In this document: positions 1 through 64,000 of the stretch, piece by piece
How positions within the stretch are numbered: the first letter of the stretch is position 1
How the letters are laid out: each line of letters opens with the position of its first letter
The notes under the pieces: model-generated
Told to the model about the DNA's origin: nothing
The model's database searches: none
Seen by the model: the letters and a program-made list of their open reading frames with translations, nothing else
Translations under genes and position numbers: made by a program
Assembly (NCBI GenBank): GCA_051294905.1
Contig: CM119386.1
Coordinates: 8,432,001 to 8,496,000 of the forward strand
DNA: 64,000 bases
Origin: Botryllus schlosseri
Taxonomy: Eukaryota
Direction: 5' to 3'

Positions 1-3000
1 CTTCCGTCCTACGTTTCCCCATCAGTCGATCCAAAGCTTCGATCTCGTCCTTTTGAATCGCTGTCTGTTCCTTCACCCTGTTCAATTCCTCCCGTCTCTC
101 TGCGAGTACCTGCCAAAAGAGATGCAAAAATGAAACAACCTTCATTCTGCAGAATGCGCATGCGAGATAGGATTCAACGTCGAAACTTGGTATCATGTAT
201 CATAACTAACGTCCTTAAATTTTAGGTTCCACAACCGATTGATTAAAAAAATATTTGACGTTCTAGATATCAATTACACGAGGTTTTCAGAAATTGCACA
301 ATTCACCTTTCCTCTCAGCTGTGAATTTCGCCAATGCCAAAGAAGTCTGCAAGCTATACACATGAGTCCTTAGGCATGTTCACTAGGGTTGTTCAAAAAA
401 AACTTTTTTTTCCAAATCTCACTCGCCTAATGACTAAATCGTCAGGTTGTCTAAGAAAACAATGCACACCAAATTTTACTCAAATCCAACCAGTAGAGGC
501 CGTGCAATCTTGAATTGAAATTTTTAATTTATTATTAAAAATTAAAAAAAAAAATTTTCAAATTTTTCAGTCAACCCCATGAAATTGTTGAGCTGTCTTC
601 AAAGACGATGAAAAACAAATTTGAGTCAATTCCGACTTGTAGAAGCGGAGTTATTCGAGATTTTCGTTGATAATTCTCGGATTATCCTTGACCCGGGGAT
701 TATCAACGAAAAACTCAAATAATTCCGCTTCTACTAGTCGGAATTGACTCAAATTTGTTTTGCATCGTCTTTGAAGACAGCTCAACAATTTCATGGGGTT
801 GACAGAAAAATTTGAAAAATTTTATTTTTTATTTTTTAATAATAAATTAAAAATTTCAATTCAAGATTGCACGGCCTCTACTGGTTGGAATTGAGTTAAA
901 TTTGGTGTACATCGTTTTCTTAGACAACCTGACGATTTAGTCACTAGGCGAGTGAGATTTGGAAAACAAAGTGTTTTTTGAACAACCCTAATGTTCACAT
1001 AACATATCAAATCAGGGCTGTAATGACTCGAGTCACAATTTTTTGATGACTTGACTTGACTTGAGTCATTTCCTCAAATTCTGTTTATTGACTCGACTCA
1101 ACTCGAGTCATTGATCATGACTGGAACCAAAGTCATATGACTCGAGACTCAGACGGCCAAGACCCGCATTTCATTGTAATTTCGAAGAATAGTAAAATTG
1201 CGACACTATTGGGATATCGTCTATTGGTACTGGTACTTGAGAATGCGACCAGAAACTGCAAAAAGCGAGGAAAATTAGTATTATAAATGCGAATGATTCG
1301 ATATCAACAAACAAGAGTTATGAAAAGTGGGTTTAACAAGACTTTAACTGGAAACTGAGCAATCAACACAATGACTTGGACTTGGACTCGAGTCATAATA
1401 CCATGACTCGGTGGTGAATTGAAAATGACTCCAGTCAAAACTATAAAAGTGAGATTGACTTGCGAGTTGATTATAACCCTGCATCAAATTCAAATGTAAT
1501 CTTGTGAAGTCGTGAAATAATGAAATTTAATAAAGGAATGCGACCCTCTTTCAAATAAGCTTTACAACAAGGAACACAGTCCAATTTTTACAAACGGCAA
1601 ATTTGAAGTCACCTTTTCGCTTTCGCGCAAAGTAGATAGACGATCGGCTTGCTTCTCTTCGGCAAGTAACAGTTCGGAGTGCAATCTCTCCAAATTCCCC
1701 GTCAGATTTTCAGTCTTTTGTTCGAGCGCCGTGAATTCCGCTTCTTTGTTCGTGATCACCTGGAAGAAATCGACCTCGTTTTCAACCTTGTCTCTCGCGG
1801 GTTTAGAAAAGAGCTAGCAGACTTCGAATCTCACTCCTAGTATGATATCATATGTCAAAAACTCTACCGTACACATACCCTGGTAAGTTGGTGACAGTCG
1901 TCTTCCAAGCTGATCTTCTGTGCCTCCGCAGACTTCATTTGAGTTTGCAATTGGCGGAGTTCTTTGTGAGCGCGAACTAACTGCACTCCTGTGAAAACGG
2001 TGCAGCGTTTGTGAGAATGCGTAGCGGTGCCATGGTAGCATGTACGGTGTTAGACACATCTCGACCAAAGTTGCGTAGTCCTAAATAGCCCAACTCATAA
2101 AATCGCAATGCAGCTCTTCTGTAGAATGATAGAGCATACCGTCTCAGTGAAATTTATTCGAGCAACGCAATACAATATTCGTGTATATCTCTAGTATTGT
2201 GGTAGCAACAATAATACGCGGTATATCAAACTGACAGAGATACTTTAGCGATAAATTTGACTTTTGAACTTTTGCACGAAATATATATGTATATTTGTAT
2301 GTGATCACCAACATTTCTGGGGCTGTCAACTTTTTAACCACACCAGTTGTAGAAAGGACCAACACATCCACCCCTGTGCCGAAAGTTCAACAAACCTTAA
2401 GGCAGACACCTGAGAGGTAAGGTAGATAGCAGTGTTAAATCTCACAATACCTGTGTCTCTCGCCCTTCTCTCTAGCTCGATACTGTCTTGCTCGGAATCC
2501 GTGAGTCTCTGCTGTGAGATCTCCATTTTTTCGAGTAATAGCTCAGTCTGGTGTAAAAAAGAATAAATTTCACCAAAGTGCATGCGACGCCAATATAAAG
2601 TAGTGCTAAGATGTGAAAACAACTGCGTTACATAGATGGAATGAAAAAATTGACTTCTCAGAACTTTTTACATCTTGCACCGTCCTCAAGCAAAGATGCC
2701 GGACCACACCGGCCCTTCAGCCCCTTCATGGGCATACAAGTAAATTTCTGAGGTCGAATTCTAGAATTTCGAGGTTGAACTAAACGAAATTGGACGTTTA
2801 CATTGGTGTCGTTTGTTTACCCATGGGTATTCCAAGTAGTAGTAGTAGTAGTATTAGTAAACTATTAATATCACGAGAAACGAAATGAGAACATTGCATG
2901 TACAATCAGTCGATCGCCGATTAGAAAGTCGTTTGGTGCTGTTTGATACGTAATCGGTGGACGGATTCAGCCGATTGGCACCGATTCTATGAAATCATCT

Positions 3001-6000
3001 CATGAAATATTTTGAGATCAGCGAACCGTTTCTCATTAATGGTTACTATCAAAGACTTTTTGTAACAGAACAGGCGGAAAAAAATGACATTTGTAACAAA
3101 AAACTTGAATCCGGCCACTATCTGTAACATATGTATCCCGTCGATGGACAATTTGGTCGTAAAGCGAAAGCCTATAAATTTTTACGACAAAATACAGTTT
3201 AGCCGCAATACATGAGTCTTTTCCGTGCCCAACAGTCGGAAAATACACCGATATTTGAACAATCTATCCTGGAGGCAGACTGGACTTTACTTTTTTGGTG
3301 GCATCATTTTCTTCCAACTTCGCTTCGCGCAACCTCTTCTCAGCCTCCTTCAAATCTGCTCGCTTCCGAACCAGATCTTTCTGCATGGCCTCGAGCTCCT
3401 CGGTCACAGCCTCTTGCTGAGCCAGCGCCTGTTCCATTTGCATTTGTTCCAGCAGCGCGTTCACTTCGCCCTCCAAGGCGTTTCTGCACAGAAATGGAAA
3501 CCATCGAAACTGCGCAGTAAATATTAAAGTAAGTATTTGAAGAGCTGCTTAGAGGTATATCAACAATCGTATCACAAAATATGACGTCACCAGCATGAAA
3601 TTTCTAATAATTGGGGCGGAGAGAGATTGCTAAGCTCAATGTACTAATATTCCTAATTGTATACCAACTAAAAATAGTATATTGAGCTTAAGTGCTATTT
3701 CTACTCAAGTAAGCCTATTTTGTTCTAAACAAAACTGAAACTTGTGTAGAATCAGACATTGTCTAAAATCATAACCACTTAATTACAAAGTATTCCGAAA
3801 ACAATTCTTCATTATAAAACAATACTTCATTACTGAACACCTCTAGTGACAAGACTGGCCCAGACCGTAAGAATAGTTTCCCCGAGTACCAAATCCCTAA
3901 ACAATCATACTCTGGCCAAATTCTAATCCGAGTCTTTGAATCGGAATCATAAAAAAGTCAAACCCGGCGACGCGAATGCATGGAATGTCGCTTACTTATT
4001 TTTCAATCTCCGAGCGAGTTCCGATTTCAAGTCCGCCAATTCCTTGGCGACTTCCAATCCTTCTTTGGACATTCTCTCTTCATCCTCCTTCAACTTTTCC
4101 AAACATGCCTGTTTCGAACGATGATGTTATTTGGTAATGAATAAGATCTCATATGGATTAGCATAAAGGATTGCTAGCAACTAAATGTAAGAAGCATCAT
4201 TATCAAAGACACGGAATTCTGGCAATTTGCATCTGACAAAGACATCAGCCATAGTGTGTAAGAGCTCCATTTTGACAAGGATTGTATTACGAGGACCATA
4301 CTCGATGATGATATGATCAATTTAAGCTATGAACGTTACACTCTTATAGTCTCTTTACAATTTTCGACACCAGATTCAAGTTTGTCAAGTTTAAATAAGG
4401 CTGAGAAACTACATACATAGGCTTTCTGATAGGTGCTAGGCTCACTATATCATTAGGAAATGATAAAGTTGACGGTGAGAGTTGGCAATATAATTCGGCA
4501 TCGGACGAACGTAGCAATCACGAGACGCGCGACAAAATTTTAAAGTTATCAAATTAATTCTGTTTTCATAACTTTAGCTCACTTGAACTTCATGTAAACA
4601 AACGGACCAAGCGTAATTAGAAACTCATTTCAGGTGCCGTACACTGTTCAAAACTTTACATTTCTCTGCAGGCCGACAGGCCCCACACCCCTGCTCTAGT
4701 GTAGACAGGCCTTCATTTTAATCATTTTCATGGCCAAAAATAGTGTCCCCGTTAAGACACGATTTGAATTGCCATTAGATATATCGGGTACCTCTCTTTC
4801 AGAGATAATTGTATCCAGATGAATTTTCCTCTCTTCCAAATCGTGAACGAATGCGCTATCGTCCAGCTCCCTATGGCAGGCTTTCTTTTTCTTTTTGCAT
4901 TTGTCAAAAGCCTCCTGCAAAATAAGCAAAAACATCAATCCATCTCTGTAACGGTAGCCTTCCTATGTCAACGGTACCCTCAGTTCTTCTAATTCATCTT
5001 CGATTTCGTGATGTTCTGGTACGTTGCAGAAAAAACCCTCAAATGGCACTAGGACGGGAAGGCCGTTTTCTCCGATCGCAATCATTCCAGGTGTACCGGG
5101 GGTTAGGATGGGTTGCGCGCCGGGATCTGAATGCGGTTTTACACAATTATGAACAAAATCAATGGTTTCAATGGTGCTATGTCACTTTGTTACTGACGCT
5201 GGTGCTATGCCTCAAGTAACTTGCCGCACAGGTTAACATATATAAAGTTTCACACTATTTAACTAAAGAGATTATGAATTACATATACTTACCGGTAGTA
5301 TATATGGGTGGTTGTTGAGCGTACGATGGGCCAGCGTGCTTGCCGTTGGTTACAAAAACCCATTTTCCAGTCGCGTCCCCTTGACTTGGCACAAACTGGT
5401 AATAACCCCTAAAAGTAGGTAATATTATAGCACACTGTTGAATTAATTTGAATATCGGTCATCATGAATTCTTCCATTTAATCAAAAAGTGCAATTGCAT
5501 TTAGTTTAGTGCCTTTTACTCAAAAACTAAGAGATCGAATTAAGCCAATCAGATTTTGTAAACGATCTCACTAGTAAAAAAAAATAGAAATATGTCATTG
5601 TGATACATTGCCAACTCTTTGATATGGTAACAAAGCAGTGCTAGATAACCAATGGCTTCTAAACTGTTTATTTCAGCGGCGCAAGAGCTTACTTTCGGTA
5701 CTCATTTGAGTCAAACAAATGGAATGGCATTAGTTGATTCAAATCGTTTTGAAAGTAAGCAGATATCCGCTCCGCGTGCACAGTTAGTTTTAGGTGACAA
5801 CTCAACATCTAATATATGCGTGAACTGTCTAACAGTATTGGATGCCGGACGTTGTAAATGCACGACCTATCACGTCAACACAAACAATCCAATCATGATC
5901 ACATACCCTACAGGCACCAGGCCTCGTATCTGAGTGTTGTGTCCGGCCAGCGCTCTCCTCAAAGCCTCGATTTCATTCAAGAGGGACGAGATCTAAAAAA

Positions 6001-9000
6001 CGAGCGATGCTGATATTTCAAATCAGGGTAGTGTTTCACACAACACGCCCACCTCGTCAGCGCTGTCGTTTTTCAGTCCGGCCAATAGCCGCCTCAATCT
6101 TTCGACTTCCGCTAGTTTGCCAGCGAGGGCGTCGCGGAGATCTTCAACGCGCCCACGGTCGAGATGCGAATCCTAGGTAAGAGTTCGATTCCCATAATCT
6201 TACATGTACAACATCAATTATTACAACCATGGGGGTCAGCTAGCGTGTGAATTTGATAATGGAAAATAGATTTCAAATTTGTCAGAGTATCATAGATATA
6301 GGTATAGGTTACTCGACTTGATAAGCAAATATTTTGTCGCAACGTTGAAAATACAAAATACGGGTAATGTGCTGCAAACATTACCAATAAAGTTAAATTC
6401 GGACTAGGCGTAGTTCTACTTGAAACTTCTATTGGAATTGCTAAGACCACCTGCGATCAAAAGTGAAAGACGCAATATTGTTGGTTTTGATGTTATCTAA
6501 GTGCCATGCTCTCCGTCACTCGGTAATAGTAACTTACTCGACTACAGCCTCATAGAGGACGTGCTTTTGCGATGAGCAAAAATGGAAAATTCCCATCCCG
6601 TTATTCGACTACAATAATTTAACTGCCCATTTCCTTGTATTTAGATCTACTACCACATGTAGCAATGGGTGTCGCTTCTCAGCGTACCTTCAATTCCTGT
6701 GCTCTCAGCAAGTCCCTCAATGTTTGGATCTGATCTTCTGCGTTCTGTAAGTCGCGTCTGGCCCGGGCAGCCGCGGCGTCCGCATCAGCGGCGGCTCGAG
6801 ATTCACGCAATCTGTCGTCCTGAACACCAAGATAGCAACAGCTGAACGTGGTATAGATATAAACGCTCGTGTGCGAAGCCCTAAGGTAATCGGGAGGCAT
6901 TCAAATTCATGGCATCACTGCGAGGCATGCAAGATGGCAGGGTATACAAAATAAAGAATTTCAAAACAGCCAGTGTCATAACTCATAATAGCAATGCAAT
7001 TTAAAGCCAACACTTTCTACTGTACCGCAGGTTATTATCAGTCTTGCAAATGAATTTGGAAATACCTGCCAAAAACGACACCACCAAACTGTAGAGGTAC
7101 ATGCTCGTTAATTAAGTACTTTTACTTGAGCTGAATAGTTTGCCATCACCGCCTCATCAAGCGGTCTGTATGTATGACTACTTCTACTTTCATTTAAACA
7201 GCTACGGAAGGTCACGTTGCTACTTAATACACGTGAAAAAATTTCAAATAGATGAGCCGGTAGCTATTTATTTGTATTTCATCATGAAGCATTTTGTTGT
7301 CGTATCAATCCCAATTCAAGGTATTCATGGTATTTCTAAATTAGCCCATCATGAGTCGTAATTAGCGACACATTTTGTGCAACTGGATGAACTAGACGGC
7401 AGTTTATGTTAATTTGTACTCGAGTAAAGTCCTACAAAGCTGTTGAACTTTTATTTTAGCACCATTTTTATCGTGGTAGGATAGTAAATAGCATATTACC
7501 ATGTTACGCCGATGATTTGGCAACCTTCTGTGACGGACAGTATGTCGTAACGAAGATATGTTGATATCCGAATGGGATCGGCTCATATCAGAAATAACCT
7601 TTCGAAGATTTCAATTCCCACGTTGCAACCACAGGTTACTCACACAATAAGATATGCTATGCAAAATTACGAGATACAGACATAACATTATCATTGCACA
7701 AAGGTAAATGGAGGCTTTAATATATAAGATTTCAAGGAGTTACAACAAACGCCCAGTATAAATCATTGATACTTGACGATAGATATACCACATCATACGT
7801 TGATAACAGTGCTAAGTGTGATTGAATATTTGAACAATCCTCGGAAACGCAAATACTCAGAACTTGATATTATTTTCCAACAGCCTACAGACTCTATCGT
7901 CTTCAAATCCGTTTCAATTATTGCCTATTCAAAGTCGGCATTTCTGTTTGTACGACGTTGCCAGGCATAGCTTGAATATCACAATATATTTCAAGATGTA
8001 GTAATATATGAAATTGCTCGGCCTGCTGTGTACAATTTATACCTGATACCACGCTTTCGAAGGTGACAACTACAAATATCAAACAGGATCACTCTATTTG
8101 CAAAAACTTATAGCATTATATTTTATTGTCTTGCCAAAATGGCAACGTGAAACATTATAATGATTAGGTAGGTACACTTAAAACCTGACAATTAAATAGC
8201 TAATGCTGCTTTCTATTTTGATCCTAAATTTACTAAAGCATCATAGACATTCCTCCCAATGACCTAATTAAAACACCAATGTCCCTATCCAGTCGAAACG
8301 TACATTCCTATACACACTGTCTTATCATTACTGAGTGGGATCAATCAGTTTGCACTATGCTCATATCCCGTCAAGTCAAAACACGCCACTGTTGACAGTG
8401 CCAACAAGTCAACTCGCATGTGTTCTTAGCTACAAAACCGTCCCAATCAAACGCAACCCAGTAATTATAACATAGTAATTGTTTACAAAACCTTCTTGGA
8501 TTCCCACTTGCTACAACAAAGGAGTATCCAGTCATTGATAGCGCATATAATGGGCGTCCTATTGTTCTGAGCAAATTTTGAAACATAACAGCTTGTTAAG
8601 GAGGGCACCGGACAAAAAAGGTATCTCTACAAAAGGAGTCAAACATTTTGAGAGCGGTCGTCAAGTTATAGCAGAGGCGCAAAAATTCGGAGAAACAAAC
8701 GTTACAAATCGTTTTTCTACTGCCAGCTGCTTTTAGGAGTTTCATGAAGAGTCGTTGTGGTCTATGTTGACTCTTTATGAGATACTGTAGTGCTCTTATA
8801 TTAATAAACGAACTGACTCTTAACGAAATATTATGACATATTTCACATGAGTCAACTGCTTTTTGTAAATATAAATTTCAATGATTTTACTATTTGTTGT
8901 TGTAGAGTAGCAACATCTTATAAAATATCTCACTGGAAAGAATCATGAAACACAATTCTTCTGAGATTGGTTATAACAATCAACCCAGGTGAAATATATA

Positions 9001-12000
9001 GTTATACAATTATCGAATGTTGGCAATATTTGTCTGACACGATATAACAAATTTAGAAACATCCAGCAGCGCACTGAAAGCTATCAGGTAACAATATTTC
9101 GGGACAACATGAGTGCTAGAACCCACACACCCCTGTGATTAAGCGAAATAGTAATTGCGCTGTAAGAAACATTCTTGATCAGGGAGTTCTGAGATAAGAC
9201 AACATGGCTGAAATAGCGGTCTTCAAGACTTTTGAAAACTAGTAAAACACTACTCAAATCCAGAATAGCTGTAGAGCAGATGCAATCGTCATCATCATTC
9301 TTTGGAATTCTTTTCAGAAAATATCACCACACAATTGCGATTTAATAGAATAATGGGAGACGACTTGGAGTAGTCTTTCAATTACAAATGACTCACTTGC
9401 AACCTCTTCAATCTGTCGTTCAGTTCATCAATCTCGGCCTCGTTAACGTCCTTGCTACGTAGCGCTCGTTTCGTGTCCCCGAGCTCCCTTTCCAGATCCC
9501 GCAAATCTTGCTGGGTCCTGAATCAGAAAGCATTGCCCTTGACCAGTTTTACTTAGTCTGTATTTTCCAATGATTTAGGGCAGTGGTTCCCAAACGGTGG
9601 GGAATTCCCCACTGGTGGGGAATTCAATGGTTTCTGGTGGAGAATAGACGCGTTTGTTTAAAATTATCTACAGGACAGTCTTCATATTCACGGAGATACA
9701 TGTGCAATTACCGTTACCAGTTCTGCCCTGGAATGTATGTTTCGAAAACTATATTGAGCGGTACTCACAAAACCTCATTTTTAACTCTGGATTTCCAATG
9801 ATGGCGTCACGAACGCATCCAGCACTACCAGTTTTACCTGAAATAACGCGTTCCCGAAATTTTGAGCGTTACTGGTATCGGTTCACAATACGTTTTACGT
9901 TGCAGTTATAGGCGATTGTCTTGGCGTACTGGCGTGGTTGTGTGTCTTGTGTAGTCAAACCAGCAAATAGCTGCTCGGTGATGACAAAAGTGTTGGGTAG
10001 TAGAGAACAGGACCGTAACTGCCGCACCCCAAACCCCCCAATTGGCGGGGGCGAGCTCGAAGGAGCCCAAAATGATTTCATGAAGTAACATAAATTATAG
10101 AGTATTTTTTTGAAATTCATGTCACTTATTCAAATTTCATTTGCGCTGGGCGTGCGATTTAATATTGACTAATATTTTGATTATTGGGTACCCTTCCCCG
10201 ACGAAAATACGTAGAATTTATAGAAATAGAGATTTCGGCGTCGGCCATTACTGCGCCACGACGCACCGAGACATATGAAGTTATAGGCCATGTAACATGC
10301 GACTCCGAGATATGTGCCAGAGCGATCGGCAGCGAGAAGACCTTGGCCGAGAAGGAATGCCCTTGTAGTGAACGAAAACTTCGATATATATACAATATAC
10401 ATGCATGTTTAATTGTCCATAGGCGGCTAAATGGCAGGCGCCGAATGTTCCTGTCCTGGCGATCTGAACTCCACAGGACAAATGCCATCCCGCAGGGATA
10501 AAATTATTTGCCAGTAAAGCAATACCAATTTGAAATCGTGTGTGCCTTTTAGTTTTGGCGATTTCAATATCTTTTGATATAGCAGATATAGGTCACAAAA
10601 TATCATCATGTAACGAAGTCAATATATCAACGGGTCCGCCCGAAGATGTTTAATTCATATTTAGGGGTCCTACCTTTTCCAACACACCTCGCTCAGCTCT
10701 ACTGGTAAGGGGCTAATAGCGAAATATATGCAATTCCCGATCATATTGACCTATTCAAACATGAATTATATAAATTGTTCGCGCTTCGCGCGTCTACGGT
10801 CCTGGTGGGGAATGAAGGATCAGAATAAACCTGAAGTGGGGAATGAAGACAAAAAGGTTGGGAACCACTGATTTAGGGTATCCGATCGGGAAGGCTATCA
10901 ATAACTAGCCTAAGGGTCGATAGAGAACCCCTGTAATAACTATACTCGCAAATAGGGACCATTGCAAAGTCGAGTAAATACTGCCCGTGTAGTAGTACAA
11001 ACGAGGCTGCATGATGTAAGGACTCACGATCTGCGCAAGACTATTATTTTGTGTATTTCAATGGATTCGTGTTGAAGTAGTACTATCAACTCGGTGGCTT
11101 TAACTGGGTGGTTATGGTGTTAGAAATACAGAAACAAAACACCATACTAGACGAATCATTCCATGACCACACCATGCTCATAACTCAGACTGGCAAAATG
11201 GTGTATTAGGTGTTGAGACGAGTATTGGCTCTAATATTGACTTTATATGTATGATGTGGAAAATTCAAATATGCATGTTTTATGTGACCAGATAGAAAAT
11301 AACACCAGTGCTACATCACATCAAAGATAATTTGGTATTTTTCGACCATACTTATTTCATCGTACTTTGCTAACAATGCTGTGGCTTGATCGTGACTTCA
11401 CAGGAATTTCATCTCCAATAACATGTGTAGCTTTGTATTACATGTTTCGTATGCTGCGATACGGCCAATCAAGATTTCGAGGCTTCCACAACGGGAATAA
11501 AATATTGAAACTAATATTCTATTGGATTCAACATGTCTAAGTAGCAGGGTTGTAACGAAGTCACACGGTGCCGAGTCTCAAGTCAATCGCACTTTTACAG
11601 TTTTGACTCGAGTCAAGTCGAGTCATTTTCAATTCACCACCGAGTCAAGTCCGAGTCCAAGTCAGTGAGTAGAGGGTCGAGTCCGAGCCAGAGTGTTGTG
11701 ACTCGAGTCCGAGTCCAAGTCACTGTGTTCAAATTTCAGTGCAATCTGGTTCAACCTACTATATTAAACTCTGCTCGAGAGATATAGAATGGCTCGCGTT
11801 CATTCTATCGTAATTTCCCTCAGTCCCAACCCAACAGTTTGTGGCCCTATTTTCAAAGTATCAGGACTGATAGACGATATGTACCGATCATTTTGCGCAT
11901 TTGAAAAAATGACTCGAGTCAAGTCGAGTCACCAAAAAATCGTGACTAAAATCGAGTAATGACTCGAGCCATTACAACCCTGCTAAGTAGTGGATTCTCT

Positions 12001-15000
12001 TAAGTGAGAGTATCTTATTGGAAGCCTTTTCCTATAATTATAATGACATTAATTGCATCACAATTACCTGGCATCTCTCAACCTCGCATTCTCCTCTTTT
12101 GCATACAATTCGTCTTTCAACTTTTCCACTTCGGCATTGGCTCTCTCTCGAGCTCGATCAGCGTCCACCTCGGCCTGAAAAAGCAATATAGACATTGGAT
12201 ATGTCCTTCCGAAAAAAGAAAAATTTCCAGAGGATAACTCACGTCGCGCAAACGCCTGTGCAAATCGTCCATCTCGTCTTCAAGCCTGGCGAGATTTTGT
12301 TGGTGTTTGTTCTTTTCCGCTTCTAGTTTTGCGTTGGTGGCGGCCTCCATAGCTTCCTTGTATTCCTTTTGCGCCTGGAATGTTTGCGTATTTGGTTCTA
12401 TTCGGTGAGATGGCAAACAGTAGTGCAAAGCGGAAAAAACAAATTTTCAAACCGGACTGAATTTCCATATATATTAAAACGCATACCATTGAAACATGCC
12501 ATTCATCATCAAACTCCGCAAAAGTATGTGAAATTCGATCCACACTGGTATTTGAGTAGAAAATTATGGGATTACTAAAATCATAACCACTCGAGTAAAT
12601 AGTGCAAGCAGGCAAAAGTTACTTGAGTACTCAAAAATCGTAAAGCACTTCATTGACCACCTCTGCTGAACAGTCTCAATGACTAAATGGAGCGGCTCTG
12701 CTATGCAGCGCGTTTTATTGATCACAGGGGCTGCTAAAATGTTGAGATGTAAAAAGCTTCGAGATCCGTGTTCAAGTAACGCAAGGTAACTAATGTGTAA
12801 CTAATGTAACTAATTTCACATACCTCCAGAAGTTTGCCTTTCAGTTTTGCCGTATTCTTCTCCAACTCCTGCAGTCGCTTTTCGGCAGCCTCTCTGTCAG
12901 CAGCTTCGCGGCCTTCAAACGGACAAATAGTTGAACGACACAAAGCACAATCTACGAATACTCAGACTACCCCATCACATACCGAGCATGTCAATTAAAA
13001 TTCTCTGTAAATCAGCAAGCGCTTTTCCGACCGCATCCAGTTCGCTGTCAGGCGTCATAGTCGAATGGTCGCCGCGACGCAGTTTCTCTTTCATTTCGGC
13101 GATTCGTTTCGCCACTTCTCGCGGGTCTAGCAGGCTTCCCAGCGCTTTGTTGTATTGAGCGCTTTGATCGGTCAGGCTTTGGTTAAGTTTATCATTGGCG
13201 ACCTGGGTGTTGAACTCAGAAATATTCTCCAAAACATTTGGCCAGCAACTACGAAATTAGGTTTTATTTCAATGATGTCCCTCTCAATTCTATACTAGTT
13301 GATGACGATTACCCACCTCAGCCAAAAATATTCGTTATAGACGAGCAGCTTTGAATATAATTTATTCAGAATCATATCCGATTTACTCAGTCTCAAAAAT
13401 TTCAAGCTCGAACAGGATGAGAAAGTATTAAAGAATGCTACATATGTCTTACAGTGCGCAAGTGGGGCACAAGAAAAATCTGCTCTTTCACACGAAACGG
13501 GTTGAGTGACGGACATGGACCAAAAGCTTCGTTCGAATAAAAGACGTAATCCTGCTTAAAAGAAACTAACCTTTGCCCTTTCTAATTCTTTCCTCAGTCC
13601 TGTGACTTCTGCCTCCCTGTCGCCGACGATATTCTGCAATCGAGCGGTGGCTTCCATTTGGCGGTCCAGTTCGTCTTGGTCGCACTTCAGACGCCCGTCC
13701 GCGTCCTTCAAGGATCTTTTCAGTCTATTTCAAATTTGCAAGGAAATAGACTGAAGTCGGCAGATGTGGTCGACGTAGTCAGCGGTGCTACTCATTGAAT
13801 ATTACCGAAAATTTATATACAATTACAAGTAGTAGCGATTCCCAAGACATCTGACAACTACATCAATAGGACATAGAAAACAGAAAGTCAGAACAAGTAT
13901 GCAAGTAAGCAGTATCAGATAGCAGATTTGGTAGAGGGGGCACATAGGCTACTTGTGGCAGTTAATCCGAGCTGGTCACATTTGAAATTTCACGTTACTT
14001 CTTTGCGACGAACGCAACGTGACTAATAACACTACAAATAATTGCAATCTTCGAAAATGTTTCAATTGCTGTGACACGGGGGCTATTTCACACGTCAGTT
14101 ACGAGCATTTCACATAAATTTATCTATTTCAAGATTATATAAATCAATGCTATAGCATTACAGTTCCCCGTTCTACTCCTACCGATACCCAATATGTGGG
14201 AGTCGAGATTATTGCATACCTTTGTATGTGATCCTGAGCCCCTTCCAGCTGAGCTTGTAATTCCTGGTCATGGACACTCAGTTCACTCGCCTCGTGCTGT
14301 AATGCGTCGTTGATATCTCTCATTTCGTTTAAAGAATCGTTCAGTGTCTTCAGCTGAAAGTGGCATTATGAGCATTCATGGCAGATACAAATTTGAAACG
14401 ATTTCGGTCAAAGATCAGTGATTAAGATGAAAATACGCGGATGACCTTCATCATAAGGTCCAATCTAGTGGGCGGAACTAAGCGTTATTTTTCGAAGCAA
14501 AATTAGTACCGCAGTCATAGTAAGCCATGAACACAATCGAACATATTGATTACATAATTTTCCAATCACCGTAATCCATTACATTGACGAGACGTTTGAG
14601 GTACAGAACTTAAGTATGCAATTCAATAATATTTTCGGCTGTTACTTGTCATAATAGGTTATATGACTGCTGCTATACAATGGTATTTTTAATTGTCTAT
14701 TAGTTCCTGACGAGTGTCAGCCGAAAAATGTCAGGGTTTATTTCAATATCAATATATTATTAAAATTCATCCAATAGATTTACATACTATACAATTGAAT
14801 AGTATATTCATATTGAAATAAACCCGAATATTTTCGGCTGACACTTGTCAGGGGTAATCGTCAGCAACAATTAGAGAATTCAAAAGTACATCGTATATTA
14901 ACAATCGGGTTTATTTCAATATGAATACACTATTCAATTGTATATTGAAGTTCTGTACCTCCAAGAAGCTGTACATTTACTATGGAAAAATATACAGTAA

Positions 15001-18000
15001 AATACACCATGACCCCTACGATGCAGGTATTCAAAACGTGTTTCCATGCTAGCAGGATGTAATTCGTTTTGATTATAAGTGCATTTCGACATGTCAGAGG
15101 CCTCAATCATTATTTAATATGCCAATATATTAAGTAGTAATAATCAAAAGCCATATAACTGAGAATTTGCGATAACTTGCAAGTGATTGTCATGATAATT
15201 TATCCCCACACAGAATAATAATGTCAAGGTGAAAATGTGATAGCAAAAAGTGTCTCTGATCATGATCACATTTGTAGGCACAGACTTCAACAATTCATGC
15301 GAATGGATGAAAATATCAAAAACAAATAAGATGCATGATTAAAGAACTGACTCGGAGAGCCAAGAAGCCGCCATACAACTCTATAATCAATACGCAATGC
15401 CAGACAGCATGAAGATGCAGAGCCAAGCAATGAAAAGTGTGTGATGATTAGGTTTTGTGCTCGATGGAAATGACCCTTTATATTTACAGTGTGCATTGTC
15501 GATATGGGGTCGAGAGCCACATCAGTCATTCCTCTGTCTTTCTTACTCCCGCCGCGTAGAATGGACTCATTCAAGTCCTGCGTCGCTTGCAACAGATCGT
15601 TCAGCTCACCCAATACTGACACCTGATGTTAGTGAGTGGGCGGTGGAAGGATAGTTAATGGAGAAAACAAAGAGCCAGAAGTAGAAGACTCGATTGTAAT
15701 ATCAGTATCAAAACCAAAATCTCTAAGATTGGCAAATTACGAGGAACAACAGACAGAAATTTGATTAACAATCATAATTACCAATCATATTCAGTAATAA
15801 TTACGGAGTAATGTGGAGGAATTCCACCCAACTGCAATCCATGATTTACCGGGTCAAAAAATACTGCTGCAGAAAGATAAATATGATGTTATTCTTCAAA
15901 GCAATGCTCAATGCAATTTGGCTGATGAAAAACTCAAGAAATTGCCTGATTAACTGTATATATCACTTATTAGTAGATATTAAGGTCACCTAAGGCAAAT
16001 AGATGCCGTTATCTCGATGTATGTAGACAATGCGGCTATTTGAACGTCTCAAACGAAAATGCACAACCTCACCCATTGAAAAGGAGAGATTATATATTCT
16101 CAAACCGCAATATAATGTTCATTACCTGCTGCTGTAGTTGGGCGTAATCTTCAGTCTCCTCCTCCAACTGTCCTTTAGCCCTTTCCAGAGCTTGAAGCTT
16201 GCGTAACAACCGCTCTTTATCTCGCAAGATATTATCAAATTCGGTCTAAAATGTGATTTAAGAATTATAGTCAATGGATAACAACGAAAACTTTCGAAAT
16301 AAGAACATTTTGCAAAGAAGTGAACGAATAAGAGTCCACACCACCAGACCTGTTGCGCGTGTGCCTTCTGCCGTACGTTCAAAATGTAATCTTGCAGTCC
16401 CGATATGATATCTTCCAATTCGCCTTTCAATCCGTCATCTTCTGTCATGGTACCTAACAAATGCGTGAATGTGTGAAGTGTTAAGTTATGAGACATGCTC
16501 CAATAAAAGTTCTCATAAATTATAAATCAATTCCATAAATAGTATATTTTCCTAATAATCATTTTTATACTGAATAAGATATGTCACAGTATCAGAAGAA
16601 TGATCGATGACCGAAATTAGTTTTCCCATTTACGACAAGAAAAGCTATTTGCTGTATGTGTATTTCCAAACAATATGCTAGCTCATGCAAAGATTGTCGA
16701 ATAGCGGAAAGACCTTCAAAATATCAAAGGAAATGTTCTGGTTTGCAAAAGTGCCGATTTATCTGTTATCGCAACAAATTGCACCCATCAATGCCATAAA
16801 TTTTTACAGCCTAATTGATATAAGGCTATAATTAATGGAGACGTAACACATGTCTGTTTACACCAAAGCGCCATTCACCGTGCAAATATACAATTGTGTT
16901 GGTTTGTGTTGGCATTGCCACTAATTCATTACCAACTAATTTCAAGGATATGCTTCACAAATACAGAACCGTTATGCTTCACAAACACAGAACAGTATCG
17001 TAGGGCTATTAGAACACTTCTTACCGGTAAGCCAAGAGTTCGCTATGCTAACTCAACTCTACATGACCCTCTGTTGTAAGATACAACAATATTTTACAGC
17101 ACCTTTAGCCAGTTGTTCTTCAAGAGATTTAATCGCCTCGGTATCGATAGCGATCCCTTTGATGAGACGATTCAATTTCGCTTCATTCTCTCTGATCCGT
17201 TGGTTCAAATCCGCTATCGTCTTCTCTTTGTCTATTATCTGAGATCGAAGTCGCGCCTGCAAAAGTGCGGACGACATAAAATCAGCAATCAGACAGACAG
17301 CCGACTGGAAAGCGTACATATTCCGGGCTGTTTGGGTCGAGCTTTTTCAATCGTGACTTCATCCTGTCGAGTTCCAATTTGTGTCTACGTAAAGCCTCCC
17401 GGTCCTTTTCGAGCTCGTCTTCCAGCTTTTCCGCCTCTTCCTTCGTCTGAGTATGGAAAATGGAAATTAAATTGCCGCGATCTTCGCGAATTTCGGAAAT
17501 TACGTATGTTTCAAACAGGGCTGTAGCCACAAGTCAGTTTTACTTCTATAGTTTTGATTCGAGTCAAGTCGAGTCATTTTCATCTCACTACTGAGTCAAG
17601 CCCGACTTCAAGTTAGGGAGCAACGGGTCGTGTCCGAGTCAATGAGACTCGAGTCCCAGTCATCATTCATAATAAACGACACTTGAATCAAGACATCTAG
17701 CATTTCTCGAGTCATATGACTTAGTCGAGTACAATGACTTGAGTACAAGTCGAGTCAATACATAAATTAAGTCCTTTTGCAAAATGACTCCTTTACGAAA
17801 ATGACTCGAGTCAAGTAAAACATTGCGACTCAAGTCAGGACTCGAGTTATTACGACTCTGGTTTCAGAATCGGACAAAATCAGTGCATACAGTAGGTTGT
17901 AATGACTCGAGTCACGATTTTTCGATGACTCGTCTTGACTTGAGTCATTGTGCAAGACTTGTGATAGTCATATGACTCGAGACTAGGACAGCCGAGACTG

Positions 18001-21000
18001 ACATTTCATTGTAACTTCTTGAATAGTAAAGTCACCACATTACTAGTATTTCGTCTATCAGTCCTGATACTTGGAAAATAGGGCCAGAAACTGTTGAGAC
18101 TTGGGAAAATTTTTATTATGAATGCGAGTCATTATATATCACTCGGCTGACTGACCTGACAAACTTTCTGAATCTTGCCGGCGAGGCGTCTTCTCAAATT
18201 GTCTTTCTCTGCTTCCGTCATCGACCTTTCCATGGCCTCCTGTTGCAATTTCGCCAACTCGTCGTTGGCATCATCGATTTGTGCCTCGGTGTCGCGTAAC
18301 TCCCGCTGTAGCTCCGCCAGTCGATTTGCCGCTGAAAAATTTGAGATTTCGTCAAAATGAAATGTTTGCATGCAACTTGAAAGTCTTAAAATATTTTTAT
18401 AATATAAATTCGTTATCACAAGAGCAAGCTCTTGCAACTTTGGCAACTTTTTTTTACAGCTTCCGGCAGCTTCCTAATTACTCAGAAGTTATGTAGAATG
18501 CTGTTTTAGGCTGTTTGAAAGGATCTTATAGTGCAACTTTTTGCAACTTTTGTCAATTTTTTAATGCAACTTTTTGCAGCTTTTTCGATTTTACATGAAA
18601 GATTTTTCCATTTTTCATGCAACCAACTTTTTACTGGAAATATTTGGAAATTATGTCACTGTTTTCTGAGAATTTTGGTGAAATACAAGGCCAAATTCGA
18701 CTGAAACACCGTAAATTAGCGCTGAAGTAACTCTCCAACCGGCATTTTGCGAGCTGAGCCGGAAAGTTGACCTTTTTTTTTAATCAACCAATGGAGAATG
18801 TGGATGGCAAACTGTATCTCGGGAGTGGAACTGGAAAGTTGACCTTTTTTTTAGTCAACCGACCAAAATGCGGTCTTTTAGTGCAACTTTTGTGAAAAAA
18901 TAAATGCGACTTTTTCTTTTGGGAAAAATAAATGCAACTTTCCACGGATTTACCTGCAACAAAAACTTGTCCTAATTATCACGTCTCTTATCTCTATGCA
19001 ACACAAAATCTCACCTTCCTGTAGCAACCGTTCCTTTTCCTGAAGAGCGGCGTCAACTGTGGAAGCCTGCAAATATGTAAGTTAAAAGAACAAAAAAAGA
19101 GAATAGCAATAAATGACAAAAATTATTTACGGTATTACATGCCATTCTTCTGATTTCCACTGACCCTGCATCGTACTAGTCACCAAGTAAATAAACAGGG
19201 TATAATATGATGCAAAAGCAATTGTTTGATTTTAATTATAGGATCATTATCACACAGAAAGCAAGGGGTGGCGAGATAGCGCAGTGGTATAATCCACAGC
19301 TGCAACGCCAATGGGTTGCGGGTTCGAGTCCGACCGAGGTCGACTTCAGAATTCCTACCTAAGTGCTAGAGGTTTATCTAGGCTCCTCCTCGCCATATCA
19401 TCTGTGCAAGCCGTATCTTATAAAAAGCCTAGAAGTGGGCTGCTACGAAATAAAATTGAACAAAATTGGCCTGGTGTAAATGGCCACAGTAGTCGACAAA
19501 CACCATGAACACCACAAACAAACACGGAAAGCGTAAATATCAGTGCAATTCCAGGTAATAGTTCACACATAGTGTAAATTGGGTGAACGTATACTCACAT
19601 TTCCTGGTGCCTTTCCGGGAACTGCAAATTGATTTCTTTTATACGCAGATTTTCCGATGTAGGGTGCATCCCCACCAGCATCGTCTTCGTCACTTAGTCC
19701 GTGTGGTATCTAAGATAACACTCAAATTGTGTTTGGTACAATATTTTCAATCAAACTCTCACGGAGTAGGCATGCAATCATGACCAAAATGTCAAAAACT
19801 TTCAAGACTATAAGTACCGCCAGGATGTGTCGGGTGACATAAAGTTGAATCACACCAAGATTAGAAAATCATAAGGGTAGGGTAACCTAGAAATGGATCA
19901 AATATGATGCAGTAACGGGATTCATGTGACCTTCTCAAAAAGGCTCATGCATTTTGCATCTCTTTTATTTGGAAAATAGACTATTGAGGGTGAGTCCTGT
20001 GAGTTTTCTAGTTTATTATATTACAAATTTGCGATGCATCTAAAGATTTGTTGCAAAACCGACCGCGACGGAACAAATGCTGGACTTGGTTCAATTCAGA
20101 TATCAGTAGATTACAGTAACGTGCACAGCTTTTTTCGAATTTAGATTTCCTCATGTCATCAACCAATATTAGTATTAGCCTGGCTCCTGTGAATAATGCA
20201 GATTTCGATAGCTAGTACCAGGGCTTTGGAGCCGGAGCCGGAGCCCCGGAGCCGTGCATTTTCACCGGAGCTGGAGCCGGAGCCGGAGCTCTACATAAAA
20301 TTTAGCCGGAGCCGGAGCCGGAGCTGGAGCCCGTTATTTGAGGAGTAGCTCCGGCTCCGACCTATTTCATAAGATGCTATTATATATGCAACAACTACAT
20401 CTGCTGATTTATCATAATTGAACAGCAGGCCTGAATTTTAATGCTGTGCACAGCAATGGCATGGAGTAAATTGCGTTCTAGTGCAACTGTGATGTTGTCG
20501 ACAATTGACAAGTATTCAGTATGAAGTCACAAGCCGGCACGGCTTAACCCAGGGGTGGGCAAACTTTTGAGCTCGCGGGCCGCATTCAGCATCTGAATCC
20601 ATTCGCGGGCCGCACTATATAAAATTGGGATTATAAACAATGCTCCATCTAAGCTGCGCACGGTCTCTGCGCACAAAAAATCCGAAGTAATTACTTTTTT
20701 TTAGTCGTTACGCACTGTTGTCCAAGGGTCTGCGCAGTGAGTGTGCGCATACTCGTAAAAAATTAGATGGAACATTGACTATAAACCAATACGCAATATT
20801 GGTATTTGATTATATAGTGGGGACATAGGGATAATATATGTGCTTATTTAAAACAAACCAAACATAGCTTTAATGATATCGTACACGCGTCAGAAATATA
20901 GTGGCGAGATTTCATAGGCTGGTCAACCTCAATAACCAATTTGTCAAAACTATAGAGATGAAACTCGGTTGTCCCGATTCTTAAAAGGATTGAAATTTAA

Positions 21001-24000
21001 ATCTGTGAGCAGCGATCTGTTCTTAGATTTACTAACTCCACTTTTGGTTCAGTTCTAGGACACATAGTGCTAACAGCATCATAACCATGTTAGCTTCAAA
21101 CACGCTTCTACTATGTGTTAATAATATATAAATACCCCAAGTCTACGCATACAGAGAACGAATCTACACGCACGAATCCTTTTTTATAAGCACATCACAG
21201 AAATAATTGATACTGGAGTGGCCAATCTGAAATCCCACTCGTGATCTGAATTATGTCAATCTCGTTTAGGACTTCTGTGATGTTGAGCAGTTGATATCAG
21301 GCTGTCGCGCCAGAAATTAAACAAAAAATTAATATAGGAAGTAGGCCTATGTACCTTATAAAAGTGGTTTCATACTCTTTAAGACACGACACGCCCCCCC
21401 CCCCCACCCCTATGATGGTGGCAGATTTCGCGCCACAGTTACCGTCGTATCACAAAACGCAACAAGGATGCAAGCAAACCTAACGGATAGTGTGATGGCA
21501 TGGAAGGTTACGACTATGGATGAAAGACTTTGAAATATCAAATTCTAGCTAAATACAGAGCAGTGAATAGGAATTGGATGTAAATCGCGCGGGGCGCGAT
21601 AATTTCTTCAGTTGAGCTCAGCTTCGCCTCCCCCTTCAGATGCTTTCAGGCCCCCTAGGGGGCGCGCCCACCAGTTTGAGAAAAGCTGTCTTAGAATTAT
21701 CATGGTGAAATATACTCAGAAAAAGTTTAATGAAGTCCCTGCATTAATTCGATTTTTAGTACGCATTTTATCAATATTTTTACAAAGTTTCCTTAGACTC
21801 TCGCGGGCCGCACAGAACGGTGTTGCGGGCCGCATGCGGCCCGCGGGCCGTAGTTTGCCCACCCCTGGCTTAACCTATATGTCTTTGTTGCTACATCGGA
21901 TGTTACTGACGGCTGACGGACTCTAGATTACTATAGATAACTAACCTATTAGTCGATTAGTAATCTATATAGGCCAGGAATGGCCAACCTTTTCGGCTAA
22001 AGGGGCACATGCAATTGACGAATGAGTGCGCGGTCCACTAGCCACGCCAAGCGGGTAAAATTTTCCAAGTTTATAAATAAACTAGGTGAGAGTTGCGAGT
22101 CTATTGTATACCACCCGCTAGGCTCAGTTTGCAAGGACATGACTATTCGGCGTCTGGACACATCGATAACGAAGGTCTCCGATAATATGCGACAATAATT
22201 TTGTGCCTACATTTCACCGTCGACGATTTTATGCGAGCGCAAACGCGAAAATACTTTCTTCCGTAATTGCGTAATTGCGTACAGTTAGACTCAATCGGCT
22301 AAATTAGGCGTTTTTTTTTTCATTTTCAGTAGGGGGTAGGCCATCAAGCAAGAAATCGTGTGAAAATTAAATACGCGAAGCGTGTATAAAAATTTCGCTA
22401 CTATTTTAGTTTATTGTAATGTGCGACGATTTACTGAAAATGTGACTGGACCCTGGATCTGCCAATGCGTCGGAATTGATATTTTAGTCATCAACATCTC
22501 AAGCGTCGCAGCCAGAATTGTAATTTTTGATTGGCATTGCAAGTTCACAATCTGAGCTATTCATTTTCGATAGTATAATAGGACATTACCTCGCGGGCCA
22601 CGCAAAACCCTCTCGCGGGCCACATTTGCGGGCCACCCCTGATATAGACAGGACTATTCGATTATTTCAGAGCCGGAGCCGGAGCCGGAGCAGTGGTTAT
22701 AATGCGGCTCCGGAGCTGGAGCCGGAGCTAATGTATGATAGAAGAGAGCTCCGGAGCCGGAGCTGGAGCAGTCTAAATTTACGGCTGCTCCAAAGCCCTG
22801 ACTAGTACCGGTAATGATAATCTGCTAAACTCTTACTAGAAGACCTAGGCATCAAATCACAACAAAAAAATCGTTGGGATGCTGATAATTTTATATTAGG
22901 TTGCTAATTAGAGTTAATGATTGTTTTAAACTTTATAAACATAACTTACGTCGAACGGTTCAAATTTTTTGTCCAGCTTGTAAAAAGCCAGTTCCCGTTC
23001 CAGTTGCAACTGACTCGCCTGGGCACGTTGCAACTCCTTTGCTTTCTTTTTCAGCTAGAAACAACAAGAACAATAAAAAGCATTCCGACTTGCCAAGCGA
23101 CATAGATTAGTTGAACAAATATCTACGGGATTTAGATAAAGTCCGAAGCATACTTGGGCCACTCCCACGCAAATAAATTGACCAAGGTAAAGTAAGATGT
23201 GACTACTATTGTCCAACACGGCACATGAATATAATAGTTCAACATTGTGTGAATAGAAATCCGGGAATCAATGAACAGTTACAGTAGCTAAGGACGATAA
23301 CATTCATGACTTTGGGCAAGCAAACGTGCTGGTAGCATAGTTTTGTATGACCAACTCGCTTATAATACAGACTAAAAATGTGATGTCAGACACGCCAAGA
23401 TGAGTTCATAATAGGAGTGTAAAGGACTTCAGATTTTCAAAACTAATGGAACATTAAAATACACATAACTCTCGAGATTCCATTTCAAAATCAAAGCCAC
23501 AATGAATTCTGGAGCACACCAATACCAAGAAGTATCCACGGATTGCTTTACAGACAAAATGTTTATTCAGTGTATAAGAGGTGGGCTCAGTTTATTATCC
23601 ATTTATGATTCCTGTGTCTATTTACCTAGACCACAAGTGGTTAAACAAAATACCTTTGGCATTGTCACATTATATGTGGCCAGCGCGTGTACTTGAGGCA
23701 CATATTTGATAAAATAGCTTGGGTTGAAAATGTTGTAGAAGAAAGAATATTACTTATCCGTGTTAGTGGTTAAGAAACAAAACCAATAATAAAATTGGAT
23801 TGATATTACAATGTCAATATTAAAATTTCAAAAACCATTGGTATCGATCAAATTCTAAGACTTTAGTAATTATTGAAAACATATTATTCAGTAAGCTAGG
23901 TCTATAACAGAAAACTCAACTATTAGTCGAACACGCTCAGAAATTGAAGATCACTGGCCTGTAACTAAATTCGCACTAATGAAACAAACACATAATGCTT

Positions 24001-27000
24001 CACATCAAGATGATGCTTTAAATCCATTCTTTCTGGCAACGTGTGTCAAAGCAGACGTACGCTTCAACCACAACTACACAGGCACTTACAAGCTCATCCT
24101 TCGTATCCAACTCAATTTTCATTTCCTCCCTGATTTCTTCGTGTTTATCTTCTCTTTCGGTCAACTCCCTTTCTCTGACATTCAGCATTTCCAAGTGGTC
24201 CAAAGATTCGTCATGCTTTTCCTTGTGACAGAAAAATTTAAAGTCGTGAATCCGACATTCATTTGGAACAAACACTATTGACAAGTCAAACTACTAGGTC
24301 TACTACATTTCGTGTTTGGAAAAAGGCATATTCCAAATGCGATCTATGTGTAATTGCCCTGAATGGGATATTTATTAACTTCATTGATAACTTTTCACCG
24401 ACAAACATATGGAAACAGATCAATCGTATCCCAGTATTGCAAATGAAAAGATTTTTGTCACTCCAAAACAAGAAATACCACAGATTACCGGGATAATATC
24501 TACCTTCAAATCTTTCAGGTCAGTAGTTGTCTTCCCAAGTTCCGCGGACAAACGATCAATTTCCTCTGCAATGGTAAATTAATTATGACACACGCAGTAG
24601 GCCTATACGAGAATAGTAAACAAAGTCCATTGGAAAATGATTAAGTTGATGTAATGAGACTACTGTTCAACCAATATATCCTATCGGCCTATCGCAGTTA
24701 CGTTACTGACCTTGAGCAAACCTATTCTTGGCGGCTGACCGCTCGTTCAACGTGATATTTTGTGCATCAAGCTGTTCCAGTGTCCTCAAATGAAACACGA
24801 TGTACGCTCGATGATGTGACAGATCGCAAAGCGGATTGCCGGCGATTGTCAATGACTGCAGATCATGGAAGTTACGTAGTTTCACAACTTCGGATAACTG
24901 TAGAGAAAAGTGTTGCACCAGAATTGAAACGATAAGATCGCTTGGATGAAGATTCTAAAAAACGTAGGCTCGGGTCAAACCCATACTACGATTACAAATG
25001 CTCAGAATGAGATCAACTAACACATCAGAAAAATTTATGAGAAGCAATTAAAACCAAATTGAGTTGCAAAAAACATTTAAAGTGATAATTTCTATGTAGG
25101 CTAATTGAGCAGTCTGCTACTTCAAATCTCCGGAAAACAATGCTAAAAGTAAAGTGTGTTTGCTGAAACAAAATTCAAACTTTCTGAATATCTTACAAGT
25201 CCTCATTAACGATAAAAAATACCAGGAGAATGTCAGAAGTATTTCTTTGCAGTGAAGTATTTGCAATTATTATGATTGGTGGATCATAAAATCTGAACTT
25301 ACAGACTCTTAAAGGTTCTGCTCACGTCTTAATTCAAATGACCCCAATCTCAAATGAGGTAATTTACGTATTCTGTCATTTCAGTCTGTGATACGATATG
25401 GTATAATCAACTTTACAAAGAGGTTTATTTTAGTGTTATAAAATATATAATAAATTGATGACACGAACCGATGATATTTTGTTATTAGCAAGCTTCAATG
25501 TACGCAGTGCTCTCAGTTTCTTCACAAACCACATGGGAACAGTTTCAATAAAGTTTCCGCTGAGATTCAATAATTGGAGGCTTGTTAACGACTCCAGTCC
25601 TTCAATTTTGCTAAAAAAAGACAGAGTATTACATCACCAATATACTATAAGACAAACAAGAAAGCAAGGTATCCTCACCTAATTTGGTTGTTGGCAAAGT
25701 TCAAGTCTCGTAACCGAGTCAGATGTTCAATGCGCTCAATTTTCATGATAATATTGCCGCTGAAATTCAACGACGTCAGATTTTTGCAGTCTTCGAGATT
25801 TTCAATGTACTGAAAACATGGACAGATTTGAGATATCAGAATTGTTTCAAAAAGTACATTGAAACTTGAGCCCACATCATTATTATACATATCATGGATA
25901 CTATCATACCTGTAATGTAGCAATAGTATTAGGAAATATAGATCAGGCCATAACTCAATGCCCACACAGTTTAATACCATAAAGGAATCATTCAAGTCAA
26001 GTTTCACACAAGAACCATAGACAGAACAGATAGATGGATGGGTGGATTTTACTTCATTTCATTAGCAAAAGCGATAATTTCTGGGATAGACCGGGGGGGC
26101 ATTCAATCTCATAACAAAGTCCCCAACTGAAATAGGTGAACATTTTGCAAGATCCGTACCGTATATCCAATGTTGAATTAAAGCCGAAGAAATACTGTGT
26201 AATTATTTTGCCAATCATTCCATGATACCACAACAGTAAAGAAACATCATTGAGCTCGTGGAGTCGTGGGAATTACAAACACATGAAGATAATGGTTTCC
26301 CGACATTTCAAGATGCGCCACGATGAAAAATAACAATTCAGCATGCGGCATGTGCTAACAAGTGACTTTATAACCCCAAAACAAATACTGACCCTAACCG
26401 CAACCCTATCCCAACCCCAATTTGAACATTGACCCTTATGATTATTTGACGCATAGTAAAGCATATGGTATTCTGCTGCATGCTCATATGTTACGGATAG
26501 AAAATAACAAATGAAATGAGAGAATATATAGGCCTATAGATTATAGACCAGGGGTCACCAACCCGGTGCCCGCGGGCACCAGGTAGCCCGCGAGGACTAG
26601 ATGAGTAGCCCGCGAGCCCGTCCTAAAAAAGGTGGAATAGCAGCATTTACTATTCGTCAGATTATTACCAGTGATGTTTTGAATATATAGATTGATTGAT
26701 TCAGCTATTCTTGTTTCAAATACACTAACATGTAACTTACATATATAAACACTTAAAAATATCCTCAATAACCATTAGTAATATATAGATGTATGTGATA
26801 GAATCACCAGCAGAAATTGAAGATAGCCTACGCCGCATTGCCTATACAGGCGACATGACGGAATGCCATTCACGGTCTTCTCGAAATGGCGGGGGGTTCC
26901 GTTATGATAGCTCGATGTCCAGGACAATACCAAAGTAGTAAACAATATTACTATTCGGAGTTAGATGGCCGTGAAGTACTAGCAGATTTTGAATATCTGT

Positions 27001-28517
27001 ATACCCATTACGTATTGCATCTTTTGACACAGCTTGTTTCTGTTACACTCAACGCAGTTTAGTATACCAGGTTTCTAACTTTATGTAATCGTTGCTGCTG
27101 TCCGATATAATGAAATCTTGTCATTTCTGGATGCTGAACAGTTGAAGATTGAAATTATAACACTGCAAAATGACCACCACCTCAGTCTGCAGCAAACGTT
27201 TGGTGCCTTGTTGACACGGTAAAGTACAGTGGTGTATGCGCAGCAGCTATGAAGGTTGCAAGCGTCTATGGTTCAACTTATCGTTGTGAATCAGCCTTTT
27301 CGGACATGAACTTCATCAAAAACAAACACAAAACACGCTTAATCAATGCACATCTGGAACACTCACTCAGAATTGCAGTGTCAATTAAGTTGCATACCAG
27401 AGTACAGCGCACTAGTTGATATCATACAATGCCAGGCTTCCCACTGACTGCTATAGAAACAGATAACATGATGTCCAGTCCTGCCCAGTGCTATGAATAT
27501 CAAAGCGGAAATACAGTGTGGTGCGGGTAAACGGCGGGAGTAAATAGTAGCCCGCCGCTTCAATCATTACGCAAAAGTAGCCCTCGGTTGCAAAAAGGAT
27601 GGTGACCCCTGTTATAGACCATTACTGGCATACAGTCATTTATTGGAAGTGCAGGGATTTGGACAATTGCCGTTCCTGAAGTATTAAAGTAGCCTAACCA
27701 AACATCGTAGGTCTTGCTATTCTATCGTCCCGAATCCTGAGGCTGTGGGTCTCAATCTACAGATTACAGCAATAGAAGAGCTCTCTCGGAGATGCCATTA
27801 CATTACAACATGATTATGTTTGAATTATGGCAATGGAGCGGTGACATAGGTGGGCATGGGTTTATTAATGATTACGTAACAACAATGACATACCCGAATC
27901 TTTTTCTCTCCAGCTAGGTTGAAGTTCAGAGTCCTGATTTGGTCCAACTGTTCATTCCCCTTCGATAGCTTCTTGATCATATCATGCGTGATATACCTGA
28001 CCAAGTTACGGCCAGATCCGCCATCTTAATACAAACAATTTGTCAACGTGTAAAAACCTGCCTCCAGCTGCAATATCTCAAGACAACATGGGATATCAAA
28101 AGCTCTAAATAACAGCATGCTCATTTACATTCAGTCATAAATTCATGGTCATCGGTAGGCTAATAAGACTAACGATATAGGATACCTGAGCCTACAGATA
28201 AATCATGATTTCCCCTGATCGGACTGACGTGTGGGCTACGACTTCCAACCCTGATCGGCGATACACTGGACGGACGAGATCTGAACATCAAGACAGGATT
28301 AAATTTATTTAAATAATATGCTAGTCAGTGGGATTTCCCTGTACCTGAGTGGGGTCGATGCTCGGCTCCTCGGCTTCGGGGGAGGCTTTGACCTATTTGG
28401 AGAGGGTATTCGGGATGTTCCGGGTACAGAAGAAGCACGCGGTGTTATGGCTAAGCTTGGCGTGTATAGGGTGGCGTCATCGGCACTGTTGCCACGTGTA
28501 TGTTTTGGACTGCTCAT
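1..28517 (-). CDS. CNTRL: Centriolin (CEP110; LRR N-terminus plus long coiled coil), multi-exon, 3' end beyond the window
   Basis: GT-AG exons with continuous phase, 5'->3': 28345-28517, 27894-27996, 25679-25809, 25469-25610, 24711-24897, 24504-24565, 24090-24221, 22950-23054, 19599-19709, 19015-19066, 18156-18331, 17318-17446, 17103-17256, 16350-16453, 16126-16245, (15488-15622 candidate), 14220-14353, 13571-13724, 12983-13202, 12824-12912, 12243-12374, 12068-12174, 9397-9517, 6688-6819, 6053-6172, 5907-5992, 5293-5408, 4978-5126, 4792-4914, 3996-4108, 3291-3483, 2451-2547, 1879-1988, 1613-1759, 1-109 (cut). About 1,490 aa visible. Centriolin-like motifs recognised: RYITHDMIKKL, KKIRYIENLE, SKIEGLE..L..LNLSGN.IE.VP.W..KKL, IVFHLRTLEQLD, ERELAFYKLDKKFEP, PYIGKSAYKRNQFA, FCNVPEHHEIE. 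The ATG at 28517 is the best candidate but not proven. Confidence 0.92.
384..990. mobile_element. Near-perfect foldback MITE (hAT-like) in a centriolin intron
   Basis: Ends TAGGGTTGTTCAAAA...TTTTGAACAACCCTA; the two ~300-bp halves are reverse complements; perfect 8-bp TSD ATGTTCAC (376-383, 991-998). Confidence 0.9.
1013..1481 (+). mobile_element. hAT MITE family A (CAGGGTTGTAA TIR, GACTCGAGTC-rich)
   Basis: CAGGGCTGTAATGACTCGAGTC...TTATAACCCTG; TSD TATCAAAT/CATCAAAT (7/8). Confidence 0.85.
9581..10870. mobile_element. Non-autonomous hAT (Buster/Charlie-type) element
   Basis: TIR CAGTGGTTCCCAA...TTGGGAACCACTG; perfect TSD ATTTAGGG (9573-9580, 10871-10878). Confidence 0.9.
11545..11982 (-). 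mobile_element. hAT MITE family A, reverse orientation
   Basis: CAGGGTTGTAAC...ATTACAACCCTG; perfect TSD CTAAGTAG. Confidence 0.9.
14707..14852. repeat. Small inverted-repeat element (MITE-like) with adjacent partial copies
   Basis: CCTGACGAGTGTCAGCCGAAAA...TTTTCGGCTGACACTTGTCAGG with paired GGGTTTATTTCAATAT/ATATTGAAATAAACCC; partial repeat at ~14906-14945; no clear TSD. Confidence 0.6.
17516..17860 (-). mobile_element. hAT MITE family A, reverse orientation
   Basis: CAGGGCTGTAG...TTACGACTCTG; TSD GTTTCAAA/GTTTCAGA (7/8). Confidence 0.8.
17893..18130 (+). mobile_element. hAT MITE family A, truncated copy
   Basis: AGGTTGTAATGACTCGAGTCACG start and family-A body; right end missing, stops ~25 bp from the exon 18156 donor. 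Confidence 0.75.
18420..18974. mobile_element. Degenerate hAT-like MITE with GCAACTTT repeats
   Basis: Imperfect ends AAGAGCAAG...CTTGTCCTA; TSD GTTATCAC/ATTATCAC (7/8); many internal GCAACTTT units. Confidence 0.5.
19270..19526 (+). mobile_element. tRNA-derived SINE (antisense in a centriolin intron)
   Basis: Pol III A box TAGCGCAGTGG (~19277-19287) and B box GGTTCGAGTCC (19321-19331); no proper cloverleaf; unrelated body ending in an ACAA-type tail. Right boundary approximate. Confidence 0.7.
20550..21867. mobile_element. Buster/Charlie-type hAT element nested in the GGAGCC MITE
   Basis: CAGGGGTGGGCAAAC...GTTTGCCCACCCCTG; perfect TSD GCTTAACC; related copy at 32302-33141. Confidence 0.9.
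20638..20777. mobile_element. 140-bp MITE (third nesting level)
   Basis: CAATGCTCCATCTAA...TTAGATGGAACATTG; TSD ATTATAAA/ACTATAAA; same family as 31814-32007. Confidence 0.8.
21975..22641. mobile_element. Second Buster/Charlie-type element nested in the GGAGCC MITE
   Basis: CAGGAATGGCCAACC...GGCCACCCCTG; TSD ATATAGGC/ATATAGAC (7/8). Confidence 0.8.
26549..27611 (+). mobile_element. Internally deleted Buster/Charlie hAT element retaining a transposase C-terminal remnant
   Basis: TIR CAGGGGTCACCA...TGGTGACCCCTG; perfect TSD TTATAGAC; ~27243-27400 translates AAMKVASVYGSTYRCESAFSDMNFIKNKHKTRLINAHLEHSLRIAVS, matching the Buster/GTF2IRD2-type motif GSTY.CE..FS.M...K.K.R.RL...HL...LRI. Confidence 0.9.
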
Positions 28518-30696
28518 TGGATATTTATTGTACCGCTCTCGTGGGAATAAACTTGTTCATGTGCACATCGCAGCAATCATCATAATCATATAGTATGCAA
28601 TACGCATCCCACTTTCAGGTAAAATTAAATAATACTTGTACCCTGCAAAAAGGAAGTGGCCTATCAATACTAACATTACATGCATATACCCTTCGGCCTT
28701 CCTAACATTAATTATCTCAATTATTATCCAATAAAATTTCTTTCCATTTTTTTCCCACTTCATTCTGTACTTATTTATTTGCAATGGCAAAATAAATTCT
28801 TTCCCTTAATAGCATGATGAATATTTGATGTACAATTGTACACAGTACATGTTTAAAATGTAACTATCAAAAATTAATTTGTCTGTCCTGATCCTGGATG
28901 ATTTGTAACCATCTACCTCACAGTAAAACACCCGCATATGACAAACTTATTCTCGATTTCGGTAAAATTTAATATCACATCTTTATTGTCCATCATATGC
29001 CTTAATCCCTATATTTTTGTGGAATGCAAGTCATTACATAAAGGTATATACGAAGTACCCTCAACTTAAAATAATCTCCTACATTTCTAACGAATATAAA
29101 GCTCTTATAATGTGGGCTGATTAGAATAATATTTTTACGAAAGTCCCCTGACAACATCGGGCCCTAGGTCTGGCCCCACAAATGAGCAATCATTTGCAGT
29201 GCTCTGCGTTATTTATTCGAAATGACCCGCTTCATTGTGTGCGTTCCACACCGTTGGCATTCGCAACAACAACAAGCCATGGATGGACGGTTCCGTATCA
29301 AAATATGTTGTATCTCCGGATTTCCTGACATATTTCCGGTTACAATAAGATTTTCTACTTCTCTCGTTCAATCAAAAACGATAGATATGGTTGCTATTCC
29401 AGTGCAATACTTATTCATCAAAATCATCTGAATTCCACATAATCCTAATCTAAGCACTAATCAGGTAGTTCACAATCGCGTTTCTGAAATGCCCTTGATA
29501 CTGACTTGATACTGACAATCATAAGTCAGAACACCCCAAACACCCACATACAAATGGAGTCATAAGACTATGCTGATATCTCAATACTGCAAGAGCAATT
29601 ACTCTCCGATGAGTGGTTAAAGAAGTGAATGACACTGAGCAATCATAAGTGTATTCACAATACAATAATTAAAAATCTTTCAAAGGCCGTCTCGCGCAAG
29701 AGAACGCATAAACAATGCGAAAGGTGAATAGTTGATGATACGAAAGACTTCAGTAGAACTATCAATTAATTGTTGAAGGTGTTATAGGCTTTCCGATGTC
29801 AATCATTTGATTTGATTTTCAATAAATGAGCATTCACGTCAATATTATGTAGTTTCAACTGATACAAACGCAACAGTGCCATCTTTCAGGTCACTGAGAA
29901 GCTGAGAACATCACAAAAATGGAATTTTTGGCCTTCAGCAAATGCTACGCACAAGTTAAGCAGGGATATCTAAATGTCCCTGAAGTCAAGTGAAGTAAAT
30001 CGATTTTCGAAGGTGACTTGAGTCAAGTCAAGTCACTCGTTTTATGGAGGTGACTCGAGTCAAGTCACAATTCAAGTAAAATTGAATTTTCGAAGGATGA
30101 GTGATCTTTTAAAGTCATTACATTTTGCTAGCTGTTTTAAAGACAGATTAATTGGTCCTTTATCCTAATCAAATAACGACTATACAGTTAAATAGCCTAT
30201 ACATGCGAAATGCGTTGTGTCGCACATGCACACGTAGATACTGCTAATGAAATACGTCAGTAACTGTATGTAGCCTATATAGCTACATCAGGGGTGTCAA
30301 GCATACAGCCCGCCAAATGATTTCATCCGGCCCGCGAAGCAATTCTGAGTATAGATTGAAAAATGCGTGTATTTTATCCAGCACATTTCTCGATTTCGCA
30401 GTAAAAATACTTCTAATAAATATTCTTTCAAGATAGCAAATGTCTAGTATGCATAGACCACATTATAACCACCGGACAGCGGATTGGTGACTTGTGATTT
30501 CTAGTCATCCTCGCAGGAGCAAGTCGCTGATATTGACACTCAATTCCGAGAAAGCGAAAAAGTGCATATATTGAGTTATTTACGGAAAATTGACCAAAAA
30601 CTAATCCACAGAAGCGGAAACGTCAATACTAAAAACCCTGATAATTTATATGCATGTTACATGGAGTATATAATGGCTACACAGGGTCGCATTTCT

Positions 30697-31039
30697 TAGG
30701 GTTACCATATTTTGGAATCGGGAAAGGAGGACACGTTTCAAAATTTTCAGACTTAGAATTGTCGAGTGAAATTCGAATAAAAATTATAAATTTTCCCCAC
30801 TTTGAGGTTGGTTGACTAAAAAGAGGTCAGCCTTCTGGCTCAGCTCCGGAAATAGCCGCCGAAGCGTTACTTCAGTGCTGATTTACTGTATCTCAGTCGA
30901 ATTTTGTCGTATATTTAACCGAAATTCTCAATAAAGCGGACAAAATCTCAAAAAGGATGACATTTGGGCGTCCTCGGAGGACATTTTTGAAAACCCGAAA
31001 AGGAGAACAAATCCTCCTTAAGGACGTATGGTAACACTC
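30697..31039. mobile_element. hAT MITE (TAGGGTTACCATA family)
   Basis: TAGGGTTACCATA...TATGGTAACACT; TSD GCATTTCT both sides; relatives at 59457-59774 and 60832-61221. Confidence 0.8.
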
Positions 31040-31196
31040 GCATTTCTGCATTAGTTCGACGCAAAAAGTCGAGAGCTGGATCCAAATCACTCAAATTCCA
31101 ACGCCCCGTTTACTGTTAAATCTTTTGTATTCAGCACAACGCATAAGCACTAAGCAGGGTTGACGCCATTGTACATAGCCATAATGTCCTATATGG

Positions 31197-31799
31197 TGTG
31201 GACACAAGTAAATTTCACGGCTCAGTAAAAAAGGTCTACGTCACACTTTCAATTTGGCTAAAGGCAATTTGACGGTATAATTTTCGACCGCGGCTTGCCG
31301 AGCGCGAAAAAATTTGACAAAACGGGTATCTATCGAAAGCTACCGCGGTACTGATTTCGAAATTTTATTCTGTTCGTGGCCCTGGAACCCCCCAAAATCA
31401 GCCTCGAATGTTGCATTGTAATGAAGTTTGGGATTGTGACGCAACAATATCTGGGAGCAGGTAAAGAAGTAGCGCAAACCACAAGAGTATCGACCATTGC
31501 TGCGCAACCGATTGAGCCTTCACACTCTCGTGCGCACTTGCTCCTGAGCTGCTCAGACGGCATGGTTGCCTCACAATACTGAACTCCGTTACGATACAAC
31601 ATTCGAGGCTGACTTTGGAGCTTCCAGGGCCACGAGCAGAATAAAATTTATAGTTTCGCAATCAGTACCGCGGTAGCTTTCGATTGATATCCATTTTTTT
31701 AAATTTAATGTTCGGCAAGCCGTCAAATTGTCTTTAGCCAAATGGAAAGTGTGACGTATAACCAATTTCACTGAGCCGTAAGATTTGCTTGTGTCCACA
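31197..31799. mobile_element. ~600-bp palindromic (foldback) element
   Basis: TGTGGACACAAG...CTTGTGTCCACA; arms pair over ~250 bp (GGCTCAGT/ACTGAGCC, GAAAGCTACCGCGGTACTGATT and its complement); superfamily not determined. Confidence 0.8.
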
Positions 31800-31813
31800 G
31801 TCCACATCCACAC

Positions 31814-32007
31814 CAATGTTCCCTCTATTTTTTCACGAGTTTGCGCGTACTCACCAACTCACTGCGCGGTCTCCTATGGACAACAGTGCGTAACGACTAA
31901 AAAAGGTCATCACTTTGGCTTTTTTGTGTGCAGCTTAGATTTTCTGTGCGCAGAGACCGTGTCAGCGCTGCGCAATTGCGCACGTGCGCAGCTTAGAGGG
32001 AACATTG
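31814..32007. mobile_element. MITE, CAATGTTCCCTCTA family
   Basis: CAATGTTCCCTCTA...TAGAGGGAACATTG; TSD ATCCACAC/GTCCACTC (6/8). Confidence 0.8.
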
Positions 32008-32301
32008 GTCCACTCGACACAGGACGCTATTATGCTACAACTAAAACAAAGCGCGAGGGAGCATGTAAATATTCCAATTTAAAGAATCTATGAATTTTGA
32101 GCTAGCATTTAGGAATCATTTGACTGGTGCGGCCCGCGAGTGATTTGAATATATGAATCTGGCTCGCCCCAGTTGAATTTGACAACTCTGAAGCAGGCCT
32201 ACATCCTACATTCTACATTCTGTTATTATCAGCCAAAGTGGGGGATCGAATACGGAGCCTCGAGAAGCTGAAAAAAATTGATATCTTACGATACACTAAC
32301 C

Positions 32302-33141
32302 CAGAGGTGGGCAAACTTTTTAGCTCGTGATGGGCAGCACTACCAACATAAAATTGGAATAGTAAGCCAAAATTCAATAGATTGTTATTTGATTATATAG
32401 TGACTGACAACATGGAAATAATATATTTGTATATTTAAAGCAAACCAAACATGGATTTGACGAAGACGTACACGCTTCAGAAACATCGACGAGAATTTAT
32501 ATATGCTGGTCGTCCTCATTGTCAAAATTAGGGATGAAAGTCCCTGTCCCGATTCAGGGATAACTAGAACTCTAGATATCCCTGTCGCGATATTATAACT
32601 AATCGCGATAATTATAACTAATTGAAAAATTGAGTCTGTGAGCAACGATCTGTTCATAGATTTGCTGCTTGTACTTTTGGTTTAATCCCAGGACACAAAA
32701 TTCTGACAACATCATAACTAGGCTATATGTTAACTTTAAATACGCTTCTGCAATATATAAATATTATACATATAAATACTCCTACGCATAAAAAAGACGA
32801 ATGTATCTAACACACTCGCGAATCGGTTTATCGGTGTACAGCAAGAACAGTACACAATATATTAAACTTGCTCATGTTTCCGATCTAAAATCACACATAT
32901 GCGGTCCGAATTAAGTCATTGACGATTCACGTTGCGTGCTGTTAAGCATTAGAAAACTTTCAAAATACATGGACCGCGAGGTCGGGCCATCGCGCCATCA
33001 ATAAAATAAAAAAATACTCTTACCAACAGTAACTTGATCTTTATACGCATTTTATCAATATTTCTACGTTTACGGAGGCTTTAGCGGGCCGAACAAAACG
33101 GTGATGGGGGCCGCATGCGGCCCGTAGTTTGCCCACCCCTG
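32302..33141. mobile_element. Buster/Charlie-type hAT element (sister of 20550-21867)
   Basis: CAGAGGTGGGCAAAC...GTTTGCCCACCCCTG; TSD CACTAACC/CATTAACC (7/8); internal sequence collinear with the 20550 copy. Confidence 0.85.
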
Positions 33142-33808
33142 CATTAACCTAACCATCAACACATCCGTGAGAATATAAACGCATAAACTATATTCGTTCG
33201 ATTTAATCATAAAAGAGGGTTGGTAAAGGTGAGCGCTGTGTAACGTAAGGACAGAACCGTCTAATAAACAGCTATACGTTGCTACTAGTCAGTGGTTCTC
33301 AAACTTTTTTAGGCACGTCTGGTAAAACATTTCGCACCTCCCTTATCGTCATATCACAAAATGCAACCTGAATGCTGGCGATCCCAACGGATAGTTTGAT
33401 GGCATGGAAGGTTATACTGCTCATGAGCTAATTCTCAAAGATGAAATTCTGACTATACACAGAGCAATAACTATATATCGGGGGTTGATCGCGCGGAGCG
33501 CGAAAATTTTTTTTAGTTGACCATAGGGGGACCATACGTCCTCTTTTAAGAGGATTTGTCCTCTTTTTTGACTTTTTTAAAATGTCCTCGGAGGACGCCC
33601 TTTTGTCCTCATTTTTGCAAAGTGACTAGAGTCAAGTTAAGTCATACGAAAAAATTGACTCGAGTCCTCCCAACACTGCTAAACTGGAGGAAAAACACAG
33701 GGTTGTAATGACTCGGGTCACGATTTTATGATGACTCGACTTGAGTAGAGTCATTTTCTCAAAATACGGAAATGACTCGACTCGACTCGAGTCAATCTGT
33801 GTATTGAC

Positions 33809-35064
33809 CAGAGTTGGTCAAAGTAGTCAATAAAGCTACTCAAGTTGAAGTAGAAGTAGCGACGCAAAAATCTACTCAAGTGCGAGTAGAAGTAGATCTT
33901 GAAAGCAGCCTAGAACTACTTCAAGTAGAAGTAGGATTGACAGACTTTAAATCTAGTCAAGTAAGTAGGCCTAAGTAGTTTGAAAACGGTCGTAATTCGT
34001 TCGCGTGGACTGTCAAAAGTCGCAAATTGACCAATGCGAAAGGCGCAGAGAGCTTGATTCATATTGATGCATCCCAGGCGGTATCAATTTTTACAGCATA
34101 ATCATTCGTCCCCATCATGTGATGCAAAAGATAGTGTTGATATGGAAATGCGATACTAATCCTTTGTTTACTCGAACACCCCGTCTTAGAACATAGCATG
34201 GCCTGGTATTGGATACGGTGTTAGCACTTTGAGCGATTATAGTATACTTAATAAAAAATATATCGGATCGTAAAAATGTCATATAGTGTGGCTATATTTT
34301 CGGAAAATAGAGGCATCACTACACTTTCTTTTACTTCATCATGCATGATCTCCAGAAAGAAGAAATGAAACTAATTAGAACTTAAAGTATGATACTACAC
34401 TGGGAATTGAAAGAGAAATACCAATACTACTTCCAAAATGCGGAAAATATATTTTATGTCGTTTGTCCAGAAAGTTTGAATGGTGTTCTGCTAAAACAGG
34501 TCTAACACACAAAAAAGTCAGAGTCCGGATTTTTCTAGATTAGGACAGACGGCCAGACGCTTTGAGCTGCTAGATTACGATATGATAGGTTGGGTAATTG
34601 CTAGATTGCGAAACGGTAGTTTCAACTTTCAGACGTATGGGCCATATTTACTATAATGAAATATTTCATGTGGGCGACAATGCGGCGTGAATGGAACCAC
34701 ATAACCCGCTATCTGAAGTATAATCACCGATACTTTCGTGAAAACATATTTGTCACTCCATATAAGTATCTTGCGCGAAGCGCGACGAAAATTCTTGTCT
34801 TTAATTAACTTTTATGAAAATTGAATGTTGATACTGCGCGAAAACAGCCCGAAAATTCGTCAGGCTAACTTTCTGATTGGAGGATTACTCTACTTCCACT
34901 TGAAAAACTGAAAATAGCGAGAATTAAGTAAGTAGATCACAAAATTTTACGAAGTAGAAGTACAAGTATCAGAAAGCAGATTTACTTGAGTAAGTATCGC
35001 AAGTAGCGGAAATCTACTTGAGTACTTCGAAAAAGTAGAAGTACTTCGTTACTGAACACCTCCG
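33809..35064. mobile_element. hAT-like element with AGTAGA/TACTTG-rich subtermini, nested in family A
   Basis: CAGAGTTGGTCA...TGAACACCTCCG; TSD GTATTGAC/GTATAGAC (7/8); end fragments of the same family at ~12560-12670 and ~50160-50383. Confidence 0.8.
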
Positions 35065-35304
35065 GTATAGACTCTACTTGGACTCGAGTCATTGCGCATG
35101 ACTCGAACCTAGCCAAGCCATATGACTCGAGACTCAGACGGCCATGACCAACATTTCATTGTAATTTCGAAGAATAGTAAATAACCACACTATTAGGATT
35201 TCGTCTATTGGTACTGCATGGTATGCTACTTGAAAATACGACAAGAAACTGCTAAAAGTGAGGAAAATTAGCATATTTTTAATGCAAACCATTCGATATC
35301 ACCA

Positions 35305-37352
35305 CACTGTAAAAAATAAAAACCTCGATTTACCGCGAAATGTTTGGAAGCACGGTAGCCAGACATTTCGTGGTAATCTAACATTACCGTTAGTCAATGT
35401 AAATTTAACTTACACTCGTCCGGTAATCTCACTTTACACGCAAGACTGTAATGTTACAGTCACCACCGGTATATCTAATCTACATGTTCTCCTGTACATT
35501 TGCGATCGAGACTGTCATTTTACCGCCTACCTACCTACATGCTGTCCCTGTAAATCAGGATTACATACCAGCTTGTAAATTCACGTACATCCATACTTAT
35601 CGCAAAGCAACCCGATGCAAAAATATCGCAACATTTTCTTCACATCCCCAAAACGACATTGGAACAAACTGTATATTCATTCATGATATCACGATGAAGT
35701 GGTTATCGACGGAAAAATATTGCTGCTGGAGGTCTAATTCTTCTTTAGGAGACATGCAGTAACACGAGTGGTCTCAAGAAAACGTGAATTAATTCCACCA
35801 CCGGCCAAACTTCCAATTGTTTCTTTTTCTCATTCTCATTCCTTCTGTGTAAGTAGTATCTTGCAGTTCCACTAAAAAGAATTCATGCGTAAGTCGCTAT
35901 ATAAAGCAAAGTTCCTAACCTAGACAGTGGACATGACATTATAAAGACTAAGACAAATACGCTAACAAAAATATAACATGTTTTGAAGTACCGGTACTGG
36001 CACATTGTGTGATGACGGCTCCGCCTTTTACATGACATAGCAGAGATTCATGACTTTATCTGTATTGAAGCAAAAGGTTCCGTATTTAAGGTGGCATGTG
36101 TGGCAAACAAATCCAGCAGTGGATGAAAACATATCTATGCTATGGCCCGAAAATGACATTACCAAGCCAACAGTTTCAACTCCTCCGCAGCGGAGTATGT
36201 GGTCACTATATAAGTCGACAAATATCCCAAAATAGAACAGAGAATACGGCGAATGAAATATATCAATCATGAAATCTAAGTCATCGAGGGCTGGTGTGCA
36301 GAGTCAGATATTCACGGTAACAAATACTATGTAGTACTGTATTACCTTTTAAGATGCGTATTCCATTCAGCATTCCTAGGAATCTTCAACGATCGTGTCC
36401 ACTTTCTTCAAGCACAACAAGCTTCGCTCCACCCTTTGCTCAAATCTCACTCATAGCCACTGGCCAGACGACCCTCGAACGATTTCGAAATAAATGGTAT
36501 TCATCCGCTGACACATGACACCAATAATATTTACTGGCCACGTTATAATGTTTGATCTGGGTCGTTTTTTCCATACAGAAACATTTATCATTGCATATAG
36601 TCCCTTTTTTCATCTAATTTCGTATAAATTGATATATATTCCATGTGTTGTTCACTACTTACTGTACTTACCTAACCAGACGCTGCTTGTGATGTCACAG
36701 TTGTGCGTTGGTTGTTTACTACGAATCTCAGAAAAAGCAGTCACCTAATGTAACCTATCACAGGTCGCCTTGTCCGCCATTAACAAATGGTCAGCTGAGC
36801 ATGCGGTGCTGATATTTCTAGTTTCCCCGAGCAATATTATACATCCTGAACTAATTTTTTAACTTATCAGCCTTATCCGTGACAACGAATGTAACCAGCG
36901 AGACTGGCCGTACAGCCATTGCCTTATAATATAATATGGCTACGGTGTACCACATTAGCTACGATTGTCAGTTATTTCTTGTACCCTACTAAGCTTAAAT
37001 TGATACTAGGGCCAACAATTTCGGTATGACAGACCCCAGTCTCGCAAACGAGGTTCAATCAGGTCAAATCACCTCTAGAATGATATATCAGTAACATTCA
37101 ATTCTACGTATACATTGGCTGCAGCGATTTTGAAGCTAATCAAGTTTGCCAATAGCCCGGTAAACTGCAGTAACGAGTAACTGTCAGTAATTTTGCGAAG
37201 AATTTCTGGTAACTTACTTTACAGCTATATTAAGGTAATATTACATATCAAAATGTAAAATGACAAGCTACGCACATTAATTGGCTGCGACCTGTAATTC
37301 GTGGTAAAATTTACAGAGATTTCCCAGTAAATCTACCAGATTTTTTACAGTG
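35305..37352. mobile_element. CACTG-ended (CMC/EnSpm-like) non-autonomous element, nested in family A
   Basis: TIR CACTGTAAAAAA...TTTTTTACAGTG; 2-bp TSD CA; host continuity shown by comparison with uninterrupted family-A copies. Confidence 0.8.
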
Positions 37353-37689
37353 CAAAAAGAGTTATAAAAAGTGGGTTTAACACGACTTTACCTGAAACCT
37401 GAGCAGTCAACACAATAACTTGCGGACTCGGACTCGAGTCATAATACCATGTCTCAGACTCAGACTCGACCCTCTGCTCGCTGACTTGGACTCGGACTTT
37501 AATCGGTTTTGAATTGAAAATGACTCGACTTGACTCGAGTCAAAACTATAAAAAGTGACATTGACTTGTGACTCGGAAGTGACTTGGTAACAACCCTGGA
37601 AAAACATTGGTACAGATACATTTCCGGTACCGAAAAGCTTTCCATCCCGTAAATTTTCCACGGCCAATGGCCATCCAACCATCCATCCA

Positions 37690-38240
37690 TCCAAAAAGTT
37701 GCTTCTGAAGAGATTCGGCTTACTAATCATAGAAGATATGCGTGAACTAGAAATCGCCAAGTTTATCAGTTCCACTGTGGTCACTGGCCCGAATATTTTA
37801 ATGAGTTCTTTACCTCGGAATTAAAAGCGCACAAGTACAACACACGCTCGTCGACGCCGTCCAAATATCATATGGTTGATCGAAAAGATCATCGCTCTAT
37901 CAAATATGCCGGACCTGACGTGTGGAACAGTATCCCACTGGCCATCTAACAGTCGACGAGCATATCCATACATTCAAGTCGAAATACAAGCAATTCTACT
38001 GAATAAATACCAGCCCACCCTCTAGATTAGTTGACCACGATCTGACTTATCGATCTCGCTTTCCGTGACATATTACCACCCCATTTTTTGTCGCTTGCTT
38101 TTTATTGTACTGTCTTCTTTTACTTTTACTGTACGTCTCCTCTTTACATCGCCTAGGCCTCGGTGTCTGATGTCAGGGTGTCTGATTCCAAAGACTACTC
38201 CAAGTCGTTTCGACAACTTTCGACCCTATACAACGCTAAT
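37690..38240 (+). mobile_element. 5'-truncated 3' fragment of the LINE family at 55204-57235
   Basis: Reverse-complement similarity to ~55290-55810 (e.g. GAAATCGCCAAGTTTAT, AAATATGCCGGACCTGA, CCTAGGCC). Boundaries approximate. Confidence 0.8.
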
Positions 38241-38299
38241 TAATCAATCAACCGACAGATTATGTTGTCATCTGCCCAAGACACACACATAATGTACAA

Positions 38300-38626
38300 T
38301 GCGATATACAAGACACACGATGCGATGTAATGAACAAATAGGGTGATGTCAAACGACCATTTGGGGTCTCTTGAACTGGCATTCACCTCGACCTAGTGCC
38401 CGATGTCACAACTTCTTCGTTGTTATATTCTTTCTTCGTCGATCCTTTTTTAAACGCTATTTCTTGCTCTTTTTCTTTCTTTAACAGTTTTTTTGGGGGC
38501 TTTTTTGTCGACGTAAGAACAACGACACGGGGGACGAGGAGCCCAGAATAACGTCCGGCCTCGGGAATCGAACCGTGCCTGCATGAATGACGCCGACGCT
38601 CTTCAGCGCTACGCTATCTCCCCCGC
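38300..38626 (-). mobile_element. tRNA-derived SINE-like element
   Basis: Minus strand GGGAGATAGCGTAGCG (A-box-like) and GGTTCGATTCCC B box (38563-38574) followed by a non-tRNA body; 3' boundary approximate. Confidence 0.6.
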
Positions 38627-38838
38627 TACATGCCACCTTTATGGGAATCGTGGATAACTTTCCGTTAATTGTTAAAAGTACCCGTGCTAAGTGGTGATTA
38701 GTGTTATATTTCAGAGACGGCAGATTTACTTGATGTGTTTTTTAGTCGAATATCTGTTGACTCGGAACTAAATATGCTCGAGGGAAGTGCTCTGTGGTCC
38801 ATGCGGAGAAAGCCGGATCGCGAAACCGACATCCAGAG

Positions 38839-39642
38839 ACCTATGTGAATCCGGCGGAATATGCTTACGTCATAAATGCGAATTTGCTGATTCATTCTCT
38901 CGCCAATGTTTCGCTCGTCGATGCACGAAATATTCGTCACGGAAATAAATAATTTCATGCGTTGGTGAGAACAAAAGCACGTGTAGAGATACTGACAGGT
39001 CATATATATATATGTAATAGAATGTTACATTACCTATGGTTGTTAAGCGACGGAGTTGAACAATGAAACCGTAAAACTGTAAATTGCGAATAATTCACAA
39101 TGCCGGTAACGAAAGGCATTTCATTTGGTTGGCGACGAAAGGCATTTCATTTGGTTGCGACCATTCAGCCGCGTTACCGGCATTGTGAATTATTCGCAAT
39201 TTACAAGTATTCCGCTGGCTTTCCCTCCGAGGTACTCATTGAATGAATACATTTCCTGGACAGTAGAAGGTCTTATCTACAACATATATGAGTATAATCG
39301 AGCGAAAGGCATTTCAAAATAGAACATTTTGAATTCACAGCTAAGGTTCAAGTCTGACCCTAATCAGGTATCATCAGTAGTACGGTATCATCGTTCAACT
39401 GGTTGTGTAGCATTCAAGCAATAGACTCCGTCGCTGAACAACCATAGGTAATGTAACATTCTATTACATATATATATATGACCTCTTAGCATCTCTACAC
39501 GTGCTTGTGTTCTCACTAATGCATGAAATCTTGTATTTCCGTGACGAATATTTCGTGCATCGACGAGCGAAACATTGGCGAGAGAATGAATCAGCAAATT
39601 CGTATTTATGACGTAAGCATATTCCGCCGGATTCACATAGGT
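38839..39642. mobile_element. Mutator-like (MULE) foldback MITE immediately upstream of POLR2H
   Basis: ~215-bp TIRs ACCTATGTGAATCCGGCGG.../...CCGCCGGATTCACATAGGT; 9-bp direct repeat CATCCAGAG at 38830-38838 and 39643-39651 (alternatively 7-bp ATCCAGA with GACC ends). Confidence 0.85.
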
Positions 39643-39723
39643 CATCCAGAGATTACCGAGAACGAGAATTAGTAAATGAGCAGAAGCATTTGAGGACGGC
39701 GCGGTAGTCTGCAACATTTCGTG

Positions 39724-40173
39724 ATGGCTGGCGTATTGTTTGAAGATATTTTTGATGTGAAAGATGTTGATCCTGAGGGTAAGAAGTTCGACCGTGTGTC
39801 TAGACTTCACTGTGATAGTGAGTCTTTTAAAATGGACTTAATCCTGGATGTCAACACTCAGCTGTACCCGATGGAACTAGGAGACAAGTTCCGTCTTGTA
39901 TTAGCCACGACACTTCAAGATGACGGTGCGCCGGACGACGGAGAATACAATCCGTTATGGGAACAGCAACCATCAAGAGCAGATCAATTTGAGTATGTAA
40001 TGTACGGAAAGGTGTATCGTATCGAAGGAGATGAAAGTGATGTTGCCTCGAGACTTTCGGCATATGTTTCATATGGTGGACTATTGATGAGGTTACAGGG
40101 TGATGCCAATAATTTGCATGGTATGACAATCGACCAGAATATTTATTTATTGATGAAGAAACTGGCTTTCTAG
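39724..40173 (+). CDS. POLR2H: DNA-directed RNA polymerases I, II and III subunit RPABC3 (RPB8), single exon, 149 aa
   Basis: [30 protein letters not shown]...[14 protein letters not shown]...[24 protein letters not shown]...YLLMKKLAF: full-length RPB8. True ATG is at 39724 (the ORF track begins one GTG earlier). Confidence 0.98.
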
Positions 40174-40412
40174 CCAATCTTTGTTTGGAAATGCACTGAA
40201 CCTTAAAAACAACATGGACAATTGGATAAGTCCATGTGGCAATCTGTGATGTCCTTGTTATACAGCAATGTTTGGTTTTCATTTTAGACATTGTTATGTA
40301 ATTATCACTGCCTTTCTGTTGAATCTCGATGATAACTGCTTTATTGTGCTGTTGATTCAACAATGAATTGAATATGATCTGTCTAGTACTGAACCGCCTA
40401 GCCAAATCATGG

Positions 40413-40430
40413 TTTTTCAATCATTTTTAG
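40413..40430 (+). promoter_or_regulatory. Candidate SL trans-splice acceptor for MOB4
   Basis: TTTTTCAATCATTTTTAG ending 36 nt before the MOB4 ATG, inside the presumptive POLR2H 3' UTR; a second acceptor-like TTTGGTTTTCATTTTAG at 40271-40287. Confidence 0.5.
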
Positions 40431-40466
40431 TATGTTGAGAATATCTCTTATTTAATTGAATCCTCT

Positions 40467-43400
40467 ATGGTTGCTGAAAGTGGAACAATGAGTACGGGCC
40501 AAATTCTACGGAGGAATTTACCGGGCACTAAGGCTGCTGTGAGTTGAATTTAATGATCTTTTTTTATTTCACACCTATCAAACTCATGATCGTATATCTG
40601 TATTGTTAATCGTATAATCACTGCAACAAATCTGCTGATTATTATTACTATTACTATTTTTGCGCAAACCACAATTATCTGTTAGCAATCTCTACCTTCT
40701 CGACACCGTCCTATCTTTCATTGTATCACAGTCTTGTGTATAGAAATGATGAAATGGTTTACAATGTATTGAAATTTAAAAGAGAAGTAGATTTTATTAA
40801 TATGAAGCCTGTGCGTATCGTACAGTTTTTGAAAAAAAGACACGAATAGGTTATAGTTGATGATGACGAAGCTTGAACGATTCTGGGGAACTGGATCTGA
40901 TAAAATACCTGACACAAAACTTGAACTATTATTGAATTGGTAGGGGTTGAATTTGTGAAGCATTGCTGTGAACCAGCGTCATTGATGAATGCAATATTCT
41001 CGTGACAATTATACAATATCTGCACGAACCAGGGTTGTAATGACTCGAGTCACGAATTTGTGGTGACTCGACTTGACTCGAGTCATTTTCCCTTTTCAAT
41101 ATTTGGATTGACTCGACTTGTACTCGAGTCATTACGCATGACTCGACCCAAGTCATCGACTCGGCATATTTTATATGACTTGAAGATGAAGAAATTTGCG
41201 AAGCGTACTGGCTAGATCAACGCATATGACGAATTCTGCCAATATCGCTATTTGTCGCCACTGCTTTCGTTGGACTCGTCTGATATCAGAAAAAAACAGA
41301 CGATGGCACATATAGTAGCAAAGCATTGTACAAAATCATCCTGTGATGATGAGGTAATAGATCCTCCGCAATCAAAGTACTCGAGACTTTTCAATTATAC
41401 AAGCAAACAATCGAAGCAAAGTTCAATTAGAGGCAATGAAATGACTCAGATGGTCAAGTACTTGGAAGAGACTGATAAGCTCATGTGTAGATTTGAAGGC
41501 GATGATTCTTTGCATTATTGGGCGACCAGAAATAGTGAGTATCCAATGCTCTTCAATGTGGTTCAAAAATGCTTGTCAATTCCTATATCTTGTGCACCAG
41601 TGAGACGTGTTTCAGTAGATATGGATTTATTCTAAGGCCATGCCGTTATAACATATATGAGGATCTCCTTTCCACTTTATTATTTTTGAATTGTAACTCA
41701 TCATTGATTTGATCTGCTGTCAGTGAAAACACACACAATACACTCCATCCATTTGACGTTTTGTTAGCTATGTGCATTGTGCACGTGAGTTATAATGAAT
41801 GGCTAATGTTGTGTTATGTTTGCACAATAGGGTTGTTCAAAAATAACTTCTTATTTATTTTACTGGGTGGCTACTTGGTAAAATTGTTATGTTGCATAAA
41901 ACGAACACTGAATCTGGCTTAATTTTAAAAAGTAGAATCAATGATATGAGAGAAGAAAATTTTATATCTTAAAATAAAGGGAGTGTTTTTGGTGAGAAAT
42001 TATTTCATATAATATAATTAAATGCTAGTAGTAAGCCGACTATTTTTTCATATCCAAAATATTCCACTCTAATGAATTCACTTTTCCTAGTTGGAATTGA
42101 GCCAAATTTGCTATGAATCATATTTTCACACAATATAACAATATCATGAGGTGGCCGGTAAAATTCGAAAATCTCTATTTGTAGTTAATCCAAAATTTCC
42201 TCTCATATTTGTAACGCTCCGGCGGCTATTTCGGGAGCTGAGCAGGAAAGCTGACCTATTTTTAGTCAACCACCTGATAATGCGAAAGAAAAACTGTAAG
42301 TCTACATAAACAGCATCTATTGATTCTCTATCAGCTGGTATCTAGACGTGAATTCGTTGGTTCTATATCAGATAGCATGTAGAATGAATTCGTTGATTCT
42401 CTATAAGCTATAAGCTAAATCAGGATTGAAAACATGAGTTGAACATGATTCAATACTGTGACTTGGACTCGACTCGAGTCATAACGCTATGACTCGGACT
42501 TGAGCCTTTAAACGGTGACTTGGACTCGGACTCGACTCGGTGATGAATTGAAAATGACTCGACTTGACTCGAGTGAAAACCACAAAAGTAAGATTGACTC
42601 GTGACTCGGAACAATGTGACTTGGTTACAACCCTGGCACGAACTGCACCAGTCGTGTAGGCTACTAGCTAAAATCTGCTCTCTGATGATATCTGATATGA
42701 TACCTGGGAATATACCCCTATATAGCTTTGATTTTTATGCTAAACCATTCTGTTAAGGATTTCTGTGGATGGCCCGATCAGCATTTCGATGAAATGGACA
42801 GCACGCTGGCCGTGCAGCAGCATATCCAGCAAACCATCAGGAAAGATTACACGGATATCGCCAAGATATTAAACGCACCAGACGGTCAAGATGAAGGTGT
42901 TTGGAAATATGAACACTTGAGGTAGATTGATGATACTTCAACAATTTCTTAGTGGCAACATAGGCCTATATTTCTTTCCGAACAGGCAATTCTGTATGGA
43001 GCTCAACGGTCTGGCTGTAAAGTTACAAATGGACTGCACCGCAGAAACATGCTCTCAAATGACTGCCACGGAGCAATGGATCTTTTTGTGTGCCGCACAC
43101 AAAGCACCCAAGGAGTGTCCGGCAATAGACTACACCCGTCACACGCTCGACGGGGCTGCCAGCCTGCTGAACAGTAACAAATATTTCCCCAGCAGGTAGC
43201 TGCTTGGTCTCGGTATATGTACAGTTGAGGCTAGGCAAAAGAATTGGCTATATGATTCACTATATTTTTCGATTTTATATTATACTGTAGGATATCCTAT
43301 AAAAGTGATTTGGTTCTATCAATGACTTTGTGTTCCATCTCTTATATTAGTCCTTATTATCTCCCACAGAACTTATATAGTGTGGCGTCAATACTTTTTA

Positions 43401-46400
43401 CAGAGTTAGCATCAAGGACTCATCTGTGGCAAAACTCGGGTCAGTATGCCGAAGAGTGTATCGTATTTTCTCGCATGCATATTATCACCACAGGCATGTT
43501 TTTGATGAATTTGAGGTAATAGATGGTGGTGTGTTGATTCAACTGGCAATATGAGTATTATTTTGGGTTAATTGCAGAACGAAAGTCATTTGTGTCGGAG
43601 ATTCACAGTGTTTGTGATAAAGTACAGTCTCATGTCGCGGGATAACCTGATTGTCCCCATTCTGGAGGAACCTGCTCTTAAAGTCGGGAGTGAGAAAGAG
43701 ACTACTCCGACTATAACTCTCGCAACACCATCTCACAAACAGGTACTTGCTTTTGCTTGCTAATGTGAGTCAATTGTGATCTCGAACTGACATTTTAAGT
43801 CCTCGAGTGTATATTACATTGAGTTGGGCTTATGATATCGTAGTCTGACATAGCATCAGGTTTGTAGGGGGAGGTCTGAGGAGTAAAATTCATCAGTCCC
43901 TTAAAGTTATATTGCATTATAGTAATGGAATCTATGCTTATAATAAAATTCAATTCCGATCTATCTGAATGCTCTCACTGTGCCAACGAATATCTCTTGA
44001 AATGATATAGAATAATTATTCTACTTATTATTCACAAGTTGTGGTGCAGGCCTATTTCTTTTGTTCAAATAAGATCATGAAAATGTCTCGTTTCACAGGA
44101 GCACGCAGTGGAGGAGCCCTCTGAGAACTCAGATGCATCTGTAACGGGGGAAAGCGAGGTCAGATTAAGATTAAGTAACCCCTTGATACCTAGAAGCTTT
44201 GAATATGTCAAAGATGGTTTTCTGAACATTTTGATAACACCATTTCTGATGAATTGGCTTCTCCATTCTGCGATTAATAAGCATACTACATAAATAAATC
44301 ATTAGAAAAATTGCAAGAGGTCGCCGTTATACTGTAGAAGAAGTCACGAAAATTGAGCGTCCGGCAAATGTTGCTTTCTTTTCACAGCATTCGCCGGCCC
44401 AGACTGAATTCGAAGCCAACATTCGGAAGCAGCTGGGCCTCTCGCCCGAAATATCTCTACTCTCCTCGACTGTCATCGAGACGCCGACGGAGGACGGCCT
44501 GGACGATGACTCGGTGAGTTGATATTTCTTTGCAGTGCCTTAACCAGTCAGTTTACATGGCCACCAACCGTTGACATCTTGAATGTACCATCTCCAACTC
44601 CGGAAACTTTAAACACACTGACACTGCAGCTATACTTTCTTCACAGAACTCACACATTCTTGTAAATCTACTCGGAAATGATGCTGCTATTACATTTTTA
44701 GTTACTATTAATATTATTATCAAGTAAATCAACATACTTATTTGAGTTCAAAAATTCTTCCAAGCAGGAAGTAAGTAAAAAATTTAATAACTTCTGTAGC
44801 TGCAACGACACTTTTTGGTAACATTTGATAGACATTTGGTTTGATTTTGAAGTCTGTGGTAGTAATAGTCGGTAGGAAATTTAGCAAAACTGCAACTTTA
44901 CATCGTCGGAATTGCGATTACGATGTTCGTCGTAGTTTGAGACAGCGCCACTGGCTCATGTTTTGAAACTGTTGTTTTGTTAACCATCAATTACTTTTCA
45001 ACTAAGTTATCCATAATTTCAACTGTTTATTAGGGATGGTGTGAACGTGAGGTTCACGTTCGCGTTCTGTGTGTGAACCTCAGAAATTTAGAGGTTCACG
45101 TTCACAAGCGAACCTTGGTAGGTTCTGCACTGTGAACCTTTTTCATACATTACAATTTTCACTTCATTATAACATCTTACGTTGAAATTTATTGCATTTC
45201 AACTGCGGGCCACTCTATGCATGGCGCTGGCGGCATAAAATTCAACACTAAACGAGCATGCACCTTGACAATCTCAAAATTTTACCTGCTTTGTTACAAA
45301 AGTTGGCTTGAAATATCCAGTTTTCCGTCTGTGAATATTTAGTGACTCTCTGTGAGCTTGACCCGCAATCACGCAACATCAAGAGCGAAAAACACTGTAG
45401 TCATCGGATGATGCTTATTCAACCAATCAATGAATTTGATATTGTTGTGTGATGTAAAAATATCTAGCAGGCATATGGGCTTAATCTTGACTGTATATGT
45501 TTATTGTATCGTAAAAGTCAAATCCGTGCGATTTGGGTGTTAACTGCTGCTGTGTATAACCCGATAATGGGGTAATATCGGTAGCAAGTATAGAACCCCG
45601 TCTTATACTCTGCTGAATATCAACGTAGAAATACTCAGACGCCGAATACATTTGTCCGGTCTGGCCTAGACCGTTGAGGCGTAAGCTTACATTCCCTTGC
45701 CAGTCCTCGTCGAAATTGTTGGCAAATCGACGGAAGATATTGATTTTATGGTATTGTTGTATCATCTGTTTGGCCTAGTTGATACATTTGGCGAAGTTCA
45801 AATCATCACTATGTACTTCAGTATTGTGGTATAATGTGGCCTGAGCCGTCCCTACATTGATATAGGCCATCATTTCACTGAAATGTAGGGTTGGAATTAG
45901 CAATATGACGTCATGAGGTTCACGTTCGCGTTCACACAGAACCTTTCAGAAAGGTTCGCGTTCACACGAACCTGACCCTTTCAGAGGTTCACACCATCCC
46001 TACTGTTTATTCATGTGTGACTACTACGTTGTGTACAAAGTCAACTTTTACTTTGCCGGCAAATTGGATTACGGTGTTGATATATGCAGAATGTCGATGT
46101 TCTGTAGATTTCAATACTTGAATGGCCGTTCGATGGTACTCCACTTGAAGATTGCTTTCATCGCAAGACACATTAATATGACTTGAAGACTTCTCGTGTT
46201 ATCGGCTCACTAAATGTATTCAAACAGATTCAAAAGTGAAAGCAACATGGCAGAATATAATGTAACTATCGAAATTACGGTCCACTGATATTCGCATTGT
46301 AGCGATATGCCTGTCATTTTATCATATGTCCTCGTTTAGGATCTGTCCTCTTCTCCAAAAAAGTGAATGGTCCTCCAAGGATGCCCAAACGCTCTTTTTT

Positions 46401-47064
46401 GGGCATTTCGAGTCAGTTGCTTATACTTTAAACAAGACTTCTGGGTGAGGCATATTTATGTCCAAAACTTTACTGTAGCCGGCCTATTAGCTGAATACGT
46501 TTCCATCATCTTGATGGTTGTATGTAATTTCATGTAAAGAATTTCACGATCTCGGTATAATAATTCCTTACTGGCAAAAGTTGAGGGAAACGCAAAGTAT
46601 TCATGACCTGAATCTGAGAAATAAATTTGATTTTGCAACTTTTGCGTGCAACTACCATGGAAATGTCAAACTAATCAATTCTATTTTCGTTTTACTTGCC
46701 GACTAAAATGTCCTCTTTTTGGGTGCTGTAAATATTGTAGGCCTATGTTGTACCGACAACTCACGATCAGAGGCACCCAATATGTCTGTATTCCTGCAAT
46801 GGATTTTGCGATGCAAGATTTCGATTCGTTTAATAATAATAATTGATATCTACTCATACCCAGACGGAGATAGACGACGGTTTTGAAAACAGTGGCGGAA
46901 CTCCGGATTTCTCAACGTTGAAAGTGTCGAGGAAAGCAGACAAAGCCAGCCCAGATAACACTGGCACCGATAACCGTGACGAGACTGAGAATGTTGACGC
47001 TGATGACAAGGCCACCGATGACAGCTCGAGAGATGTGACTCTGACATCCGAAAGCGACGCATGA
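40467..47064 (+). CDS. MOB4: MOB-like protein phocein (MOB4), 8 exons, ~369 aa with C-terminal extension
   Basis: Exons 40467-40538, 42758-42921, 42986-43195, 43404-43515, 43578-43742, 44099-44158, 44388-44513, 46864-47064, all GT-AG and in phase. Core LRRN.PGTKA|[17 protein letters not shown]...[26 protein letters not shown]...[34 protein letters not shown] is MOB4. The last three exons are inferred from splice sites and frame only (lower confidence). Confidence 0.9.
41030..42635 (+). mobile_element. Family A hAT element carrying a transposase C-terminal remnant (MOB4 intron 1)
   Basis: CAGGGTTGTAATG...GTTACAACCCTG; perfect TSD GCACGAAC; ORF 41252-41635 ends MVKYLEE...[33 protein letters not shown] and continues after a frameshift [12 protein letters not shown], i.e. 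a hAT dimerization domain; a truncated TAGGGTTGTTC element is nested from 41828. Confidence 0.9.
45031..46002. mobile_element. Ac-type hAT non-autonomous element in a MOB4 intron
   Basis: TIR TAGGGATGGTGTGAAC...GTTCACACCATCCCTA; GGTTCAC/GTGAACC subterminal repeats; perfect TSD CTGTTTAT. Confidence 0.9.
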
Positions 47065-48570
47065 CATGGCACTGTTAATAGCGACTGTACTGATACATCA
47101 TAGTCACATGCGGTATGGTCGTATAGTCCCGTCGTCCCTGTTTCCGAAATAAGTTCCGTGAAACGGTGCGAATCCGGCTAGTTTGTCGACCTTGGGCCTT
47201 GTTATCGCCGAGGGTTTATGGTGAACGCTACTGTTGCTGACGAGTGGCGGTATTCATCAGCTCTCGGCCATGATAAAACACAATTTGAATTACTCGGATT
47301 TTTATTAATCCTGTGGTTGGTGAATTCCACTGTTGTCACAAAGTCCTGAACAAAATTTGTGTGTTCGCGATTGAAAGTGTGTTGCGGCACATTCAATACC
47401 TGATAACTTAACCAACCAGTCTTTCAACATTAGAATTGTTTACTCATTAATTCATACTAGCGACCGTTCCTGTCACGATATTTCAATTTGTCGTGTCTAA
47501 ATGGCATGGAAATTTTTCACCGCCGCTGTCGCAGGATCATCATCACATCATACTGATGCAGTTTAGTTTTAATTGGCAACAGATCAAGGTTGATTTATTG
47601 GGACTGTGGCTCAGCAGCCTTTAGTGAGTCACATAGTTGGACGATTGGATATTATATATTTTCAATTTTGTCAGATCATCAACGGATCAGTCATTGATAT
47701 AGCTGTGTGGTTTCATGAATATTTACTATACCGTTCATTGTCTTGGGCTTTCCACCACGTATAATCTCAAGCGCGGCAGAATTGGATGCGTTTTCATATT
47801 TTTTAAATACTTGAATAGTATTATCGCTTGCTTGGCACGTATCTCATGTCATTGTGTAAAGATAGATAATTATATGTACAACAATATTGACATCTTTTTC
47901 GATTTAACACATGGCGATGTGTTTGTCAGCTATATGTGAATCTTGTGAAGAAAGCTGGTGTGCTACACGGCAGTCAGCAACTTGTAGCAACATGAATCCA
48001 TTTATTGAGAATAAGAGAAAAAAGATCAATGATGATAAAGAGCAGTACAATTCGATCGAGATGGTGACATATCACCCCATACCCTGCATGACAATACAAT
48101 TACACAAAATGGCTATCTATTCTTTACCTATTGCTACATACAATTCCCCACATCTACCCCCAGGGGATGTAGTGGTTGATACTGCCTACTTGTGAATAGG
48201 GTGCATGGTTCCGTGTACATTCATTGAACTGTTGACCTGTGTTAGACTGCACTGCAGAGACGTGCCAAGATACCCCGTCTGCAGCTAGTCATATGGGTCA
48301 AGTACTTGGGAAAAAATCCTATTAGCCAATGTGTCCAACGTCTCACAATCGACAATGATTAGCGCACTATTTCGACTTTGAGTCAGCCAAGTATGACAAG
48401 TGAAAGAGTATATACAACTTGACATCTCTAAATAGCAGCTTCAGATGATCCATACTTTTCCACACATAGCAACATACCACGCTGATCCATAGACAATAGA
48501 GTTGAAATGAAAAAAATCGCCGATATATATGATCAAAACGTCAATAGGTCCGAGTACAAATAGCCTACAT

Positions 48571-48700
48571 CAGGGGTCTAAATTGGCGGGCCACGGAACA
48601 GAGGACATTGTGCGGCCAGGCGCAAATTCTTACACAGTAAATCACATTTTCACAATGGGCGTGGAATATCATTTCGCGAGGTCCTGTCAAATAAGGCATA
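48571..48700. mobile_element. Truncated Charlie-type hAT end in the STK3/4-MOB4 3' interval
   Basis: CAGGGGTCT...GGCGGGCCAC terminal motif; other end not found. Confidence 0.4.
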
Positions 48701-49002
48701 CTTGGAAAGACATCGAACACCCTACTATTGATGCTGCAGCCTGAGACGTCATCAAAAACTAGAAAATCGGCCTGCGAGCAAATTGAGTTTCGACACCTAG
48801 ACAACACAGTAATTCCGTTTCTGTACACCAGCGCAGAAAAATGCTATTCCACTATCTTTTTCTTCGACGCCGTGATATTCAGTTTCTGGAATATTTTTCA
48901 ACCATGCATCTCTGAAATAATCTTCACCTGCGCCCCACGCATAACACTGCAGTGCAGCCTCAGCTTCGGTAAAACTTGAGAAAGAAAACAACAGGACAAA
49001 CA

Positions 49003-54711
<5,709 letters not shown>

Positions 54712-55203
54712 TGTCACAGTTCAAATCAAGCCACAGCACAGATGTTTCACGAAAATGTATCTTATATATGTATTCGAGCTTGCAGTGCAGATCAGCATAC
54801 GAGCAACACGGTCGTTTCAAGTGCCTAAGGTCATTTTCCGACAATAATCTGTCATATTAAGTCACTTGGAGCAGTGTGCCTGTAAACTAAACAGATAAAG
54901 ACTTGTTTAAACCTTAAGCTTTACGGCGTTACGCGAAACTTAGCATTCACTAAATAAAAAACTAACATTCATAGTCAAGTGTGAATTATAAATACCTGCA
55001 ACACTACCCGTCCCACAGGACACGATAGTGAGGATACTATCAAAGAGCTGGGCACTTAACGGTCTAGAATACATTATACCCCTCCCACACACAGAACTGA
55101 CTAGAAAAGTAGAAAGTGTTAGGAAGATCTGCCAGAATGACGTATCGTTCTAGTTCTTGCCATATTTGCCAGTGTTTTATATTTCAGGTTTCGTGTTTTT
55201 GCC

Positions 55204-57235
55204 ATTCATCATTGGTTTATTAGCAATTTTATCAGTTCAATACACCACAAAAAGTGCGATACAATGAAAAGAAAGGAAGATTTCGAAGCGACTAGGAGTT
55301 GTCTATGGAATCGGACACCCACCTTGGCCTAGGGCCTAGGCGATGTAAAGAGGAGGCATGCACACTGAATGAAAGTAAAGAAGATAGTATAGAAAAAGGA
55401 AGCGACAAGAAATAGGGCGGCATGTCATGGGAAGCGAGATCGATAGGTCAGTCGTGGTCCGGTAATCTTGAGGATGGACTGTTTTTATTTAGTAGTAATT
55501 GCTTGTATTTCGACTTGAATGTGGACATGCTCGTCGACTGCCAGATGGCCGGCGGGATACTGTTCCACACATCAGGTCCGGCATATTTGATAGAGCGATG
55601 ATCTTTTCGGTCGATCATATGATATTTGGACGACGTGGACGCGCGTGTGTTGTAGCCTACCTGTGCGCTTTTGATTCAGAGGTAAAGAAGTCATTGAAGT
55701 ATTCGGGGCAACGACCGCAGTGAAACTGATACATAAACTTGGCGATTTCTAGTTTCCGCATATCTTCTATGTTTAGGACGCCGGATCTCTTCAGCAGCGA
55801 CTTATTGGATGGGCAGCCAGGCCCCTTTGGGGCCCTAGCTATGATTCGGAGTACTTTATGCTGTAGTTTCTGCAGTGGCTTGAGTGCAGTTTTACTGGCA
55901 GCCCCCCAACAGAGGATGCCATAAAGTAACTTCGATTGGATTAAGGATTTAAAGAGTATCAGAAGAACCCATGCTGGCATGAAACGCCCAAGGCTGTAGA
56001 ACAGGCCGCACTTCGGTGATAATTTAGTTTCTAGGGACTGAATATGACTCTTCCAGGACAGGTTCGAGTCCAGTAAAACCCCGAGATATTTGGCATTATC
56101 TGTGTTGGAAACGGGCTGACCAGCGATATTAACGGTTAGGTTATTTTTTGAATTTACTGTCAGCAATCGGGTTTTCGAGGCGTTTATGCAAAGGTTGTTC
56201 TGGGCCGTCCACTCATGGACTTTAGGCATTTGGTCCCCAGTCAGGGCATCCAGTTCTGCCGTAGAAGATGCGGAAGAGAGGAGGTGAGTATCATCAGCGA
56301 ACAGTGTGGTGTTCAAGGAGGAGGTTTCAAAATTGTCGTTGACATATAAGGTGAAGAGGACCGGTCCAAGTACTGAGCCTTGGGGCACACCACAGGTCAC
56401 CAGGTGAGGAGAGGACAAGGTGTTTGAGATCGCAACCATTTGTTGGCGTCCAGTGAGGTAACTTCTCATGAGCTCAAGTTGTGGGCCCCGAAGTCCGTTA
56501 TGCGCCAATTTCGAGATGAGAATTTTATGATCCACGCAGTCAAACGCTTTTTTTAGATCGAGAAAAAATGCTACATCCCACATTTCGCTTCTCTGAGATA
56601 TCATAATACTGCTCGGCCACTGTTAGGAGGGCATGTGCGGTTTGGTGTTTGTTTCGGAAGCCAAATTGTTGAGGGGAAATGATAGACATTTTGGCGAGGA
56701 ATGAGGACAGGCGGGAGAGGAGCAACTTTTCGAATACAACCCTGATGCATGGGAGAACGGATATCGGACGGTAGTTGGTGACATTAGTTCTATCCCCAGC
56801 TTTGTGTACAGGCACTACTCTGGCTTTTTTTAGATAGCTTGGGTAGACTCCATTTTCGATCATGAAGTTGAAAAAATGGGCCATATATTGACCGATGTGC
56901 AGGCTTATCATTTTTAAAAATCATGATGGGATTTGGTCATAGCCGACGGCCTTGTGCGATTTCAGTTTGTGGATGGCTACTTCTACTTCGTATTTGGTCG
57001 TAGGTTCAAGCACAATTGACTGGGATATCGATCTCACCTCTGACCTGGCCGACACAGGTTTTGGAATAGAAGAAGCAATATTAGGGCCTACGTTACAAAA
57101 ATATTCATTGAAGTGATTCGCGATGGCCGCCGGGTCTGAAAGTTTGTTTTCGGTATCCGTATTCACAATTTCCGAAACAGACTTATGGCCTTTTTTCCGA
57201 TGTAGGAGAGAGTTAAGTCCTGGGATTAATATCAT
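55204..57235 (-). mobile_element. 5'-truncated, disrupted non-LTR retrotransposon (CR1/L2-group RT)
   Basis: Three ORF pieces (56921-57235, 56540-56911, 55657-56604) with NYRPISVLP, QFGFR, FLDLKKAFDCVDH, GVPQGSVLGPVLFTLYVND, LFADDT, KYLGVLLD; broken by a stop and frameshift; no endonuclease domain; 3' UTR ends AATAAA then an (ATG)n-type tail. Confidence 0.92.
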
Positions 57236-57459
57236 TTGGTTGTTCGGTGTTCAGATAATTGATCACAATTTTATCGTTTCAAAATCACCATAAGACTGCA
57301 ATTCGATGGAGAGATATCTCTATATTAGCCTTCTTTACATCGTCGCGGTGGAAACGAAGTAGTTTATGTCTATTTCTTGTTTCAAAATCTGAGATCCATT
57401 TTTAACAATAATGATAGGAAATCAAGTTTTTGTCATATTTTCATTATTTTCGGTCATAT

Positions 57460-58600
57460 CTTGGCGGCCTGGATGCGCAACTGATAAATCGCTACTCGAA
57501 AGATTTGGTTATCTAAACACAGAAGACACGAGGAAGCTAGAAATTGCCAAGTTTATGTATCTGTTTCATTGCGGCCACAGTCCCTAAAATTTCAACGACT
57601 ACGTCACCTCGGACTGAAAAGCGCACCAGTACGGCACACGCTCGTCAAAGAAGAGCAACTACCATATGATCAGTACAGAATACAAAAAAAAACACATTGC
57701 TTTGTCAAGTATGCCGGACCCCAATAGTAGCATCCCGTCGGCTATAATCCGACAGTCGTCGAGCATGTCCGCATTCAAGTCAATAGTCAAAATATAAGCA
57801 ATTTCTTCTAAAGCAGCGGTTCTCAACCGGGGGTCCGCGAAACCTCGAAATTTGCAAAATGGTGGAAACATATTTTTTCATAATTTGGGAAAACACGAGG
57901 CCGTTTCACTTTATTACTTCTGAAACTTCTTGACTCACATAACCAGAATAGCCGCCTAATCAAATACAGTGCAAACTCAATTTAATTGCCAATAGCCTAC
58001 TAATACAAACATATTGCTGTTTAGAGATGTTCTGTATGGGTTTGTGGAAAAAATAGGAAGTTGGAGTAGTGTAAGGTCCACCAGGGTGACTTCGATTCGA
58101 AGTATTTGCAACCATTCACATTCTTCTGAGACAGAGGTTCTCAAACTAGAATGAGGTCAACGCAATTGAAGAAGGGCTCAAAGCCGCAGTCAACGGAAAA
58201 AAGTTTTCGCGCTTCGCGCGATTTACTTGCCATTAGTGGTGTTTGCTCTGTGTATAACTTCGAATTTCATATTGGACAATTCTCTTTTCGACAGCCATAA
58301 CCTTCCATGCCATCGAATTATCCGTTGGGATTGTTAGCATCCTGATTGCTATTATCGCTAGCATATTAAGGTCGATATTTGCACAAGACAGATAACGGTT
58401 AGTCGATAATCGAGATATATTTGATCCAAAACTTGGGGGTCCACGGGGGTCCGTGACTGTCTTAAGGGGGGTCCGCGGAGACAAAAAGGTTGAGAACCGC
58501 TGTTCTAAAGGAACGCTAGTCAGCCTTCCAGATCATCGGACCAAAGCCTAACATATCGATATCGCCATCCGCCACATGCCACCTCATTTTGTCGTTTTCC
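57460..58600 (+). mobile_element. Older 3' fragment of the same LINE family, split by a hAT insertion
   Basis: GCTAGAAATTGCCAAGTTTATGTATC and AAGTATGCCGGACC match the LINE 3' end; similarity resumes after 58510. Boundaries approximate. Confidence 0.7.
57814..58502. mobile_element. Buster/Charlie-type hAT MITE
   Basis: CAGCGGTTCTCAACC...GGTTGAGAACCGCTG; perfect TSD TTCTAAAG. Confidence 0.9.
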
Positions 58601-58873
58601 TTTTGTATATTATCTGCTTTAAGGTTGCCACACGTCCGGAATTTAACGGACATGTCGGGAATTTCACTATTCACTTCAAACTGCGTCCGGGAGGAATTTC
58701 TAAAATAAGCTGAAATGTCCGGAATTTTAAAGGCTTGAAGTATAGGCTCATAATTTTATCGTAAATCAACATAAACAACATTATTTTTAGGCAGATTTAT
58801 GCTACATGAAAACTTTTTTCACGCTGTGGGCGATTTAGCATCACATATATTTTTTAATGTAGAGACTATACCC

Positions 58874-59382
58874 CAGGGTTGTAATGACTCGAGTCATGAC
58901 TCGACTCGAGTCCGACTCGAGTCACGGTTTTCTGATGACTCGACTTGACTCGAGTCATTTTTTCAAAATACGGAAATGACTCGACTCGACTCGAGTCAAT
59001 ATGTGTATTGACTCGACTTGGACTCGAGTCATTGCGCATGACTCGAAACAAGTCATTGACTCGACACTCAGACGGCCAAGACCGACATTTAATTGTAATT
59101 CCGAAGCCAACACACTATTGGGATTTCGTCTGTTGGTACTGGTACTTGAATATGCGACCAGAAACTGCTAAAAGTGAGGAAAATTGGTATATTATAAATG
59201 CGAAACATTCGATATCACCAAACAGAGTTAATAAAAGTGGCTCGGGCTCGACCCTCTACTCGCTGACTTGGACTCGGACTTGACTCGGTGGTGAATTGAA
59301 ATGACACGACTTGACTCGAGTCAAAACGATAAAAGTGAGATTGACTTGTGACTCGGAGCCTTGTGACTTGGTTACAACCCTG
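58874..59382 (+). mobile_element. hAT MITE family A, intact 509-bp copy
   Basis: CAGGGTTGTAATG...GTTACAACCCTG; perfect TSD CTATACCC. Confidence 0.92.
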
Positions 59383-59456
59383 CTATACCCCCTTGCAAAA
59401 ACTGCAATCAAATATAAATGAAAATAACCGAAATTTACTGAAAATTGTAATCGCAA

Positions 59457-59774
59457 TAGGGTTACCATATATTTTGGAATAGGGAAAGGAAGACAATTTT
59501 ACCGAATCAGAAAAGTTAGCTGATCAAAACTGAAATCAGGGGAATTCGCTATTTTTGCTGAAAAATATGGTGGGACTAAAAGACAAGGTCGTCGCTTTCG
59601 AGCGAACCACCAATTTCCTATTTAGCGTCATTTATGACCATTTTCACTCGAATCTATCCATTATCTTAGCTGTGAAAGCTGTAAAGGAGGTCGAACTGCC
59701 CAAAAAGAGGACATAGAGGCGTCCTCGGAGGACATTTTTAAAAACCTTAAAAAGGAGGACGTATGGTAGCCCTA
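59457..59774. mobile_element. hAT MITE (TAGGGTTACCATA family)
   Basis: TAGGGTTACCATA...TATGGTAGCCCTA with GAGGAC subterminal repeats; TSD not recognisable. Confidence 0.7.
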
Positions 59775-60831
59775 AATTATAGGAGAATGGTATATATTTG
59801 TAGAGTCGGTTAAGGCCGTTTAAATGCTTTATTCAAAGGTAGTGGTTCTTATTAACCTGCGGGTTGTTTGCCTTTATGTTGAACTTAATCAGCATTTAAA
59901 ATAGGTCGTGGTTTGGTCTGGGCAAAAGCGCTGACCTTTTTTTGGTAAACAGCATAAACAAATTTTGAGCTGGCGGGCCACAGAACATTGAAAATGGAGT
60001 CGCGACCATAAAAGGTTGGAAACCACCGTAGAGCTCAGTGGTGCGCACTGGCACTAGAGGCTGATAAATAATTTATCGGTGTGACATGAACATGTCTTAA
60101 AGATGTACAATTACGTTCCCTACATTATCGAGGGACATCATCCTCCAGCATCAGCTCTATTGCTAACTCTGATCATGTGGATGGAGAGAGGATCAAAACT
60201 AGTAACATGTGAAAGAACCGATATTATTGACAGAATTAATTTAAAATATTACTGACCAGATGCATATAGCAACCCTAATCTGCTTTACTTTCATTCAGTG
60301 TGAATGCCTCTTCTCTTCACCGCCTATAGGCTCAGGTGGGTGTCTGATTACAAATACTACTCCAAGCCGATTCGACACCTTCCTATCTTTTCATTGTATC
60401 GCAGTTATGTGGTGTTTTGAAATGATGGAAATGTTAATATACTGATGCTATTTAATTTTTTCACATTGTTTCAAAGTTAGCCATGATCATGATATGTCGA
60501 CAGAAAATTAAAACTTTTACATGAAGTTAATTTTCTCAAAATGTGTAAAATGAACAAAACTACTTTGGTTGTTATACATACATATCATTTGACCATAGCC
60601 TCCATACAGGCTATGATATCACGAATATTGCGATTAGGATTATTACGATAGAATCTGACGACTATTGAATAATCATCATTGATTAATTATTAGGCCTATA
60701 CTATCTATAGCTAGAAAAATAAATCAGTTATTATTTTAAAAAAATGTTCCTCGAGTCAGAAATTATTCTCCAAGTAGTCTCTAAAAAGGTTGGGGCTTGA
60801 ACCTGACCAATGATATACATATCATTGAACG

Positions 60832-61221
60832 TAGGGTTGCCATAATTTGGAATTCGGACCGGAGGACATTTTAAAAGTGAGTTATAGGAAATTGATGGAG
60901 CTGATTTTGTAATATTCAATGGAAATATTATGGTGTTGAGTAAAAGAAAAAGAAAAAAAGTTCATCACTTTGACACTTGACTTCTGCATTACCCTCGTTT
61001 TACGATACTTCTATGTTGTTGACTAAAACGTTCATCACTATGATTCGACTCCCTAATTACCCGCTCGAACGTCCACATTACCAATTTAGCATCATTTATG
61101 CCGATTTTCAGATGACCCTGTCCATTAGCCTGTAAACTGTAAAGGAGGACATTTTCAATTTCCTGAAAAAGGAAGACAAATCCTCCTAAAGGAGGACGTT
61201 TGGTAAATTGCGGTAACCCTA
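60832..61221. mobile_element. hAT MITE (TAGGGTTGCC/TTACC family)
   Basis: TAGGGTTGCCATA...GGTAACCCTA; TSD ATTGAACG/ATAGAACG (7/8). Confidence 0.8.
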
Positions 61222-62292
61222 ATAGAACGTTATCCATACACATTACACACTGCTGAAGATTCGTTATGTAGCTCAGTAATGTTCTATCTAAAATTCTCGC
61301 TTTAGCTGCTAGCATTTTTCTTCTACAGGTCAATGAAATAATTCTAGTAGGCCTAGAGTTTTTCTTCTCTAGTGTCTACATATACTGATGACCAACCGAT
61401 GGTAGTAATCTATATAATATTGGAGTCACGTAGGGTGATCCGGATTTGATTCCAATCAGACAGGTATCCGGTACGTTTATCGGAAGCAGGATTGGATTGT
61501 TATAGCTCGTCAGACGATTGGATCCGAACCAGGACAATCAGGCGGTTCATATTTTAACATTGCTTTATCCATCTGATACATATCTTAAATAGCAGGATTA
61601 TACGTAGCCTATATCATCGGATCTTTATACGAACTTTGATATTGAAATCTCCATAAGGAACAGAATGGATTCGGATTTCGAAATTTAAGATTCAGATAAT
61701 GCCTGGTGCGCATATAGGCTATATTGTATAGCCTACGTACAATTGTACGTACTATTGCGATGGAAATCAGATGCCAATCCTTTCGGTATTACCAAATGAG
61801 GGGTCGCATGGATCTCAATGGGGGACGTATTAGGTACCACAATCCATGATGTCCATAATGATTTCTATTTCAATGCAAATAATACAATATTCACTCTGCA
61901 GTGTCTCATCCTTCAGTAAACACTAAACACTTTGGCGCTGGTCCAACCGTTTTCGAAAATTTATTCGTATAATTCTAATATATAAATAGAAATAGAAATA
62001 AACATAAACACAGTCATGTATCATCGTGTCTAAATTATTTAGAAATTTTTCTATGGTGGCATGAGCCGCATGACTTGAGTTTGAACGGATTATTATTGCA
62101 AATTATCACAGTATATTTTTATCATATTTCGAATACTAACATTTCTGAATTGCAGCGCCCATTGTAATAATGCAACATTCGGTGGTGTAGTATATACTTT
62201 TATGCGGAGCCGGTCATTCAGGATGCGTGTAGTAGGCCCATGTACGCCTTTAATTCTCAATTTTCCAGTTCTGTCTTCTTTGCCTCGGGAGT

Positions 62293-63230
62293 TTACGTGA
62301 TGAATTTGACTTGATATGACACCAGGTGCCCTCTATCCCATCCGTAAAGCCTCTTCTCGTTGTCGTTGTAATCCAGACTGGACATTGCTCCATACCTAAT
62401 CATTTAAAAGTATCCCATTAACGAAATATATTATACTGCATGATTGTGGAAGCAGAGTCATTGCGGTTCTCATTTATGCACAATGCATAATGGGTTGGCA
62501 ATATCATCATCATCATCATCATCATTGGTTTATTAGCAATTTTATCAGTTCAATACACCACAAAAATGCGATACAATGAAAAGACAGGAAGATGTCGAAG
62601 CGACAAGGAGTAGTCTATGGAATCTGACACCCACCGTGGCCTAGGCGATGTAAAGAGGAGGCATGCACACTGAATGAAAGTAAAGAAGATAGTATAGAAG
62701 AAGAATGCGACAAGAAATAGGGCGGCATGTCATGGGAAGCGAGATCGATAGGTCAGTCGTGGTCCGGTAATCTTGAGGATGGACTGTATAGGTGTAAGTA
62801 TACCGCGTAAGCTCGTTTAAAGCTGGATTTCCGTATTGATATTTGATAGTGCGTGATTGGAGACAAATTTATCTCGGTGACGTGGGGAAGCGGGTGCATG
62901 GCTGAGTGTGCAATGGTTGCTGGCTCGAGCCTCGGCTCTGCCAGGTTTCTCAGTGTCGGTGGTTCATCTGGGCTTCACGTCGCTGACCTCATTGCAGCTG
63001 CAGTGACTCAAAAAGCTCAGAAATTACAGTGAGTTTAGCGATGAAAACAGAAATCACCTGATCTCGATTGGAATTTTAGGCCAGGAGCATCGCGACGTTC
63101 TCAACTCAAATGCATAGTTCAAGGTTGTTACGTGGACATCATACCGCTGCAGTGTGTACAGAACTCCATTGGCGATGAAAGCATTCCCTGCTGATCTCTT
63201 CCGAAAGTCCGTATACCATGTCTGTTTAAC
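62293..63230 (-). CDS. Last two coding exons of an olfactomedin-domain protein (gliomedin/colmedin-like); 5' part lies beyond the window
   Basis: Exons 63058-63230 and 62293-62395 (GT-AG, phase 2) give VKQTWYTDFRKRSAGNAFIANGVLYTLQRYDVHVTTLNYAFELRTSRCSWPKIPIEIRYGAMSSLDYNDNEKRLYGWDRGHLVSYQVKFIT-stop, with the OLF motifs TW.T...K.SAGNAF, GVLY, S.LDYN..E..LY.WD.G; AATAAA on the minus strand at 61960-61965. Not in the ORF track. Confidence 0.88.
62503..62787 (-). mobile_element. Short 3'-UTR-only copy of the LINE, in the olfactomedin gene intron
   Basis: Nearly identical to 55204-55490 and carries a longer (ATC)n tail at 62503-62525. Confidence 0.85.
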
Positions 63231-64000
63231 CTGAAGTGTATACTCTGGGGATTAGCGTTGCATTTAAAACAAAGATCAATGTCAATGTCAAAATCAACAT
63301 GTTTAAAAAAGGCCCAAATTTAAAACATATTTTTTAATGTTTATTTTAAGTCATGACGTTGCGAATATTCAATTGTGATGTCATAGTGGATTGATATTAA
63401 CAATTGAAAATATAGGGTAAATATAGCTCATTTGACGAAATATCTGTACTATTAATGTTGAACCGACTATTTTGAGGGTTCCGATCATCCCATGTCAATA
63501 TATGTCCGTAAGCTCATACAACATGTTTTTCGGAAAGTATTTACACAATGGCATAATTTTACAACTTAAAACAAACACAATTTTTTTTAAAAGGCCTTTG
63601 TTTAAAACATGTTTTAAACAAAGTGTTTTAAAACACCGTTTGTTTTAAATACAACGCTACTGGGAATTATTCAGGGATATCTAGATATCCCTGATGACAT
63701 TAGTACTAGCGTCCGCATTCGGGACCCGCTCAAACGAACAATGTATTCATTTTCTCGTAATAGACGTGCACGATATCAAATTGGAACCGTGCAACTTTAG
63801 TACGTCTTTATGAATTGCGAGTCTGTGAACGGTTTGGCAGTAATGGTATTGGCCTATCCCACCAGCACTAATGTTTTAAGTTTACAAAGATACTTGATCG
63901 AAATCGTGGCCATTTTGGACGTGTTATCGTTGCTGAAATATGTTCGCTGATTTTCAATATCTCGAATTACTTTATTCCTAAGAGTGGTAACGCAGTACAA

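Follow-up and report, generated by a model that had tools for sequence, protein, structure and literature searches.

The adjacent genes POLR2H and MOB4, both on the plus strand of the window (the whole 64,000-nucleotide stretch of DNA that was analysed), are best explained as a two-gene operon of the Ciona type, of recent origin in a stolidobranch ascidian and resolved by spliced leader (SL) trans-splicing, a reading whose prospects we judge to be even. The lead gene is an intronless RPB8/POLR2H (RPABC3) coding sequence of 149 amino acids (39724..40173, +; stop codon TAG at 40171-40173), its uninterrupted 149-codon open reading frame covering the RNA_pol_Rpb8 profile (PF03870) from end to end in a Pfam search (E 5.6e-57). 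Exactly 293 nt (40174-40466) lie between this stop codon and the ATG of MOB4 on the same strand, with a T-rich acceptor 36 nt before the ATG and no occurrence of AATAAA or ATTAAA in the gap; all of this had been claimed in an earlier note on this DNA and was confirmed. With the single-exon lead gene added, every operon hallmark that can be read from sequence alone is present. In the proposed mechanism, a promoter 5' of POLR2H, probably in or near the CpG-rich arm of a foldback element, would give one primary transcript running through POLR2H into MOB4. Each transcript molecule would have one of two fates: 3'-end formation at the acceptor or slightly 5' of it, giving POLR2H mRNA, or trans-splicing of the spliced leader to the AG at 40430 (or 40439), giving a capped MOB4 mRNA.

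The nearest POLR2H and MOB4 proteins are those of Styela clava, Ciona and Phallusia, which bears out the ascidian host assumed in the earlier note, and judged by these similarities the host is a stolidobranch ascidian near Styela, of a group that uses SL trans-splicing; for the host lineage itself, this use follows by taxonomic placement only. The ascidian SL sequence includes …TTTGAATAAG, and a search of the window for an SL RNA gene or SL relic gave chance-level matches only. A POLR2H mRNA contig from another ascidian begins with TGTTTGAATAAG, a match to the final 12 nt of one of the Ciona SL variants (PMC1488885 Table 1), and trans-splicing in the styelid Botryllus is cited as reported in PMC3691228. 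The background on which the operon proposal drew, abutting cistrons and single-exon first genes, matches the published Ciona data: nothing separates the cistrons of an operon there, AATAAA is missing close to the junction (to within about 40 nt of where the upstream gene ends) in 16 of 18 operons, and 60% of the 5'-most operon genes consist of a single exon, a typical but not obligatory structure (PMC1488885, PMC2760879). Operonic genes make up ~10-20% of Ciona genes (PMC1488885, PMC2760879, PMC11155486), and, taken by itself, the locus would add a further candidate to the large number of operons that an ascidian genome should contain.

The candidate SL trans-splice acceptor is TTTTTCAATCATTTTTAG (40413..40430, +), with its AG at 40429-40430, and its use would leave MOB4 with a predicted 5' UTR of 36 nt (40431..40466, +). 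Acceptors of this class were defined as an AG that has a pyrimidine at -3 and is preceded by 20 nt of which 12 or more are T, and occur in the window at 0.22-0.36 per kb per strand; the 293-nt gap holds two where about 0.06-0.1 would be expected, well above chance. The second T-rich acceptor-like site, GGTTTTCATTTTAG (40274..40287, +), was rejected as the main acceptor, with splicing at 40288, because six upstream ATGs would remain, and a weaker, minor alternative AG at 40438-40439 (+) would give a 27-nt leader without an upstream ATG. An acceptor-like AG lies 5-36 nt 5' of the MOB4 ATG in all ascidian sequences examined, the distance being 28 nt in Ciona, in Clavelina and in the related-ascidian MOB4 contig L006, 33 nt in the contig L005, and 5 nt in S. 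clava. An mRNA trans-spliced at 40431 would retain an ATG at 40432, ahead of the MOB4 start codon; this ATG opens a uORF of 7 codons and counts against an operon.

The remainder of the gap is an AT-rich, CpG-poor spacer of 257 nt (40174..40430, +; GC 0.35; CpG observed/expected 0.26), single-copy in the window, in which no TATA-like hexamer was found. If the genes form an operon, it is predicted to be POLR2H 3' UTR extending to the MOB4 acceptor; the rival prediction is a MOB4 promoter plus outron. The missing AATAAA and ATTAAA were rejected as an informative signal, as 65-69% of the 293-nt stretches of the window also lack both, which is near chance. Upstream of POLR2H the composition is of a different kind. 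A foldback element (38838..39643, no strand assigned), for which self-BLAST found no second copy in the window, has two arms of 219 nt each (38838-39056 and 39425-39643) that are 95% complementary, with a smaller element inside it bearing a perfect 34-nt inverted repeat (39078-39111 and 39172-39205). Its right arm, with a CpG observed/expected ratio of 1.6, ends 80 nt 5' of the POLR2H ATG and is a possible candidate promoter region, and the 80-nt flank between the two (39644..39723, +; CpG observed/expected 1.5) has neither a T-rich acceptor nor a spliced-leader relic. The contrast between 0.26 in the spacer and 1.5-1.6 5' of POLR2H would lend weak support to a single upstream promoter. A scan for bacterial-type promoters and terminators was set aside, the host being a eukaryote. 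In nucleotide comparisons of the spacer and 5' flank with Styela clava, Ciona and Clavelina, similarity was confined to coding sequence, so that an ancestral outron or promoter cannot be traced on either side of POLR2H.

Two independent tandem units would also produce this layout, and we consider them a distinct possibility: POLR2H would use a non-canonical poly(A) site in the spacer, and MOB4 would be driven by a core promoter located there or within the final part of the POLR2H coding sequence, with short-outron trans-splicing or none. The outrons of trans-spliced Ciona genes outside operons peak near 100 bp, many being under 500 bp (PMC4691747), and 257 nt holds a core promoter and a short outron. 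Moreover, the Botryllus schlosseri genes fuhc-sec and fuhc-tm resemble the present pair in belonging to a styelid, in sharing a strand and in being separated by a short, featureless spacer (227 bp) that led to an operon being suspected, but the downstream mRNA lacked an SL in 5' RACE and primer extension, and transcripts linking the two genes were rare (PMC3691228). The earlier note's remark that there was little room for a separate promoter was overstated in view of both the outron lengths and the fuhc spacer without an SL-resolved junction, and the fuhc pair is a cautionary counter-example to operon calls made from spacing alone. As trans-splice sites are found in about 79% of non-operonic Ciona genes (PMC11155486), an operon cannot be deduced from the acceptor alone. 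MOB4 is clearly on its own promoter in Ciona, Clavelina and S. clava, where its upstream neighbours are divergent or distant, and an ancestral MOB4 promoter therefore existed close to the gene.

Transcripts of related species also speak for independent units. A MOB4 transcript search, with a profile built from a full-length representative and the window exons, recovered the ascidian contigs L005, L006, L007, L009 and L010, all from other species and none with an SL. The 5' ends of L005, L006, L007 and L010 extend 18-170 nt beyond the acceptor-like AG, and the SL-less leaders of related MOB4 contigs measure 53-200 nt. Assembly artefacts could account for these SL-less ends; three of the recovered contigs start with Nextera adapter, and the contig leaders do not align to the window. 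Against independent units, the spacer, AT-rich and devoid of a TATA-like hexamer, is unlike the CpG-rich region 5' of POLR2H, and its 257 nt would need to accommodate the POLR2H 3' UTR and a poly(A) site as well as a promoter and outron. Pairs that satisfy the Ciona operon rule (same strand, gene models less than 100 bp apart) are annotated as operons in nearly all cases, and 72% of the downstream genes of these pairs had 5'-full-length ESTs (PMC2760879).

It is unlikely that POLR2H is instead nested in a 5' intron of MOB4, with a non-coding MOB4 exon 5' of POLR2H cis-spliced to 40430 and POLR2H expressed under a promoter of its own or through alternative polyadenylation of the shared transcript. 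The AG at 40430 would serve equally well as a cis acceptor, and there are weak donor-like sites 5' of the POLR2H ATG, such as TTA|GTAAAT near 39671, but neither a strong donor nor a convincing exon was found in this upstream region. In Ciona, Clavelina, L005 and L006 the AG and the ATG are spaced much as in the window, the transcript contigs continue colinearly with unspliced sequence and show no sign of an upstream exon, and in an organism with SL trans-splicing an unpaired acceptor is the simpler reading.

The lead gene itself appears to be a working one. Its protein is 97% identical to the Logan protein P0001 and 85-87% identical to those of Ciona and Phallusia, and between the window and Styela dN is 0.056 with dS saturated. 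These substitution rates indicate that purifying selection on the intronless POLR2H is strong, and in the origin proposed below it is a working gene that is selectively maintained. The exact window protein was not found in a collection of 15 billion proteins, and a metagenome scan for POLR2H relatives gave 80 loci, none above 86% identity and none with MOB4 nearby. That the POLR2H frame is a non-functional or redundant processed copy, placed before MOB4 by chance while the real POLR2H lies elsewhere, would suit its lack of introns and its new location but is highly improbable for a frame that is full-length with a full-profile Pfam match, has changed so little relative to Styela, and persists undamaged, with 97% protein identity, in a related species despite the divergence of MOB4 exon 2 there. 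An antisense open reading frame (39851-40420, 189 aa) was discarded as spurious, having no family match above the cut-off.

Comparison with other ascidians bears on how the pair arose. The coding exons of POLR2H measure 141/150/168 nt in Ciona and 138/150/168 nt in Styela clava, the two phase-0 introns lying at identical positions (after ...NTQ and ...MYGK), and both introns are missing in the window. The neighbours of POLR2H are NUP214 and Mpv17 in Styela and p450 in Ciona, none of which occurs in the window. No POLR2H was found within 10 kb of MOB4 in Ciona, Clavelina or S. clava, and the Ciona MOB4 is divergent from SLBP. The arrangement was found in one related species, where a 5022-nt Logan genomic contig (SRR25569784) carries an intronless POLR2H (P0001, 325-774) and, on the same strand, the MOB4 exon-2 open reading frame P0388 (1432-1629); the expectation of the earlier note that other tunicates would share it holds for this relative and fails for Ciona, Clavelina and Styela clava. 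As 8 of 54 residues of MOB4 exon 2 differ between the related species and the window, the tight POLR2H-MOB4 pair has survived real divergence. Judged from this distribution, the pairing is derived, not ancestral. The lost introns, the new location and a MOB4 without POLR2H nearby in the outgroups together indicate that an intronless copy of POLR2H moved to just 5' of MOB4. The functional coupling of polymerase and STRIPAK that had been read into the pair is unsupported, since the adjacency is absent in Ciona, Clavelina and Styela clava and arose by this move.

The POLR2H copy probably arose by retroposition: all introns at conserved positions are gone, and the location is unlike that of the Styela and Ciona orthologues. 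The scars of a retrocopy were not seen, the longest A run after the stop codon being 5 nt, with no flanking direct repeats or target-site duplication and no SL relic upstream; the loss of a poly(A) tract and target-site duplication is expected if the event is old, so that retroposition is still compatible with the locus. Alternatively, POLR2H may have been relocated and have lost its introns by recombination. In the origin that we propose for the operon, the MOB4 trans-splice acceptor, ~30 nt before the ATG, would predate the arrival of POLR2H, and an intronless, probably retroposed POLR2H would have become fixed no more than ~260 nt 5' of that acceptor, inside or beside the MOB4 outron, a placement that would let the copy exploit transcription entering MOB4. 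A fuller version, in which a processed POLR2H inserted into the outron of a MOB4 gene that was already trans-spliced, immediately used the host promoter and replaced its three-exon ancestor, the pair then being kept through speciation, is tentative and on balance doubtful. Were it true, the locus would be a dated example of tunicate operons gaining single-exon first genes, a feature of Ciona operons that Satou et al. (2008) noted as unexplained. The value of the locus is evolutionary: with the ancestral state in the outgroups Ciona, Clavelina and Styela clava and the derived state in one related species, it offers a comparison of known polarity between the states before and after an operon headed by an intronless gene came into being, and potentially a test case for retrogene capture by outrons as a chordate route to operons. 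A literature search found no link of POLR2H, MOB4 or retrogenes to ascidian operons.

The closest known systems are the SL operons of Ciona intestinalis/robusta (Satou et al. 2006, 2008), such as DTL-URM1-CHERP and KHOP.805 with Rpl21, which likewise join unrelated housekeeping genes on one strand in an ascidian host, with a single-exon first gene, no AATAAA near the junction and a T-rich, unpaired AG before the downstream ATG. The window differs from them in that its junction is predicted from sequence and in coming from a larger genome with more transposons; the pair itself is absent from Ciona, with its three-exon POLR2H beside p450. The SL1-type operons of C. elegans without intercistronic sequence work as proposed here, the upstream 3' end coinciding with the trans-splice site, one precursor yielding one mRNA and a general SL being used, but they keep a canonical AATAAA (discussed in PMC1488885) and are of independent origin in another phylum. 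Functional retrogenes share with the window POLR2H the precise loss of introns, a new location, an intact, selected reading frame and regulatory dependence on the landing site; the window gene differs from them in that neither a poly(A) tract nor a target-site duplication nor, within the window, a parental copy could be traced. In the vertebrate HSPE1-MOB4 read-through locus, MOB4 likewise has a small housekeeping gene immediately 5' of it in the same orientation, and fused Cpn10 and Mob1_phocein gene models (PF00166 and PF03637) were among our database matches. That locus differs in its upstream partner and in that its read-through is cis-spliced or the annotation of rare transcripts; to our knowledge, vertebrates have no SL trans-splicing.

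The downstream gene reads through its first five exons as a phocein/MOB4 core of 241 aa with a Pfam Mob1_phocein match. Exon 1 (40467..40538, +) has 24 codons from the ATG at 40467 and ends at a GTGAGT donor, and exons 2-5 (42758-42921, 42986-43195, 43404-43515 and 43578-43742, +) encode the conserved Mob1/phocein core, whose identity is 90% with P0293 and 83% with the MOB4 of Styela clava; no MOB4 more than 90% identical to that of the window was found. Intron 1 (40539..42757, +; 2219 nt) is enlarged by a hAT-type transposon remnant, marked by a hAT dimerisation domain in the open reading frame at 41252-41635 (PF05699, E 1.3e-6), and carries GACTCGAGTC-rich repeats at about 41040-41160 and 42460-42610. 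Further exons at about 44099-44159, at about 44388-44509 and from 46864 (+) were placed tentatively, with putative splice sites, by tblastn with P0293, blastn with L005 and reading of the sequence. The exons from about 44099 would tentatively encode the acidic C-terminal tail typical of ascidian MOB4, and the tentative 3' UTR of the gene extends to at least 47878 (region 44099..47878, +).

The uninterrupted open reading frame at 39724-40173 on the forward strand (149 codons) matched the whole Pfam RNA_pol_Rpb8 profile (E 5.6e-57) and encodes RPB8/POLR2H, 97% identical to the POLR2H protein of a related species (P0001, from a Logan genomic contig; its 90% cluster includes Styela clava XP_039254717) and 85-87% to those of Ciona and Phallusia. 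On the same strand, MOB4 exon 1 (72 nt, with its ATG at 40467 and a GTGAGT donor at its end) is followed by four exons (42758-42921, 42986-43195, 43404-43515 and 43578-43742). Exons 1-5 joined to give a continuous MOB4/phocein core of 241 aa (Pfam Mob1_phocein), with 90% identity to the protein of a Logan MOB4 transcript (P0293), 83% to Styela clava and 79% to Ciona; candidate further exons downstream would encode an acidic C-terminal tail, with a 3' UTR extending to at least 47878. By these protein identities the window belongs to a stolidobranch ascidian that is close to Styela but distinct from it. The distance from the POLR2H stop to the MOB4 ATG was exactly 293 nt, confirming the strand and spacing given in the earlier note.

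Comparison with other ascidians indicates that this adjacency is derived, which is the main new result, the proposed operon type itself being already known. MOB4 is divergent from SLBP in Ciona intestinalis, and opposite-strand genes lie near it in Clavelina lepadiformis (DUF5524, 4.5 kb away) and S. clava (sulfotransferase, 2 kb away). In Ciona and Clavelina, tblastn turned up no POLR2H less than 10 kb from MOB4; in S. clava the annotation places none next to MOB4, and the six-frame ORFs of that locus matched the window in MOB4 exons only. POLR2H has NUP214 and Mpv17 on either side in Styela and a p450 gene as neighbour in Ciona, none of which is present in the window. In both Styela and Ciona it has three coding exons (138/150/168 nt and 141/150/168 nt, respectively), with two phase-0 introns at identical positions, after ...NTQ and ...MYGK. 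Both introns are precisely absent from the window gene, which occupies a new genomic location, a combination typical of a processed (retroposed) copy; a search at the gene for a poly(A) tract, a target-site duplication and an SL relic found none of them. The earlier note had looked to other tunicates for the same pairing, which was missing from Ciona, Clavelina and S. clava and present on one related species' genomic contig (5022 nt, carrying P0001), with an intronless POLR2H at 325-774 and, on the same strand, a 65-aa ORF (P0388, 1432-1629) equivalent to MOB4 exon 2 with its intron flanks. This exon differs from the window's at 8/54 residues, and therefore the tight pair has outlasted substantial divergence.

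T-rich AG sites end at two places in the gap, 40287 and 40430, the second being the acceptor previously proposed 36 nt before the MOB4 ATG. In the window, acceptor-like AGs, with 12 T or more among the 20 nt before them and a pyrimidine at -3, have a density of 0.22-0.36 per kb on each strand; two in 293 nt are therefore ~20-fold above expectation and informative. The reported lack of AATAAA and ATTAAA in the gap was also borne out and is uninformative, because 65-69% of 293-nt stretches in the window likewise lack both. A mature MOB4 5' end at 40288 is unlikely, as six upstream ATGs would remain. Use of the candidate acceptor at 40431 would leave an upstream ATG at 40432 in the leader, opening a 7-codon uORF (40432-40455; ATG TTG AGA ATA TCT CTT ATT TAA), and a weaker AG at 40438/39 would yield a clean 27-nt leader.

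An acceptor-like pyrimidine-AG lies shortly 5' of the MOB4 ATG in all six ascidian sequences examined, at 28 nt in Ciona, Clavelina and a Styela-like transcript (L006), 33 nt in a further transcript (L005), 5 nt in S. clava and 36 or 27 nt in the window. This suggests that MOB4 is generally trans-spliced and that POLR2H arrived 5' of a pre-existing acceptor, which is probably older than the pairing. POLR2H could have landed either within the MOB4 outron, which would have made the pair an operon at once, or 5' of the MOB4 promoter; the non-coding sequence around the pair is too diverged for alignment with S. clava, Ciona and Clavelina. A weak hint on the landing place comes from base composition, the spacer (40174-40430, 257 nt) being AT-rich with a CpG o/e of 0.26, whereas the 300 nt 5' of POLR2H, including one 219-nt inverted-repeat arm that stops 80 nt ahead of the ATG, have a CpG o/e of 1.5-1.6.

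From these sequence features, we give about an even chance to a recent dicistronic operon of the Ciona type, resolved by the spliced leader (SL), which would have formed by fixation of the intronless POLR2H copy just 5' of the MOB4 acceptor. Trans-splicing is documented in ascidians (PMC1488885), and a passage of PMC3691228 cites it for the styelid Botryllus. Between 10 and 20% of Ciona genes sit in operons (PMC2760879; PMC11155486), in which cistrons abut directly and AATAAA is absent within 40 nt of the upstream 3' end in 16/18 cases (PMC1488885); the 5'-most gene is single-exon in 60% of operons, an excess called unexplained by the authors (PMC2760879). The operon background given in the earlier note, of abutting cistrons and single-exon first genes, agrees with these two sources. 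A smaller, still considerable chance falls to POLR2H and MOB4 being close yet independent transcription units. Little room had been seen for a separate promoter, but 257 nt suffices, because outron lengths of non-operon trans-spliced Ciona genes peak near 100 bp (PMC4691747); in a Botryllus same-strand pair separated by 227 bp of featureless spacer, the downstream mRNA showed no SL (PMC3691228). Nesting of POLR2H within a cis-spliced 5' intron of MOB4 is doubtful. That the window POLR2H is a dead or redundant retrocopy is very improbable, the copy being functional by sequence criteria because its dN to Styela is 0.056 with synonymous sites saturated. The SL-resolved operon would be of modest value as a polarised case of how an operon headed by an intronless gene arises. 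The functional link proposed between polymerase and STRIPAK is unsupported, because the arrangement is lineage-specific and Ciona operon partners are reported to lack both a functional relationship and tight co-expression (PMC1488885).

MOB4 transcript contigs of relatives carry a 53-200 nt leader without SL, and three start with Nextera adapter. Short SL tips are often trimmed off by de Bruijn assemblers if precursor reads are present, so the contigs speak neither for nor against trans-splicing. The 200-nt leader of the Styela-like transcript (L006:1-200) has two AATAAA ~37 nt before an acceptor-like TTTTTAATAG, itself 28 nt from the ATG; it resembles the 3' UTR of an upstream gene entering MOB4, and may be an unresolved polycistronic RNA of that species. 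A POLR2H mRNA contig from a different ascidian (L001) opens with TGTTTGAATAAG, which matches the last 12 nt of one Ciona SL variant (PMC1488885 Table 1). Its 63-codon ORF (MPRNNVLLL..., 544-735), beginning 33 nt past the POLR2H stop, might be a second cistron or plain 3' UTR.

In vertebrates, numerous database entries join Cpn10/HSPE1 (PF00166) to MOB4 (PF03637) in one fused protein, for example P0321, P0346, P0349 and P0352, reflecting the known HSPE1-MOB4 read-through locus; there too the gene immediately ahead of MOB4 is a small housekeeping gene, though a different one. Ascidian MOB4 proteins (P0323, P0344, P0369, P0391) are 330-390 aa long, compared with about 225 aa in most animals, the surplus being a long acidic low-complexity C-terminal tail from extra exons (43743-47000 in the window), found in Ciona, Clavelina, Phallusia, Styela and the window.

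MOB4 intron 1 (2.2 kb) is mostly a hAT-family transposon remnant (41040-42610), with an ORF at 41252-41635 encoding a hAT C-terminal dimerisation domain (Pfam E 1.3e-6) and GACTCGAGTC-rich repeat blocks on both sides of it; a related block lies upstream, near 37400-37700. On the related species' contig the POLR2H stop and MOB4 exon 2 are only ~675 nt apart, spacer, exon 1 and intron 1 included. A late MOB4 intron (45030-45990) contains inverted GGTTCACG-rich terminal repeats (~45035-45140 and ~45910-45995) around ~0.9 kb, probably another non-autonomous DNA transposon. Upstream of POLR2H, 38838-39643 forms an 806-nt foldback of 219-nt arms (95% complementary) and a 368-nt core, with no second copy within the window; a transposon and promoter sequence duplicated in inverted orientation are both possible readings. 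In its core are a perfect inverted repeat of 34 nt (39078-39111, 39172-39205) and 23 nt duplicated in tandem, and its arms are CpG-rich with a TGACGTAA (CRE-like) motif.
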